A stretch of DNA of 64,000 nucleotides. It comes from Candidatus Poribacteria bacterium (GTDB lineage Bacteria; Poribacteria; WGA-4E; WGA-3G). Under the pieces are notes generated by a model, which did no database searches, was not told the DNA's origin, and saw only the letters and a list, made by a program, of their open reading frames with translations. The position numbers and the translations under genes were made by a program. Positions within the stretch are counted from its first letter, which is position 1, and each line of letters starts with the position of its first letter. This document shows, in pieces, positions 1 to 64,000 of the stretch. The stretch is from contig CBDANF010000003.1 of assembly GCA_965197475.1 (NCBI GenBank), positions 1,536,001 to 1,600,000 of the forward strand. The letters are read 5' to 3'.

Positions 1-374
1 TAAGTTTGGTGAAATCAAGTTCAAAATCTCTAAACCTGCACAACCCGAATGATCTGCGAATAAGACATACCGTTAGTTTTGTAGATGCGCCCTCCTTAGT
101 TCAATCCTTACACGGCACTGAATTGGAAACATCAGTGACCTCATCCATATCTCTCACCTTGTTCGACAAACTCTTTGCAATATAGAAAAATATCAGTTAT
201 AATTGACTAAGCTTTGAACAATTTTTAGGGTTCTTGTGTGAGATATTGAATTTTTAGAACCTCTTAGACATCAATACAGATTTATTATACACATTTCGCC
301 CCGCTGGGCTTAGTATGCTAAGGTTATCGCGTTTCTATAAACATTCCGCCCCGCTGGGCTGCTCTTTGCTACTA

Positions 375-471
375 CTTATACCAAATTAATGGGATTAGTC
401 TTATTTTTCTGGGCAGACTGCGCGCTTACAAAGCGCGCCTACCGAGTGGGATCAAGTTAATTTGGTATAAG
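375..471. mobile_element. MITE family A, copy 1 (contains a GTAG-type REP hairpin)
   Basis: Perfect 15-bp terminal inverted repeats CTTATACCAAATTAA / TTAATTTGGTATAAG; internal GCGCGCttacaaaGCGCGCctac; a similar copy lies at 18926-19020. Confidence 0.75.
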
Positions 472-701
472 GTGCTTTTTCTCCGAGTTACATCTCCGCG
501 CAATACTCGCTGAAAATCAAAACATATTTGAAAACTCAACATGAAACTGACAAAAATTGTCCAAACTTCAGTATAATTGAAGATAGCACAAATAGATAGA
601 GTCAGAGGTACAAACCCTCCGATACCCTTCTAAACGGAGTTGGATACAACCTCTTCCATAAAAAGGCGTGCTACTACTGCCATAAAATGTAGGGTACTTT
701 T

Positions 702-2054
702 ATGTACACAGAAAAAAATCACCGTAACCCTTTTTCTAAGTTGATCGCTATATGCGGACTCCTCCTGCTTTTTATTTTAGTGATTAATGCTATGCGAGTT
801 TTTCAGAAAGAGGCATCTCCACCATCCATCCCTAAGGTTGAGGTGAAGGAAAAACATTCTAAATCTAATACGGTTGAAGCGAAGGAAATACGTCCGAAAT
901 CTGTTAGACGCAGGGATACGCTTGATACCAAGCAATCACCCGACGGATTCCGGCTATACCGCTATTGGTGGGTTGGAAGTGCTGCCGTTTACGTGGCAGA
1001 GATGGATCGTGATGCCAAAGACCTTCAATTCGACGTGGAACTCTCTAATTCCCAAATTCTCAGGCGTGAAACTATCACCGGTGCAACAAGACGACTTAAA
1101 AGAAAAGGAATACAGACACTGGCAGGTGTTAATGGGAGTTTCGGGATTCGTGAGGATAATTATGGGCGTGGCGGAATGATTTTCAACCTTCATATTCAAA
1201 AAGGGGAACTTGTCAGTGTCCCCAAATTGATTGATAGATGGGGCTATTCACCTCCATCACCGTGGGGTGAAACCAGTTTTGGAGTTACCCCCGATGGCGA
1301 ATTTCTCTTGGATGCTGTTCTCTTAAACGGTAGACTTCGCATCGGCGAAGAAACCCTGACGATAGACGCTATTAACCAAATTTGCGATTCGTCATGTCCG
1401 GTAGTGCTTTACACGCCTCGCTTTGGAAGAACAACTTTAACGCGCCGATGCTACGAATTTACGCTCGAAAAACTGACACTTCCGCTTACTGGAAAATATA
1501 CGAGTCGTTTTGTCGTCACCGAAGTCAATCCGCGTGGTAATAGCATAATCCCTTCTGATGGTGTTATCCTGGCGATAGAACCACGCGTCGCAATCAACTG
1601 GTATAGGAAAATCGGAAAGTCTGCGACTGGTGTGTTGGATATTGCGCTCACGCCTGAAAAATGGCAGACAGTTCAGACGGGTATCGGTGGCAATCTACGG
1701 CTTTTACGTAACGGTGAAATTGAACCTGAGTTGATTGAATTTGACCGTACCAGAGGTGCCAGTGCTTTCGGACACCGCAACGGTGCTCAGCGGCATCCGC
1801 GGAGTGCATTGGGATTTAACGATGAAAAACTTTTTCTTATTGTTGTTGATGGCAGGCGTCCCGGTCACAGCTCGGGAATGACTTTTTATGATATGGCAAG
1901 TTTTTTTAAAGATATCGGCATCAAACATGCTATTAACTTTGATGGTGGTAGTTCCTCAGCCTTGTGGGCATTGGGCAGAATTGTGAATAAACCCGCACAC
2001 GATTATGAGCGACCTATCTTCAACGTGGCGATGATTCGCAGAAAAGAAAAATAA
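702..2054 (+). CDS. Phosphodiester glycosidase (NAGPA/DUF2233) family membrane-anchored protein
   Basis: N-terminal TM helix; GVNGSF, RHPRSALG, VVDGR and AINFDGGSS motifs. Confidence 0.85.
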   Translation: MYTEKNHRNPFSKLIAICGLLLLFILVINAMRVFQKEASPPSIPKVEVKEKHSKSNTVEAKEIRPKSVRRRDTLDTKQSPDGFRLYRYWWVGSAAVYVAEMDRDAKDLQFDVELSNSQILRRETITGATRRLKRKGIQTLAGVNGSFGIREDNYGRGGMIFNLHIQKGELVSVPKLIDRWGYSPPSPWGETSFGVTPDGEFLLDAVLLNGRLRIGEETLTIDAINQICDSSCPVVLYTPRFGRTTLTRRCYEFTLEKLTLPLTGKYTSRFVVTEVNPRGNSIIPSDGVILAIEPRVAINWYRKIGKSATGVLDIALTPEKWQTVQTGIGGNLRLLRNGEIEPELIEFDRTRGASAFGHRNGAQRHPRSALGFNDEKLFLIVVDGRRPGHSSGMTFYDMASFFKDIGIKHAINFDGGSSSALWALGRIVNKPAHDYERPIFNVAMIRRKEK

Positions 2055-2058
2055 TCCC

Positions 2059-2472
2059 ATGAAACCACGATATGTCATATTATTTTCTGTCCTGTTGTTA
2101 ATCGCTTGTTCAAATAGGAATACCCCGCAAGCAGTCACTGAAGATTTTATCTATAATTACTATAAACTCGCAAATCAAGAAGCGTCACTCCAGTTAAGTT
2201 CGGGACTTGCCACAGAAAAATTGGAAGCTGAAATAGCACGGTTGCAAGAGGTACGCAAACCGGGCGATCCCGCACCCGAAATGCCAAAAATTGAATATAA
2301 GCAGATCGGAAAAGAGACAGCAGATGAAATTGAAAACATAGTCCATGTGTTATTCAACTATCAATTGACAATCAAAAATAGCGATGGTCCAACAACCCAC
2401 ACCCGAAATGTCGTTATTACCACTGAAAACATTGATGGTCAATGGAAGGTTGTTAATTTTGACGAGTATTAA
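2059..2472 (+). CDS. Hypothetical lipoprotein (possible NTF2-like fold)
   Basis: Lipobox LLIAC; C-terminal GQWKVVNF; starts 4 bp after the upstream stop. Confidence 0.7.
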   Translation: MKPRYVILFSVLLLIACSNRNTPQAVTEDFIYNYYKLANQEASLQLSSGLATEKLEAEIARLQEVRKPGDPAPEMPKIEYKQIGKETADEIENIVHVLFNYQLTIKNSDGPTTHTRNVVITTENIDGQWKVVNFDEY

Positions 2473-2517
2473 AAGTGTCAGTAGTTTGAGGTAAAGCGGA
2501 GATTCCGATCTTATCCG

Positions 2518-3636
2518 ATGGAGACTTCCATGAAAACTGGCAGGGTTGCTATCTTTACACAACCACAGGCACCGTTGGAATTTCGGGAATACCCGGTTCC
2601 ATCCGTAACAGCCGGCGACATGCTGGTGCGAATCCGACTGGCGAATATTTGCGGTTCCGATTTACATTTTTGGCGTGGACACGGTCCTAAAATCAGTAGT
2701 GGCATTCCACAGGTGCTCGGTCATGAAATGATCGGCACCATTGAAGCGATGGGACGAAATGTGCAAGTTGACAGTATAGGTCAGCCGCTAACTGAAGGGG
2801 ATCGGATCGTCTATTCCTATTTCAAACCTTGTCAACGTTGTTGGGTATGTCTCAACGGTAAACCTGGCTGTCCGAATCGCTACCGAGATTGGCTCGGTGT
2901 CTCCAGCGAACAACACCCGCACTTCCACGGTGCTTATGGCGAATACTACTACATGAAAGCAGGACATTGGGTTTTTAAAGTGCCTGATGAACTGCCGGAT
3001 AAGCTCGTATCCCCAATTAACTGCGCCTTATCGGAAGTTATCTACGGACTCAATCAGATCGGCATTACGCTTGGAGACACAGTTGTTATCCAAGGAGCAG
3101 GCGGGCTCGGGCTTTATGCGACTGCTGTGGCAAGGGAAATGGGCGCGGGAAAAATCATTGTCCTTGATCGGTTGCCTGCCCGTCTCGCGCTTGCTCATGA
3201 ATTTGGTGCGGATTATACCCTCAACGTTGATGAACTTGAAATGGAAGATCGCATTGATTATGTCCTTGAGCAGACAAACGGTATCGGTGCTGACCTGGTG
3301 GCAGAATTTGTAGGTTCTCCGCGTGTTCTTGCTGAAGGTGTAGAAATGCTTCGGTGGGGTGGACGTTATCTTTGGATTGGCAACATCAATCTCGGATTTC
3401 CAACGGAAATTGATCCGGGTAATATCGTTCGGTGTAGCAAAACTATCCGAGGTGTGATCGTCTATGAACCGTGGGTAATCCCACGTGCACTTGATTTCCT
3501 AAGCCGAACACGAGACAAATATCCGTTCCACAAAATCATCTCTGATACCTTTTCATTTGATCATATTAACGATGCTTTCTCTTACGCTAATGAGGGTTCT
3601 GCTATCCGTGTCGGTTTGGAATTTGGCGAGGTCTAA
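2518..3636 (+). CDS. Zinc-dependent alcohol dehydrogenase (MDR family)
   Basis: CGSDLH, GHE, structural CxxCxxC...C and GAGGLG Rossmann motifs. Confidence 0.92.
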   Translation: METSMKTGRVAIFTQPQAPLEFREYPVPSVTAGDMLVRIRLANICGSDLHFWRGHGPKISSGIPQVLGHEMIGTIEAMGRNVQVDSIGQPLTEGDRIVYSYFKPCQRCWVCLNGKPGCPNRYRDWLGVSSEQHPHFHGAYGEYYYMKAGHWVFKVPDELPDKLVSPINCALSEVIYGLNQIGITLGDTVVIQGAGGLGLYATAVAREMGAGKIIVLDRLPARLALAHEFGADYTLNVDELEMEDRIDYVLEQTNGIGADLVAEFVGSPRVLAEGVEMLRWGGRYLWIGNINLGFPTEIDPGNIVRCSKTIRGVIVYEPWVIPRALDFLSRTRDKYPFHKIISDTFSFDHINDAFSYANEGSAIRVGLEFGEV

Positions 3637-3890
3637 TAATTTATGCTATGGAATTAGAAAATGCGTAACTACAGAAAATTAAAAGATTACCATATTCAAC
3701 TACGCGATCCAGGGGACCCAAAGATATCTTTCTGTGTCACTTGAGGATTATGAGAAGAATGGGGACATAGACGGGTTTTTTATTACTCGCGGTCAAAGAT
3801 GTCGCTGAGGCACAAGGAAATCGGGCTTAGAAAGCCCTCCCAAAGAGTGTTTTGTGACAATTGAATAGCTATGTTCCAAAATATTAAAAG

Positions 3891-3919
3891 TTGACAATAT
3901 CTTTTTTATATAATATACT
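3891..3919 (+). promoter_or_regulatory. Sigma70-type promoter of ndk
   Basis: TTGACA-17 bp-TATACT. Confidence 0.7.
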
Positions 3920-3996
3920 TAAAAGATTAGGTGTCAAGACAGACATCTGTATTCAATCCTACAGGAACTTGCTTTTAACGTTGAAACGGAGTTGAT

Positions 3997-4416
3997 ATGG
4001 AAATAGAACAGACACTGATTCTGGTGAAACCAGATGGTGTTCAACGCGGACTTATCGGAGAGATCATTTCCCGCTACGAACAAAAAGGACTTAAACTTAT
4101 TGGTCTAAAGTTAATACAATTCCCGCGCGTTAAAGCGGAAGAGCTATACGCAATCCATAAGGGACAGTCGTTTTATGATCGACTCATTGAATTCATGACC
4201 TCAACGCCCATTGTTGCTATTGCTGTTGAGGGCAAGAACGCGATTAAATTATCTCGTATCATTAACGGTGCAACGGATCCGATTGAATCCGCACCTGGCA
4301 GTATTCGCGGGGACTATTCAACTGACATCACATATAACCTCGTGCATGCTTCGGATTGCTTGGAGAACGCTAAGCGGGAATTAGCCATCTTGTTTTCATC
4401 AGAAGAACTCTGTTAA
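3997..4416 (+). CDS. ndk: Nucleoside diphosphate kinase
   Basis: KPDGVQRGLIGEII, PGSIRGD and NLVHASD (catalytic His). Confidence 0.97.
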   Translation: MEIEQTLILVKPDGVQRGLIGEIISRYEQKGLKLIGLKLIQFPRVKAEELYAIHKGQSFYDRLIEFMTSTPIVAIAVEGKNAIKLSRIINGATDPIESAPGSIRGDYSTDITYNLVHASDCLENAKRELAILFSSEELC

Positions 4417-4598
4417 CACTTTTGAATTGTTTTGACGCGGTGCTCATAATTTTATCTTCAACACAAAAGTTATTTCAAAAAGTTTCATCAAAGTTTTCGG
4501 GATAGAAACCTCGCCTTATAAGTTTACTATTACCAAAACGTGCCAGCGTTGACTATACCCGTTTATCCGTTTAATCGCATCAGAGAAGTCCGCAACTC

Positions 4599-5504
4599 TC
4601 ACATTTGTGAGCAGCCAATTGAATTCAGGTACTGGAAATTCCGTTTGGCACTCCGATATGGACTGCCCATGCCCGGTAAAACATCCTGCTCAACGACAAC
4701 CCATCCATCATAATTGCGATTTCGCAACTCCCCTATGAACGCAGGAAAATCAATATCTCCTTTGCCCAATTCACAGAAAACGCCTTTCCCTACAGACTCA
4801 AAGTAATTCCAACCATCTCTGCGGGAACGGGCAGCGATTTCAGGGTGGCAATCCTTGAAATGCACGTGCCATATCCGTTCAGCGTGCCGATCAAATATGT
4901 CAAGTGGGTCACCACCACCGAATCGGTAATGTCCCGTATCAAAACATAACCCGACCAGATTCGGATCGGTGCGTTGCATCAACGTGTCCACTTCCGCAGG
5001 TGTTTCTACATATCCCGCACAGTGATGATGAAATACGGTGCGTAGTCCCGATTCGTCTCGTACTGATTGCGCGATACGATGCACACCCTCCACAAAAGTG
5101 TCCCACTGATCATGCGTTAAGCCGTGTTCTGGACAGATGCGCCCAGCATTGTGCGTGCGCTGTTCCACAGTGCCGTTGTCATCTGAAAGCACGATGAACG
5201 CAGTATCCCCGCTTGCATCTGCCAACAGACGTGCATGCTGTCCTGCTGATGCCTCACCCGTTGCGTGTGTCTCAGCATCTGCAAGCGCGACCGGCACAAA
5301 TGCACCTAACAAGGTCAACTCGCGTGCTGCAAGTTCGTCGCGGAGTTGTGCGGGGTCAGTCGGCATGAAACCCCAATCTCCCAATTCGGTGCCACTATAA
5401 CCGATTGCGTGCATCTCGTCTAATACTTGGGTGTAGTCGGGGGATTTGCCTTGTAGGTCAAATTCAAGCACACCCCAGGAACATGGGGCATTTGCGATTT
5501 TCAT
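4599..5504 (-). CDS. Xylose-isomerase-like TIM barrel, IolE (inosose dehydratase)-like
   Basis: NAPCSWGV, FHHH, DTGH, HVHFKD and VVEQD motifs. Confidence 0.85.
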   Translation of the reverse strand: MKIANAPCSWGVLEFDLQGKSPDYTQVLDEMHAIGYSGTELGDWGFMPTDPAQLRDELAARELTLLGAFVPVALADAETHATGEASAGQHARLLADASGDTAFIVLSDDNGTVEQRTHNAGRICPEHGLTHDQWDTFVEGVHRIAQSVRDESGLRTVFHHHCAGYVETPAEVDTLMQRTDPNLVGLCFDTGHYRFGGGDPLDIFDRHAERIWHVHFKDCHPEIAARSRRDGWNYFESVGKGVFCELGKGDIDFPAFIGELRNRNYDGWVVVEQDVLPGMGSPYRSAKRNFQYLNSIGCSQM

Positions 5505-5507
5505 GGG

Positions 5508-6188
5508 TTATCGGTTCCTTACGACCTTTCTGAAATCCTTAACAAAATGCCCGAAAAGTTTGACTTGATCAGTTTCCTCAAGATCCTCTGTTGTTAACAC
5601 ATAAGTCCCATCAAGATCACTTTCCGCAATGGCCCGTCCTTTTTTGTGAGGTTCAATTTTTGTCAAGGTGCCGTCAGTATCAGGAGTAATTAGATATACC
5701 TTGATATGTTTTGTATTGCCATTTTGGCAAAATTTGAATTTCCAATAACCTGTCTGAGCAACCCTTTCTCTCAAAGAAGTTTTACATGAGATTATAGCGA
5801 TAACTCGGAAATTTTTAGGGTTGTAAACAACTATATCAGCATCTGGTAAATGCATCCCATTTTTTCCATAATTGATGACCACATTTCGCTTTACAGCATC
5901 TAATTGATCTGACAATTTTTTCTTGTTTAACTCATTGTCGTTAACAGTCTTTAACCCTAAAGTTTCAATTGAATCTGTAATAATATATTGAATCAATTTT
6001 TGAAAATTCTTTCCTTTAAATGAACGCCAACTTTGGCCTTTGTCTTTGTCTGGATCATGTTCAGCAAGGTAAGCATAACGGAGTTCCTTTGCCTCATCCA
6101 AAAGTTCATGCATGTATCTGTATGCTTCTTCACCTCTTCTCTCTTTCATTCTGAGATACAAATTTTTTAAATCTTCAAAATCTTTCAC
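5508..6188 (-). CDS. BsaWI-like type II restriction endonuclease, paralog 2
   Basis: PDADIVVY...SCKTSLRERVAQTGYWK PD-(D/E)xK motif; clearly homologous to the adjacent ORF. Confidence 0.8.
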   Translation of the reverse strand: MKDFEDLKNLYLRMKERRGEEAYRYMHELLDEAKELRYAYLAEHDPDKDKGQSWRSFKGKNFQKLIQYIITDSIETLGLKTVNDNELNKKKLSDQLDAVKRNVVINYGKNGMHLPDADIVVYNPKNFRVIAIISCKTSLRERVAQTGYWKFKFCQNGNTKHIKVYLITPDTDGTLTKIEPHKKGRAIAESDLDGTYVLTTEDLEETDQVKLFGHFVKDFRKVVRNR

Positions 6189-6200
6189 TGTAATTATTCC

Positions 6201-6881
6201 TTAATTGTCTTCTATCAGTTGTTTGAAATCCTCAATAAAATGCTCAAAAAGCTTTACCTTATCGCTCTCTTCTATGTCCGCTTCGGTTAGTACATAAGTG
6301 CCGTCAAGGTCAATCTCAACAATGGCACGTCCTTTTTTGGGAAGATATGTTGTTGTCAAGGTGCCATCTTCGTCAGGGGTGATAAAGTATACCTTAATGT
6401 GTTCTGTGGTTTCATCTGCTAATAATTTGAGTTTCCAATAGCCTGTTTGGGCAATTCGCTCACGAAGTGTAACTTTGCTTGAAATAACAGCAATTACTTT
6501 CATGTTGTTAGGATTGTAGACCACAATATCAACATCGGGTAAATGCAACCCAAATTCCCCGTAATCAATAGCTAAATTTCTTTTAACTAAGCCCAGCTCG
6601 TAGGATAGACTTCTACTACGTTCTAATTTATTACCGTTGATGACCTTCATACCCATGGCTTCAATTGATGCCGTGATAATGTGCTGAATCAGTTTCTCAA
6701 AATTCTTTCCCTTAAAAGCACGCCAGCTCTGTTCATGATCTCCTTCGGGTTTGTCTTTTAAAAAATCCTGCTTATGCTGTTCTTTCGCATCCTGCAAAAG
6801 TTGAGAAATCGACTTGTAAGCTTCTACTCCTTCTTGCAATTGTGTCCTACTGTACATTTCTTTTAAATCTTCAAATTTCAT
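6201..6881 (-). CDS. BsaWI-like type II restriction endonuclease, paralog 1
   Basis: QSWRAFKGKNFE and PDVDIVVY...SSKVTLRERIAQTGYWK; directly downstream of a methyltransferase. Confidence 0.82.
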   Translation of the reverse strand: MKFEDLKEMYSRTQLQEGVEAYKSISQLLQDAKEQHKQDFLKDKPEGDHEQSWRAFKGKNFEKLIQHIITASIEAMGMKVINGNKLERSRSLSYELGLVKRNLAIDYGEFGLHLPDVDIVVYNPNNMKVIAVISSKVTLRERIAQTGYWKLKLLADETTEHIKVYFITPDEDGTLTTTYLPKKGRAIVEIDLDGTYVLTEADIEESDKVKLFEHFIEDFKQLIEDN

Positions 6882-6888
6882 AAAATAC

Positions 6889-8202
6889 TTACTCCTTTAA
6901 GCCGATAACAATGTACTCCGTCGGATATGCCTGTGCGTCGGCTTTGTCCTTACTTGCAAATCTTCCCGTTTTTTCGTCCCTTGTTTGAGGTAGAATCTTC
7001 AATGGAATTTCTCGTTTAATTAGTTTATCAAGTTTAAAGCCTGAATGTTGTAAAGAATCGGCGAATGCTTCTGCGTTAAGAATATCAACCCCGCGTAACT
7101 TGGTGTTCCCAATGACATAGCAACACCTACCACCCGGTTTCAAAATTCTGAAACTTTCGTTAAAAACCTCCTGCATATCAATAAAGAAAGCATCAATTTC
7201 CTTCGCTTTTTTACTATTCTTCTCTACCATTTCATCAACAATCTTGGATGCTATTTGACTCTTTAGTGCCTTGTTCTCATAATGCTTGTAGGAGGTGCCA
7301 ATAAATATTTTTCTATACTCTTTGAGATCGCCTGCTAAATCCAACCAGAGCGTTGAGAGTTGATGTAGATCTGCATATTCGTAACTTGTCACATACGGAC
7401 TTGAACTTACAATTAGATCAACACTATCATCTGGAACAGGCTGTTCTTTGGCGCAACCAATTCGGATTTTTAGGTAACTATCAGGATCGTCTTTAACGTG
7501 AGACGGTACAACATCGTAAAATTGAGAATTTCCCTTTAGCATTTTCAGAAGGTGTCTTTTGATAGCATCGTAGGGACGTGTGGACCGCTTATTGAAATCG
7601 CGTGCTGGCTTAGTGCTACTTAGACTCCAAATTGAACATGTTTTGAGGACATGACTAAACGCAACAAGGAGAAAGGACTTGATTACGGATTCATCTTCTT
7701 TACGAATTACGGCTAAAATTTTCGCAAGTTCGTCTCGTGCAGATTCCGTGAACCAATAGTCTATCTTTTCTAAATGTTTCTCAGGGATGTAAGGCTCTAT
7801 CTGATTTTTACTAAATAATCCATTCTCTACCTCAGGAGGACAAATCTGTAACAGAAAGTCATTAACTTTTTTCTTAAGATAGTCTGGACAGATCGCTTTT
7901 GCTTTTGCTCCAGTCATCAAATAAGCAATTCTGTTAATATCTGTTCCACTTGCATGAAATCCGCGCGATATCGCGCTAACAATGGTTGTGCCACACCCCA
8001 TAAACGGGTCGTTTACACTAGCAGCCTCATTGTCTATGTAGGTATCCATTAACTTCTCAACAAGTTGCGGAATGAACTTGGCGGGATAGCGGTGGTAGCC
8101 ATGCGTCCATTTTCCCGTGTCTGATGGCTTACATTCGCTGAACGACCAGTCTTTGTCAATGGATGTCTGGTCAAACCATTCATGTATTTCGTTTGGTGAC
8201 AT
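6889..8202 (-). CDS. DNA amino-methyltransferase (probably N4-cytosine, alpha motif order)
   Basis: THGYHRYPAKF; DPFMGCGTT (motif I) precedes SSPY (a variant of SPPY motif IV); RILKPGG. Confidence 0.88.
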   Translation of the reverse strand: MSPNEIHEWFDQTSIDKDWSFSECKPSDTGKWTHGYHRYPAKFIPQLVEKLMDTYIDNEAASVNDPFMGCGTTIVSAISRGFHASGTDINRIAYLMTGAKAKAICPDYLKKKVNDFLLQICPPEVENGLFSKNQIEPYIPEKHLEKIDYWFTESARDELAKILAVIRKEDESVIKSFLLVAFSHVLKTCSIWSLSSTKPARDFNKRSTRPYDAIKRHLLKMLKGNSQFYDVVPSHVKDDPDSYLKIRIGCAKEQPVPDDSVDLIVSSSPYVTSYEYADLHQLSTLWLDLAGDLKEYRKIFIGTSYKHYENKALKSQIASKIVDEMVEKNSKKAKEIDAFFIDMQEVFNESFRILKPGGRCCYVIGNTKLRGVDILNAEAFADSLQHSGFKLDKLIKREIPLKILPQTRDEKTGRFASKDKADAQAYPTEYIVIGLKE

Positions 8203-8314
8203 GAAATTGCCTCAATTTTGTTCGGGTGGAAAAGTCCATATATCTTAAAAACAAAGAAAATCGTAACTTCTTAATAAACGTCTCAGTGAGTGTAACTGTT
8301 TCGGAGACACTCGT

Positions 8315-8743
8315 TTATGCAGCTTCCCCTCTAATAGTAACGATGCTCTCAGGTGTTTTGTATCTTTCAAAAAGCACGTCTGACACCTCTCCTATTAACA
8401 TAGGATAACTCTTAGATATTTCACAGTCATCTACAAAATAATATAAGGCACCAACAGGTGCACGAGGGCAAAGGTCTTTATGGTAATCAATGTAATAATT
8501 TACCATTATGTTTACAATCGTCTTAACAGGTAAAAATTCATTTTTTCCAATATGCTCCCCAACCGTGCGGTTAAGGGCAGCTCGCCAAGGACCAGAACGA
8601 TTAAGAGGATTAAAAGGTTCGGATTTATCCGCTAATACACTTTTTGCAGCTGTAATAATTTTTTTATGCGGGATTGTGTCCGCAATTGCCGTTGCTATCT
8701 CGTTGAACGTCATTTCTGGATGGATAGTCAATGTATAGACCAT
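8315..8743 (-). CDS. Hypothetical protein
   Basis: 142-aa ORF with an AAGGAG RBS; co-oriented with the TPR and RM genes. Confidence 0.6.
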   Translation of the reverse strand: MVYTLTIHPEMTFNEIATAIADTIPHKKIITAAKSVLADKSEPFNPLNRSGPWRAALNRTVGEHIGKNEFLPVKTIVNIMVNYYIDYHKDLCPRAPVGALYYFVDDCEISKSYPMLIGEVSDVLFERYKTPESIVTIRGEAA

Positions 8744-8793
8744 GAGTTTCTCCTTTATGTTTTTCGTTACATAATTTTACTTGAAATAGGTTT

Positions 8794-9873
8794 TTACAAA
8801 TCCTGTTTCAACTCTGAAATCTTGTCAAAATCTTGCATGGCAGCCTCCAAATTGTCCAGTCGTAAGTAAGTCATAGCGCGTTCAAAGTAAAGCTCTGTGA
8901 AGGTAGGGATTAGTTTAATCGCCTCAGTAAAATCGGCAATTGCTTTTTCATACTCGCCTTTTTTGACGTAAATTTTACCGCGTTCTTCGTAGATTTCGGC
9001 ATCATAGGGTCGGAGTTCTATTTCCTTGCTAAATCCTTCAATTGCTTTGTCATACTCACCTCGTTCACCGTAAAGAGTAGCACGATAACCGGACGCATCG
9101 GCATGCTCTGGAGCAAGTTTAATTGCCATGCTAAAATCAGCGATTGCCTTGTCATACTCTTCTCCCTCAACGTAAAGTTTTCCACGAGTGTAATATGCAT
9201 CAACATCTTGCGGATTGAGTTCTATTGCTTTGGTATAGTCTTCAATAGCCTTGTCAAAATCAACTTTTTTGAGGTGGGCTTTCGCGCGATTACTGTACGC
9301 TTCAGCATAATCAGATTTAAGTTTTATCGCTTCACTATAATCTGCAATGGCTTTGTCATACTCGCCAATGTAACTATAGGCATTGCCCCGCTTGATATAA
9401 CCCTCAACCATTTTCGGATTAAGTGTTAAACCTGCCGTGTAAAGCGCAATTTCTTTTTCGGCATCTTCTTTATTCTGAATGTGATCAATAGGATAGCCTC
9501 TGTTAATCTCTTGACACTGTTGTAAAAACCGCCAGTATCCAGCGACTCCAAGTTTATCAATAAGAACTTTAAGTCCGATTTCAAAAATTTCAATATCCGT
9601 CATTTTTCGGATTTCGCTTTGAGGTGCTGCGAGTCTTTCAGCGTACTTGCGTGCTTCCGCTTCTTTCACTGCGCGTCTCTCTTGGATCCGCTCAACGATA
9701 GTGTCAATATCACCCTGATTTGCTAACAATTTATGACGATCAACAGAGTAATCACCCCCACCCGGCTTGCATTGGCGAATAAATCGCTCAACTTGATCGG
9801 CACCAAGTTTATCAGCAAGTATCTTATGACCGAGTTCATAAAGTTCTTTGTCTGTCATTTCAAGTATTTTCAT
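8794..9873 (-). CDS. Duplicated putative antitoxin domain fused to about 6 TPR repeats
   Basis: Two MTDxExxExGxKxLxDKLG repeats, then AYxxRG...YDKAIxDxxxAIxLxP TPR units; overlaps the restored PIN stop codon. Confidence 0.85.
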   Translation of the reverse strand: MKILEMTDKELYELGHKILADKLGADQVERFIRQCKPGGGDYSVDRHKLLANQGDIDTIVERIQERRAVKEAEARKYAERLAAPQSEIRKMTDIEIFEIGLKVLIDKLGVAGYWRFLQQCQEINRGYPIDHIQNKEDAEKEIALYTAGLTLNPKMVEGYIKRGNAYSYIGEYDKAIADYSEAIKLKSDYAEAYSNRAKAHLKKVDFDKAIEDYTKAIELNPQDVDAYYTRGKLYVEGEEYDKAIADFSMAIKLAPEHADASGYRATLYGERGEYDKAIEGFSKEIELRPYDAEIYEERGKIYVKKGEYEKAIADFTEAIKLIPTFTELYFERAMTYLRLDNLEAAMQDFDKISELKQDL

Positions 9874-10475
9874 TTCTTGTCACCTTCAGTAACCATTCCA
9901 GAGGATTGTCAACTTGAATATTGAGTTGGGTTTGCACATTTTTTGCTTTCTTGAATAACTTGTCATCTGTTGTTAATCAGGACTTACGCAATGTGTTTAA
10001 AAGTCCCACTGATAAGGGGGATTTAGGGGGTTAAAAGCACAAATTCTGCCTATTTAACCCCCCTAACCCCCTTATCAAGGGGGAATGCGTAAGTCCTGGT
10101 TAATAATACATCCGCCGATCCGCTCTCAGCACAGGCAAGATGCAAAGCATCCATCGATTGAAACGTCAATGTTTCTAACTGTTTACCTCTTGATATTTCA
10201 CTTGTCTCAACAGAAATATCTTGGTCTACGTGAATTAGCCATCTTTTGATTTGAATCCGTTTTGTTTCATTAGGATTGTTTTCAATTTCATCAACCAAAA
10301 CGTCACTGGATATCCAAATCCAATGTCGTACTTGCAAATTATTAAGGATCCGTCTGATTGCTTCAGTTTCTTGGTGAATCCGAGTCTGTGTCTGATCGTC
10401 AAAAAGCCGACTCAAACAGCAAGTATCAAGATAAATTTTCAAAGGTCGTGAATCGGTTTGCACACGTGTATCCAA
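9860..10475 (-). pseudogene. PIN-domain (VapC-like) toxin interrupted by a MITE
   Basis: IYLDTCCL and DALHLACA motifs; removing 9978-10098 plus one TSD restores ...DVLLTTDDKLFKKA...DNPLEWL and a 162-aa ORF. Confidence 0.88.
9978..10098. mobile_element. MITE family B, copy 1 (121 bp)
   Basis: 13-bp TIR CAGGACTTACGCA / TGCGTAAGTCCTG; 6-bp target duplication GTTAAT (9972-9977 and 10099-10104). Confidence 0.92.
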
Positions 10476-10676
10476 ACTCCATCAAAATCGTTTTTTAGGA
10501 GGTGGTCTGTAGTCCTTATTTTCTATTTCTCCTATTCATACATCAGTATAGCATAACTCACACCACATCGCAAGTTGTTTTCGTTACGACTCGCATAAAT
10601 TGGCTTTGCCATCAATACCCTTTCGTGGTAAAATAACACACGTTTTGAAAACGGAGAACAATAGGAGACACAGATT

Positions 10677-11696
10677 ATGGCAATAGAGAGATTTTTAACA
10701 GCAGAACAGAGTGTCCAACATCTTCTGAAAACAACGCCACCGCTTCACTTCAACGGAAATCCAACACAAACGGAGTTCCGAGAATGGCGGAGAAAATTTA
10801 GACGCAACATCGCTCGGTATTTAGGTCCAAAACCTGAACCTGTGCCGTTGGCGGTAGAAATCTTAGAACAGGGACAACAAGATGGGTATACAAGAGAAAA
10901 AATAATTTTCAATCCAGATGCATTCTCCTCAATTCCAGCATACATTTTAATACCAGATAGCGCAAGTCCAGAGAATCCTGCGCCAGCAGTACTATGTGCA
11001 CACGGGCATGGGGTTGGTAAAGATGGGGCTGTCGGCATCGTGGAGGACTATCAGAAACAGTATGCTGTGGAACTTGCACAAAGAGGGTTTGTTACAATTG
11101 CCCCGGATTGGCGATGCTTCGGTGAGCGAAAAGACAGAGATGAGTGGGTGCGCCGTCCCGGCAGAGATGGATGCAACGCTGCTTATTTCGCACTCGGGTA
11201 TTTTGGTTATCAACTGCTACAACTCAACATTTCGGATGGGCAGCGATGTTTGGATTATCTGCAGTCCCGTCCTGAAGTGGATGGCAGTCGGTTGGGATGT
11301 ATGGGATGTTCGTTTGGCGGCACAATGACGACCTATATTTCAGCATTTGATCGGCGGATTAAGGCGGCTGTCATTGTCTGTTATCTTAGCACTTTGACAG
11401 ATGCATTGGGTGACCGTGGGCGAGGGAATACGTGTGGATCACAATTTATGTTTGGGTTACGGGCAGCGGGTGATATTGCTGATGTAGCCGGACTTATCGC
11501 GCCGCGCTCGTGTATGGTGCAAATCGGTTCTGATGACCGATGCTTTATTGAGTCTGATGCTTTAGCGGCGTTTGAACATCTTGAAAAGATATATGCTGCA
11601 TGCGGGAAACGCGATCGGTTAGTGTTGGACCATTTTGAAGGAGAACACGAGATTGATCTGGAGCCTGGGATCGCGTTTTTGGAAGAACGTTTATAA
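10677..11696 (+). CDS. Alpha/beta hydrolase (dienelactone hydrolase / acetyl xylan esterase-like)
   Basis: HGHG, GCSFGG nucleophile elbow and C-terminal GEHE. Confidence 0.85.
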   Translation: MAIERFLTAEQSVQHLLKTTPPLHFNGNPTQTEFREWRRKFRRNIARYLGPKPEPVPLAVEILEQGQQDGYTREKIIFNPDAFSSIPAYILIPDSASPENPAPAVLCAHGHGVGKDGAVGIVEDYQKQYAVELAQRGFVTIAPDWRCFGERKDRDEWVRRPGRDGCNAAYFALGYFGYQLLQLNISDGQRCLDYLQSRPEVDGSRLGCMGCSFGGTMTTYISAFDRRIKAAVIVCYLSTLTDALGDRGRGNTCGSQFMFGLRAAGDIADVAGLIAPRSCMVQIGSDDRCFIESDALAAFEHLEKIYAACGKRDRLVLDHFEGEHEIDLEPGIAFLEERL

Positions 11697-11802
11697 GCAC
11701 AAGGTGTTTATCATGAAATTCAAAGGGTTTAAAATCAGAAAGGACAGGTAATATACCTGTCCCTACTAACTTATTATTCAACACGTGTGACAGAGATACA
11801 GA

Positions 11803-12159
<357 letters not shown>

Positions 12160-12260
12160 CTACGCAAATTGGATAGGGTTGTCTTGGCGGATACAGAGAT
12201 TCGCCGTAAGGTTTCATAATAGTTTTGTGGACGGATACGAAATTCGCCCTTACAAATGAA

Positions 12261-12402
12261 CTAAGGCATCAAATTAACACGTTTTCTTTACGTTGATCTA
12301 AGATATGCGTGCTGCAGAAACTTGTTCTACGGAATAAAAATAATTAACGAGTCAATTCACGCGTATCTTCAAATCAACGCCCGCGCTTATGCGATGCCTC
12401 AG
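12261..12402 (-). ncRNA. Candidate structured RNA between glnA and glnB
   Basis: Nested helices 12261-12270/12393-12402 and 12291-12311/12358-12379. Confidence 0.4.
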
Positions 12403-12508
12403 ACTCGGGTTCTTGCCCCATAATAAATACAATAGAAACTATCTCGTATTTGGTAGAGGATAACAACTTCTAAAAGTGCACCTACAAACAAAATTTATGA
12501 GATAGGTT

Positions 12509-13930
12509 CTAAATATCGTGATAGAGGAAGAATTCGTACGGATGTGGTCGAATATTAATGGCATCTACCTCATTTTCGCGTTTGTAATCGATCCAGACAT
12601 CAAGTACGTCTTCAGTAAACACATCACCTTTGAGAAGATATTCGTGGTCATCCTCAAGCGCATCAAGTGCGTCACCAAGAGAAGCAGGTGTGGATTCAAT
12701 ATCGTCAAGTTCCTCTGGTTCAAGGTCATAGAGGTCTTTGTCCAACGGATCGCCAGGGTGAATTCGGTTCTGAATTCCATCAAGACCAGCCATAAGCAAC
12801 GCGCTGAATGCAAGATACGGGTTACAAGATGGGTCAGGGGTACGGAATTCAACACGTTTGGATTTTTCACTCTTAGAGTAGACCGGAATTCGGACACATG
12901 CGCTTCGGTTCCGCTGGGAATAAGCGATATTAACTGGTGCTTCATACCCTGGGACTAACCGTTTATAAGAATTGGTTGTCGGTGCGATAATTGCACATAA
13001 CGAACGTGCATGCGCGAGTAAACCACCGATGTAATAGAGTGCTGTCTCACTTAGGAGTGAGTATCCTTGTGGATCATAAAAAACGTTTTTTCCGTCTTTC
13101 CATAGGCTTGTGTGCACGTGCATTCCTGAACCGTTGTCTTGGAAGAGCGGCTTCGGCATGAAAGTGGCTACCAAATTATGAGAACGGGCAACATTTTTGA
13201 TAATATATTTATACAAGGCTATACTATCACCGGCACTGGTTAGTGTGTCATATCGAATGTCAATTTCACCTTGTCCTGCAGTGCCGACCTCGTGGTGATG
13301 TACTTCAACATCAACACCGGATTCAATAAGTTTCAGGCATATTTCAGATCGGATGTCTTGGAGCGTATCTGACGGGGGAACGGGGAAATAACCCTCTTTA
13401 TAGCGGGGTTTGTAACCGAGGTTCGGATTTTCTTCGCGCCCAGAATTCCAACTACCTTCAACGGAATCAACATAGTAGAATCCAGAATGTTGGTTCTGTC
13501 CGTAACGGATATCGTTCAATAGATAAAATTCTGCCTCAGGTCCCCAATAACTAATATCAGCAATGCCTGTAGATTGAAGATAGGCTTCCGCTTTCTGTGC
13601 AATATGCCGCACGTCGCGGGTATAATTTTCCAATGTAATTGGGTCTTTAATATTACACGTAACGCTCAATGTTGGTATTTGACAGACTGGGTCAACCAGT
13701 GCTGTTGAGGGATCAGGAAAGAGCAACATGTCGCTCTCGTTAATGGCTTGAAAACCGCGGATACTTGACCCATCAAAACCGATTCCTTCTTCAAATAGGT
13801 CTTCGCTCAATTCTCCAACCATAATGGAGAAGTGTTGCCACATCCCTGGCATGTCCATGAATTTGAGGTCAACTATCTTAACATTATTTTCTTTTGCAAG
13901 TGCAATCACCTCACTTGGTGTCATTCGCAA
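12509..13930 (-). CDS. glnA: Glutamine synthetase type I
   Basis: FDGSSIRGF, HHHEVG, FMPKP, NGSGMHVH, KRLVPGYEAP and the adenylylation-region DLYDL. Confidence 0.98.
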   Translation of the reverse strand: MRMTPSEVIALAKENNVKIVDLKFMDMPGMWQHFSIMVGELSEDLFEEGIGFDGSSIRGFQAINESDMLLFPDPSTALVDPVCQIPTLSVTCNIKDPITLENYTRDVRHIAQKAEAYLQSTGIADISYWGPEAEFYLLNDIRYGQNQHSGFYYVDSVEGSWNSGREENPNLGYKPRYKEGYFPVPPSDTLQDIRSEICLKLIESGVDVEVHHHEVGTAGQGEIDIRYDTLTSAGDSIALYKYIIKNVARSHNLVATFMPKPLFQDNGSGMHVHTSLWKDGKNVFYDPQGYSLLSETALYYIGGLLAHARSLCAIIAPTTNSYKRLVPGYEAPVNIAYSQRNRSACVRIPVYSKSEKSKRVEFRTPDPSCNPYLAFSALLMAGLDGIQNRIHPGDPLDKDLYDLEPEELDDIESTPASLGDALDALEDDHEYLLKGDVFTEDVLDVWIDYKRENEVDAINIRPHPYEFFLYHDI

Positions 13931-14027
13931 TTCCTCCTAAGTGGATCAAATATATTAATTGTAACTCATGATGGGTCGTCAATTGAATGTGCAATTTATT
14001 ATATGACAAGAATCCCATGATAGACTA

Positions 14028-14044
14028 TGCAAAGTCTATGCCAA
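14028..14044 (-). promoter_or_regulatory. Sigma54 (-24/-12) promoter of glnA
   Basis: TTGGCAT-AGACT-TTGCA on the minus strand, about 100 bp upstream of glnA. Confidence 0.85.
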
Positions 14045-14088
14045 TTTTGGAAACGTGTCTCGGTTGAGATATTCCGACACGCATCAAT

Positions 14089-14140
14089 GACAACAGCGTT
14101 ATACAGAACACAGAGACAACAGCGTTATACAGAACACAGA
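14089..14140. repeat. Perfect 26-bp tandem duplication
   Basis: GACAACAGCGTTATACAGAACACAGA x2. Confidence 0.95.
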
Positions 14141-14209
14141 AAGGACAATAACTTAACCGCTGTTAATGCCGTGTGTTTATACGGATCAACAGAGATATGC
14201 CGAAGAATT

Positions 14210-14249
14210 TGCTAAATTATTAGGCATAGAATTGCCCAAATTTTCAGCA
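14210..14249. promoter_or_regulatory. Two NtrC-type enhancer sites
   Basis: TGC-N11-GCA sites TGCTAAATTATTAGGCA (14210-14226) and TGCCCAAATTTTCAGCA (14233-14249), upstream of the sigma54 promoter. Confidence 0.7.
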
Positions 14250-14252
14250 GAA

Positions 14253-14840
14253 TCACGGCTTTTTCTTTAATTCAACATCTTCAGCAAATCTGCTGGTTTC
14301 GGGTCCATCTTGCCCAGAATATTTATTCGCAGGTTTCAGGCGGTAAGGCATACTTGATGGCGATGAAAGTTGTTCAAAGGTAAAGGCACAAATCCGCATG
14401 CCTGGATAGAGTAAGACAGGCATCCGTCCGAGATTGCCTAATTCCAAAGTAGCATTTCCTACCCAACCAGGATCGAATAGACCAGCGGTGCTGTGGACAA
14501 TAATACCGAGTCTGCCGAGACTACTTCTCCCTTCAAGCCGCGCCATCACATCATCTGCTAATTCCAGTTTTTCGTGTGTTGCTGCGAGAACAAACTCACC
14601 CGGTTGCATCGTGAAAGCCTCACCATCAGACACCTTAACTTTCCGCATCAGATCATCAGCATCAACCTTTTCCTTTAAATCAATAAACGGATATTTGCTG
14701 TGTTCAAAAACACGAAAGGTGTTGCTCAATCTGAAATCCATTGAACAACTCCCTAACTGTATATCTAAATCGGGCTCGGGGGTAATCTTAATTTTCCCTT
14801 CGCGCATATATTTTTCAATGTCCACATTTGATAAAACCAT
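14253..14840 (-). CDS. dcd: dCTP deaminase
   Basis: LEGRSSLGRLG, STAGLFDPG, TLELGN and KYSGQ. Confidence 0.95.
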   Translation of the reverse strand: MVLSNVDIEKYMREGKIKITPEPDLDIQLGSCSMDFRLSNTFRVFEHSKYPFIDLKEKVDADDLMRKVKVSDGEAFTMQPGEFVLAATHEKLELADDVMARLEGRSSLGRLGIIVHSTAGLFDPGWVGNATLELGNLGRMPVLLYPGMRICAFTFEQLSSPSSMPYRLKPANKYSGQDGPETSRFAEDVELKKKP

Positions 14841-14923
14841 ATTATAATATTACCATAATTTTGCAAAGATGTCACGTTTTTTGTTTTTAATGTTGTTTCG
14901 TCACGCAATCTGGAATGCCGATT

Positions 14924-16252
14924 CTATTCATCCCATTCTTCTGGGGCAACACTGCGATAGGCATAGTCTAAAAGAGTCACGGGATGCATCGCCTTCATCT
15001 TCAACCCATGCTTTTGGATACCGACTTGAATTTGCAGTAAACAGCCGGGGTTTCCAGTTGCGACAATATCTGCCTCAGTTTCAGCGATGTGTGTCATCTT
15101 GCGTTCAAGTATCTCCTGTGAAAGTTCCGGTTGTGTGATATTATAAATACCCGCACTCCCACAACACCATTCGGATTCTGTCAACTCAATTAACTCAAGC
15201 TCTGGTATTATTTGCAGGACTTTTCGAGGTTGTGACTTCACACGTTGCCCGTGTAGGAGATGGCACGGTTCATCATAAGTCACGCGCCTGGGAATTGCGC
15301 CTTTTGGCGGTATCATCTCAATTTCGGCTAAGAATTCGCTGATGTCACGCATTTTGTGGCTGAAGTGTTCTGCTTTCTCTACGTAAACCGTATCGTTTTC
15401 CAGAAGTGCTTCGTACTCCTTGAGTGTTGCGCCACAACCAGCAGAGTTAATAATAATTGCATCTAAATTCTCGTTCTCAAACGCATCTATGTTCTGTTTG
15501 GCAAGTGCAGAGGCGACATCGCGTACGCCGTTGTGTAGGTGCAGTGCCCCACAGCAAGTTTGCTTACGCGGTGTAACAACTTCACATCCGTTTTCCGCTA
15601 ACACACGAATAGTAGCCAAATTGGTCTCGGTAAAAACCTGATTCATGATACACCCAGGGATAAATCCCACGCGATATCGAGTTTCACCTTCGGCGGGTGT
15701 GATGTCACGTATCGTGTATTTGAGATGCGGAGGGGGAATTTTCGGCAGTAACGACTCCATTTGACCGAGTTGCCCCATCAATTTAAGGATTCCTGTTTTC
15801 TGGACGAGCCATCGGATACCGAGTTTTTGGTAGAGCCACATCAGTTCAAAGATGAGGTCTAACCGTTCTTTGTTCGGTAAAATTTGTTTGAAAACGAGGT
15901 TGGTCCAGAATCGGTAGCTTACGGATCGAGGGGCGTTGAGCTCATAGATCGCACGTGCCTGTTCAAGAAGTTCTCCGAAGTGTACGCCAGAAGGGCACGC
16001 GGTCTCACAGGCGCGGCAATCCAAGCACCGGTAGATGTATTCTGCCCACTCCTTGCTGAGTGGCGTGGCATCTTGCGGTTTGAACGCACTCCCCATAAGA
16101 TACAATCTTCCTCTGGGGGAATCGGTTTCTAATCCTAATTCTCGATAGGTTGGACAAGTAGGTAAGCAAAGACCACAATGGGTACAGGCATCCCATTTTT
16201 TCCAACTAAAGGTGTCCATGCCGATTAGTGGTTGGGTTTGTTGGTTGGGCAT
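14924..16252 (-). CDS. glcF: Glycolate oxidase Fe-S subunit-like oxidoreductase
   Basis: Two CxxCxxCxxxCP ferredoxin motifs plus two CCG domains (TCCGAL, WCCGSAG). Confidence 0.85.
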   Translation of the reverse strand: MPNQQTQPLIGMDTFSWKKWDACTHCGLCLPTCPTYRELGLETDSPRGRLYLMGSAFKPQDATPLSKEWAEYIYRCLDCRACETACPSGVHFGELLEQARAIYELNAPRSVSYRFWTNLVFKQILPNKERLDLIFELMWLYQKLGIRWLVQKTGILKLMGQLGQMESLLPKIPPPHLKYTIRDITPAEGETRYRVGFIPGCIMNQVFTETNLATIRVLAENGCEVVTPRKQTCCGALHLHNGVRDVASALAKQNIDAFENENLDAIIINSAGCGATLKEYEALLENDTVYVEKAEHFSHKMRDISEFLAEIEMIPPKGAIPRRVTYDEPCHLLHGQRVKSQPRKVLQIIPELELIELTESEWCCGSAGIYNITQPELSQEILERKMTHIAETEADIVATGNPGCLLQIQVGIQKHGLKMKAMHPVTLLDYAYRSVAPEEWDE

Positions 16253-16301
16253 CTCAAAGTTTATTAGATTGGTGATATTACTCTCGATTTCAATAATTTG
16301 A

Positions 16302-16646
16302 TTAATTTTTTTGGAACGTCATAATGATCATTCCGATAACAAATAGAAGTTGAAGTGCCATCAGAATGATTGGAACTAACAGCATGAATTTGGATAATTT
16401 CGTAAAAGATGAGTTTTGCTTGAGGCTACTCATCTTGTTTTCACTTATTTTCTCTGTAATGAGATGCTCTTCACTCTGCGGGAACAATGTTTTTTTAATA
16501 GAAGATTCGGGTGAAATTGGTAAGTGTTTAGGTTGTCTCTTCCGTTTAGGTAAGACTAGTACAAGAAGTAGAATACATCCAACAAACATCATGATATGAA
16601 CGGGATATGCCGAAATGACTTCTAAAACACCATACAAATCTGACAT
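16302..16646 (-). CDS. Small two-TM hypothetical membrane protein
   Basis: Two hydrophobic helices around a basic linker; resembles the adjacent ORF. Confidence 0.6.
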   Translation of the reverse strand: MSDLYGVLEVISAYPVHIMMFVGCILLLVLVLPKRKRQPKHLPISPESSIKKTLFPQSEEHLITEKISENKMSSLKQNSSFTKLSKFMLLVPIILMALQLLFVIGMIIMTFQKN

Positions 16647-16701
16647 CTTTGTTCCTTTTGTGTTTGTTGAGTGGACATAGATAACTTATTTCACAAGCTA
16701 A

Positions 16702-17106
16702 TTATTTGTGGAATCTTTCCAATATAATATGGGTAAACCAAAGCAGGACTAACACAATCAAGCCAATAGTGGCAAATATCATGCCTTTGGAACTTACTGT
16801 GCCAGCGAAACTTTTCTTGATATTATCCTTTCTGCTTTCGTTAATCTTGTCTGCAAGCATTCTTTTTTCGTACTCTGTCAAATTTTTCTTTTGTGTAGGC
16901 AGTAGGTCTGATGGCGTGCGTCTATAAATTCGGTTTTTCCACTTTCTGTACAAGATACGAAAAATTACTACGCCTCCTGCTACACCAATTAAAACAGCAA
17001 CACTGATGAGAATATCTGTTATAGGTAGGAATTCAATCGGATCAACCGGGCTCGGTTCGGCATATAGAGTTTCACTTATGATGAAAACTGCATGAATAGT
17101 TTCCAT
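16702..17106 (-). CDS. Small two-TM hypothetical membrane protein
   Basis: Two hydrophobic helices; starts 2 bp after the larE stop. Confidence 0.6.
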   Translation of the reverse strand: METIHAVFIISETLYAEPSPVDPIEFLPITDILISVAVLIGVAGGVVIFRILYRKWKNRIYRRTPSDLLPTQKKNLTEYEKRMLADKINESRKDNIKKSFAGTVSSKGMIFATIGLIVLVLLWFTHIILERFHK

Positions 17107-17108
17107 TT

Positions 17109-17942
17109 TTACGTCCCCGTGATGATTTTGGTGATCCCTTCGTTCAGGCTACCGGATCGATATCCCTGTAGGTCAAGCGTAACGTGGGCGTATCCCAGAG
17201 TTTTGAAGTGTGCGCTGATTTGGTTTCGGGTTTCTTTCTGATGCAATCGCGAAATTTCTTCTGCTTCAAGTTCAATTCGGGCGAGTTCACCGTGGTGACG
17301 GACGCGGAATTGACGAATGCCTAAATCGTAGAGAAATTGTTCTGCAGCGTCAACCTGCCGCAGCAATTCACGCGTGATACGCATGCCGTAAGGAAACCGC
17401 GAGGATAGACAGGCGAATGCAGGCTTATCCCATGTCGGAAGTTCCCACGCTTTTGAAATCTCGCGTATCTCTGCTTTCGTGAGGTCAACATCAATCAAAG
17501 GTGCTTTGATACCCATCTGTTTAGCGGCATCCATTCCAGGACGATGGTCGCCGACATCATCCGGGATTGCGCCGTAGATAATTGTTCCGACATTGTATTT
17601 TTCGGCGATTGGCTGTAGTTTATCAAACAATTCCGTCTTGCAAAAGAAACATCGGTTGGTGGGGTTGCTCGCGTATCCCTCCAGTTCTAACTCTTCAGTG
17701 TGAACAGTTTCAAAGCGGATGCCGATCTGTTGGGCAATATCTTGCGCAGCTTGCATCTCTCTTATAGGATAGGAATCTGATATTGCGGTGACCGCAAGTG
17801 CATTTTCGCCTAAGGCATGCTGTGCCGCCTCCGCAAGAAACGTGCTGTCGACTCCACCTGAAAAGGCGACGATCACCTTTTCATAACTACGTAGGCAATC
17901 ATAAAGTCTGTTTACTTTTGATTGTAAAGGTTTCGGTAACAT
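17109..17942 (-). CDS. larE: ATP-dependent sacrificial sulfur transferase LarE
   Basis: AFSGGVDS PP-loop, RCFFCK, DHRPG, ACLSSR, FRVRHHG and GYRSGSLN. Confidence 0.92.
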   Translation of the reverse strand: MLPKPLQSKVNRLYDCLRSYEKVIVAFSGGVDSTFLAEAAQHALGENALAVTAISDSYPIREMQAAQDIAQQIGIRFETVHTEELELEGYASNPTNRCFFCKTELFDKLQPIAEKYNVGTIIYGAIPDDVGDHRPGMDAAKQMGIKAPLIDVDLTKAEIREISKAWELPTWDKPAFACLSSRFPYGMRITRELLRQVDAAEQFLYDLGIRQFRVRHHGELARIELEAEEISRLHQKETRNQISAHFKTLGYAHVTLDLQGYRSGSLNEGITKIITGT

Positions 17943-17961
17943 CTATTCACATCCTAAGGTG

Positions 17962-18561
17962 TTACAACGGTCGATCAGTTTGTTGTAGTTTTTTCAGTTC
18001 GCTCATGAGTAATTGTCTTTTTAAGCCGCTAATTCTGTCAATAAAAAGGGTTCCGTTGAGATGGTCAATTTCGTGTTGAAGCACACGTGCAAGAAGTCCA
18101 TCTGCCTCAAATTCAATCTCTTTGTTTCTAAGGTCCATTGCTTTAACGACTATCTTTTCTGGACGTTTTACATCAGCTCGGAGATCGGGTATGCTCAAAC
18201 ATCCTTCCTCTGCTACACTTTCTCCTTCAACACTCAAAATTTCAGGATTAAACAGCATCAACAGTTCAAATTTTTCGTCTTCGTTTTCACCTAAGTCAAC
18301 AATGAGGAATTGTTTTAAAATGCCTACCTGCGTTGCAGCGAGACCGATACCGTTCCCTGTCGCGTAAAGTGTCATTAACATCTCCTCAGCAAGTTTGACT
18401 TCTGCGTAGGTGATTTCCTGAACCGGTTCGGCTCTTTTGCGGAGGACAGAGTCACCGTAATATCGAAGCTGTAGCGGTTTTGTTATTGGCAAGCGTAATG
18501 TTTCGTCTGTCGCTGAATCTGAGGATTGTCGGTTTTTACGTTTTCTTTTCGGTTTTGACAT
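17962..18561 (-). CDS. def: Peptide deformylase
   Basis: GIGLAATQ, EGCLS and QHEIDHL. Confidence 0.97.
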   Translation of the reverse strand: MSKPKRKRKNRQSSDSATDETLRLPITKPLQLRYYGDSVLRKRAEPVQEITYAEVKLAEEMLMTLYATGNGIGLAATQVGILKQFLIVDLGENEDEKFELLMLFNPEILSVEGESVAEEGCLSIPDLRADVKRPEKIVVKAMDLRNKEIEFEADGLLARVLQHEIDHLNGTLFIDRISGLKRQLLMSELKKLQQTDRPL

Positions 18562-18654
18562 GCGTCGGACATCTCTCCATTATTCTTTCATCAATGAAAA
18601 AGTTTTAAATATCATAACACCCACAGCGGATTATGTCAAGTAAATTAATGGACG

Positions 18655-18778
18655 GCAGAGCCATTCAGTTTTCGGTTTTTTGTGCATTTTAGTGGTTAAA
18701 TCGCGACAGGAGGTCGCTCCTACAGAGGAAAGACCGTGATCAGAAGGTAGCAACTACCGGAGAATTGAATGGCTCTGC
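18655..18778. mobile_element. MITE-like element family C with an internal GTAG-REP
   Basis: 13-bp TIR GCAGAGCCATTCA / TGAATGGCTCTGC; internal TCGCGACAGGAGGTCGCTCCTACA; no clear TSD. Confidence 0.6.
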
Positions 18779-18925
18779 TTCTTCTAAATACACTTTAACT
18801 TTGACTTCGCAGCTTTCTAAGGGATATACTAAACATTGGTATCCTCTCCTATAATGTGAGAAAAGTTTATTAGGAAAGGATACCATTTATCGGAATACCT
18901 CCGCAACATCCCTCTCCAATTCATA

Positions 18926-19020
18926 CTTATACCAGATTAACGAGATTTATCTTATTTTTCTGGGCAGACAGCGCGCGGACAAAGCGCGCCTACAAGTTGA
19001 ATCAAGTTAATTTGGTATTA
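18926..19020. mobile_element. MITE family A, copy 2
   Basis: CTTATACCAGATTAA...TTAATTTGGTATTA; collinear with 375-471. Confidence 0.75.
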
Positions 19021-19139
19021 TAACAAAAACTTTACACACACGAATCTACCTGGGACTTGTTTAAATGGAATAGTCTGCCATCCAGCAAAGATTGACTGAT
19101 GACAGACTATTCCGTTATGTTCATCTAACGCTGGGATTA

Positions 19140-20309
19140 CTAAAAATCTTGCTGAATCCCATCCTTGACGATGAGAACAATCGTTTCAATATCTTCATAG
19201 ATTGCCTCTCCATTGAGGTCAAAAGAGAAAGGACCTAAGATCGTGGGAAAATGCAAAGTCTTTGCCAGTGCGTCCCGAATTGCGGTTGAATCTGTTGATT
19301 CTGCTTTCGCAATCGCAGCCGCCAGAATATTGAGTGTGGCATACGCCTGTGCTGCCCAAGGTTCCGGGGTAAATCCGTATTTCGTCATGTAACTCTGGAC
19401 GAAGGCTTGGTTTTCCGGTGTGTTAGTCAGACTTGACCATCCCGCAAAAGCTATCGCGCCCTCTGCGGCACTATCCGCATTTTGAGCTTCAGCATTAGTC
19501 AAATCAGGAACAATCAACTCAACATCACTTGATATTCCGTCTTCTCCGCGTGCTTGTATTATTATCTCAGTCATCTGTTTTGACAAAGCAGCGATAAAGA
19601 GTGCATCAGGTTGAGTTTCAAGGTTCTTTATATTGCTTATTAATTGTGTCGAATAATCGGCAGCTTCCCTGTCGAATGCTTCCTCGGTCAGAATGTTAAC
19701 ACCTTTTTCCTCAAGTGCCTTCTTCAATTCATCTTTAACACTTATGGAGTAGGTATCAACCTCATCATATATCACCGCTACGTTTTGATATACCAGTTTC
19801 GCATGAGTCTTTGTCACGCCACCGGGAACCAGTATATTTGTGGCGATGCCAGCGCGGAAGGCATAATCCCCAATCTCACCACTCAAGCCAGCAGCGGAGG
19901 AAATCGGGCTAAAAGCAACCACTCCAGCAGCTTGTGCTATCGGAAAAGCCTGTTTGAGATGCCTTGAGATACCAATACCAATGATCGCAGAGACATCTTG
20001 ATCTACCAATGCTTGAACGGATGCCTTCCCACCCTCTATAGTGCTCAGAGCGTCTTCATATACGAACTTAATGTTTGCTCCCTTCATATTAAGCTCTTCT
20101 TTTGCTAATTCAAGACCACGTTTCATTGGAAGCCCATACGGTTTGGCGTGTTCCCCTGTCTCTGCTACGGCGATACCGATAGTAACCTCTTGAGGCGTGT
20201 CACCATCAGGAGGCACCATCGTCATCATCTTTTCGCAACCGGAAAACCCCACAGCTAAAGCAATAATTGCCAAAACAGATGTGAATATTGTGATTTTTTT
20301 AATGTACAT
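19140..20309 (-). CDS. ABC substrate-binding lipoprotein (LivJ/LivK-like)
   Basis: Lipobox FSGC; periplasmic binding protein type 1 pattern; paralog of 21388 and 22636. Confidence 0.88.
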   Translation of the reverse strand: MYIKKITIFTSVLAIIALAVGFSGCEKMMTMVPPDGDTPQEVTIGIAVAETGEHAKPYGLPMKRGLELAKEELNMKGANIKFVYEDALSTIEGGKASVQALVDQDVSAIIGIGISRHLKQAFPIAQAAGVVAFSPISSAAGLSGEIGDYAFRAGIATNILVPGGVTKTHAKLVYQNVAVIYDEVDTYSISVKDELKKALEEKGVNILTEEAFDREAADYSTQLISNIKNLETQPDALFIAALSKQMTEIIIQARGEDGISSDVELIVPDLTNAEAQNADSAAEGAIAFAGWSSLTNTPENQAFVQSYMTKYGFTPEPWAAQAYATLNILAAAIAKAESTDSTAIRDALAKTLHFPTILGPFSFDLNGEAIYEDIETIVLIVKDGIQQDF

Positions 20310-20748
20310 GTTGAATCTCCTTTATTTTAAGTTAAAAACTCAGGAGGGTAATTACGTTACTACCCTCTCCCAGATAAGTTAACGCTGAAAAAACGAATTT
20401 TGTATCAAGTCTTTCTTGATATCCAAAACTACCTAAGGTCAAGCATTCCAACCTGAAGTTTGATGTGAAAAACTTAACCTTCTCTTATTATTTCATAATT
20501 TGGAAGTTAGTGTCAACTAAAAACGAAAATCATTGTTCGATTGTTTTGCGCTTGACATTGAATTGATTTTTTACTAAAATCAAATTTTAAATGTGTGGCA
20601 ATTTTATTGTCGGTGCGCTTAGAAGCGCGCTTTCAATGATTTCCAAGTAATTAATCGATCAGTTTATAGGTTGGTTGAACACATTGATAGTCAACAAATC
20701 ATATTTTGAGGTACACTCTAAAAACCCGATTAGGGGAGGAGAAATATC

Positions 20749-21180
20749 ATGGAAGCCCTCAAGAAAGTTATAGGCGTTGTTCTCATCATCATTGCGGCAA
20801 TAGTCGCAATCCACACAGTCATTGAACCTTTATACTACACTTCCACTGGAGATAGCCCATACAGTCCTATTTGGGATTCTATTAACGTAATCTCTGCAAT
20901 TTCAATAGTGTTAGGGTTAATATTTAGTTACATTCGCCTGAACAAAGTCGGAGACAATTCAAGCGTTCAAGAGTTCATAGCGGCTAATACGTTATTCTAC
21001 GGGTTTATGTTTGGAGCCATATTATTCTTCTGGAACTGGTTTGGCATTCTCAATGCCACAACCTTTACCGCTGTCGCTGGAGAAACACGATCGGTGGTAT
21101 GGATTATTTTCGATGCCTTACTCCCGTTGTTGAATGGTGCTTTAGGGGCACACTTGCTGCGCTCAAGTGCCAGCGAATAG
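20749..21180 (+). CDS. Four-TM hypothetical membrane protein
   Basis: GGAGGAG RBS; four hydrophobic segments. Confidence 0.75.
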   Translation: MEALKKVIGVVLIIIAAIVAIHTVIEPLYYTSTGDSPYSPIWDSINVISAISIVLGLIFSYIRLNKVGDNSSVQEFIAANTLFYGFMFGAILFFWNWFGILNATTFTAVAGETRSVVWIIFDALLPLLNGALGAHLLRSSASE

Positions 21181-21387
21181 GCAACAGAGTCTGTCAGTTT
21201 TTTAGAATACAAACATTGTTCTTCTGCGTTCACTTGTCGGACACAGAAGTTTTATTTTGAAATGAACCCATTTAAAGTAGATTTAATATAAATTCTACAC
21301 AAATTGTGTTATAATTAAAATTATATTCAACCAAAATAGAAAATTTTGATTACTCATACTATACGGTAGTCTATACAATTATAGGAG

Positions 21388-22536
21388 ATGTTTATGAACA
21401 CAAAAATTTTTAGATTAACATTATGCGTATTACTCACACTTTCAGTTGCTTGGCTTTCTGGATGTGAAAAAATGATGGATATGGTCCCTCCTCCAGATAA
21501 CGAAACGACGCTTAAAGTGGGGTTGATTCATCCGCAGCCAAACTACACCAGTTTTGGCAAAGGGGCAGAACTGTCACTTGCCGAAATCAACGCAGCTGGC
21601 GGTGTTCTTGGGATGCCAGTTGAATTTATTTATAGAGAGGAATTAACTGAAACCGTCGCTCAGTCTGCGACAGAATTAGCTGAGATGGAAAATGTTGTTG
21701 CGATATTAGGGCCCCTCTTTTCGAGCCATGCGGTGAAAGTTGGACCCGTTGCCACTGTGCCGGTCCTTCTGGGAGCCACAAGGGCAGAGGTGACGGCTGA
21801 AGCAACAGACCCTAACGATTTCATGTTTCTTGTAGCAGGTTCTAATGTGTTGCAGGCAGAACTTCTGGCTAAAGTTGTTGTAAATCAACTCAAAAAGAAA
21901 ACCGCCGCAATGATTTGGCAGAATAAGGATGTGTATTCTGAGGGTTTTGTCGGATCATTTAAGGCAAGTTTTACAGAACTTGGTGGAAACGTAGTTGTAG
22001 AGAAAACCTATGAGGGGATCGACGAGACGATGTTTGATTCACAACTTACTGCAGTTAAAGAGGCAAATCCTGATGTCCTTCTTCTCGCCAGTTTTCCGGA
22101 AGCAGTACCACGGATAATGGCACAAGCAAAGGAAATGGGAATTACATCTACCTTTATTGGCAGCGATGGTTGGGATGATCCGTTGATGTCTACGACTTTA
22201 GAGGATAATGAACCTGTTGATGGTTACTTCTGTACCAACTTAGATCCGGATGCTGTAGGTTTTATTTCTACTTATGCAATGGAATATGGCTCTGTTGATG
22301 GGATTGCTGCAACTGGCTATGATGCCATGAAAATTTTGGCAATGGCAATTGAGAGCGTAGGATCGGCCGATGATCCGGGTGCGATTCGAGATGCAATCGC
22401 TAAAATTACAAACTATAAAGGTGCTACAACTATCTCTCGTTTCGATGAGAACCGTAATCCTGTCAAAAGTGTTGGGGTGCGGCAAATTCTTAATGGAATG
22501 CCGCAGTCTGACATAATTTTAGCAGCACCTGAATAG
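21388..22536 (+). CDS. ABC substrate-binding lipoprotein (LivJ-like)
   Basis: Lipobox LSGC; INAAGGVLG, ILGPLFS and GSDGW. Confidence 0.88.
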   Translation: MFMNTKIFRLTLCVLLTLSVAWLSGCEKMMDMVPPPDNETTLKVGLIHPQPNYTSFGKGAELSLAEINAAGGVLGMPVEFIYREELTETVAQSATELAEMENVVAILGPLFSSHAVKVGPVATVPVLLGATRAEVTAEATDPNDFMFLVAGSNVLQAELLAKVVVNQLKKKTAAMIWQNKDVYSEGFVGSFKASFTELGGNVVVEKTYEGIDETMFDSQLTAVKEANPDVLLLASFPEAVPRIMAQAKEMGITSTFIGSDGWDDPLMSTTLEDNEPVDGYFCTNLDPDAVGFISTYAMEYGSVDGIAATGYDAMKILAMAIESVGSADDPGAIRDAIAKITNYKGATTISRFDENRNPVKSVGVRQILNGMPQSDIILAAPE

Positions 22537-22635
22537 GCGCAAAACGATTCAACGCAGACCTATTCAAACAAGTCCGAGTTCTCAATGATGTGAGAACTTG
22601 GACATTTTAAAATTTTAGCAAATAAGGAGATCAAA

Positions 22636-23823
22636 ATGAAGATAACAACTTTTGCGTATGTATTCGCAATTATTGTGCTGTTTGGAGGTGTTATTGGCTG
22701 CGAACGAATTGGGCAAGTTGTCCAACCTACTCAGATGGAAGGTCTCAGTGGGGAAATTAGCATTGGTGTCGTTTTACCTCAGACAGGTCACTTAGGACCG
22801 GGTGAATTCGGTCCGGGTGCTTCAGTGATGGAAAATAGTTTTAACATGGCACTCGAAGAAATCAACGCATCACCACTGCTCGGTGATGCAAAACTCAAAT
22901 TCATCATTGAGGACGATATGAGTACTGCCGAAGGTGCAGTTGCGGCTTTCAATAAACTAATCCATCAAGACAAGATTTCAGTTATCCTCGGTGTCTGGAC
23001 ATCAGAAGTCGCTAAATCTGTTTTTCCGATTGCACAAGAAAACCGGGTTGTGGCTTTCAGTCCTGTCGTCATTGCCTCTGGCTTGACTGAGATTGGCGAA
23101 TTTATTTTCCGAGCCAGCCACGCTACAGATGTCCTGATTCCTGGAGGTGTTAAGGTTACACAGGAGAAACTCGGTTATCAACGAGTAGCGACTATAGTGG
23201 ATACAGTTGATGAAGCATCGCGGAGTAGTGACGAGATATACAGGAAAACACTCGTTGAAAACGGTGTTGAGGTACTACCTCCAGAGACTTTCGAGACTGG
23301 TGCTACCAACTTTTATGAGCAATTAACTCGGATAAAGGATTTGAATCCGGAAGCGATTTTTGTCTCTGCCCAACAAATTGAGGTTATTAAGATTCTCACC
23401 CAAGGACGAGAGGTCGGGATTCCTGCTGATATTCCGTTTATTAGTCTTGTCCTGTCTATAGATGAGATTCAAAGTGCGGGGGATGCCGCCGAAGGTGCTA
23501 TCACCTTCACCGATTGGGTCAGCACGGCTGACACGCCTGGGAATCAAGATTTCGTTCAGAATTACACCGCGAAATACGGTATGGAACCAAGCGTTTGGGC
23601 TGCGCAGCCTTATGCCGCTGTCTATATCCTTACAGAAGCGATCAGAAACGCGCAATCAATGGATTCAGAGGCGATCGCTGCTGCGCTCGCTGAGATCAAA
23701 GATTTTCAAACCATTTTGGGTAAGTTTTCTTTTGATTCTAACGGAGACGCTATTTACGACCCTGTTGTCTTAATTGTAAGGAATGGCAAACTTGAGGTTT
23801 ACGATCAGGAATCTATCCAATAA
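22636..23823 (+). CDS. ABC substrate-binding lipoprotein (LivJ-like)
   Basis: Lipobox VIGC; IGVVLPQTG and LGKFSFD. Confidence 0.88.
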   Translation: MKITTFAYVFAIIVLFGGVIGCERIGQVVQPTQMEGLSGEISIGVVLPQTGHLGPGEFGPGASVMENSFNMALEEINASPLLGDAKLKFIIEDDMSTAEGAVAAFNKLIHQDKISVILGVWTSEVAKSVFPIAQENRVVAFSPVVIASGLTEIGEFIFRASHATDVLIPGGVKVTQEKLGYQRVATIVDTVDEASRSSDEIYRKTLVENGVEVLPPETFETGATNFYEQLTRIKDLNPEAIFVSAQQIEVIKILTQGREVGIPADIPFISLVLSIDEIQSAGDAAEGAITFTDWVSTADTPGNQDFVQNYTAKYGMEPSVWAAQPYAAVYILTEAIRNAQSMDSEAIAAALAEIKDFQTILGKFSFDSNGDAIYDPVVLIVRNGKLEVYDQESIQ

Positions 23824-23827
23824 ATAG

Positions 23828-23870
23828 AAGCGCGCTGCAACGGAATTTCAAATTCCGTTGCAGCGCGCTT
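23828..23870. terminator. Bidirectional terminator hairpin
   Basis: Perfect 21-bp inverted repeat AAGCGCGCTGCAACGGAATTT between convergent genes. Confidence 0.8.
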
Positions 23871-23898
23871 TACTTTTTACATAACCAAAGTTTTTGTG

Positions 23899-25098
23899 TT
23901 ACTCAAATGTAAACTGTGCGACAACACCAGCGTGGTCAGAGGGCCACAACCCGGAAGGAAGTCGGTCAGACGGTTTATCGCCGACCGTGAATGACAAGAC
24001 AGGTAGGGATACATCCATATTTCGCACAAAGATTTGGTCAATCCGTACCGTGAAATTGCTCACCTCATTTAATATGTCATCGTCTTGACAGCACGTGTTG
24101 CCAGCCTCGTTTCCAACCCTCATGGCATAAAGTTTGCTTATTATATCATTAGCCTTGCGATTTGCAATTGCGCAAGCTATGCATGAAGGATCGTCAGCAT
24201 CTAGACAGCAGGCGTAGGGCCAATCATCAAGAGGCCATACGTCAACATACCCAGCCGATAGCAACATCTGATATCCCGATCCATCGGTTGCTCTCGTATT
24301 GAAATCCCCTAACAATATAATCGGCATGGTCTCGCCGCTGAGAATATCCACAAGTTCTTGTGTTTGGGCAACCCTATTTACCTCTGCAAATGCTTCTAAA
24401 TGTGTATTAACAACACGGTAAGTGACACCAGAAACAGTGGCATCAACCGCAGCATATCCTCTTTTTACTTCTAGACCGAGCAGTATCTCTATAGTAAGCG
24501 CATTTGCGTAGTTTGCACTCATCGGACGTGATATTTCAACATCACTTCGCGCCAATATCACATCATAATCGGTTAATCGGATATCGTCAAATCCCGTATC
24601 AGTAGACATCGGCATTTCAATATCTATGTTTTCAACTTTTGCAGCGACTTGATAATTTAAGCCTTCTGCTTGAAGCGCGCCCATCAAGATTTGCAGATAA
24701 TCCAAGATTACTTCTTGAGGAAGAACATTCTCGCCTGAAAGGAAGTCACTCGGACTTTGGCGGCGGATTAGCGATATTTCTTGTAGCCCGATAACGTGCG
24801 GTTGATGTGCTTTTATAGATTTGGCAATTGCTGTTGCACGACTTGGAAAATCGGATGCCATAACGTTGTTATACATGGTAGCAACTTCTGTTGGTGCTTG
24901 TAGCAAATTTTCTACAGAAAGGAGTGGTTCTGCACTGCTGCCAACGTATACATTATAGGTCATCACAGTGAGCGGTGCTGCATCTGAGGTATCGGGTGGT
25001 GGTATCACTGTGTCTGTTATTCTTTCACACCCTGACACGGCAAAAAGTATTACAAATAACAAAAAAACAATCTTTAATTTTGACAAAGTTTCCTCCAA
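23899..25098 (-). CDS. Endonuclease/exonuclease/phosphatase family lipoprotein
   Basis: MTYN, LQE, NTHL, GDFN, RIDQIF and SDH motifs; lipobox VSGC. Confidence 0.9.
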   Translation of the reverse strand: MEETLSKLKIVFLLFVILFAVSGCERITDTVIPPPDTSDAAPLTVMTYNVYVGSSAEPLLSVENLLQAPTEVATMYNNVMASDFPSRATAIAKSIKAHQPHVIGLQEISLIRRQSPSDFLSGENVLPQEVILDYLQILMGALQAEGLNYQVAAKVENIDIEMPMSTDTGFDDIRLTDYDVILARSDVEISRPMSANYANALTIEILLGLEVKRGYAAVDATVSGVTYRVVNTHLEAFAEVNRVAQTQELVDILSGETMPIILLGDFNTRATDGSGYQMLLSAGYVDVWPLDDWPYACCLDADDPSCIACAIANRKANDIISKLYAMRVGNEAGNTCCQDDDILNEVSNFTVRIDQIFVRNMDVSLPVLSFTVGDKPSDRLPSGLWPSDHAGVVAQFTFE

Positions 25099-25221
25099 GG
25101 GAATAGTGTAAGACGAGGCTTTTGCCTCAATTTTATTAGATATTATAACGATTTAGTTGCGGATGTCATTGGTTTATGAAATCTTAATAAATATCATTAC
25201 CGAGACAAAATACCCAAAATT

Positions 25222-27477
25222 TCATTCACTCAGCTTCCCAAGGAAAGGGTTCTTGAGTTGCTTTTTCGGAGCATCTAAAGCCGAATTTACTGCTGGAACT
25301 TCTGGATCCCCATAGATCTCAACGTAATTATTATAACTGTTGATAACCTTTTTGATGTGCAACCGTGTTTCTCGGATAGTAATCTTTTCAACGAATTCGT
25401 CAAGGTCTTTGATATTTTTCGATTCCAACCACCGCTGCATTCGCCCTGGACCGCCGTTATATGCACCAGATACCAGCAGTGCATTACCATCAAAAATAGA
25501 ATTTAGATAGCCGATATATTTAGTACCCATTCGTATATTAACCTCAGGGTCCTTAAGCATTGAGGTGCGGAATCGGCGGATATTGAGTTGGCGTGCAAGT
25601 TGTCTACCGGTAGCAGGCATAATCTGCATCAGACCGATCGCCCCTGCCCAACTAATAGCGTCCTTCCGATACCTACTCTCCTCTAAAATCATAGCGAAAA
25701 TTAAGGCGGTGTCTACCTTATATTGCTTAGCGTACTTCTTAACCAACTGTTCAAAATGGAGTGGGTAGAGCAATCTGCGGAGTTTTGCTAAATCTCTACT
25801 CGGTTGATTCTGGAATGATGGACTCGTCAGTGCTTTATAGACTATCTCACGAGCTTTCTCATACCTTGACATATTTTCGTAACACGTAATCAATGTATAG
25901 TAACATTCCTTTGCAGCATTTGGTGTTTGATTGATGTAGTACGAGAGTTGATAAACAGCATCTTCATAAAGTCTAAGTTTCATTAACATTGGGATGTGCT
26001 CTGGGCACGTTATCTGCTTTGGCAATTTTGCATCCGGTATGGCTTTCGGTTCTAATTCAGAGGCGGTGATCCCAAGAATCGCCTTTGCCCTCGCGCTGTA
26101 ATACCAATATCGTGCTTTTGCCACTTCGGTATATATCTCTTGAGCAAGTTCAGGTTTATTTTGACGTTCCCGAATCTTTGCCATCCAGAAATGCGCTCCC
26201 ATCGCATAGCGATTACCAGGGAAATTCTCCTTCAATCCCTTAAATGCTTTGTAACTCTCTTCATACTGTTTTTGGTCAAACCGTTGCCATCCAATTCGCC
26301 ATGCTGCCAAATCCGCATAGTCGCTATCGGGAGCTACTTCAATTAACCTTGAATATACCTTGAGTACCAATTCAGACTTTTCCTGTTTTTCATGAATTTG
26401 CGCAATATCGTATAGTGCGTTATCAACAAATTGGCTCCAAGGGTACATTTTCACAAAACTTTCAAGGCGGTTTACAGCAGTTGTGAGACTCCCCTTTTGT
26501 CTATAGCATTGCGCGATTTGGTAATGTGCACGCGTTAGATATTCAGTTTTGCCACCAAGAGCGATAACCGCATTGTATTTTTTCATTGCAGTATTATACC
26601 ACTTCCGGCCCTGATAACTCTGTCCCAGATGGTAGAGTGCACGGCCTCTCAATTTCATATCCGAACTTGTCGTAAGTGGCGTAAGTTCATCTATGGATGA
26701 TTTCCAACTTTTTTGGTAATAATGTACTAATCCACAATTCAATCGATCCTTAGGTGTAAGTACCAGGGATTTATGATCACCCGCAAGCATTTTCAACTTC
26801 ATGACTACGCCTTCTGCGACTGTATCTGAATGCGTTTTAGCTATGAGTTTTTGATACATTTCAAAAGCTGTCGAAAAGTTGCTTAATCCTTCTTCACAAC
26901 GTGCCAACGCATAAGCGGCCTGACGGGCAAAACGCTGTTCGTTCAAAATCTCAACACAAAGTGTTTTTGCGTCTACATACTTTTTTTGTTTTAAGTAAAG
27001 TTGAGCAAGCTTCCATTTTGCATCTATAAGATAGGGGCTTGTCGGGTTATCCTTTACGAGATGCTTATACCATTTTATTGCTTTTATCTCGTTATTCATT
27101 CCTTCATAAAGCTTTGCGAGACGATACGCCGCAGTATCCGCAAGTGGATAGTCATGAGTGATAACCCTAACGTAGTTGCCAACTGCTTTTGGACGATTCT
27201 GCAGCTTCTCATAGTTATAACCGAGTGCGTGATGAATCTCAAGTTTTTCTGATTCGGACAGATCCGTTTGCAATAAACTTTCTAATTTCGACACCGCAAG
27301 TTTGTGATTACCCTTATCAACGGCTGCGAAAGCAGCTTCCCATATTGGGCTGTGCCTTTGTTCCGCGAAAACCAACGTTCCAGATATGAAGCAGCAAAAG
27401 ACAAGGACGAATGAAACTATTAGGAATGTTAGAATTTTGGTGGGATGACGTTTGATAATAGATTGTATGGTTTTCAT
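25222..27477 (-). CDS. Soluble lytic transglycosylase (Slt70-like) with TPR repeats
   Basis: EES, AIGLMQIMP, AYNGG and ET motifs; TPR superhelix at the N-terminus. Confidence 0.92.
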   Translation of the reverse strand: MKTIQSIIKRHPTKILTFLIVSFVLVFCCFISGTLVFAEQRHSPIWEAAFAAVDKGNHKLAVSKLESLLQTDLSESEKLEIHHALGYNYEKLQNRPKAVGNYVRVITHDYPLADTAAYRLAKLYEGMNNEIKAIKWYKHLVKDNPTSPYLIDAKWKLAQLYLKQKKYVDAKTLCVEILNEQRFARQAAYALARCEEGLSNFSTAFEMYQKLIAKTHSDTVAEGVVMKLKMLAGDHKSLVLTPKDRLNCGLVHYYQKSWKSSIDELTPLTTSSDMKLRGRALYHLGQSYQGRKWYNTAMKKYNAVIALGGKTEYLTRAHYQIAQCYRQKGSLTTAVNRLESFVKMYPWSQFVDNALYDIAQIHEKQEKSELVLKVYSRLIEVAPDSDYADLAAWRIGWQRFDQKQYEESYKAFKGLKENFPGNRYAMGAHFWMAKIRERQNKPELAQEIYTEVAKARYWYYSARAKAILGITASELEPKAIPDAKLPKQITCPEHIPMLMKLRLYEDAVYQLSYYINQTPNAAKECYYTLITCYENMSRYEKAREIVYKALTSPSFQNQPSRDLAKLRRLLYPLHFEQLVKKYAKQYKVDTALIFAMILEESRYRKDAISWAGAIGLMQIMPATGRQLARQLNIRRFRTSMLKDPEVNIRMGTKYIGYLNSIFDGNALLVSGAYNGGPGRMQRWLESKNIKDLDEFVEKITIRETRLHIKKVINSYNNYVEIYGDPEVPAVNSALDAPKKQLKNPFLGKLSE

Positions 27478-27859
27478 TTTTTAGCGACAAGCGTAATGTA
27501 CGCTTTTGTCCTCCTCATGTGAATTCACGTGAATTGAACCGTAATAGTAGATATTTTATATAAAATTGGTGTAGACAAAGATTTTCCATCTAAACAGTAT
27601 ATTGTAACGTTACTTTTAAACGAAAGGCAACAAAAAATAGTGTGAGGACGCATTGTTAGTGATAGAATGGGAGATTATTCTCTATCAACTTAGGATTTTG
27701 AATAAAATCCTAAGTTTACATCTTGCTTGATATTATAAAGAAAGATTCTCATGGTCACTTACAATTAGGCACGTTGCAAATGATTTGTTATATTTTATTT
27801 GCCAGATTTGCAATAATATGGTATACTTTCTTTAATTTTTATGGTCAGAGAGGTGAATT

Positions 27860-28636
27860 GTGATGGAAATTGTAGCACTTGGCAAAACAGGTTTAGATGT
27901 TTCACGGCTTTCAATTGGCACAGGGTCAAACGGATGGAATGGACGTTCAAATCAGACAGATTTGGGATTTGAAGGGTTGCGCGATCTTCTGCTGTTTGCT
28001 CATGAAAACGGGGTTACGTTTTGGGATTCTGCCGACCAATATGGGAGTCATCCGCATATCAAAGAGGCTCTCAAACATGTGCCTCGGAATAGTGTAACTA
28101 TCACCACAAAAACAGTATCTCGAACTGCAGAAGAAGTAGAGGCAGATGTTAAACGGTTCCTAAAAGAAATTGATTCTGATTATGTTGATATTGTGTTACT
28201 ACACTGCCTCACGCAGGTAGATTGGCCACAACGTTATCCTGATGCAATGGAAGCACTTGCACGTTGTAAAGAGCAAGGATTAATTCGCGCACACGGTGTT
28301 TCTTGCCACGACTTCGGTGCATTCCAAACAGCCGCTATGACCGAGTGGGTTGAAGTTGTGTTGGCTCGGATAAATCATGCGGGTGTTTCAATGGACGCTT
28401 CCCCTGCCGATATCATCCGAACAATGGAACAGATGGCGTTTGTTGGTAAGGGTATTTACGGCATGAAGGTCTTAGGAATGGGTAAATTAGCGAAAGATTC
28501 TGAGGGTCAACGCGATGCAATCGAATTTGTAATGGGGTTACCCTGTGTTCACGCTATGACTATCGGCATGACTTCTCGTGCTGAAGTGGAAGCAAACGTA
28601 GCCGTTGTGAATGAATTGTCGGAGAGCGGTATATAA
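27860..28636 (+). CDS. Aldo/keto reductase
   Basis: LGKTGLDVSRL, DSADQYG, IVLLH and GVS. Confidence 0.9.
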   Translation: MMEIVALGKTGLDVSRLSIGTGSNGWNGRSNQTDLGFEGLRDLLLFAHENGVTFWDSADQYGSHPHIKEALKHVPRNSVTITTKTVSRTAEEVEADVKRFLKEIDSDYVDIVLLHCLTQVDWPQRYPDAMEALARCKEQGLIRAHGVSCHDFGAFQTAAMTEWVEVVLARINHAGVSMDASPADIIRTMEQMAFVGKGIYGMKVLGMGKLAKDSEGQRDAIEFVMGLPCVHAMTIGMTSRAEVEANVAVVNELSESGI

Positions 28637-28737
28637 CGGAATTGTATTATATTGTAGCGCGAGATGTCCTACCTTGCATCTTAAGATGGATACTCGCGCT
28701 GTTTCTTATAGCATGCAACTAAAACAAGAGTGAATTC

Positions 28738-30183
28738 ATGGAAAAATATGAAATAGTTATTGGTCTGGAAATCCACGCAGAATTATGCACAGAGAGTAAG
28801 TTATTCTGCAACTGTGCTTATACTTTCGGCGCATCGGCAAATGACTGCACATGTCCAATCTGTTTAGGGATGCCGGGGACACTGCCGGTTATCAATAAAC
28901 GCGCGTTGGAGTTCGCTGTTCGCGCGGGCTTAGCGATGAATTGTGAAATAACGTCATATAGTAAGTTCGATCGGAAAAACTATTTCTATCCTGATCTGCC
29001 GAAAAACTATCAGATTTCGCAGTATGATCTTCCATTGTGTAAAAATGGTGAGGTGACATTTGAATTTGAGGGACAACCCCGCACCGTTGCACTCCGTAGG
29101 ATTCATTTGGAAGAGGATGCTGGAAAATCTATTCACGCCGAAGTCACGGGTGATCCTACCCGCAGTTTTATGGATTTCAATCGTGCTGGTGTACCACTAA
29201 TGGAAATTGTAAGCGAGCCAGAAATTCATTCCACTGAAGAAGCGATCGCCTACTGCCGTGCAGTTAAAGAGATTTTAGAATACATTGAAGTAAGCGATTG
29301 TAATATGGAGGAGGGCAGCCTTCGCTGTGAACCGAATATATCGCTGCGTCCAAAAGGTAGTCACGAATTGGGAACGCGCACTGAAATTAAAAACAAAAAC
29401 TCGTTTCAAGAGCTACTTGTCGCAATGGATTACGAGGTGAAACGGCAGGCACGTATCCTTGATTCAGGTGGCAAGGTTGTCCAAGAAACTCTGCTGTTTG
29501 ATGCAAATACGGGTAAGACTGTTGCGATGCGCGGAAAGGAAGAAGCGGACGATTACCGTTATTTCCCTGAACCCGATCTGGTTCACGTTCAGGTAGATGA
29601 TGAATGGATTGATGAGATACAGCCAACGCTCCCAGAACTTCCTGCTGTCCGCCGTAAAAGGTTTATTGCGGACTACGACATCTCCCCCGAAAACGCTGAA
29701 TTTCTAACCACCACTCGGCAAATTGCTGATTTCTTTGATGAAGCTGCACAACTCAGCGGCGAACCTACGACCTGCGCAAACTGGATAATGAGTGATCTCA
29801 CACGACTATTGAACACAACTGAAATAGAGATACAAGATTCCAAAGTAACTCCTTCTCATCTCAATGAACTCATTCAGTTGATAGACAATGATACCATCAG
29901 CGGGAAGATTGCCAAATCTGTGCTTGATGATGCTTTTGACACCGGCAAAATGCCGAAACAGATTGTTGAAGAAAAAGGCTTATCACAGATTACCGATACA
30001 TCAGAGATAGAAACAATTGTCTTACAGGTTATTGAGGAGCATCCCGGTCCTACCCAGGATTATCGGGATGGCACGAAGAAAGCCATCGGATTTCTTGTTG
30101 GGCAAGTGATGCGCGCAACTCGCGGCAAGGCAAATCCGCAATTAGTAAATCAAATTTTGGCGCGGGTTTTGACAGAAAATTAG
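28738..30183 (+). CDS. gatB: Asp/Glu-tRNA amidotransferase subunit B
   Basis: IGLEIH, FDRKNYFYPDLPKNYQISQ, HLEEDAGK and DYRYFPEPD. Confidence 0.98.
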   Translation: MEKYEIVIGLEIHAELCTESKLFCNCAYTFGASANDCTCPICLGMPGTLPVINKRALEFAVRAGLAMNCEITSYSKFDRKNYFYPDLPKNYQISQYDLPLCKNGEVTFEFEGQPRTVALRRIHLEEDAGKSIHAEVTGDPTRSFMDFNRAGVPLMEIVSEPEIHSTEEAIAYCRAVKEILEYIEVSDCNMEEGSLRCEPNISLRPKGSHELGTRTEIKNKNSFQELLVAMDYEVKRQARILDSGGKVVQETLLFDANTGKTVAMRGKEEADDYRYFPEPDLVHVQVDDEWIDEIQPTLPELPAVRRKRFIADYDISPENAEFLTTTRQIADFFDEAAQLSGEPTTCANWIMSDLTRLLNTTEIEIQDSKVTPSHLNELIQLIDNDTISGKIAKSVLDDAFDTGKMPKQIVEEKGLSQITDTSEIETIVLQVIEEHPGPTQDYRDGTKKAIGFLVGQVMRATRGKANPQLVNQILARVLTEN

Positions 30184-30224
30184 GATATCCAATAGTCTCG
30201 CCACTGACGAAACAAGGAGAATTT

Positions 30225-30986
30225 ATGAAAAAATTGACCCCCGCAGAGGAGAACCTTAGTCTTTTTTCTGACGCAAATGATGGGGTTACAAACAATGTAT
30301 TCTCCACTGAGCGGACTGTTCAAACCCCTCCTATAGATTTACCCGAATTTCTGAAACCTAATACACGGTTAAAGATGGATGGTCTAAAGTTTCTGTCTCA
30401 TCTTCCAATAGAATCTATACCTATAGCGTTTCTTGACCCACAGTACAGAGGCGTGCTTGATAAAATGAATTATGGTAATGAGGGAAAGAGTAGAGAGAAA
30501 CGCAGAAGTTCATTGATGCAAATGCCTGAAGAACTAATTGGAGAATTCATTCGAGGCATTGACAATGTGCTTATCCCTTCTGGACATCTCTTTCTGTGGA
30601 TGGATAAGTTTCATCTTTGCCAAGGGTTCAAAACATGGTTTGATGACACACAGTTAGATATTGTTGATTTGATCGTCTGGAATAAAGACAGGTTTGGAAT
30701 GGGGTACCGATCCAGACGCGTGAGCGAATATTGTGTTGTTCTACAGAAGCATCCCAGAAAGGCTAAAGGGGTTTGGCAAATTCACACTATCCGCGATGTC
30801 TGGCTTGAACGAACGAAAACAAGAGAACATCCCCATCAAAAACCTATCGGTTTACAGTCTGAACTTATTGCTGCTGTTAGTAATGAAGGCGATTTTGTGA
30901 TTGATCCCGCCGCAGGTTCCTTTTCTGTCATGGAAGCAGCACTCTCAAAAGGTCGGAATTTCATTGGATGTGATCTGGAGGGATAA
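30225..30986 (+). CDS. DNA amino-methyltransferase (beta motif order)
   Basis: DPQY (motif IV variant), HPHQKP and DPAAGS (motif I). Confidence 0.85.
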   Translation: MKKLTPAEENLSLFSDANDGVTNNVFSTERTVQTPPIDLPEFLKPNTRLKMDGLKFLSHLPIESIPIAFLDPQYRGVLDKMNYGNEGKSREKRRSSLMQMPEELIGEFIRGIDNVLIPSGHLFLWMDKFHLCQGFKTWFDDTQLDIVDLIVWNKDRFGMGYRSRRVSEYCVVLQKHPRKAKGVWQIHTIRDVWLERTKTREHPHQKPIGLQSELIAAVSNEGDFVIDPAAGSFSVMEAALSKGRNFIGCDLEG

Positions 30987-30987
30987 A

Positions 30988-31701
30988 ATGGCAAAAATTA
31001 GAGGTAGAATTCCGAAGGAATCTTCTGGTGGATACGCTCGCTTATTCGACAATGAAGCATTAGGCGAACTCATGAGCAAAGTACAAGGGACAGTGATTTC
31101 CGCCGGAAGCGAACTAGAGAGACTTATAACGGAGAGAGTCGAAACTATAGATGACTTGGATGCCTTTCTTCGCAAAGACATCATGTCGGATGGCGTACTT
31201 CTGGCAGAAAAGAAAAAGATTAAGAAGTGCACTGAGTTAGATTCTCAAGGTTCAGAACCTGATTTTATGATTTTCAAGAGACGAGAAGGTCACCAACGTT
31301 GTCATATTGTTGAGTTGAAAGATGGTCATGTCTTTGATACCAAAAAAGTTGATAGCGAACGTGAAGCATTGCATGGTTTTGCCAAACGAAATGCTGGAAG
31401 ACTCCCGTATAGAGTTTCAACACACTTTTGCGCCTTTAATCAAGATGATCCTGAGGTCATTTGGAAGGGATTTAAGCAAAGAATTGACATTAAAGAAGCA
31501 ATGACAGGTCGAGAGTTTTGCGATCTACTAGAAATTAATTATGATGAGATCGTGGAAGTACGTAAAACAGATGCCGAGGATAATATTCGTTATTTCCTTG
31601 AAGAACTTCTGCGTATACTTGAAGCTAATAGTATTATTGAGGATATCCTCTCGTCCGAATCTCACTTAGCAGAAGAGCAAAAACTATTTCGCAACTTGTA
31701 A
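30988..31701 (+). CDS. Putative type II restriction endonuclease
   Basis: PDF...VELKDG PD-ExK motif; flanked by two methyltransferases; ATG at 30988 after GGAGG. Confidence 0.78.
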   Translation: MAKIRGRIPKESSGGYARLFDNEALGELMSKVQGTVISAGSELERLITERVETIDDLDAFLRKDIMSDGVLLAEKKKIKKCTELDSQGSEPDFMIFKRREGHQRCHIVELKDGHVFDTKKVDSEREALHGFAKRNAGRLPYRVSTHFCAFNQDDPEVIWKGFKQRIDIKEAMTGREFCDLLEINYDEIVEVRKTDAEDNIRYFLEELLRILEANSIIEDILSSESHLAEEQKLFRNL

Positions 31702-31751
31702 ATCAGATTTTGACGCGGGAGTTATCCATAGATTAACGGAAATCTGTAGAA

Positions 31752-33017
31752 ATGTCTACGGGAAGCCTGAAATATAAAGACGCATCGTGGGACTTCCGAG
31801 AGTCTGATACCAAAGAGTACACACACTGCTTCCACACCTATCCCGCTATGATGATTCCGCAGATTGCAAGGAAACTGCTAAATCAGCATGGTGTCAAAGG
31901 TGGATGGCTTCTTGATCCGTATTGTGGCACTGGCACCTCACTGGTCGAAGCATCTCTGTTTGGCATGCACAGTGTTGGGTGCGACATCAACCCGCTTGTG
32001 CGCCTGATCGCTACTGCAAAATTGACACCGATCTCTCTAAAAACGCTTGATATTGAACTCAATAAGTTGAACGATTCTTTATTTCAAATTGAATTTGGTA
32101 CGGCTAAGATGTCAGAGGCACGGATTCCAGAGATTGTAAATTTGGATTACTGGTTTTCTGAAGAGGTTATCAAATATCTTGCATATTTATTGAATTGTAT
32201 TAACAAGATAGTGGATCAAGCAATTCGTAATTTCATAACGGTAACATTTTCAGAGACGGTTCGTGAGGTTTCCTATACAAGGACAAGTGCTTTTAAACTA
32301 CATCGAATGCCAGCAGAAAAACTTGAGAATTTCAATCCTGATGTATTTGGTATCTTTCGCAAAAAACTGAATAGGAACAGACAAGGTTTGGCGGCATATC
32401 TTGAAAAACGCAAAAGTGTAGAAGCGTCAGTTTGTGATGCCAACACAGTTAACGGAGAACTACCGATACCACGTCCCCTTGGAGGCTATAATCTGGTGAT
32501 TACATCTCCACCTTATGGCGATTCGCAAACTACGGTTGCGTATGGGCAATTTTCTCGGCTTTCCGCAGAATGGATCGGTTTGACCAACGCACGAAAAATT
32601 GATAGACTTGCAATGGGCGGATACCGATCAGATGAAACATTGATGGATACCCCTGTTTCATCCGCAATTGAGAAAATCCGCTCAATTGATGAAAAACGAG
32701 CGCGTGAGGTTTCCGCTTTTTACATTGATCTGGAGCATAGCATCAATTCAGTGGTGAAGACGCTTTCGCCACGTTCTACAATTTGCTATGTTGTCGGAAA
32801 CCGTCGGGTTAAGGACGTTACGCTGCCAACAGACGAATTTGTTGTCTCTGCTTTTAGCAAACATGGGTTTTCTCATAAGGAAACCGTCGTTAGGAACATT
32901 CCAAATAAACGGATGCCCATCAAGAACAGTCCCTCTAATATCACAGGACAAACCTCCACAACGATGCACGAAGAAAATATCGTTATTTGCCAGCGAACGG
33001 ATCAAACATGTCCGTAG
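31752..33017 (+). CDS. N4-cytosine DNA methyltransferase (M.MvaI-like, alpha order)
   Basis: THCFHTYPAMMIPQ, DPYCGTGT and TSPPY. Confidence 0.88.
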   Translation: MSTGSLKYKDASWDFRESDTKEYTHCFHTYPAMMIPQIARKLLNQHGVKGGWLLDPYCGTGTSLVEASLFGMHSVGCDINPLVRLIATAKLTPISLKTLDIELNKLNDSLFQIEFGTAKMSEARIPEIVNLDYWFSEEVIKYLAYLLNCINKIVDQAIRNFITVTFSETVREVSYTRTSAFKLHRMPAEKLENFNPDVFGIFRKKLNRNRQGLAAYLEKRKSVEASVCDANTVNGELPIPRPLGGYNLVITSPPYGDSQTTVAYGQFSRLSAEWIGLTNARKIDRLAMGGYRSDETLMDTPVSSAIEKIRSIDEKRAREVSAFYIDLEHSINSVVKTLSPRSTICYVVGNRRVKDVTLPTDEFVVSAFSKHGFSHKETVVRNIPNKRMPIKNSPSNITGQTSTTMHEENIVICQRTDQTCP

Positions 33018-34156
33018 GTCAGATTATCCTCTCATCTATAACAAAAAAGTTTGGCGATACAGTTGCTGTTGACGATGTCTCTTTGCAGATAGAAGGTGGC
33101 GAGTTTTTCTCCTTACTTGGACCGAGCGGGTGCGGAAAAACAACAACATTACGTATTCTCGGAGGGTTTGTCCATCCTACTGCAGGCGATGTCTTCATCG
33201 ACGGAGAACTGATGCTTGAAACACCTCCCTATCGTCGTCCTGTCAACACAGTATTCCAAAATTACGCCTTGTTCCCACATAAAACCGTTGCCCAAAATAT
33301 CGCATTTGGATTGCAAATGAAAAAGATGCCTAAAGCGGAAATTTCAGATGCAATTGAACGTTCACTTGATTTAATTCAGTTGCCGGGCTACGGTGATCGT
33401 AAACCTAACGAACTCTCCGGTGGCGAGAGACAACGTGTTGCACTGGCACGCGCATTAATTAATGAACCGACTATCCTACTCTTAGACGAACCCCTTTCAG
33501 CACTTGATCTGAAACTCCGAAAACAGATGCAATTGGAACTGAAAGCGTTACAACGCAAAGTTGGGATTACGTTTGTTTATGTCACGCATGATCAAGGGGA
33601 AGCGTTAGCGTTGTCAGATCGGATTGCGGTGATGAACGAAGGGAGAATCCTTCAGGTTGGAACACCATCTGAAATCTACGATTCACCGCAGAATCGTTTT
33701 GTGGCAGATTTTATCGGCACGTCAAACTTTTTTGACGGGACACTCATCAGCACGGATGGTGATTTTGCAGCGGTTGTGTCAAATACTGAACCTTCCTTTA
33801 AGTTCGTTTGTCCGCACAGCGAAGATGCATCGATAGACACCTCTGTAACATTGGTAATTCGTCCGGAGCGGATAGACATATCAGCAGAACCAAACCCAGA
33901 TGTGCCAAATTGTCTACGCGGTGTGATTCAGGACGAAAGTTATCTCGGTACGACAGTGCAATACACAGTGCAAACTGATTATCCGACACCTATCATTGTT
34001 AATCAGCAATGGCGAGGAAACTCAGAAACCCTGCCCTGTAGTATAGGAGAACAGAATAGAGACAAGCGCGAGATGCATCGCTTTCGGCAAGGCGATACGG
34101 TCTATTTGCAATGGGCAGCAGAGAATGCAATTGTCTTGAAAGAGAATTCGGACTAA
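33008..34156 (+). CDS. Polyamine-type ABC transporter ATP-binding subunit (PotA-like)
   Basis: GPSGCGKT, FQNYALFPH, LSGGE, LLLDEP and a TOBE tail. Confidence 0.92.
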   Translation: MSVGQIILSSITKKFGDTVAVDDVSLQIEGGEFFSLLGPSGCGKTTTLRILGGFVHPTAGDVFIDGELMLETPPYRRPVNTVFQNYALFPHKTVAQNIAFGLQMKKMPKAEISDAIERSLDLIQLPGYGDRKPNELSGGERQRVALARALINEPTILLLDEPLSALDLKLRKQMQLELKALQRKVGITFVYVTHDQGEALALSDRIAVMNEGRILQVGTPSEIYDSPQNRFVADFIGTSNFFDGTLISTDGDFAAVVSNTEPSFKFVCPHSEDASIDTSVTLVIRPERIDISAEPNPDVPNCLRGVIQDESYLGTTVQYTVQTDYPTPIIVNQQWRGNSETLPCSIGEQNRDKREMHRFRQGDTVYLQWAAENAIVLKENSD

Positions 34157-35151
34157 CTCCGAGGCAACGGCAACCTGACTTTTCCATTATCCTGCTGTTG
34201 CGAAGTTAAGAAACCGATTATAATTTCAACAACTTTGTGTCCTTCACTACCCGGTGAAACAGGTTCCCCACCTTCTGCTACAAGTTTTACTAACTCTTGA
34301 ACACCAGCAGGAATACCGACAACATCCCATGTTGGTGCATCAATTGTTTCAATAGAATCTCCTTGATGAATTGTAGCAACCTTGTCATTAATGAGAATAT
34401 ATCCGTTTGTCCCAACAATCTCTACTCGGAAACCAGATTGAGTTGTCTTCGGTCCGCCAGCATAGTATCCGCGTACCCCGTTTGCAAAATGGATATACCC
34501 ATGCGCTGATGGCTCTGTTGACGGATCGTGTCCACCATCGCCTTTATATTCACTGTAGTCGTCGTATCCATCCTCTAATTCTGCAGTAACCCATTCTGGA
34601 GTTGAATCAGCGAAATAGCAGATAGCATCAACACAGTGTGTTCCGTTTCGGAAAAGCATGGCACGTCCGCCGCTCAACGTGCCGATGACATATTGGACAT
34701 CACCGATACGTCCACTACCGACGATCTCCTCTCTGGTCCGCCGCCATAACGGTTGCCATCTTCGCGTGTGGTCAATTGATAGAATCGTGCCGTTTTGCTC
34801 TGTCGCATGCAGCATCCTGTCTGCATCTTGGATGTTGGTAGCCATCGGTTTTTCACAGAAAATTCCTTTGACTCCAGCGTTAGCAGCGTCAACGACAAGA
34901 TCAGCATGTCGATGGTCAGATGTCGCAACCGTTACAACATCTAAATTCTCTGCTGCGAGCATCTCCTGATGGTTCGTATAAAGAGAGATATTATCCCAAT
35001 TGTCCTGCCATTTTGCTTTAAAGGCATCCAGTGTGCTTTGCACAAAATCGCACCCAGCGGCTAATTCAACGTTCGGTAAACTGACTAACCCAGATGCGTG
35101 CGTTGTCCCGATGCCACTACACCCTATAACGCCAACACGTAGTTTTGCCAT
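34153..35151 (-). CDS. Gfo/Idh/MocA oxidoreductase
   Basis: GVIGCSGIG, CEKP and NGTH. Confidence 0.9.
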   Translation of the reverse strand: MAKLRVGVIGCSGIGTTHASGLVSLPNVELAAGCDFVQSTLDAFKAKWQDNWDNISLYTNHQEMLAAENLDVVTVATSDHRHADLVVDAANAGVKGIFCEKPMATNIQDADRMLHATEQNGTILSIDHTRRWQPLWRRTREEIVGSGRIGDVQYVIGTLSGGRAMLFRNGTHCVDAICYFADSTPEWVTAELEDGYDDYSEYKGDGGHDPSTEPSAHGYIHFANGVRGYYAGGPKTTQSGFRVEIVGTNGYILINDKVATIHQGDSIETIDAPTWDVVGIPAGVQELVKLVAEGGEPVSPGSEGHKVVEIIIGFLTSQQQDNGKVRLPLPRS

Positions 35152-35336
35152 GTTCCTATTCTCCTCTATCCTACAATCTTATACCCGTGAAATTAACGCA
35201 TTACCACTGAAAAGATTGTATGCTGCAGCAGAATAGATGTCAAGTTTTTTGTGAGGAAAAAAACGATTTGATATATACCGAAAATTTTGGTAAAATATTT
35301 GTAGGTTAATAAATTTCATGATGGAGGAAAATAATT

Positions 35337-35576
35337 ATGGTTAGAATTATCGCCAATCCTGAAATTCTTGGTGGGAAACCTGTAATTGAAGGCACACGCA
35401 TAAGTGTGGAACAGGTCCTGGGATTATTGGCAAACGGTATGACAAACGAAGAGATTATTGCAGAGTATCCGATATTGGGCGAGGAAAGCATTCGGGTGGT
35501 GCTTGCGTACGCAGCACGCGCATTAAAGAACGAAATCGTCATTGACATGCCTTTTCCGCGTGAGGGGGCATCTTGA
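35337..35576 (+). CDS. DUF433 antitoxin-like protein
   Basis: PEILGGKPVIEGTRISV...EEIIAEYP. Confidence 0.9.
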   Translation: MVRIIANPEILGGKPVIEGTRISVEQVLGLLANGMTNEEIIAEYPILGEESIRVVLAYAARALKNEIVIDMPFPREGAS

Positions 35577-35591
35577 CAATGCTGCTTCCAC

Positions 35592-36587
35592 TTGGTCGCT
35601 TGCGGATCCAGCGACTTAAACAGGATAAATGTAAAATTATTACAGAACTTAGATTATAAGGATGCAAATATGCTACCAGTGATTAGTATTGATGCAAGGG
35701 ATATATGTCAAAGTGGTTTCTCTCTGCATTCAGGCAGAATAGAGCCAATTGGTCAAGCCTACTGGTTTGACTGGCAAAAAGTGAGAAATGCAGCCCAAAA
35801 TGAAGGGATGAATCTTGACAGGTACCTTATCCTGAAAATTGGATCGTTCTTATCCCATAAAAAGTTAAGATCGAATCTTCTGCTATGCTACACACCACAT
35901 CAAGGGCGATTTATGTTAATGGTTTGCTCAAAGCATAATACCAACTTAAGTTTCCTACATTTGCTTCCAGGTTATCTTGAATCTGGCCAAGATTATCTTC
36001 CTACCCGAGCGGCTCCCTTTATATTTTATGGGGGATTGCAACTTTATCGGATTTACTGTATCCAAGAACAACCTGTGACCGGTTTTTACGTTTGCGACTG
36101 TTCACTCTGTGACTTGCCGTATTCAAAAACGGAAACATGGGTTCGCGGGGAAGGAAATCTGCGGCATTTACACGGACAAAGAAGGCACGTGGTAACAGAA
36201 AACGAACTTTTCGGAGAACAAGGTTATTTGTTATATGAAATGCTTGCTCGCGAGCGTCGCAAGTGTATGCATGTAGTTTCTAAGGAGCAAGTTTACTCAT
36301 TATTTCTCCGTCTATACTGCCCTGGGGAAGATACTTTTCCTAATTTGAAACAGAGTTTTTCGTTGTCCCGTTCAAGCTACTATGTTTGCGACATGGGTTG
36401 TCAGTACGGGATTTGTATCGCAGAAGCACAGCGGAAAGACTATGAAGGTATACGAGAGCATCCAGAACACCATTATGATTACTCAGCAGTACCGGTTGAA
36501 CCTAGCGAGGAAATCAAAACCGACAGCAGGCACTTCGCTTTGCAGCATGTTTTCAGTAAGTGGATCAGAGGCGATTTCCAAAGTTAA
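35592..36587 (+). CDS. Cys/His-rich hypothetical protein
   Basis: Long ORF with CDCSLC, HLH and CDMGC...C; start codon uncertain. Confidence 0.6.
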   Translation: MVACGSSDLNRINVKLLQNLDYKDANMLPVISIDARDICQSGFSLHSGRIEPIGQAYWFDWQKVRNAAQNEGMNLDRYLILKIGSFLSHKKLRSNLLLCYTPHQGRFMLMVCSKHNTNLSFLHLLPGYLESGQDYLPTRAAPFIFYGGLQLYRIYCIQEQPVTGFYVCDCSLCDLPYSKTETWVRGEGNLRHLHGQRRHVVTENELFGEQGYLLYEMLARERRKCMHVVSKEQVYSLFLRLYCPGEDTFPNLKQSFSLSRSSYYVCDMGCQYGICIAEAQRKDYEGIREHPEHHYDYSAVPVEPSEEIKTDSRHFALQHVFSKWIRGDFQS

Positions 36588-36642
36588 ATATTTATCATGA
36601 CAATCTTGGCGGTGAGGTGTTACCGCACTGTGGAGACTTTTT

Positions 36643-37104
36643 TTACTTGAAGTTTATCGATCTTAAACGTTCAAGCCAACGAGTATTGAAATCAGCGACA
36701 ATGCTTTCACCGAATCCATCCATATCGTCAAAACGACACGCGTATGTTAGGTGATCCAAAAAAAGCCCGCCCGGTGCCTCTGTCACAATGCTAGTTATGA
36801 GGTTATCCGTGAGATTAATAGGAGATCCTTCAAACCAATGCTGTAAAAAACCTGCAAGTGTCCCTTCTATAACAACTGCCATAAAGATATGTCCCTTTTC
36901 TCGTTCCTCGTTCAGTTTCGGAAAGGGAACTCTCATCCACTTCATCCTTAATCGAAAATCCCAAGGGTCAGTATCGTGCTCAATGATTTCTACGTCACCT
37001 AATTCATATAGAAGGGCTTTGACTAAATACAAACCCGCGGGTACCACATTGTCTTTCGTATCTAGACATTCAACATAAACCCGAAATTTAGGATATTTCT
37101 GCAT
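36643..37104 (-). CDS. Hypothetical protein
   Basis: AAGGAGG upstream; 153 aa. Confidence 0.65.
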   Translation of the reverse strand: MQKYPKFRVYVECLDTKDNVVPAGLYLVKALLYELGDVEIIEHDTDPWDFRLRMKWMRVPFPKLNEEREKGHIFMAVVIEGTLAGFLQHWFEGSPINLTDNLITSIVTEAPGGLFLDHLTYACRFDDMDGFGESIVADFNTRWLERLRSINFK

Positions 37105-37219
37105 AAGTTAACGGAGCCTCCTTTTAAGATTTCTTTTCTATGATAGCATAATATTAAACAACGGTTAATTTCTTTTCATTGTTTAAATTCTGAAAGTTTT
37201 TCATTCCGATAGAATCTAA

Positions 37220-37801
37220 CTATCCAAAAATTCGATTGAAAAATATCACAACATCATCCCAGCCAGCAACAATAGAAACCAATGTACCGAAAAAGGTAAT
37301 CCCTCCTATAACTTTACTGATTATAGACGAAAATCTGATTTTATTTTTTGTGTTCCCGCTTATTAGCCCAAACGAATTTAGCATCCAAAGAGGTATATCA
37401 AGCAGGATTAAACGTGCAGTTCGCGTCAACCATACAAAAGGGTTAATTAGTTGCCATATTTTTTTAGAAAAAAGATAATCCAATTTACCGATATAGCGTT
37501 CTAACATACCCTGATTGACAGAATACGGATCGTAGAAATTGATGATTCTATTTCCTCCTATTTCATCCATCATTCTAGTTGAGTTGCGGCGTAACCAACG
37601 TAGTAACCGTTGATAACATTCTTCATCAGAAGAACTTTGCATCCATTGTTCATACTTTGAAAGATATTTTTCTCCAAAACTTTTTCGCTTGATGAGTGAA
37701 TAAAGATCGTAAATTAATCCAATAAAACCGATAACAGCTAAGGTTCCAATTATCGTAAATATATTTAACTCGGCTAACTTTGTCAGGTACCACTTTTTCA
37801 C
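37220..37801 (-). CDS. Hypothetical membrane protein
   Basis: N- and C-terminal TM helices; AT-rich. Confidence 0.65.
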   Translation of the reverse strand: MKKWYLTKLAELNIFTIIGTLAVIGFIGLIYDLYSLIKRKSFGEKYLSKYEQWMQSSSDEECYQRLLRWLRRNSTRMMDEIGGNRIINFYDPYSVNQGMLERYIGKLDYLFSKKIWQLINPFVWLTRTARLILLDIPLWMLNSFGLISGNTKNKIRFSSIISKVIGGITFFGTLVSIVAGWDDVVIFFNRIFG

Positions 37802-37866
37802 TGTTTTTCATACCAATTTTAAATTATAGTGGCAACTTTAACAACCATTGCAACCAATAAACGACA

Positions 37867-38907
37867 TTACTCCACTATCTCAAAGTCAAGAATTCTAAAC
37901 TCTACCTTCGTATGTGGTTCTCTTGAACCATTGCGCGTGTTTGTTGTTAGTTCCTGAACGCTGTTGTCAACTTCGCTTGTTACCCGCCTTGCCAACCCTG
38001 GAGGAATAATTTCCTGAAAAAGCACAGCCTCCACATCAATTGGATCATCTTGTGTGTCGTAGAAAATTACAAGACAATAGACATTCTTTACACCTTCGCG
38101 GAGTCGGTTCCGCAGGGAAAACGTGTACTCGCCGCCTACCCCAAAAGGGTATTTCCAAATAAGTTTTCCACCGGTTACTCCTCCTACGCTTCCACCCCCG
38201 AGATCAGCAAGGATAGATTTTTTTGATCCAGTAGACTTCCCTCTTGACAACGGTTTTACGGGTCCTATCTGTTCCATCAATTTTTTAAGATAGTTTGAAG
38301 GTATAGCGAAATTAAGATTTTGTCCTCCGCGGAAAGTTGCCACAGAAACGCCAATAACTTGTCCTTTATTGTTTAGCACAGGTCCGCCGCTACTCCCCGG
38401 AGAGATCGGCGCAGTGAGTTGAAGAATCTTATCTGTTCCAACTTTTCGGATGCTACTGATAATTCCTTGTAAGAACGTTCCTTCTAATCCCCGTGGGTTG
38501 CCCACGGCATAAATTGGCGCGCCAACTTGAACCGTGTCACTATCACCAAGAGAAATTGCTTGTGCCCGAGGAACTGAAATTTTTAGAATGACCAGATCGC
38601 GTTCTGCATCAACCGCTGTAATGCCTTCAATGTCGTACTTTGTTTTCTGACCTACCAGTTTCGCGTAACCTCGTGAAGCACCTCTAACAACATGAAGGTT
38701 TGTTGCAACTTGACCACTGCGGATAAAGAATCCACTGCCAAGTGAAAGTGGTTGACCGTTAGCATCTTCCATCACCAAAAGCACCGTAGAAGCTAACGCT
38801 TTTTTAGCAATTTGCTGCGGACTTTGGGCATTTGCAGCAGTTATTCCGCAAAACAGGAAAAGTGCCAAACCTGTGAAATACCGTAACAATTTTTTGTTGT
38901 GCGCCAT
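37867..38907 (-). CDS. Secreted trypsin-like serine protease (S1, HtrA-like, no PDZ)
   Basis: Signal peptide; GSGF, TNLHVV, DLVIL and ISPGSSGGP. Confidence 0.9.
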   Translation of the reverse strand: MAHNKKLLRYFTGLALFLFCGITAANAQSPQQIAKKALASTVLLVMEDANGQPLSLGSGFFIRSGQVATNLHVVRGASRGYAKLVGQKTKYDIEGITAVDAERDLVILKISVPRAQAISLGDSDTVQVGAPIYAVGNPRGLEGTFLQGIISSIRKVGTDKILQLTAPISPGSSGGPVLNNKGQVIGVSVATFRGGQNLNFAIPSNYLKKLMEQIGPVKPLSRGKSTGSKKSILADLGGGSVGGVTGGKLIWKYPFGVGGEYTFSLRNRLREGVKNVYCLVIFYDTQDDPIDVEAVLFQEIIPPGLARRVTSEVDNSVQELTTNTRNGSREPHTKVEFRILDFEIVE

Positions 38908-38950
38908 TGTGTCCTCCTTCTCACATTAAGTTTCAGAAAGTAGCAATTAA

Positions 38951-39897
38951 GAGGGTATTGGTTAAATAATGATGCGGTAATTAGTGGGTACCCTCTGAAC
39001 CACTCTGCATCACATTTCAATTAGAGTAGAGTTAATGATAACACTTATGACAAAAATTGTCAATCAAAATCAAACTAATAAACTGATTTTGATTGACAGA
39101 TGTATCTAAAACCTATATCCTTATTGAAAACAAACTCGCTGCTCTATAGAGGACACCATGAAGAATTGCCCAAGATGTCAACACACTCACTTCGTCAAAA
39201 ACGGGTTCGTCAAAACTAAACAACGCTATAAATGCAAAAACTGCGGTTATCAATGGACGCGCACAACACCCCGGGGGAAACCACAAGCACAGAAAACTCT
39301 CGCCGTTCTCTTATATTGCCACGGCATCTCAATGAATGCTATCTCAAAACTTGTCGGATGCCACGTAACAACTGTGCTTCAATGGATACGCACCTTTGCT
39401 AAAAAACAGGCACCGAAACAAACACTCACACCCGGCACCACCGCCTGCTTGGAACTTGATGAGATGTGGCACTATATTGGGAACAAGAAAAACAAACTCT
39501 GGATATGGAAGGCACTTGACAGAAACACAGGATACCTCATTGACTGGGAATGTGGTGGGCGTGATAAACAAACCCTTGAAAAACTCACGGCAAGGCTCTC
39601 AACCCTCAATGCTAAGATATATTACACAGACAAATGGCAGGTCTATGAGTCGGTCCTACCTGCCGTAAAACATGTTCAGGATAAAGCGGAGACGCATCGC
39701 ATTGAACGCAACAATGGTCGGATGCGCCACTGGTTCGGACGCTTCAAGCGCAAGTCCATTATTGTTTCCAAAAGCATAGAAATGGTGGATTTGACGATTG
39801 CTTTGTTCGCACGATTTCGTGTCAATGGCAACGTGTTTGACATTTTAAAACTCGACGGAATAGAAAACATGAATATCATTATTTAACCAATACTCTC
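38951..39897 (+). mobile_element. Complete IS1-family element
   Basis: 23-bp TIR GAG(G/A)GTATTGGTTAAATAATGAT with one mismatch; 8-bp TSD GCAATTAA (38943-38950 and 39898-39905). Confidence 0.93.
39158..39886 (+). CDS. IS1 transposase (single-ORF InsAB type)
   Basis: CPRC...QRYKCKNC zinc ribbon, HTH, ELDEMW, YTD and IERNN DDE motifs. Confidence 0.93.
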   Translation: MKNCPRCQHTHFVKNGFVKTKQRYKCKNCGYQWTRTTPRGKPQAQKTLAVLLYCHGISMNAISKLVGCHVTTVLQWIRTFAKKQAPKQTLTPGTTACLELDEMWHYIGNKKNKLWIWKALDRNTGYLIDWECGGRDKQTLEKLTARLSTLNAKIYYTDKWQVYESVLPAVKHVQDKAETHRIERNNGRMRHWFGRFKRKSIIVSKSIEMVDLTIALFARFRVNGNVFDILKLDGIENMNIII

Positions 39898-39901
39898 GCA
39901 A

Positions 39902-40878
39902 TTAAAACCCATCAGTCGGCCAAAAGATGTGATGTGAGCGGATGTCTTGTCTAATCGATTCCACTTGGTAATGCAGGAGATCTGGGAATACATCAATACG
40001 TTTTTTTGCAAATTCTGTAGGGAACGCTGCAGGTAAAATAACACGATACATCGTGCTTCCATGCGCCTCAACTGTAGGGGCGTTAAATCCATCAGCGATC
40101 GGCGCGGGATACTCTACCTCAAGTTTCTCCTCATCCATCTGCGCAATTATATCGGATAACAGAACTTCAAAAAAGGTCGTAGCTTTGTCTTGTGCAAATA
40201 ATTCCTCTGACACAACGAACTCTTTGACACCCAGTTGTTCATTCCGTTTTCTAACAGAAACATAACCTTCAATTACACTATCACGTTCAGCAACCCATGC
40301 GCTTGGCGATTCAGTTTTCACCCAATCTGTCCAATATGCGATGTCATCTCTAACAAAGGTGCCGTTGAATTTGCGGGAAAAGGTATCGTAGAGAGAAGCG
40401 AGCTGCGCAACCTCATCTGCATCTTGAAAATTGACCGGACGGATATTCCAATCCTGCTGTTTTCTACCGAGAAGCGTTTTCTTGGCATAGTAACGGGGAA
40501 CACTTTCCCATCCTTCTACCGAATAGATACGCTGGCTTCCATGGAGCATAGAGATAGCAATTTCTCGGTCCTCCATAAACCGAATCGAATCTTTGAGTAG
40601 TTGAGAAGCAAGCCTCGTTTTCGGTATTCCGATCGCGTGCTAACTTCGCCAATACCGCCAACGGATATCGGTTCACCGTGAAAGAACATCTTTCGGATAA
40701 AAACACGGACTGTGCTGACAATCTTGCCATCGTCAACAGCGACGCGAATACCCTCTACATCTTTCCACGGATCGTTATGCCAATGGTTAGAAAAATACTG
40801 ACGGCTCGCTAAAAAAACGTGTGTGACATGGTCAAGCCATGCCTCCAATTCTTCAGGATAAAGCGAGCGAAACTCCAT
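39902..40878 (-). pseudogene. GNAT (Eis-like) acetyltransferase split by a one-base frameshift
   Basis: GGIGEVST.SEYRKRG motif A in one frame continues as ASQLLKDSIRFMED in another, near 40610. Confidence 0.8.
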
Positions 40879-40893
40879 ATCTACACAGCTCCA

Positions 40894-42927
40894 TCAAAAC
40901 TTTATCGTCAATTCACCAAGGAACTGCCGCGCTTGATTGCGGCTCCCAAAAACCTCATAGAGATCGCCTGAGACATCGTAAAATTTGCGGATAAAATTGC
41001 GGCTTGTTTCAGCAGGATTGAGGTCCGCATAGCGGAACCATAAGTTCGTCCGTGACCAGATATCCCAATTGATCTCAAAAACTGTTGAGTTGGCATCGCC
41101 AGTATCAATTCTGTGCTGTTTATTTAGATCAGGAAAAAGCGCGTCCTGTGTCAAATCTGAGGTGCCGTCAATACGTCCAACGGACAAGTTTAATTCCTTA
41201 TACCGATACGGATTAGGATTGGTGATATACTTCAAATTTACAGCAAACGCATTTTCTAACGCCTGTGTCTCAAAGTCAAAACTATCCTCTATTTTGGCAG
41301 GGGTAGTATACCGCTCGTCCTGTTCTCCATACGTCAGTTCATCAAGGAAAGTTAAATGCCACCGTTCAGAAAGACTATACGTCCACCCGAATAGATTTTT
41401 AAGTTCCAACTGATTAAGCTCATCTTGGACATCGGTTGAAAAGTCAATGTCTTCGTAATCTTCCAAATAGTTGTTACTAATATTAGCGACGCGGGTACTA
41501 TAAAAGCCGTTCATGTGAGAAGGTTTTACAGTAAATCCGGTGACAGAATATTGTGTGATGGTGAAATCGCTGGTGTCTCGCAGGTAGAGATAGCCTGATG
41601 AGTCAAAATCAAGAAAAGTTAGGTCGTGCTTTTGCTCACTCAGCTGGTCTGTTTCATAAATAATTCGTCCAATATACCTACCGTTATTGTCAAATTTCTG
41701 AACGCGTGAGATAACGTTATGAAAAAGTGTCAGTCGGATGTCTGCCCGTTTTAGTTCTTCAGCGAGTTCCTCATCATTTTCTGTTTTTTCATCGTCAAAA
41801 TACCGACGATATTCTGCTTCTTCAAGCAGCCGCAAACGTCTGTTTAGAGAAGTCGCATCATCTGCTGCTGTAGGATTTTGAGCAAACGGACCGTATTGCG
41901 GACGGGTCGCATTCGTAATCGTATCTGCAAGATCAGCTTGACCGGGCGTACTCTCCGTCAACTGCGTTAATGTTGGCGAAAGCGCGATAACCTCAGGCAA
42001 TCCGCCAATTTTCCTACGGAATCGGCTTGCATCCTTAACTAAAACCTCACCTGTCGGCAGTGCAACAAGTGCCATCGGTTTGACAAACTCACCGTTATTC
42101 CGTCCTTTTTTGCCAAAACTATGGACAAAATTTCCATCAGTATCAAATTTAACAATGCGGTGATTTCCTGTATCTGCAACAAAGACGTTTCCGCGAGCGT
42201 CAATTGCTATGTCCGCAGCGTCTCTATCAAATTCACCCTCTCCCGCGCCATACTGACCGAATGTCCGTATTTTTTTGCCATCGGCACCGAACTTATGGAC
42301 ACGTCCCCGTTTTGAGTCCAAAACGTAGAGTTGGCTCTGAGTATTGACAGCAACGCGGAGGGCACGGTCGTGTCCAGTAGGTTGTATCCCGAATGCTGTT
42401 TTACCATCTATATCTACCATTAGTTTTGCGGGTAAAACTACACCTGGGCGTTCGTCAACAGGGTCGACAAAATAGGTATGTAAAAGTTCACCTGTTGCAC
42501 TGAATTTGTAGACACATGGGACAAAAATATATATTTTCGGGTCGGTAGTTTCGGCAATGTGGTGTGCGGTTACATCTGCGACATAGATATTTCCGATGTC
42601 ATCTACAGCGAGGTGTCCCGGTTTCCGTAAAATATTATTGGGAGATTCTGGATCCGCAGGGATTTGTAAGAGAAATTCCCCTGTCGGTGAAAGTTTCTGA
42701 ATAAGCCGATTTTCTGTATCACTGACGTAGATATTCTGTTTAAATGCAAGGTGAATGTCTTTGCTAAAGGCACCTTGAGATGTTCCTTTGCCTGAAAATT
42801 CACGTTCTAATTTAACAAAATCTACTGCAAAAGCAGAATTTAAATATGCGATTTGAAAAAGGAGTGTAATTGTGAAAAAAAGCAGGATGGAAAATTGAAA
42901 AGTTTTCGTGGCGATTATTTTATTCAT
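40894..42927 (-). CDS. Exported NHL-repeat protein with a probable C-terminal beta-barrel
   Basis: Signal peptide; YVSD/YVAD/FVAD..NHRI NHL repeats; alternating hydrophobic strands ending in GELTIKF. Confidence 0.8.
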   Translation of the reverse strand: MNKIIATKTFQFSILLFFTITLLFQIAYLNSAFAVDFVKLEREFSGKGTSQGAFSKDIHLAFKQNIYVSDTENRLIQKLSPTGEFLLQIPADPESPNNILRKPGHLAVDDIGNIYVADVTAHHIAETTDPKIYIFVPCVYKFSATGELLHTYFVDPVDERPGVVLPAKLMVDIDGKTAFGIQPTGHDRALRVAVNTQSQLYVLDSKRGRVHKFGADGKKIRTFGQYGAGEGEFDRDAADIAIDARGNVFVADTGNHRIVKFDTDGNFVHSFGKKGRNNGEFVKPMALVALPTGEVLVKDASRFRRKIGGLPEVIALSPTLTQLTESTPGQADLADTITNATRPQYGPFAQNPTAADDATSLNRRLRLLEEAEYRRYFDDEKTENDEELAEELKRADIRLTLFHNVISRVQKFDNNGRYIGRIIYETDQLSEQKHDLTFLDFDSSGYLYLRDTSDFTITQYSVTGFTVKPSHMNGFYSTRVANISNNYLEDYEDIDFSTDVQDELNQLELKNLFGWTYSLSERWHLTFLDELTYGEQDERYTTPAKIEDSFDFETQALENAFAVNLKYITNPNPYRYKELNLSVGRIDGTSDLTQDALFPDLNKQHRIDTGDANSTVFEINWDIWSRTNLWFRYADLNPAETSRNFIRKFYDVSGDLYEVFGSRNQARQFLGELTIKF

Positions 42928-43125
42928 GCTTAACCTTTGCTGTTTTTGTTATATAATACCAGTTATCTGTTTGGATGTCAAGGGTGAAATTAAATGGTGC
43001 AAAGCGGGAGCCTAATTATCTTATCCGAATTATATTGCGTAAAAACGTCCAAAATGTTATTATTGTCTTATCAAGATTTCTTGATCGTAATACCTTCTTC
43101 CATATTTGCCAAGGAGGAAATTGTA

Positions 43126-43969
43126 ATGAAAAAACTATTGTTTCTTCTAATACTAATGATGGTTAGCATTACGATGAATGTCCTTGCACAATCTTCCACT
43201 ATAGTGACAGATGGATTGATAAGTTATTGGACGTTTGACAAACAAGATATTACGAACGGCACAGTTAATGATGTCTGGGGTAAAAACAACGGTGCGATTG
43301 TTGGAGATCCAAAAATTGTTGACGGTCAGGTTAGGGGTGCATTAGAATTTGATGGTTCAGACGATTATGTTAACCTGACTAACCTCGGCAATTTTGGCAG
43401 CCATGTCGGCTCATCAACATTCGAAGCATGGGTCAAAACAGACTTCAAGAAGGATTGGACAACACTTTTTAAAGTTCTTGATGATGGTTGCAATATGGCG
43501 TGGGCACTTGATGTCAACCGAAGTGCGAAAGCCGGTTTTCTTTTTGCTCAAGATATTGTTCACTACTATGTCCGTCATCAAGCTGCCGCAGGATGCATTG
43601 ATATTGCTGTTGAAATTGAGTTCGAACTATCGGATGGAAAGTGGCATCACGGCGTTTTTTGCGATTGAGGATGCGGGTGAACCAAAAATCAGTATCTATA
43701 TGGATGGCAATCCACAGGAAGTAATTGTTGGGAAAGAATCAAAGTTAGATAACTTTGTACCGTTTGTGCGACCTGTCTATATCGGTGCAGCGAACAATCG
43801 TGGCAACGTAGAAAGGTTCTTTCCCGGCGTGATTGATGAAGTCCGTATTTACGACCGTTCCCTCACAGCAGATGAAGTGATCCAGAACTTTGGATCCAAA
43901 GTTGGACTCGGTGTTGAACCTACAGATAAATTGCCGATTATGTGGGGAAAACTGAAATCAACATTTTAG
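43126..43969 (+). pseudogene. LamG / concanavalin-A-like exported protein with a +1 frameshift in a T6 run
   Basis: GLISYWTFD, ALEFDG, WHH, IDEVRIY and C-terminal VEPTDKLPIMWGKLK; frame switches at 43655-43660. Confidence 0.85.
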
Positions 43970-44107
43970 GTATACTCATATTCCTCAACCGGTAATTTGG
44001 AACTGACTATTTTTAATTATACCACGAGACACCACTTAAACATTAAGACATCTTAATCGTCTTAATTTTACAAAATTACATATAATTTGGGTAGGAGGAA
44101 TAAAAAT

Positions 44108-45424
44108 TTGCGTTATTGCAAACCGATTTTTTATCGGCTATTTATCTTTTTTCTTTTAGTTGCCATTCCGATGTCCGCAACCGCCAGCGATTGGCCAAGT
44201 TGGCGTGGACCAAATCAAGATGGCACATCTGCAGAAACAGGGCTAATATCTAATTGGTCAGTTGGAGGTGAAAACCTTCTTTGGCAAGCAGATTTTATAG
44301 GACGTTCCACACCGGTTGTGCTCAACGGCAGGGTCTACGTCATTGGGCGCGTCGGCGAAGATATTACGCAACAAGAACGTATCGCATGTTTTGATGCAAA
44401 AACTGGCGATCTTGTGTGGAATCATCAAATTAACGTTTTTCACACCACAATTTCTTTCAATCGAGTTGGTTGGACAAACCCTGTTGGCGATACGGAAACC
44501 GGTAATATTTACATACACGGTGTCCAGGGACTTTTCATCTGCTTCAACAAAGATGGAGATATTGTTTGGTCACGTTCACTCACAGAAGAATATGGACGAA
44601 TATCTGGCTACGGCGGACGTGTTCACACCCCGATTATTGCAGGCAACCTTGTGGTTGTCAGTTATCTGAACGCAGGTTGGGGCGATCAATCTATTCCACG
44701 ACACCGCTATTTTGCTTTTGATAAACGGAACGGCGACCTAATTTGGGTCTCAACACCTGGTGGTAGACCGCTTGATACGACTTACTCTACCCCAGTAGTT
44801 GCGCAGATTAATGGGCAAATGCTCATCATCGGTGGCAATGCTGACGGTGGTATCTACGCTATGAAACAAACCACTGGAGAGATGGTTTGGGGATTTAAAC
44901 TGAGTAAGCGCGGTATCAATACGTCCGTGATCATTGCTGGCACAAAGATTTACGCTACACATAGTGAAGAAAATGTAGATACCACTGAAATGGGACGTGT
45001 CGTCTGTATTGATGCAACTGGCACGGGGGATGTCACCAAATCACATGAAGTTTGGCGATATAATGCTGTTAACGTTGGATATGCTTCCCCAACGCTCAAA
45101 GATGGACAACTCTACGTCGTTGATAACTCAGCGAATATCCATTCTCTGAATCCTGAAACCGGTGAGGTCTTATGGCAGCACAGTATTGGAACCGTTGGAA
45201 AAGGTTCACCTGTCTGGGCCGATGGGAAATTGTACGTTACCGAAGTCAACGGTAAATTTCATATCCTTCAACCGGGGGCGGACAAATGTGAGTCATTGAG
45301 TGTCCAAGAAATCAACCGAGTAAGTGATGATCAATACGTTGAAATCTACGGTTCGCCCGCAATTGCCGATGGACGTATCTATTTCACAACAGAAGAACGG
45401 ATCTACTGTATCGGGAGGAAATAA
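44108..45424 (+). CDS. Exported PQQ-binding-like (BamB-like) beta-propeller A
   Basis: Signal peptide, DWPSWRGP and repeated (S/T)P...G.lvW blades; TTG start after AGGAGG. Confidence 0.9.
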   Translation: MRYCKPIFYRLFIFFLLVAIPMSATASDWPSWRGPNQDGTSAETGLISNWSVGGENLLWQADFIGRSTPVVLNGRVYVIGRVGEDITQQERIACFDAKTGDLVWNHQINVFHTTISFNRVGWTNPVGDTETGNIYIHGVQGLFICFNKDGDIVWSRSLTEEYGRISGYGGRVHTPIIAGNLVVVSYLNAGWGDQSIPRHRYFAFDKRNGDLIWVSTPGGRPLDTTYSTPVVAQINGQMLIIGGNADGGIYAMKQTTGEMVWGFKLSKRGINTSVIIAGTKIYATHSEENVDTTEMGRVVCIDATGTGDVTKSHEVWRYNAVNVGYASPTLKDGQLYVVDNSANIHSLNPETGEVLWQHSIGTVGKGSPVWADGKLYVTEVNGKFHILQPGADKCESLSVQEINRVSDDQYVEIYGSPAIADGRIYFTTEERIYCIGRK

Positions 45425-46377
45425 TGAAGAAAATTTGTTTCACAACAAGGCAGATAGATTGTGTTTTCGGACAATATATGTTATACGCAAGCTTGATAAT
45501 CTGCCTTTTTGCTGTTGGTTGTGCCAGTAAAGAGATTGCCACGTCAACAATGAGTACTGAACCAGCTGTCGCACTTCTGCTCACTCCTGCCGAAACTATT
45601 ACATCTGGTGACCCTGTTGAATTCAACGTCACCGGATTTGATGTAAACGGAAAACGGACAAGCGCAATTGGTCCAATAGAATGGACGCTCACAGGTTTAA
45701 AAGGCACGGTTAAAGATAGTAAATTTATCCTTGATAAAAGTGCTGGAGCACATGCTGGTTCAGTCACTATACAATCAGGCGAGATGATGGCGACATCACG
45801 AATTCGTGTAATCCCACCACTGCCGTGGTCAGAAGACTTTGAGGCGGTTGAACTTGAAAAAATTCCTACACACTGGATCAGTGCGACTAGCAAATTTTTT
45901 GTTCGTGAAAAAGATGGTAATAAGGTGTTAGTTAAAACGCCTGTCCAGCGTGGCTTGAACCGTTCTAACGTTTTTCTCGGCCTTTCGAATATGAAAAATT
46001 ATCAAATTCAGGTTGATCTGATGGGAACAAAGGACCGCCGCCGACTACCAGATATGGGCTTAATTGCAAACCGATATACATTGGACATGCAGGGTAGACA
46101 TCAACGGCTGCAAATCCGGTCATGGGCATCCGACTTACGTATGGCAAAAACGATAGACTTTTCTTGGGATGTTGATATCTGGTATACCATGAAGATGAAG
46201 GTAGAAGTTATCGCTGATAAAGCGGTAATTAGTGGTAAGGTGTGGCGCACCGGTCAACCTGAACCGAATGAATGGACGATTACTGCCGAAGACCCGCTTC
46301 CAAATAGCGAAGGTAGTCCTGGCATCTACGGTTATTCCCCAACAATAATCTATTACGATAATTTAAAGGTATGGTGA
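45424..46377 (+). CDS. Putative lipoprotein with Ig-like and beta-sandwich domains
   Basis: Overlaps the upstream stop; lipobox AVGC; PWSEDFE...GSPGIYG...YDNLKV. Confidence 0.7.
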   Translation: MKKICFTTRQIDCVFGQYMLYASLIICLFAVGCASKEIATSTMSTEPAVALLLTPAETITSGDPVEFNVTGFDVNGKRTSAIGPIEWTLTGLKGTVKDSKFILDKSAGAHAGSVTIQSGEMMATSRIRVIPPLPWSEDFEAVELEKIPTHWISATSKFFVREKDGNKVLVKTPVQRGLNRSNVFLGLSNMKNYQIQVDLMGTKDRRRLPDMGLIANRYTLDMQGRHQRLQIRSWASDLRMAKTIDFSWDVDIWYTMKMKVEVIADKAVISGKVWRTGQPEPNEWTITAEDPLPNSEGSPGIYGYSPTIIYYDNLKVW

Positions 46378-46380
46378 TAT

Positions 46381-47973
46381 ATGATTTTAGAAAATAGAAG
46401 CGGTGCCAAAGGCATCGCGACGCTTGCAGGTGTGTTGGGTAAACACAATCGCTTTTTAGGTGGTACGGCAAAGACATTTAATTTTTCCGGATCCTGCCGA
46501 CACACCTCAGCACAGAACTTTAACAATGGATTGCGTTTATCTTCGCCAATCCTTTTTATCTTGATGTTCGGGATGCTTTTTAGCTTTGCCCTGTCTGATG
46601 TGGCGGCTGAAAAGGAAATTGCTTTGTGGGGAGGCTCATTAAGCCGTAACATGGTCTCAGATGAGAAAAATATCCTCGCAAATTGGGATCTTGAAACTGG
46701 TAAAAATATTAAATGGACTGTGGACCTCGGATCACAAAGTTACGCGGGTCCCCTCATCAGCGGTGGCAAGATTTTTGTCGGAACTAATAACGAAGCACCA
46801 CGGAATCCAAAATTGACAGGTGATCGAGGCATCATCATGGCATTTAACGAATCCGATGGAAAATTTCTGTGGCAAATCACCCATACGAAATTGCCCTCTG
46901 GACGCGTAAACGATTGGCCGCTACAAGGTATCTGTTCAACCCCGTTTATTGAAGGCGATCGGTTATACTACGTTTCTAACCGTTGTGAGGTTGTCTGTAT
47001 TGATACCGAAGGATTCCTTGATGGCGAGAACGACGGTCCCTTCATGGAAGAAGCTGAAACAAGCAAGATTGATGGAGACATCATCTGGAGTTACGATATG
47101 ATGTACGAGCTGGATGTTTTTCCGCACAACCTTGCTACCTGCTCTCCACTTGTGGTCGGTGATCTGCTCTTCTTGGAAACAAGCAACGGTGTTGATGAAG
47201 GACATTTTCACATTCCTTCTCCGGATGCACCGAGTTTTATCGCATTGAATAAAAACACTGGCGAACTTGTTTGGGAAGACGCATCCCCCGGCGAAAATAT
47301 ACTACACGGACAGTGGTCAAACCCTTCTTATGGTGTTATCAAAGGTGTGCCGCAGGTTGTTATTCCAGGTGGCGATGGTTGGGTCTATGCGTTTGAACCG
47401 GAAACCGGCAAGATCATCTGGAAGTTTGACTGCAACCCAAAAGATACTGTTTGGGAACTCGGTGCAAGGGGTACACGAAACAACATCATCTCAACACCTG
47501 TCGTGCATGATGACAAAGTTTTTTTAGCAGTTGGGCAAGACCCAGAGCACGGTGAAGGCGTGGGACATCTCTGGTGCATTGATGCTTCACAGACAGGAGA
47601 TATTACTTCTACTGCCTCCATCTGGCACTTTGGTGATGAGCAATTCAATCGCACGATGTCAACTGTTGCTATCCATGATGGACTTCTTTATATTTCTGAC
47701 CTAAGTGGATTCCTCTACTGCTTGGATGCAAACACTGCCGACCTTTACTGGATACACGACACCTACGCTGCTATCTGGGGTTCACCTTATGTTGTTGATG
47801 GCAAGGTCTACCTTGGCGATGCAGATGGCGATGTTGTTATCCTAAAAGCAGGTAAAACTAAGGAAGTGCTGTTTGAAACTAACATGGGCAGTGCTGTTTA
47901 TACGACACCTGTAGCAAAAGACGGTGTGCTTTACATCGTAACTCGTAATCGGTTGATTGCAATTGCAGAATAG
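46381..47973 (+). CDS. Exported PQQ-binding-like beta-propeller B
   Basis: WGGSLSRNM, GICSTP and WGSP blades; true start may be downstream. Confidence 0.9.
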   Translation: MILENRSGAKGIATLAGVLGKHNRFLGGTAKTFNFSGSCRHTSAQNFNNGLRLSSPILFILMFGMLFSFALSDVAAEKEIALWGGSLSRNMVSDEKNILANWDLETGKNIKWTVDLGSQSYAGPLISGGKIFVGTNNEAPRNPKLTGDRGIIMAFNESDGKFLWQITHTKLPSGRVNDWPLQGICSTPFIEGDRLYYVSNRCEVVCIDTEGFLDGENDGPFMEEAETSKIDGDIIWSYDMMYELDVFPHNLATCSPLVVGDLLFLETSNGVDEGHFHIPSPDAPSFIALNKNTGELVWEDASPGENILHGQWSNPSYGVIKGVPQVVIPGGDGWVYAFEPETGKIIWKFDCNPKDTVWELGARGTRNNIISTPVVHDDKVFLAVGQDPEHGEGVGHLWCIDASQTGDITSTASIWHFGDEQFNRTMSTVAIHDGLLYISDLSGFLYCLDANTADLYWIHDTYAAIWGSPYVVDGKVYLGDADGDVVILKAGKTKEVLFETNMGSAVYTTPVAKDGVLYIVTRNRLIAIAE

Positions 47974-48032
47974 GAAACGGCTTATACCAGAATCATTTGG
48001 GGTCTCTTTCATATCTTGAGAGGTACTATCAC

Positions 48033-48638
48033 ATGGCGTATAGTAACTTTACTTTACCAGCTGCACGGGCAGCATTTCAATTACAAGAGATTGATACCGC
48101 TGGCATCTTTTCTGATGTAGAACCGCTGATCCCGAGTAAACTTCTTACGGCACTCTTAGCGCGAAATATACCACTAGCCACCGCTATCGGCACCGAGAAA
48201 GCGAAGTCAGAACTGATTGTCGCCAATGTACTTGTTGAACTCCGTGAACAGTTAAACCATCGCGTCAGTCTCTTTTCAGGGATTGATTTCAACGTTGATG
48301 ACGAGAATGGACTGACCGGTGTTTGTGATTTTGTGGTAAGCCTTTCACCAGTCCAATTTCATTTGGAAGCACCGATCATTGTCCTTGTTGAAGCAAAAAA
48401 CGATAATCTTGAAATCGGGCTTGGGCAGTGTGCGGCAGAGATGGTTGCTGCCCAACGCTTTAATGCCGAACAAGGGAATGACATTCCTCGCGTTTATGGT
48501 GCTACCACGACAGGCGTTCTTTGGCGGTTCCTCAAATTGGAAGAGCAGAAACTACACATTGACATGGCAGTCCACTCAATTGAGCGGTGTGACAAAATCC
48601 TCGGTATCCTTTCAAGCATGGTGACACAAAAAGCCTGA
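48033..48638 (+). CDS. PD-(D/E)xK nuclease-like conserved hypothetical protein
   Basis: MAYSNFTL, EKAKSE, GVCDF, VEAK, GQC and YGATTTG. Confidence 0.75.
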   Translation: MAYSNFTLPAARAAFQLQEIDTAGIFSDVEPLIPSKLLTALLARNIPLATAIGTEKAKSELIVANVLVELREQLNHRVSLFSGIDFNVDDENGLTGVCDFVVSLSPVQFHLEAPIIVLVEAKNDNLEIGLGQCAAEMVAAQRFNAEQGNDIPRVYGATTTGVLWRFLKLEEQKLHIDMAVHSIERCDKILGILSSMVTQKA

Positions 48639-48779
48639 GTCTGCTTACTGAGCAAGACTTATTGAAACTAACATAAGTAGCCTGTTTATACGACACCTAT
48701 AGTCAAAAATGTGGACTTTATATCGTAATACGTAATAGTTGATTACGATAAAAGAGAATGAAGTGGCTTGGATAACATA

Positions 48780-49051
48780 ATGTATACCAGCCAATTGGAA
48801 TGGGATGACTACCGCGTTGAGCATATCGCAAAACCTGATGTAGAACCTCATGAAGTATGGGAAGTCTGTAATGATAATTCCCATATAGCTGGCATCAAGG
48901 ACGAAACCGCTATCTTGTTTATGGACAGACCATGGATGGACGATATTTATTTGTAGTATTACAGCAAATCCAAAGGTCTGTCTATAAACCAATCACTGCT
49001 CGGAATATGACTGATCGCGAAAAAAGCAATTTTAGGAGGCTCCGAAAATGA
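48780..49051 (+). pseudogene. BrnT-like toxin with a one-base frameshift
   Basis: LEWD...HI in one frame; RYLVYGQTMDGRYLFVV...ITARNMTDREK in the next; stop overlaps the antitoxin ATG (ATGA). Confidence 0.8.
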
Positions 49052-49305
49052 AAACGTTGCAGGTGCCGGAATTCTCGACTTATGAAGAAGAAGCTGCTTT
49101 TTGGGATAACTTGGACACCGCCGATTTTATGGAAGACGATGGGCAGTGGTTCCAATTTGATACCAATAAAGTGATTCGTGTAGCAATTCTTCTGGAAATC
49201 GCTGAAGAGCTGACGAAAAAAGCGAATGCACAAGGTGTCTCAATTGAAACCTTAGTCAATGTTCTATTGATAGACCATATTAAGGAGTCAGCTACGACAA
49301 ATTAA
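49048..49305 (+). CDS. CopG/BrnA-like antitoxin
   Basis: VPEFSTYEEEAAFWD followed by an RHH-like C-terminus. Confidence 0.82.
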   Translation: MKTLQVPEFSTYEEEAAFWDNLDTADFMEDDGQWFQFDTNKVIRVAILLEIAEELTKKANAQGVSIETLVNVLLIDHIKESATTN

Positions 49306-49338
49306 CTACTCAAATTTGGAAACGACAAGCAAAGGAAG

Positions 49339-50436
49339 TTGCGTAAAAGACTTTTAAAGCAAATGAACCTTTCTCAAAAAATTGAAAATGCCCGAACAGC
49401 ACTTGATACGCACGTGCGGGAAATTGTCAACTGGCACTTTAGTCTAGAGACCGGATGTCCCTTCTGGTTGGAATTCGCAGAAAATTTGGATTTTGATCCG
49501 CGTAAAGAGATCGGTGGTTATACCGATCTCAAATGTCTTGGTCGCTTTCAAGACGAATGGCTTCGTGGTGGACCAGTGCGCCGATGGGTCCCCAAGGCAT
49601 ACGCAGACAAACCGGTATACGTTTTTGAAACCGGTGGATCAACAGGCATTCCGAAATCACGCATCAGCATTCGCGATTTCCAAATCGATTATGAGCAGTT
49701 CAGCAAAACGCTTTCTGATGATGGCTTTCCACCCGGTAGCGATTGGTTGATGTTAGGTCCCACCGGACCCCGGCGGTTACGGCTTGCAGTTGAACATCTC
49801 GCGCAACATCGTGGCGGCATCTGTTTCCTTGTTGACCTTGACCCGCGTTGGGTGAATCAACTTGTCCGTTATGGAAAACATCAGGAATTGGACGTATACA
49901 AGAACCACGTTATCTCTCAAGCACTGAACGTCTTAAAAGCACATGAAAACGTTCAGTGTCTTTTCACTACGCCGAAATTGCTTGAGGCTTTGTGTGAGAA
50001 AATTTCATTACAAAAAGTCGGTATCAAAGGCATTTTTTGTGGTGGCACCGAGATGAACGCCCAATTTCACCGTTTTGCTCGCGAAGAACTTGTGCCGGGC
50101 ATTGATTTTGTCCCAACCTACGGTAATACGCTGATGGGTTTGGCCACTTGTAAACCTTTTAATCCCGTTGATAATTATACGATTGTCTATTATCCTCCGC
50201 AACCGCGTGCTGTCATAGAACTGGTAAATCCGCAAAATTCGGATGAGTCTGTTGATTATGGCGAAACCGGACGCGTGATGCTCACGACATTGACAAAAGA
50301 GTTTTTTGTTCCTCGATTTCTTGAGCGAGACGAAGCGGAACGCGCAAAACCGATTCCGGAATACCCTTGGGATGGTGTTGAAAATCTGCGTCTGCTTTCT
50401 GAACTGCAAGAAAGTGTTGTAGTAGGAGTCTATTAA
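49339..50436 (+). CDS. Truncated ANL-superfamily adenylating enzyme (EhpF/GriC-like)
   Basis: TGCPFW, ETGGSTGIPK P-loop, YGNT and LERD; only 365 aa. Confidence 0.78.
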   Translation: MRKRLLKQMNLSQKIENARTALDTHVREIVNWHFSLETGCPFWLEFAENLDFDPRKEIGGYTDLKCLGRFQDEWLRGGPVRRWVPKAYADKPVYVFETGGSTGIPKSRISIRDFQIDYEQFSKTLSDDGFPPGSDWLMLGPTGPRRLRLAVEHLAQHRGGICFLVDLDPRWVNQLVRYGKHQELDVYKNHVISQALNVLKAHENVQCLFTTPKLLEALCEKISLQKVGIKGIFCGGTEMNAQFHRFAREELVPGIDFVPTYGNTLMGLATCKPFNPVDNYTIVYYPPQPRAVIELVNPQNSDESVDYGETGRVMLTTLTKEFFVPRFLERDEAERAKPIPEYPWDGVENLRLLSELQESVVVGVY

Positions 50437-50504
50437 ACTTCATGTAACGATTTTAGTTAAGTCATCTTTAGAACGAATCTTGACTATAAAAGAGGAATCT
50501 GAAC

Positions 50505-51206
50505 ATGCCAACAAAAATTGAAAAGGTCTTTCGGTCCCCCTACGCAGTTCCAAACGGATTGCAAGTTACAGATGATGGTTTGTGGATTGTTGACCAGATT
50601 ACTGACAGAGTTGCTTTAGTTGAAATCACCTGTGATCCGGACTATCATGTGCCGAAACTTATCCATGACATTCCAAGCGATTCCTCTAACACCAGCGGTA
50701 TGGCATTCGGTGGAGGGACGCTCTGGTTAGCTGCAAATGGTCCAGGTGATCGCTGGCGTGCTGTCCGCGATACAGATGCCAAACCGGGTACGGGGGAGAT
50801 ATTTCAAGTTGACCCTGACACAGGTGAAACACTTGGGTGCTTTCCTGTCCCGGAGGGCGGCGGCACACACGGTGTGGAATATGATAACTACGATGAAGGG
50901 CATCTCTGGGTACAAACGCTTAAAAATCAGGAAATTCATAAGGTCAGGATATCTGATTGGTCAGTTCAACACACGTTACCTTTACCCTACGGCAGAGCTC
51001 ATGGCACTGTCCGAGTTGACGACGGACTTTGGGTTACCCATACCTCTGATAGACTTATCGTCAAACTGGATCTTGAAGATGGCACCATCCTTGATCAGAT
51101 AGACGTGTCAGAGAATTGCCCTGAACCACACGGTTTATCCATCTACGGTGATGATTTTCTCTATTGTGATGCCGCCTCTGGATGGGTCGCAAAGATTACA
51201 AGGTAG
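50505..51206 (+). CDS. Small cytoplasmic beta-propeller hypothetical protein
   Basis: Repeated PNGL/SGMA/THGV/AHG/PHGL blades; no signal peptide. Confidence 0.75.
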   Translation: MPTKIEKVFRSPYAVPNGLQVTDDGLWIVDQITDRVALVEITCDPDYHVPKLIHDIPSDSSNTSGMAFGGGTLWLAANGPGDRWRAVRDTDAKPGTGEIFQVDPDTGETLGCFPVPEGGGTHGVEYDNYDEGHLWVQTLKNQEIHKVRISDWSVQHTLPLPYGRAHGTVRVDDGLWVTHTSDRLIVKLDLEDGTILDQIDVSENCPEPHGLSIYGDDFLYCDAASGWVAKITR

Positions 51207-51321
51207 TAGTCACACCATCGGGTTAGAAACCCCTCCCACGATAACATAAGGTAGTAATCATACTCTCTTGTGAGAGCGGTTTTCAACCGCGATATGGTCA
51301 TTATGTAGAAACCTAACAACA

Positions 51322-52746
51322 ATGAAACACATTCCAATTTTACGTGCAGGACGTTCATATAGAAGCTTGAACACTGTCAGCGTTCCACACATCAAAACAG
51401 GTGAACCGTTAGCTGAGGTCAGTCAAGCCAACACAGGCTTGATAGCCAAAGACCTCCGCGACTTACCACTCCACAAACGGACACTTGCCCAACATTCCGT
51501 TGGAGAATTGATTTCGATGTACAAGGATGCTGCGCGTCTATTCACGACCACTGATTTACCCCTTGATAGTAGAACACAATCTCCAGAGGATTATATTAAA
51601 CAGGTTTCAGGAACAACCGGCTTACCCGAAACACTCTGTCAACAGAACATGGGGAAGATTCAAGGCGTTTTAGAGAATATAGAACAGGTTTTAGACGGTC
51701 TAACACGTAGACTTGATTTGCGGATCCTTGACACAGGTTGGGATGTGCAAAACGAACGGACGTTAAGTTACGTTTGTGAAACAGATGCTCTCGGTGCTGT
51801 GCTGCCAAGCAATTCGCCCGGTGTTCATTCTTTGTGGATTCCTGCTGTCGCCTTAAAAGTACCGCTTGTACTAAAACCTGGGCGTGAGGAGCCGTGGACT
51901 CCTTATCGGATAGCACAAGCGTTTATGGCAGCGGGTGTGCCGCCAGAAGCGTTCGGTTTTTATCCGACCAATTATCCTGGTGCCAACGAAATCCTATTCC
52001 GTTGTGGGAGATCAATGCTATTTGGTGGCGGTTCAACAGTCGCCCCTTGGGTAAATGACCCGCGCGTGGAAATCCACGGACCGGGACGCAGCAAAATCAT
52101 TATTCATGACAGACAGAAGGAGAACTGGGAAGCATATCTCGATCTTATCGTAGAATCGGTTACCAAAAACGGCGGTAGATCATGCATTAATGCCTCTGGC
52201 GTGTGGGTAACAGCACATGGCAGGGATATTGCCGAAGCTTTAGCGGAACGCTTAGTGCTTCTTGAACCGAAACCACTTGATCATCCGGATGCTGGAATTG
52301 CAGCATGGGCAAATCCGAAGGCTGCTCACAGTATTTCATCACTGATTGACCAACATCTCGAACAATCCGGTGCAACAGAATTGACACACGGTGACCGAGT
52401 GGTTGAGTTAGATGGCTGCACCTTCCTCAGACCGACAGTTATCTGGTGTGAAGACTCTGAACATCCTTTGGCAAACACAGAATTTCCGTTTCCGTATGTA
52501 AGTGTCGTAGAAGTTCCTGCTGCGCAGTTGGTAGAATCTATTGGCGCAACATTGGTTGCTACCGTTATTACCGAAGATGCGGCACTCATTGATGCTCTCT
52601 TGGCAACACCTCTCATTGACCGACTGAATTTAGGCGCAATCCCTACGAATCAGATTTCTTGGGATAGTCCACACGAAGGCAATCTGTTTGAGCATCTCTA
52701 TAGACAACGCGCATTTCAACTGGATAACCTACTGAAACAACCTTAA
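51322..52746 (+). CDS. ALDH-superfamily acyl reductase (EhpG/GriD/LuxC-like)
   Basis: PSNSPG, LKPG, FGG, HGPGRS, catalytic GRSCINAS and EFPFP. Confidence 0.82.
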   Translation: MKHIPILRAGRSYRSLNTVSVPHIKTGEPLAEVSQANTGLIAKDLRDLPLHKRTLAQHSVGELISMYKDAARLFTTTDLPLDSRTQSPEDYIKQVSGTTGLPETLCQQNMGKIQGVLENIEQVLDGLTRRLDLRILDTGWDVQNERTLSYVCETDALGAVLPSNSPGVHSLWIPAVALKVPLVLKPGREEPWTPYRIAQAFMAAGVPPEAFGFYPTNYPGANEILFRCGRSMLFGGGSTVAPWVNDPRVEIHGPGRSKIIIHDRQKENWEAYLDLIVESVTKNGGRSCINASGVWVTAHGRDIAEALAERLVLLEPKPLDHPDAGIAAWANPKAAHSISSLIDQHLEQSGATELTHGDRVVELDGCTFLRPTVIWCEDSEHPLANTEFPFPYVSVVEVPAAQLVESIGATLVATVITEDAALIDALLATPLIDRLNLGAIPTNQISWDSPHEGNLFEHLYRQRAFQLDNLLKQP

Positions 52747-52778
52747 TGTTAAGATTTTAAAGGAGCCGTCAACACATT

Positions 52779-54272
52779 ATGATCGAAAACCCGAATGTCA
52801 TTCTCATTTACGGCGACGACCTCGGACGCGGTATGCTAAGTTGCTATGGACAGCAACATTTTGAAACACCGAATATTGACCGCCTTGCTAACGAAGGGAT
52901 GAGGTTCAACCATGCATACGGGTGTGCGTTCTGCGCGCCATCTCGTGCAAGCATGTTGACGGGACTCCACGATTGCCATAAGGGAACATGGACATATACT
53001 CAGGGAGGACTCTACAAAAGGATCAGTACTGGTGAAATGACACTGAGTCAAATTACAGAGTCGATCCATACAACAGGTCTTCAGGCAGGACCGGACGACA
53101 TCTTTTTGGCGCAAATCGCTGAAGAGGCAGGTTACGCCACAGGACAGATCGGGAAGCTTGAATGGGGTTTTGCCACAACATCAGAGCGGATTCGTCGCCA
53201 CGGTTGGCAGTATCACTACGGTTACTATGATCATCAGCGTTGTCACGGCTTTTACCCGCCTTTTCTTTTTGAGAACGGACAACAGACAAACATTCGTGGA
53301 AATACACATGCGGACTGCGCGAAGCATCCAAATACGGAATCTGATGAAAATATGGAGATCCGTAGGAATCGTAAAGGCAAAACGGTATATTCGCAGGACA
53401 TATTCAACGATAAAATCATAGAATTCCTTCGCGACCATAAGGATAAACCTTTCTTTCTCTATCATCCTTCCCAGTTGCCACACGGACCGATTGCCATCCC
53501 TGAGATTCATCCATCAGTGAAACAATCATCCGAATTGACGATTTATGAAAAAGAATACGCTTCCATGATCCTGAAACTGGATCAGACAGTTGGAATCATC
53601 TTAGACGAACTCCAACGACTTGGAATTGACGATCGTACGATGATCGTCTTTTGTTCTGATAATGGTCATGAAGTGTATTACCGACAGGAAGGGCGAACTT
53701 CTGGTCGACAGAAGAGTTTGGATGGCGAATCGTTTGATGAAATCAGGACAAAATTCTATTCAGAAATAGGTGGTGATGTTTTTAACGGGAACGATGGTAT
53801 GGGAGGCTTGAAGTTTTCAAGTTGGGAAGGTGGAACACGAATTCCATACATTATCCGCTTACCAAGAATGATTAAACCGGACAGTGTGTCTAACCACATG
53901 CTCGCAAACTACGATCTGATGCCAACGCTTGCAGACATCATCGGCGTGGAAGTACCGCAAGCCAAAGATGGTGTGTCGTTCTTGCCTACTTTGATGGAAC
54001 AAGATGAGGAGCAACAATGCCATGATTGGATTGTATACGCTTCAAGACTTGGTCCTGCTTTGGTGACATCGGATGGTTGGAAGCTGCGTTATATCAACGA
54101 AATGGATAGTTTCCAGTTATATCAACTTAATCACGACTACCGCGAAGAGAACGACATTTCAGCAAATCACCCCGACATCGTTTCGCGACTCAGTAAATGG
54201 ATGCTCAATGCTTGTGACGAAGATTATCAAAATGGTACGCCTGGTGCACATTTGAGAAAAGTACAAAAGTAA
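52779..54272 (+). CDS. Formylglycine-dependent sulfatase
   Basis: PNVILIYGDDLG, CAPSRASMLTG, SDNG and WEGGTRIP. Confidence 0.95.
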   Translation: MIENPNVILIYGDDLGRGMLSCYGQQHFETPNIDRLANEGMRFNHAYGCAFCAPSRASMLTGLHDCHKGTWTYTQGGLYKRISTGEMTLSQITESIHTTGLQAGPDDIFLAQIAEEAGYATGQIGKLEWGFATTSERIRRHGWQYHYGYYDHQRCHGFYPPFLFENGQQTNIRGNTHADCAKHPNTESDENMEIRRNRKGKTVYSQDIFNDKIIEFLRDHKDKPFFLYHPSQLPHGPIAIPEIHPSVKQSSELTIYEKEYASMILKLDQTVGIILDELQRLGIDDRTMIVFCSDNGHEVYYRQEGRTSGRQKSLDGESFDEIRTKFYSEIGGDVFNGNDGMGGLKFSSWEGGTRIPYIIRLPRMIKPDSVSNHMLANYDLMPTLADIIGVEVPQAKDGVSFLPTLMEQDEEQQCHDWIVYASRLGPALVTSDGWKLRYINEMDSFQLYQLNHDYREENDISANHPDIVSRLSKWMLNACDEDYQNGTPGAHLRKVQK

Positions 54273-54357
54273 TTTCGAACCTTCTCATATTATTGAAAAC
54301 CACGTATTTCATCAAATCCAAATTCATTGTCGCAAAAGACGCGTGATAAATATACAT

Positions 54358-54410
54358 TGTAGCACAATCTGTTAGATTGTGCTTTACGCAAACTGACAGT
54401 TTGCGCTACA
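54358..54410. repeat. Inverted pair of GTAG-type REP hairpins
   Basis: TGTAGCACAATCTgttAGATTGTGC and GCAAACTgacAGTTTGCGCTACA. Confidence 0.7.
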
Positions 54411-54522
54411 AGACCACCGTGAATAATGAACCACCCTCGATTAATTGTTTCATCTATTCTAATCAACCGCACTATGTTGACAGAAAAATAACATAGCGTA
54501 TATAGAAAAGGAGTATCTATTA

Positions 54523-55803
54523 ATGAAAATTTTGTCTATAGTATCAATCGTAGTTCTAATTGCTTTAGCTGCTGGATGCGATGAAATGCAACAGCAAGTT
54601 ATAAAACCTGTGATGATGCCTGACGACGAGGATCCAAAGGACAAACCCGCTGTTGAGACCGAAACTCCAAAGGATGATCCCAATGTTGATGACGAGGATC
54701 CAAAGGATGATCCCCTTATTGACGACGAAGATCCAAAAGAGGATCCCCCTGTTGAACCTGAAACGCCCGCCGCAGCGTTTGTAAGTGCGACACCCTCAAG
54801 CGGAGATATATCGGAAGACGGTAGTATCAGCCTCACATTTGACAACGACCCTGGGGACGTAACAGTTAGTACAGGTACAGTCGCAGGGGTTGGTGAATCG
54901 CGGACTATCAACGGTCCTTTCCCCGTTGGTGCGCTTGCCCTTACAATCGCGTGGACAAACGGCAACGGAAGCCACACGCTTAACTATAACGTTATTGCCG
55001 TAGATGTTACCCCACTAGTGGTCACCTCCAGCGATCCTATAGATGGTACAGTAGATGTTGACCCCACCGAAGTGTTTGAGAACGGGATAGAGATCACCTT
55101 CAGTAAACCTGTCACCGGAGACCTTAGGCTTATGGATGGCGACGATGATGTCGGTTGGACAGTTGCCTTTGAAGGGGATAGAGTCACCCTCACAGGGAAT
55201 GCTGGGCAAGAGCTCAGCCACGAAACGATGTACGAGATCGTGGGGACTGTCAGCGATAGTGCTGACAACGAAGCCGAAATCAGCATCACCTTCACAACCG
55301 AATTAGCACCTGCACCGCCCCCTACGCCTGTGACACTGGATCCGGGAGAAGGATTAAGTATCGGTGCCGAAGCACCAGATTTTACGTTGCCTGACGGTAG
55401 TGGAACCAACCACACCCTTTCGGACAGCATCGGTAGCAGTAAAGTGGTGCTCGTGTTCTTTAGGGGCAAATTCTGACCGGAGTGTAGGAAGCAACTCGTC
55501 GAGTTGCAAAAAAACTACGATGAAATTATAGAAGCAGGCGGATCACCTATCGCTATCAGCGTTGATGGCACCACTACCACCCAGGAAACAGTTGATAGGG
55601 ATAGTCTCACGTTCACCGTGTTATCTGATAGCGGCAAATCGGCAATTTCTGCTTACAACGTTGTATCTCAAAGTAATACCAATCTTGCCCGACCTTCAGT
55701 CTTTATCATTAAGACGGATGGGACGATTGGATGGAAATCTCTTGATTCTGAGTATTCAAGGGTTGCTACTTCCAGCATTATAAGTGCATTGGAAGATCTC
55801 TAA
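54523..55803 (+). CDS. Selenoprotein: lipoprotein with acidic repeats, Ig-like domains and an AhpC/TSA domain with UxxC
   Basis: In-frame TGA at 55474 in FFRGKF-U-PEC-RKQL; the downstream ORF 55504-55803 is in the same frame; GAEAPDFTLPD, AISVD and ARPSVFII motifs; lipobox AAGC. Confidence 0.88.
55491..55507 (+). promoter_or_regulatory. Bacterial SECIS-like hairpin
   Basis: GCAACTC-GTC-GAGTTGC perfect 7-bp stem with a G-starting loop, 14 nt after UGA. Confidence 0.78.
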
Positions 55804-55892
55804 TATTTCTTTTCGCAATGAGTATTATTTGACGAAAATATCATAATGTGATTTTTTGCATCACGATTTATTAATATGATTTGCAATACTGG

Positions 55893-55928
55893 AAAAAGCA
55901 GTCTATGACTACACATAGACTGCTTTTT
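55893..55928. terminator. Bidirectional terminator hairpin
   Basis: AAAAAGCAGTCTATG / CATAGACTGCTTTTT perfect inverted repeat. Confidence 0.75.
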
Positions 55929-55965
55929 GACTTGACAGAAATATGTAAATTCTGCTATAATACAA

Positions 55966-56172
55966 TGTGGGAAATATGTTATTTGCGTAGCAAACGTAAC
56001 TTGTGTTCAGCAAGCCTTAATTGGCGTTGCATGTCTTTCAAGTTACGTATAAACCTTTGATTTCTTATCTTAGCCATTGCTTGCTTATGGCATATTTGGT
56101 TTTTGGTCAAAGCCACGATTGACACCTCCCATACTTGGCAGTGTTTGTTTGCTTAGCACTGCCATTCTTTTT
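55966..56172 (+). ncRNA. Candidate multi-stem ncRNA with its own promoter and terminator
   Basis: TTGACA-18-(TGc)TATAAT at 55932-55961; several nested helices; terminator TGGCAGTG/CACTGCCA plus T-tract. Confidence 0.55.
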
Positions 56173-57043
56173 ATCCTATTATAATTATAACATATATTCT
56201 TCATATCAGGAGACGTGTATATCACATTTAGAAAATATACGTTGGGGTAACAATCCAGAGTGCCCACATTGCGGTAGTTTCAAAATTAATCGTAGGAATG
56301 AAACCGAAACAGGTAAAATTGGTAGATGGGGTTGTCAAGAATGTAGAGCATCGTTCCGTGTGTTGCATGGCACCTTGTTTCACGGAACTAAAATACCTCT
56401 TCGAAAGTGGTTTTTAGCAATATCTTTGATGATAAACGCTAAGAAAAGTTTATCCAGTCATCAATTAGCACGTGATTTGGAATTGAATCAGAAAACGGCA
56501 TGGTCTATGATGCAAAAAATCCGTGCGGAGATGGCAACGAAAGGTAATACGTTGTTGAAAGGTATTATTGAGGCAGATGAAACATATATAGGCGGCAAGC
56601 CAAGAAAAAGGAATAAAAAGGAGGATCGAGAACCTGTCAAGCGTGGTCGTGGCACATCAAAAACTGCAATTATAGGTGTTGTTGAGAGAGGCGGTCAGGT
56701 TATTGCTAAAGTAACGGAGAATTTGACAGGTCGTGATATACTTAAGTTTATTAGGAAACATGTTAATTTGGCAGAATCTGAGTTAATGACTGATGAATTC
56801 AGGTCATATCAGCGTGTTGGCAAAGAAATAAAGCATCACATCATTAACCACAAGGAGCAATATGTAGATGGTGAAGTTCACACAAACACAATAGAAGGCT
56901 TTTGGAGTTTATTAAAACGTGCTTGGTATGGAACGCATCACCATTATTCTGTGACGTGGACACCTCTATATGTGGCAGAGGCATGCTATAATATAACTAC
57001 CGAGAAACCAACATCTTTGAGAAGTTTCTCACCGAAAGTATAA
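56135..57043 (+). pseudogene. IS1595 transposase lacking the normal N-terminus and frameshifted near the C-terminus
   Basis: CPHC zinc ribbon, EADETY, TDE and HTNTIEGFW; lacks MDLxKVMERFPD; ACY(K)YNY has lost one A. Confidence 0.85.
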
Positions 57044-57267
57044 CGTGAGAAATCTGAAAAATAAAAACTTCCAAGTCCAAAACGACTTATTGCGAAAAAT
57101 AATGCCGCACTAATTGCAAAATAAATTAAACAAGTATTTATTGCAATTTCGTTTTCTGTGCCTTTATATTTATAATAACGTTCTAAATCGCCTATTCCAA
57201 GAACAAAAAAACTGGTGATAAAGAAGTTGCAACAAAACAGATTCTTATTAATATTGTGAATGACCAA
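56986..57267 (-). CDS. Small hydrophobic cargo ORF
   Basis: Two hydrophobic stretches; start uncertain. Confidence 0.35.
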   Translation of the reverse strand: MVIHNINKNLFCCNFFITSFFVLGIGDLERYYKYKGTENEIAINTCLIYFAISAALFFAISRFGLGSFYFSDFSRYTFGEKLLKDVGFSVVIL

Positions 57268-57469
57268 TGCAAAAATTTACCAAACATGTTGAATCCTCCA
57301 AAGATGGATTATTACGAATTACATAAATATAACACGTTGGTAAATTATATCATACTGGACAATATATTGCAAGTTGCAATCATGTAGATTTTTACAAAAT
57401 TTTCTTTTTCAGGTTTTTGACATGAAAATTGCCATAAATCCAGTCTGTATATGCGTTTTCGCTTGACAA

Positions 57470-57775
57470 TCATGCTGCATACTGATATAATATATATGGA
57501 ATTTTGATGGTTTTTGAAAGATGATTTAATTTCGTTTTTGCGTCTTTATCATCAAGTGAAAATCCGAGATTTTTTTCAATATTGCTGATATGATATTCTT
57601 TTATAATCTTCAGCAATCGTTTTTCTTGGTTTATTTCACGTATCTGATTTTCCAGTTCCAACCTTTCTTTTTGCATTATGAAAAGCGGATCGTTAAATAG
57701 TTCGTCCGCATTTTTAAATTCTATAATAAGATCTTGATATATAAAAGTGATCATGGTTTGTTTCCTTTTATTCAA
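57470..57775 (-). CDS. Small coiled-coil cargo ORF
   Basis: 101-aa AT-rich ORF; internal AAGGA-ATG. Confidence 0.45.
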   Translation of the reverse strand: MNKRKQTMITFIYQDLIIEFKNADELFNDPLFIMQKERLELENQIREINQEKRLLKIIKEYHISNIEKNLGFSLDDKDAKTKLNHLSKTIKIPYILYQYAA

Positions 57776-58013
57776 GGCACTTTAATCAACTGTAGGAGCC
57801 GTTTGCTCCTGCAGTTGTTGTGCTTTGAATAGATTTAAAATTTTGTATTCTTTAAGTATATCATATTTTCGATCAAAAGCCTACAAAATTTCACTACGCC
57901 TAAAACTATTCGCAGCATTTATTTTTTAACGCAATGAGTAGTTTTGGACTTGATAAATTTGAGAAAAATTTTTCACTTGACAAAATCCTGCCAGTATAGT
58001 ATCCTATTAACAT

Positions 58014-58092
58014 CACGAATTTTGGTAGAGAATGTTAGCCGCGTCGCAAGGCGCGGTCTCTACCTCAACCGCCTAACATCGGAAAATTCGTG
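58014..58092 (+). ncRNA. Candidate pseudoknotted RNA
   Basis: P1 58014-23/58083-92, P2 58024-31/58057-64, GCAA-capped hairpin, and ATGTTAG/CTAACAT loop pairing; follows TTGACA-17-TATCCT. Confidence 0.6.
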
Positions 58093-58175
58093 TGTGTGAA
58101 TTCGTGAATCAATGCAACACATTTCATATATTTTATGGACTCACACAATGGAGTCTTTGCATCTAAAACCCCATT

Positions 58176-58668
58176 GTGCTGTGTCCTATGCCAAAGGAGT
58201 TTAGGATGCACAAAAAAGTTGGACCTGGTGGCGTTATTCTTAATCCTGTAAGCACACCACCGTGGGAATCACCAATAGATGAGGTTATAATACCTCCAGC
58301 ATTGTCACGTCCAGATGAATTTAAAACCAACTGGAAACAATTGTCGTTTTCATTCAAAGGTAGAATAAACCGAAAAGACTTTTGGATATATTTCTTAGGT
58401 ACTGGTTTATTATACATAACTTTTTGGGGCATTTTTGATATATACAGTAGGTGAAATTGCGTATTACGCTTTTATGATACCAATTAGTATCGTGAAATTC
58501 TTCTGGTGTGATAACGCTGTTATCGTGAAACGATGCCATGATTTTGGTAGATCTGCTTGGTATCTTATCCTATTTTACATACCTCCGATTGGTATAGTCA
58601 TTTGGTTTATGCTTGCTTTCAGTAAAGGTGATCCCGAACCAAACAAGTATGGCAACCCACCTAAATAA
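58176..58668 (+). pseudogene. DUF805 membrane protein, frameshifted
   Basis: FSFKGRINRKDFW in one frame; VKRCHDFGRSAW...KGDPEPNKYG in another. Confidence 0.8.
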
Positions 58669-58717
58669 CCCAACAACGAGGGGACTCTGTCCCCTCTAAC
58701 CACAAAGGAGAAATCCG

Positions 58718-58969
58718 ATGAATAATTTAGTCCAAGAACAACAAGGACAACTTCAACGAAAAGAAGATATTCAGAAAGGAGTAGCAGAACTTTTAATTAC
58801 TCCACTTCTGGATGACCTTGAAAAAGCATATAACGATTTTAAAAGTAAAGATTTAAAATCTATCCATCAACTAACACAGGCTTTGAGTATATTTGTGAAA
58901 AAGACAAATGAAATTAATTCACAAGTTAGTTATGTGAATAGTGTTCTTAATTATCTTTCACAGAATTAA
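58718..58969 (+). CDS. Small helical cargo protein
   Basis: AAGGAG RBS; 83 aa. Confidence 0.6.
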   Translation: MNNLVQEQQGQLQRKEDIQKGVAELLITPLLDDLEKAYNDFKSKDLKSIHQLTQALSIFVKKTNEINSQVSYVNSVLNYLSQN

Positions 58970-59132
58970 CCTTTTGACACATTTCATCAATAAGATGAAG
59001 ACCTTTGTTAAGTCTTTTTGTGTCACCGATATTCGTTCTTTTTACTAAATCAGTCATAGGACCGCGTAGGAATTGGATATGTTGTTCTTTACTGCGTGGT
59101 CCTTCTTTTCTTACTTCAATTTGTTCACTCAT
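58947..59132 (-). CDS. Small ORF translationally coupled to the transposase
   Basis: ATGA overlap with the transposase stop. Confidence 0.45.
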   Translation of the reverse strand: MSEQIEVRKEGPRSKEQHIQFLRGPMTDLVKRTNIGDTKRLNKGLHLIDEMCQKVNSVKDN

Positions 59133-60009
59133 CTCATACTTTCATTGACAAACTTATCAAAGATGCTGTCAACGCTCCTATAGTTATACTTATAGCACGC
59201 TTCCGCCACATATAGCGGTGTGTATCCTGTCTGATAGTGGTGATGACTTCCATACCAAGCGCGTTTGAGAAGCGACCAGAAGCCCTCAATCGTGTTCGTA
59301 TGGACATCACCCTCAGCAAACTGCACCTTGTGGTTGATAACAGCGTGCTTCATTTCTTTCCCAATAGCGTTGTAAGCCTGATATTCATCGGTTATTAGTT
59401 CCGATTTTTTAGGTTTACAGCACTCCGAATAAACTCAAGGATAGTGCGTCCTGTGAGGTTGTGTGCCACTTGTGCGACAACCCTACCTCCACGCTGCACT
59501 GCTCCTATTATAGCAGTTTTTTCAGTGCCTCTGCCACGTTTATGTGGTTCATCATCTTCACGTTTGTTCTTTTTACGAGGTTTACCGCCAATATAGGTCT
59601 CATCTGCTTCAATGATACCTTGTAGTAAAGCCCCGCCTTTCTTCGCCATTTCAGCACGGATACGAGTCATTATAAACCATGCTGTCTTTTGATTCAAGTC
59701 TAAATCGCGCGCAAGTTGATGACTTGACAAACTTTTCTTCGCATTCGTTATCAACGAAATAGCTAAAAACCACTTCTGTAACACTACCTTTGTCCCGTGA
59801 AACACCGACCTGCACGTCACCTTGAAACTCACTTGGCACTCGTGGCAGTTCCAACGACCGATACGACCGATCTTTGTCTCCTCACGCCTGCCCACATGAC
59901 CGCTTTCACAATGCGGACACACAGGTTTACCTCGCCAACGAATCTTCTCTAAATGCGAAATACAACTCTCTTGATCCGGGAAACGTTCCATCACCTTCAA
60001 CAAATCCAT
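59129..60009 (-). pseudogene. IS1595 transposase with a one-base frameshift in an A6 run
   Basis: The two ORFs join at about 59405-59410 (NLK.SELITDEY); complete DDE motifs. Confidence 0.88.
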
Positions 60010-60227
60010 CAGATAACTCCTTGAAATAGGAGTTGCTTTTTCTGACGGACTTCTGATACAATATCAGATAAGATTAAACCTTCAGAAAGCAACTCTGCTT
60101 TTTGGGTTAATTGGGAGGCTACAACCTCCCTTTTTTCTTATCTATATTATACCATATAAACCCAGTGGACACAAGGCTTTATAGCGATTTTTAAAATTTT
60201 TTATCAAGTCCAAAACTACTCATTGCG

Positions 60228-60772
60228 TAGAATTTTGGAGTGAGGGCAACCGACTTGGGGATGAGGTTCGTAAGACATACCAAGATAAGTACGGAGACTC
60301 ACAAACTACGCCACCGATGCACGTAATTGCCGAGTACGTCAATGCAGAGGCAGAACAAAATGAACGTTTCAACGAAACGTACTTAAACCAACAGATTACG
60401 CAAGGGAAACGCGCACGTGCAATAACCCGTATCTCACCTGTCGCGATTGTCCAACACCTTTTCGAATCTTTTGCCGGGACAGGGTTAGAACGGCATCTGC
60501 AATTTATTGAGAATGTGAAACGTTATGCTCGTGAATATCGAGATTTTGTAATTGATACTGACAGGGCGGATCCGATCAGCCTTCATGCTATTGGGGTGCC
60601 TGAGGGTATGTCGCAAAAGCCTGTCAGTCCAAAGGCGATTCCCAAATTTAAAGATAAACTCAGTCTCAACCGAGATTTCAACGCTGCGGCGATGGACTTA
60701 CTACTGTTGGTGCTGTTTCTAGTCGTGCTGTTTTCAGGGGCGTATCTTGCGTTTGTCCGCGTTGAAGTTTGA
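60228..60772 (+). pseudogene. 3' part of an ABC-2-type permease gene truncated by the IS
   Basis: Frame stays open back to the IS end (EFWSEGNRL...); RISP...ESFAGTG; C-terminal TM helix then FVRVEV. Confidence 0.7.
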
Positions 60773-60988
60773 AAATAGTTTAGGCAAAAAATTCACTCAT
60801 TTGGTGGATAGCTCCCAGAGCGTGCCTGCTGCTTTCAAATCAACACTTAGTGAACGGATAGCAAACGTTGAATTGACACTTGTAGGTTTCACTTTGTTCA
60901 ACCTAACTTACATGATGAACCAACTTTTATACAGCACTCACGTTGTAGTACGATACATTTTTTTAACACCTTTGCACTTTTAGCTCAG

Positions 60989-61109
60989 CAGAACTTACGC
61001 AAATTGGGCAGAAAAAGGAAATATTGGACTTAAAAAGTCGTTATTTAGGTATTTTAACCCCCTAAATCCCTCTTATCAAGGGACTTTTGAACCTAATGCG
61101 TAAGTCCTA
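60989..61109. mobile_element. MITE family B, copy 2 (121 bp)
   Basis: TIR CAGAACTTACGCA / TGCGTAAGTCCTA; 6-bp TSD GCTCAG. Confidence 0.88.
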
Positions 61110-61357
61110 GCTCAGTATGAGCACTAATTCAATTAATTTCGTGCGATTTTCCATTTTTACTATCCTTTTACGTTTTGCAGACTCTATTTCGTAACACAAC
61201 AAAAATTGGAGGAATTGAAAATGACAACCACATTGATTATCGGAATAAGTAGTTTTGGACATAAGAAAAACAGCATAAAATCAGACATAGACTGACATCG
61301 TAAGGGCTTCCTGACGAGGAAGATAATTGTTAGACCATTTCTTTTGATGGGAATTGG

Positions 61358-61480
61358 TTATAGATTGTGTTTAATCTTAAGTAGATAATTTTCAATAATC
61401 ATCATAATTAAACGCGATTCTATCACGTTTTGTCCTGCTTTTATTTCGTTGAGCAGGAACTGATTATTTTGGTTATACAT
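61358..61480 (-). CDS. Unlisted 40-aa small protein
   Basis: AAGGAGGTG RBS; MYNQNNQFLLNEIKAGQNVIESRLIMMIIENYLLKIKHNL. Confidence 0.55.
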   Translation of the reverse strand: MYNQNNQFLLNEIKAGQNVIESRLIMMIIENYLLKIKHNL

Positions 61481-61519
61481 AACTATCACCTCCTTTTATT
61501 TGAGTTAAAAGAGGTGGTC

Positions 61520-61614
61520 TAACAATCGCTTAACAATCGCTTAACAATCGCTTAACAATCGCTTAACAATCGCTTAACAATCGCTTAACAATCGCTTAAC
61601 AATCGCTTAACAAT
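61520..61614. repeat. 11-bp tandem repeat, 8 full copies plus a partial one
   Basis: (TAACAATCGCT)x8 + TAACAAT. Confidence 0.97.
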
Positions 61615-61869
61615 TAAAGCATTAAAAAGGAAGTTAATCAAGAAAAAGTAGAAAAGTGCTGTAAATGTAGATGGTTATTGACTTTTTCCTTGATTTAAAT
61701 GGTAAGAAATGGTATAATATAGGCAAGAAAATAGGGGGCGGACACCCCCTATTGAACCGAAAAAGCGGAGTTGCTTTTTCTAAGTTCTATCTTATCTATA
61801 TCATATTAAGATAGTATAGCACAATCTTTCAGAATAAAGCAACTCCTTTTGACATATAGGAGTATTCTG

Positions 61870-62751
61870 ATGGATTTAATCAAGGTTATGGAGAGATTCC
61901 CAGACCAGTCATCCTGTATTGAGTATCTTGAGAAGATACGATGGAAAGGTAAGCCTCATTGCCCACATTGTGGGATTACCGATGTTTTCAGGCGTAATGA
62001 GACGGCAACTGGTCGGATTGGTCGTTGGAATTGTAATGGTTGTAAGGCAACCTTCAAGGTTACTCAAGGCACAGTGTTTCACGGGGCTAAGATCGCACTT
62101 CAAAAGTGGTTTCTGGCTATTTCACTAATGGGAAACGCAAAGAAGAGCTTGTCCAGTTATCAGTTGAGTCGTGATTTAGACCTGAATCAGAAGACGGCTT
62201 GGTTTATGATGCAACGCATTCGTGCTGAAATGGCTACTAAAGGTCAAACTCTGCTGAAGGGTATTATTGAGGCAGATGAGACTTATATAGGGGGCAAACC
62301 TCGGAAAAAGAACAAGCGCGAGGACGATGAACCCGCCAAAAGAGGAAGGGGAACATCAAAATCCGCTATTCTTGGCGCAGTTGAGCGTGGAGGTAAGGTA
62401 GTAGCTAAACTTGCTGATGATTTAACGGGAAGGGGTATCCTGGCGTTTATTCGGGATGCTGTCAAAATAGATGAATCCGAACTGATAACCGATGAATATG
62501 CTGCTTACAATGAGATCGGAAAGCAGATAAAACATCGGGTTATCAATCACAAAGAACAGTTCGCTGATGGGGATACCCACACGAACACTATTGAAGGTTT
62601 TTGGGCGTTGTTGAAACGCGCATGGTATGGACAGCATCACCACTACTCTACTGGGTATATCCCGCTATATGTGGCTGAGGCTTGCTATAAATATAACTAC
62701 CGGAATGTGGATAGCATATTCTGGAAATTTGTTAATGAAAGTATGAGGTGA
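61870..62751 (+). CDS. Intact IS1595 transposase
   Basis: MDLIKVMERFPDQ, CPHC..CNGC, EADETY, TDE and HTNTIEGFW. Confidence 0.93.
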   Translation: MDLIKVMERFPDQSSCIEYLEKIRWKGKPHCPHCGITDVFRRNETATGRIGRWNCNGCKATFKVTQGTVFHGAKIALQKWFLAISLMGNAKKSLSSYQLSRDLDLNQKTAWFMMQRIRAEMATKGQTLLKGIIEADETYIGGKPRKKNKREDDEPAKRGRGTSKSAILGAVERGGKVVAKLADDLTGRGILAFIRDAVKIDESELITDEYAAYNEIGKQIKHRVINHKEQFADGDTHTNTIEGFWALLKRAWYGQHHHYSTGYIPLYVAEACYKYNYRNVDSIFWKFVNESMR

Positions 62752-62893
62752 AAAAATGACTAAAGAAAAACAAGTCTGCCAAGAATGTGGAAACAAAAAG
62801 GCCCGCCTACCTGTAAAAAAAAACAGATGGTAGACCTATTGAACCAATTAAAGCAATATGGAATGGAAGATTTAGGGAATATATCCGAAAAAA

Positions 62894-63477
62894 TTAAGTG
62901 TTCGTCCGAGCAACCCTAATCATATCGTCTAAAGTTTCTATTGATACTTTTAAATCTGAGATGATATTTTGTATATCAGTTTGGAGATTTGGTGGAATTG
63001 CACCGCTTTCAACGATCAAACAGCATTTACAAAGTGGTCGAATCTGTAAGGCACGGACATCTTTGGGGTTAATTTCTAATGCTGTTTCTACATAAGCGAG
63101 GGCATCAACAAAATTACCTGTTCTGAATTCATTGAGGCTAAGTCGGATTAACTCAGCTGCTTGTCTGGTGGATTTCATGGTTTTCTTCCCTATTTGTTGG
63201 CATGTTCGATTATAAACACGCCAAACTGATGTCGGATTTCTTTTGGCATTGAAGTGTCGAGGGTAGTCCACCCGAATTCTTGATTGGAAAGAACCCAATT
63301 TCTTAAATCTGAAGTGAGTGGATACAGGAAATGTTCGTTTTCAATAGCATTAACATACATTTTCCACATCTTTTTAGTATGTTCATCGCTTGATTGATCC
63401 ATCTTTTCTTTGTCAGCTCGAAGATGTGTTACCATAAAAAATACTACGATGATAACAAAGACACTGAAAATTATCAT
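62894..63477 (-). pseudogene. Membrane-anchored TPR cargo protein, probably one frameshifted gene
   Basis: ORF 63190-63477 (N-terminal TM helix) joins the TPR ORF if one C is added near 63200. Confidence 0.55.
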
Positions 63478-63732
63478 ATTGTACCCCTTAAATTGTAGGT
63501 TTGGTCATCCAGTAAATCCCAACTTCTCCACAAAAGAAGTGGGCATCCCTGGTGACCAAACCATAACACCTAACTTACATTAGATATGGGATACCCATAG
63601 TCCAATGGTGTTATAGTTTGGTCTGTTAAGAATTCTACAATTTTAAGAAGGGGAATGTCAAGTTAAAGGTGGGAATTTTGAAAAAAGTGGAGAAAAAAAT
63701 GAGAAATCTAATGTCCGAAACTACTTATTCCG

Positions 63733-64000
63733 TTGAAAAATGAGAAATTGCTCTCTGCGAAAGCGTTTGATAATCGTGTCGGTGTTGCACTTGTGATTGA
63801 CGCACTTTTGCGACTTGAAGAGCATCCGAATACCGTTATCGGGGCAGGGAGTGTGCAGGAAGAGATCGGATTGCGAGGCGCAAGGACAATGGTAGCAAGT
63901 GTGGAACCTGATCTCGCTATTGTACTTGAGGGACCGCCTGGAGATGATACACCAGGATTAAGCGTCGGATCAACACAAGGGAAACTTGGCAGCGGTGTAC
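63733..64000 (+). pseudogene. 3' half of an M42 (TET/FrvX) aminopeptidase truncated by the IS; runs off the window
   Basis: KAFDNRVG and VQEEIGLRGA motifs start directly at the IS end, with no start codon. Confidence 0.85.

Follow-up and report, generated by a model that had tools for sequence, protein, structure and literature searches.

A conserved transposase leader in IS1595-family elements of Candidatus Poribacteria with a predicted two-state RNA switch and a predicted cis-antisense RNA

IS10 encodes RNA-OUT, an antisense RNA of ~70 nt that is transcribed from a convergent promoter near the mRNA start, initiates pairing through its loop, covers the RBS and AUG of RNA-IN, and causes multicopy inhibition. 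In the plasmid replication systems pT181 RNAI/repC and IncB/IncI RNAI-repA, an antisense RNA captures an upstream segment (a preemptor or activator), whereupon a downstream inhibitory hairpin forms, the output being termination or loss of a pseudoknot. For IS200, one study (PMC4513863) describes a cis-encoded sRNA, art200, opposite the 5'UTR of tnpA, which pairs with tnpA and directly blocks initiation, and an mRNA structure that represses translation independently of the sRNA. For ISPpu9, another study (PMC8450116) describes an antisense RNA, Asr9, which is complementary to the 5'UTR and promotes translation by helping to unfold it, and a second sRNA, Ssr9, which counteracts this effect. A literature search found no account of transposition control in the IS1595 family, in agreement with the first-pass annotation, which knew of no description of a leader switch there.

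The window analyzed here is a stretch of 64,000 nt from a Candidatus Poribacteria genome (contig CBDANF010000003.1). Elements 1-3 in this window are IS1595-family insertion sequences, and the clade is found in Candidatus Poribacteria (sponge symbionts); sponge-symbiont genomes carry it in great abundance, the present one in ~40 copies. The two elements considered in detail are bounded as follows.

57930..60227, minus strand: element 2, IS1595 family, subfamily E, 2298 bp
57930-57949 (plus) and 60208-60227 (minus): terminal inverted repeats of element 2, 20 nt, CGCAATGAGTAGTTTTGGAC
61241..63732, plus strand: element 3, IS1595 family, subfamily A, 2492 bp
61241-61260 (plus) and 63713-63732 (minus): terminal inverted repeats of element 3

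The sequence CGSAATRAGTMGTTTYGGAC bounds both ends of the three elements (six matches in the window vs 0.01 expected), and repeat copies part company exactly at the terminal inverted repeats; the boundaries of element 2 were set by comparing four copies. The transposase gene of element 3 is intact (61870-62751), and six copies in the genome encode a 100% identical protein, which matched the Pfam domains DDE_Tnp_IS1595 (PF12762, 7e-35) and, at its N-terminus, Zn_ribbon_IS1595 (PF12760, 1.2e-11); elements 1 and 2 matched both domains as well. The gene of element 2 is frameshifted (59395-60009 and 59129-59353), and the element also holds passenger DNA, in which a split DUF805 gene was recognized (Pfam matches). 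The target duplication of the IS1595 family is 8 bp; by eye, one copy of subfamily F (the simple form, 1.15 kb) was flanked by TTTTTTTA on both sides and the flanks of other copies were unequal, while two copies had exchanged flanks, which suggests recombination between copies.

Upstream of each transposase gene lies a leader with its own promoter, whose parts are listed below, U denoting the upstream segment that overlaps hairpin P3, and X the segment complementary to the translation start site.

60146..60174, minus strand: sense promoter of element 2, TTGTGT (60169-60174), 17-nt spacer, extended -10 TGGTATAAT (60146-60154)
59995..60145, minus strand: transposase leader of element 2
60136-60142 with 60067-60073, minus strand: P1 of element 2, GATAAGA with TCTTATC
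60113-60130: P2 of element 2, a GC hairpin, GGGAGG/CCTCCC
60079-60103: P3/U of element 2, AAAAAGC-AGAGTT-GCTTT
60053-67: P4 of element 2, a palindrome
60029-50: X of element 2; AACTCCT (60028-60034) pairs with AGGAGTT (SD, 60015-60021)
60007-09, minus strand: AUG of element 2
61690..61718, plus strand: sense promoter of element 3, TTGATT, 17-nt spacer, TATAAT with TG; TGGTATAAT at 61710-61718
61719..61884, plus strand: leader of element 3
61722-28 with 61790-96, plus strand: P1 of element 3, imperfect
61730-61753, plus strand: P2 of element 3, AATAGGGGG/CCCCCTATT
61760-61781, plus strand: P3/U of element 3, AAAAAGC-GGAGTT-GCTTTTT
61827-47, plus strand: X of element 3, including AACTCCT (61841-61847)
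61858-61863, plus strand: SD of element 3, AGGAGT; AUG at 61870

In a promoter scan, the sense promoter of element 3 showed 10/12 matches with TG present, and across 47 distinct leaders T, A, and T of the sense -10 hexamer were invariant. X pairs with the AUG region as well (AAATCCGTCAGA with TCTGATGGATTT), a pairing absent from the first-pass annotation, and in element 2 GAGTTGCTTT in U (60079-60096) is complementary to AAAGCAACTC in X (60029-50). The motifs listed in the first-pass annotation are present where it had placed them in both copies, far beyond chance, with the exception of the P1 5' arm of element 3, which reads GGCAAGA (61722-61728), not GATAAGA, so that this helix contains a C/A mismatch and a G-U pair. 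P1 as a helix co-varied (p=0.0007), but its 5' arm starts just 4 nt past the sense -10 hexamer and part of the arm may therefore precede the transcription start.

A leader of ~145 nt was present in 37/40 related IS1595-family copies examined in the present genome, adjoined the transposase gene in 66/80 related loci, and matched in 74 of the 151 genomes of the phylum; the leader covariance model had 74 matches among 86 sources. Against the R1 covariance model, the leader of element 2 scored 155.1 bits (E 2.5e-22) and that of element 3 118.6 bits (E 2e-16). The whole module was missing from one lineage, with 10 loci in one genome and a leader of ~40 nt. Fold z-scores were -5.86 for element 2 and -4.95 for element 3 (0/200 shuffles folded as well), and the covariation score of the leader was 0.184 vs 0.120 in shuffles (0/500 reached 0.184) and at most 0.107 with slid partners, although these and the permutation and shuffle figures below overstate independence because the leader sequences are related. 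A plain MAFFT alignment of the leaders did not keep the helices in register, and the pair counts on it were weaker for that reason. An Rfam scan of 57800-64000 on both strands (E up to 5) revealed no credible family, the four matches being at chance level, all to eukaryotic families and all under the gathering scores.

These data support the proposal of the first-pass annotation, a leader RNA of conserved structure that would hide the transposase RBS. In the MFE folds of both window leaders the SD and AUG were paired, and for 28 cluster representatives the cognate X-start-site duplexes reached -15.3 kcal vs -12.7±0.5 kcal with permuted partners (0/20000 permutations as good). The upstream GAGTTGC segment and the anti-RBS segment, which had been put forward as alternative partners, also co-varied: cognate U-X duplexes reached -18.9 vs -15.0±0.47 kcal when permuted (0/20000 as good), whereas four negative-control segment pairs in the same test gave p 0.21-0.67, and the covariation score of U-X was 0.142 vs 0.079 in shuffles (0/500). 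The P3 arms showed co-variation as well. By eye, U and X co-varied outside the -35 TTG and outside the anti-SD (GTAT/ATAC, GCAT/ATGC, GCGTTAAC/GTTAATGC). When U pairs with X, neither the AAAAGC hairpin nor the sequestration of the RBS can form, which makes this a genuine two-state design. The comparisons thus support a model in which X would sequester both the SD and the AUG or, instead, pair with the upstream U.

The two states were nearly isoenergetic: in a thermodynamic model used without a null model, G(ON)-G(OFF) had a median of +0.5 kcal and was below 3 kcal in 35/52 leaders. When the first ~85 nt were blocked, the modelled probability that the SD is unpaired dropped from 0.28 to 0.12. 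For the window copies themselves the model put OFF ahead (by 4.4 and 5.6 kcal), and P(SD unpaired) was ~0.01; the ON state would have to be reached there by a kinetic route or with assistance.

The opposite strand of the same leaders contains a second set of signals.

60033..60062, plus strand: predicted antisense promoter of element 2, TTGCTT (60033-38), 18-nt spacer, TGATACAAT (60054-62)
60069..60140, plus strand: predicted cis-antisense RNA of element 2, ~72 nt
61724..61842, minus strand: predicted antisense unit of element 3, -35 TTGCTT (61837-42), 18-nt spacer, TGCTATACT (61813-21)
61724-61806, minus strand: predicted antisense RNA of element 3, ~83 nt

The predicted RNA of element 2 has a first hairpin (SL1) with a CAACUC motif in and beside the loop, and a terminator hairpin (60113-60130) followed by TTTTTTCTT; it scored 72.5 bits with the R2 covariance model and folded at -24.0 kcal (z -4.0). 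In element 3 the terminator hairpin (61733-61749) is followed by ATTTTCTT, the R2 match covers 61724-61794 with 68.7 bits, and the fold has -29.3 kcal (z -4.5). In both window copies, a scan of the antisense strand detected sites resembling terminators. The conserved antisense extended -10 is TGnTAYAAT with a TTG -35 at 17-18 nt; among 52 distinct leaders the hexamer was TACAAT in 23, TATAAT in 19, TAGAAT in 4, and another in 6, and it matched at 5-6 of 6 positions in 50. The predicted RNAs measured 62-84 nt (median 73). Their covariance model gave a covariation score of 0.199 vs 0.135 in shuffles (0/500); with 28 of them aligned by MAFFT, RNAalifold recovered only 4 terminator pairs, and realignment with the covariance model was used instead. 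With this promoter, GC hairpin, and T-run, the cloverleaf region looks like a gene for a cis-antisense RNA of ~73 nt, and its hairpins look like the body and terminator of that predicted RNA. By position, U lies inside the predicted RNA, which does not overlap the SD (60069-60140 vs 60015-60021 in element 2; 61724-61806 vs 61858-61863 in element 3). The antisense -35 overlaps X, and part of the conservation of X could therefore serve the promoter instead of pairing. A promoter in the sense direction within the P4 palindrome was rejected as a candidate, being weaker and having no conserved -35. By eye, subfamilies C and D carry TTGACG-17-TATTAT in the P4 palindrome in the sense direction.

On balance, we lean towards the interpretation that transposase translation is governed by a three-part RNA switch together with a cis-antisense RNA that captures U and thereby keeps translation off. 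The mRNA would begin at the TGnTATAAT promoter. In the OFF state, X (…CAGAAAAAGCAACUCC) would pair with the SD and AUG in the leader, and in the ON state the upstream U (GAGUUGCUUUUUCUG…) would pair with X instead, freeing the start site. An antisense RNA of the length given above would arise from a convergent promoter within the leader and terminate shortly before the position of the mRNA 5' end, at the GC hairpin with its U-tract; it would be fully complementary to U, with CAACUC in or at the edge of the first hairpin loop. Once U is bound by this RNA, X would be available to close the start site, and more copies making the antisense RNA would mean less transposase synthesis. We infer that in vivo the antisense RNA would be produced and would repress, and that U-X pairing would open the start site. 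The first-pass annotation had instead suggested a switch, or a processed trans-acting RNA, that turns translation on. Nothing points to a processed RNA of ~80 nt from the sense strand; the P2/P3 hairpins fold better on the opposite strand, and the predicted cis-antisense RNA would have the contrary effect.

It is also conceivable, though we consider it unlikely, that the switch works in cis only and no antisense RNA is produced. The leader would then toggle between U-X and X-start site as it folds during transcription, with temperature, or through a bound factor (for instance the transposase), and what look like an antisense promoter and terminator would be side effects of the palindrome and of a 5' stabilizing hairpin. 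Such a switch would agree with the co-variation of both alternative pairings and their close energies, and the near-palindromic TATTATA yields a -10-like hexamer on both strands. Furthermore, no antisense transcript was found in low-cover assembled contigs of 4 sponge metatranscriptome runs over 59100-62800, which covered the transposase genes low and patchily, left 60092-60215 uncovered, and carry no usable information on strand, starts, ends, or a 70-nt RNA; the gap in cover does not speak for absence. However, the promoter site was better conserved when read in the antisense direction (TTG -35 at 17-18 nt in 46 vs 5 of 52 distinct leaders, TG extension in 43 vs 28), and by eye the ATTnTA motif was retained in P4 whether it lay in the stem or the loop. 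The T-run occurred in the antisense direction only: the 8 nt past the GC hairpin held on average 3.4 T on the antisense and 1.0 on the sense strand, with at least 4 T in 24/52 vs 1/52 leaders. The P2/P3 region also folded better as antisense RNA, with higher stability for the predicted RNA than for its sense mirror in 39 vs 6 of 50 and the P3 hairpin better on the antisense strand in 25 and on the sense strand in 4 of 38. The sense strand was better for the X-start site (32 vs 7) and P1 (14 vs 5). The assignment of strands rests on these energy-based comparisons of the two strands, as column-wise counts of G-U vs A-C cells (P1 40 vs 32, U-X 48 vs 63, P2 31 vs 72) left the strands unassigned.

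Constitutive RBS sequestration combined with an antisense RNA that acts through duplex-triggered mRNA decay or transcriptional interference, U-X having no regulatory role, seems to us quite improbable. The dominance of the OFF fold in the window copies and the ~90-nt distance between the convergent promoters speak for it, as do the independently acting layers of IS200 (PMC4513863). Against it stand the co-variation of U and X outside the -35 TTG and the anti-SD, with which the permutation statistics agree, and the greater stability of U-X on the sense strand (16 vs 4 of 40).

The proposed capture of U by an antisense RNA resembles the plasmid systems in its mutually exclusive upstream-middle and middle-downstream pairings, both of which beat permuted partners, and in the complementarity of the predicted antisense RNA to the upstream (preemptor) segment U. 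The X-SD hairpin could be a terminator and U-X the antiterminator, the antisense RNA forcing termination before the transposase gene as in pT181. In 15/52 distinct leaders the 8 nt past the SD hairpin do contain 5 or more T, a terminator-like variant (e.g. AAAGGAGTTTTTTATG). Yet the window copies differ from the plasmids in sequestering the SD and AUG, they have only 3-4 T of 8 there and thus no U-run, the AUG region pairs with X instead, and the SD hairpins, with about 7 bp and -7 to -8 kcal, are short, making attenuation highly improbable. Least probable of all is a role at the DNA level, through subterminal binding sites or a guide-like RNA recognizing the element ends, for which only a loose GAGT.G.TTTT likeness between U and the terminal repeat was seen, while strand-specific, G-U dependent stability points to RNA and, by eye, U varies among lineages with the terminal repeats constant, on which ground a link of the guide-RNA or bridge-RNA kind was rejected.

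The proposed switch with antisense capture of U can also be compared with the insertion sequences. It would share with IS10 an antisense RNA of similar size, a convergent promoter, a stem-loop, and copy-number-dependent inhibition, but the overlap here would be limited to the first ~75 nt of the ~145-nt leader. The likeness to IS200 would lie in a small RNA opposite the transposase 5'UTR and a repressive mRNA structure, with transposition kept low; here, however, a gap of ~50 nt (element 3) or ~60 nt (element 2) separates the SD from the predicted antisense RNA upstream of it, this RNA would act through the U-X/X-start-site switch and not by a direct block, and the transposase is a DDE enzyme of the IS1595 type, not IS200/IS605. 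With ISPpu9 the leaders share a long 5'UTR whose fold covers the RBS, and they would also share a stable antisense sRNA complementary to this 5'UTR; no second sRNA as in ISPpu9 was seen in the IS1595 leaders. Whereas Asr9 activates, the predicted antisense RNA here is complementary to the anti-antisequestrator U, and repression is therefore predicted; since the ISPpu9 RNA activates (PMC8450116), the direction of the effect should not be presumed.

Antisense restraint of transposition is already known, control of the present kind having relatives in IS10, IS200, ISPpu9, and the pT181-type logic, and it is the IS1595 variant that seems undescribed. We suggest only tentatively that riboregulation would here be seen for the first time in the IS1595 family and preemptor logic for the first time in an insertion sequence, the ~73-nt antisense RNA being a trans copy-number sensor that captures U of all related copies. 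On this reading, subfamilies differing in U, X, and antisense sequence would behave like incompatibility groups, and an element that loses the module, as the leaderless lineage has (at least 10 copies in one genome), would be freed from control. If the switch and its antisense RNA work as proposed, the antisense-restrained transposons would gain a new DDE family, and a plasmid-type preemptor capture by antisense RNA would have been adopted by an insertion sequence; the leader would also add an RNA family absent from Rfam. At ~145 nt the module is compact, and with its abundant co-variation and natural diversity it lends itself as a tractable model to the study of two-state RNA design and of cross-talk between IS subfamilies that share a genome.

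A 20-nt terminal-repeat pattern, CGSAATRAGTMGTTTYGGAC, was matched six times in the window against 0.01 expected, and the Pfam domains DDE_Tnp_IS1595 and Zn_ribbon_IS1595 were found in the transposases of the window's elements, which are as follows.

55814-57094: element 1, IS1595 family, bounded by terminal repeats
57930-60227: element 2, IS1595 family, bounded by terminal repeats, transposase gene on the minus strand
61241-63732, plus strand: element 3, IS1595 family, bounded by terminal repeats

This study concerns the 5′ leaders of element 2 (subfamily E) and element 3 (subfamily A); 60228-61240 is intervening DNA outside both. It holds an approximately 100-bp repeat (60988-61087) with inverted ends ACTTACGCAA…TGCGTAAGT, resembling a miniature transposable element. 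The summed contig depth of this repeat in four metatranscriptome runs was 266-401, whereas the remainder of the stretch stayed below 35. Its contigs continue into varying flanks to the left and right, which makes it a multi-copy element in the RNA libraries.

Every leader motif listed in the first-pass annotation was found in elements 2 and 3. Helix P1, described there as GATAAGA/TCTTATC, is present, but its 5′ arm in element 3 reads GGCAAGA, so that one mismatch and one G-U pair occur in this copy. The arm begins just 4 nt past the −10 hexamer, and a transcript with the usual start distance would thus hold only part of it. In minimum-energy folds the initiation region of both elements lies wholly within a long interrupted hairpin (element 3, z −4.95; element 2, z −5.86; equalled by 0/200 shuffles in either case). 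The Shine-Dalgarno sequence (SD) is paired with an anti-start segment (X), as had been claimed, and the pairing extends to the AUG region.

We aligned the leaders with R1, a covariance model of the leader, giving 54 distinct rows. The structure with the start site closed (OFF; P1, the GC hairpin P2, P3, P4 and X with the start site) had a covariation score of 0.184 compared with 0.120 shuffled (reached by 0/500) and at most 0.107 with partners slid, in structure alignments that were fitted to the modelled structures. The alternative pairing (ON), in which X is taken up by an upstream GAGTTGC segment (U) within P3, scored 0.142 against 0.079 shuffled (0/500); its GAGTTG/CAACTC core was 96.6% paired, and compensated U/X changes were seen by eye (GTAT/ATAC, GCAT/ATGC and GCGTTAAC/GTTAATGC). 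Because helix registers vary among lineages, we also compared cognate with non-cognate duplex energies in 28 representatives with pairwise identity of at most 80%, partial or atypical rows (L043, L089, L050 and L087) having been excluded beforehand. The results showed that cognate duplexes were stronger than permuted ones both for U-X (−18.9 vs −15.0±0.47 kcal; 0/20000 as good) and for X-start site (−15.3 vs −12.7±0.50 kcal; 0/20000), with p=0.0007 for P1, p=0.00005 for P3 and p 0.21-0.67 for four control segment pairs, although all compared sequences are related and the shuffle and permutation figures therefore overstate independence. Since U-X excludes both P3 and the X-start site pairing, the two-state design that the annotation had proposed for the leader is genuine. 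In thermodynamic models the gap between ON and OFF had a median of +0.5 kcal, an apparent near-equality, and was under 3 kcal in 35/52 leaders; ON was favoured in 23/52, whereas in the two window copies OFF was the more stable state, the margins being 4.4 and 5.6 kcal.

In a set of 47 distinct leaders no more than 16 columns never vary. The T, A and T of the sense −10 account for three of these, and another three make up the mirror pattern of the P4 region, which reads as an extended −10 on the antisense strand. Among 52 distinct leaders the antisense −10 hexamer was TACAAT in 23, TATAAT in 19, TAGAAT in 4 and others in 6, with a TG extension in 43 and a TTG −35 at a spacing of 17-18 nt in 46; read in the sense direction, this near-palindrome was the poorer promoter (4-5 of 6 hexamer matches, TG 28/52, TTG 5/52). 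By eye, the ATTnTA motif is retained in stem or loop of P4 alike, suggesting that sequence rather than structure is conserved there. The antisense −35 overlaps X, which confounds part of the conservation of X. In the antisense direction the GC hairpin follows 62-84 nt (median 73) past the predicted promoter, and it is in this direction only that a T-run follows (mean 3.4 vs 1.0 T per 8 nt; at least 4 T in 8 nt in 24/52 vs 1/52 leaders). A consensus scan gave these sites in the window.

60113-60130 then TTTTTTCTTA, antisense strand: terminator-like site of element 2
61749-61733 then ATTTTCTTGC, antisense strand: terminator-like site of element 3

The predicted antisense RNA would consist of a 5′ tail, a CAAC-core hairpin and a terminator, with the invariant core (usually CAACUC) in the loop or at its edge. 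The RNA data are low-depth contigs, a kind unable to reveal small RNAs.

Strand-specific stability depends on G-U pairs and was used to separate the parts by strand. Of 50 distinct sequences, 39 gave a predicted antisense RNA that exceeded its sense mirror in stability, and the reverse held in 6 (mean z −5.0 for antisense and −3.6 for sense). Antisense pairing was the better for the P3 arms (25 vs 4 of 38) and the GC hairpin (22 vs 13 of 46), where in four lineages a sense-strand A/C mismatch is G-U in the antisense, whereas sense-strand pairing was the better for U-X (16 vs 4 of 40), X-start site (32 vs 7 of 43) and P1 (14 vs 5 of 42). R2, a covariance model of the predicted antisense RNA, matches both window copies, and its structure had a covariation score of 0.199 compared with 0.135 shuffled (0/500) and at most 0.150 when slid.

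The clade has approximately 40 copies in the genome; they fall into seven or more subfamilies, and their proteins are 63-100% identical to that of element 3. The full leader was present in 37 of the 40 copies examined, the exceptions being element 1, a copy truncated by another insertion and a copy with a truncated N-terminus. As a degenerate relative, element 1 has 70% identity from residue 13 onward and three mismatches in the left terminal repeat, and its upstream region of approximately 300 nt showed no R1 match and no likeness to other leaders. In a subfamily A copy of the same genome (G000 C3:3353261-3354139) the leader breaks off within P1, at the 3′ arm, where the apparent end of another insertion sequence cuts it; promoter, U and antisense terminator are gone, and X and the start site remain. 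A scan with one genome per species retrieved 80 related loci, all in Candidatus Poribacteria assemblies (63-80% protein identity), and an R1 match adjoined the transposase gene in 66. Among the other 14, L047, L056 and L092 have divergent leader versions recognised by eye, L102 lacks the leader, and ten (L061-L064, L067-L072) come from one public genome. In this last lineage (74% protein identity) the whole leader and the antisense module are lost: TTGACT…TGGTAAAAT and an unstructured leader of approximately 40 nt come right after the terminal repeat. R1 matched 74/151 genomes of the phylum sample (71/99 in the window's family, 2/26 in a second, 0/25 in the other seven sampled), and Rfam held no family matching the leader. 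Two distant IS1595 families of the same genome (28-30% identity) have approximately 45-nt leaders without any module feature; they number about 35 and 4 copies, with terminal repeat GGCTCATGTAAAAAGTAAGTGCT. The IS1595 load of this genome is unusually heavy, with 80 PF12762 matches, the studied clade included.

The element 2 transposase gene (59129-60009, minus strand) lies in two frames (residues 1-201 and 197-293), as in all four subfamily E copies of the genome, and RNA-library contigs from close relatives have an extra G behind 59404. The frameshifted lineage therefore still attained four copies, perhaps being mobilised in trans. Passenger DNA of approximately 0.8-1.2 kb lies 3′ of the gene in subfamilies A-E (57950-59128 and 62752-63712 in the window), the simple form, with 56 nt after the stop, being found only in subfamily F. 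Element 2 carries a split DUF805 gene there (58176-58668; second part 4e-15), and element 3 two small opposite-strand ORFs, one with a weak TPR match. Between its left terminal repeat and transposase promoter, element 3 has a perfect 11-bp tandem array (TAACAATCGCT, 8.6 copies, 61520-61614); subfamily A copies lose register within it, suggesting that repeat number differs among them, and the approximately 450 bp from terminal repeat to promoter, array included, is found only in this subfamily. In many lineages an AAACCC…GGGTTT-type hairpin followed by T lies between the left terminal repeat and the sense −35, which it overlaps; it is weak in element 2 (60155-60207, minus strand) and could block transcription entering from outside the element.

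The proposed logic is closest to that of the plasmid systems pT181 and IncB, in which an antisense RNA captures an upstream preemptor and a downstream inhibitory hairpin forms. RNA-OUT of IS10 resembles the predicted RNA in size and promoter arrangement, but only RNA-OUT covers the ribosome-binding site. Full-text literature searches on IS1595 together with antisense RNA, or with RBS and secondary structure (which led only to work on IS1), and a broader search on insertion sequences and antisense control gave no description of the module; one on Poribacteria insertion sequences gave only unrelated papers. As in IS200, an antisense sRNA (here predicted) is combined with an SD-sequestering fold; the IS200 study describes a cis-encoded sRNA that acts independently of the fold and blocks initiation directly (PMC4513863), whereas here the action would run through the U-X switch. 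For ISPpu9, the published account states that an antisense RNA to the 5′UTR can activate translation (PMC8450116).

The annotated observation is confirmed and its two-state reading supported, with a probable extension. The mRNA leader would have two settings: start site closed, with X paired to SD and AUG, and start site open, with U paired to X. The predicted antisense RNA would be perfectly complementary to U and the remainder of the first approximately 75 nt of the mRNA and would stop short of the start site; because U is covered and the start site not reached, binding should remove U from competition and lock the start site shut. With this stretch blocked, the mean modelled probability that SD is unpaired fell from 0.28 to 0.12; in leaders that lean towards ON it fell from 0.5-0.6 to about 0.01. 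First contact would probably join the antisense CAACUC hairpin to its complement in the mRNA, the GAGUUG hairpin (P3). In 15/52 distinct leaders (e.g. L075, L077, L082, L084, L095, L099 and L100), and in neither window copy, the 8 nt that come after the SD hairpin, immediately ahead of the start codon, include 5 or more T. This resembles an intrinsic terminator and suggests that the switch also has a variant working by attenuation. We infer that the antisense RNA is made, which way it acts and any kinetic route to ON. Overall, the transposase leader switch is probably accompanied by a cis-antisense RNA. Since such an RNA can diffuse, repression would climb with the number of related copies, and the lineage that has lost the module, with its ten loci in one genome, would fit an escape from control.
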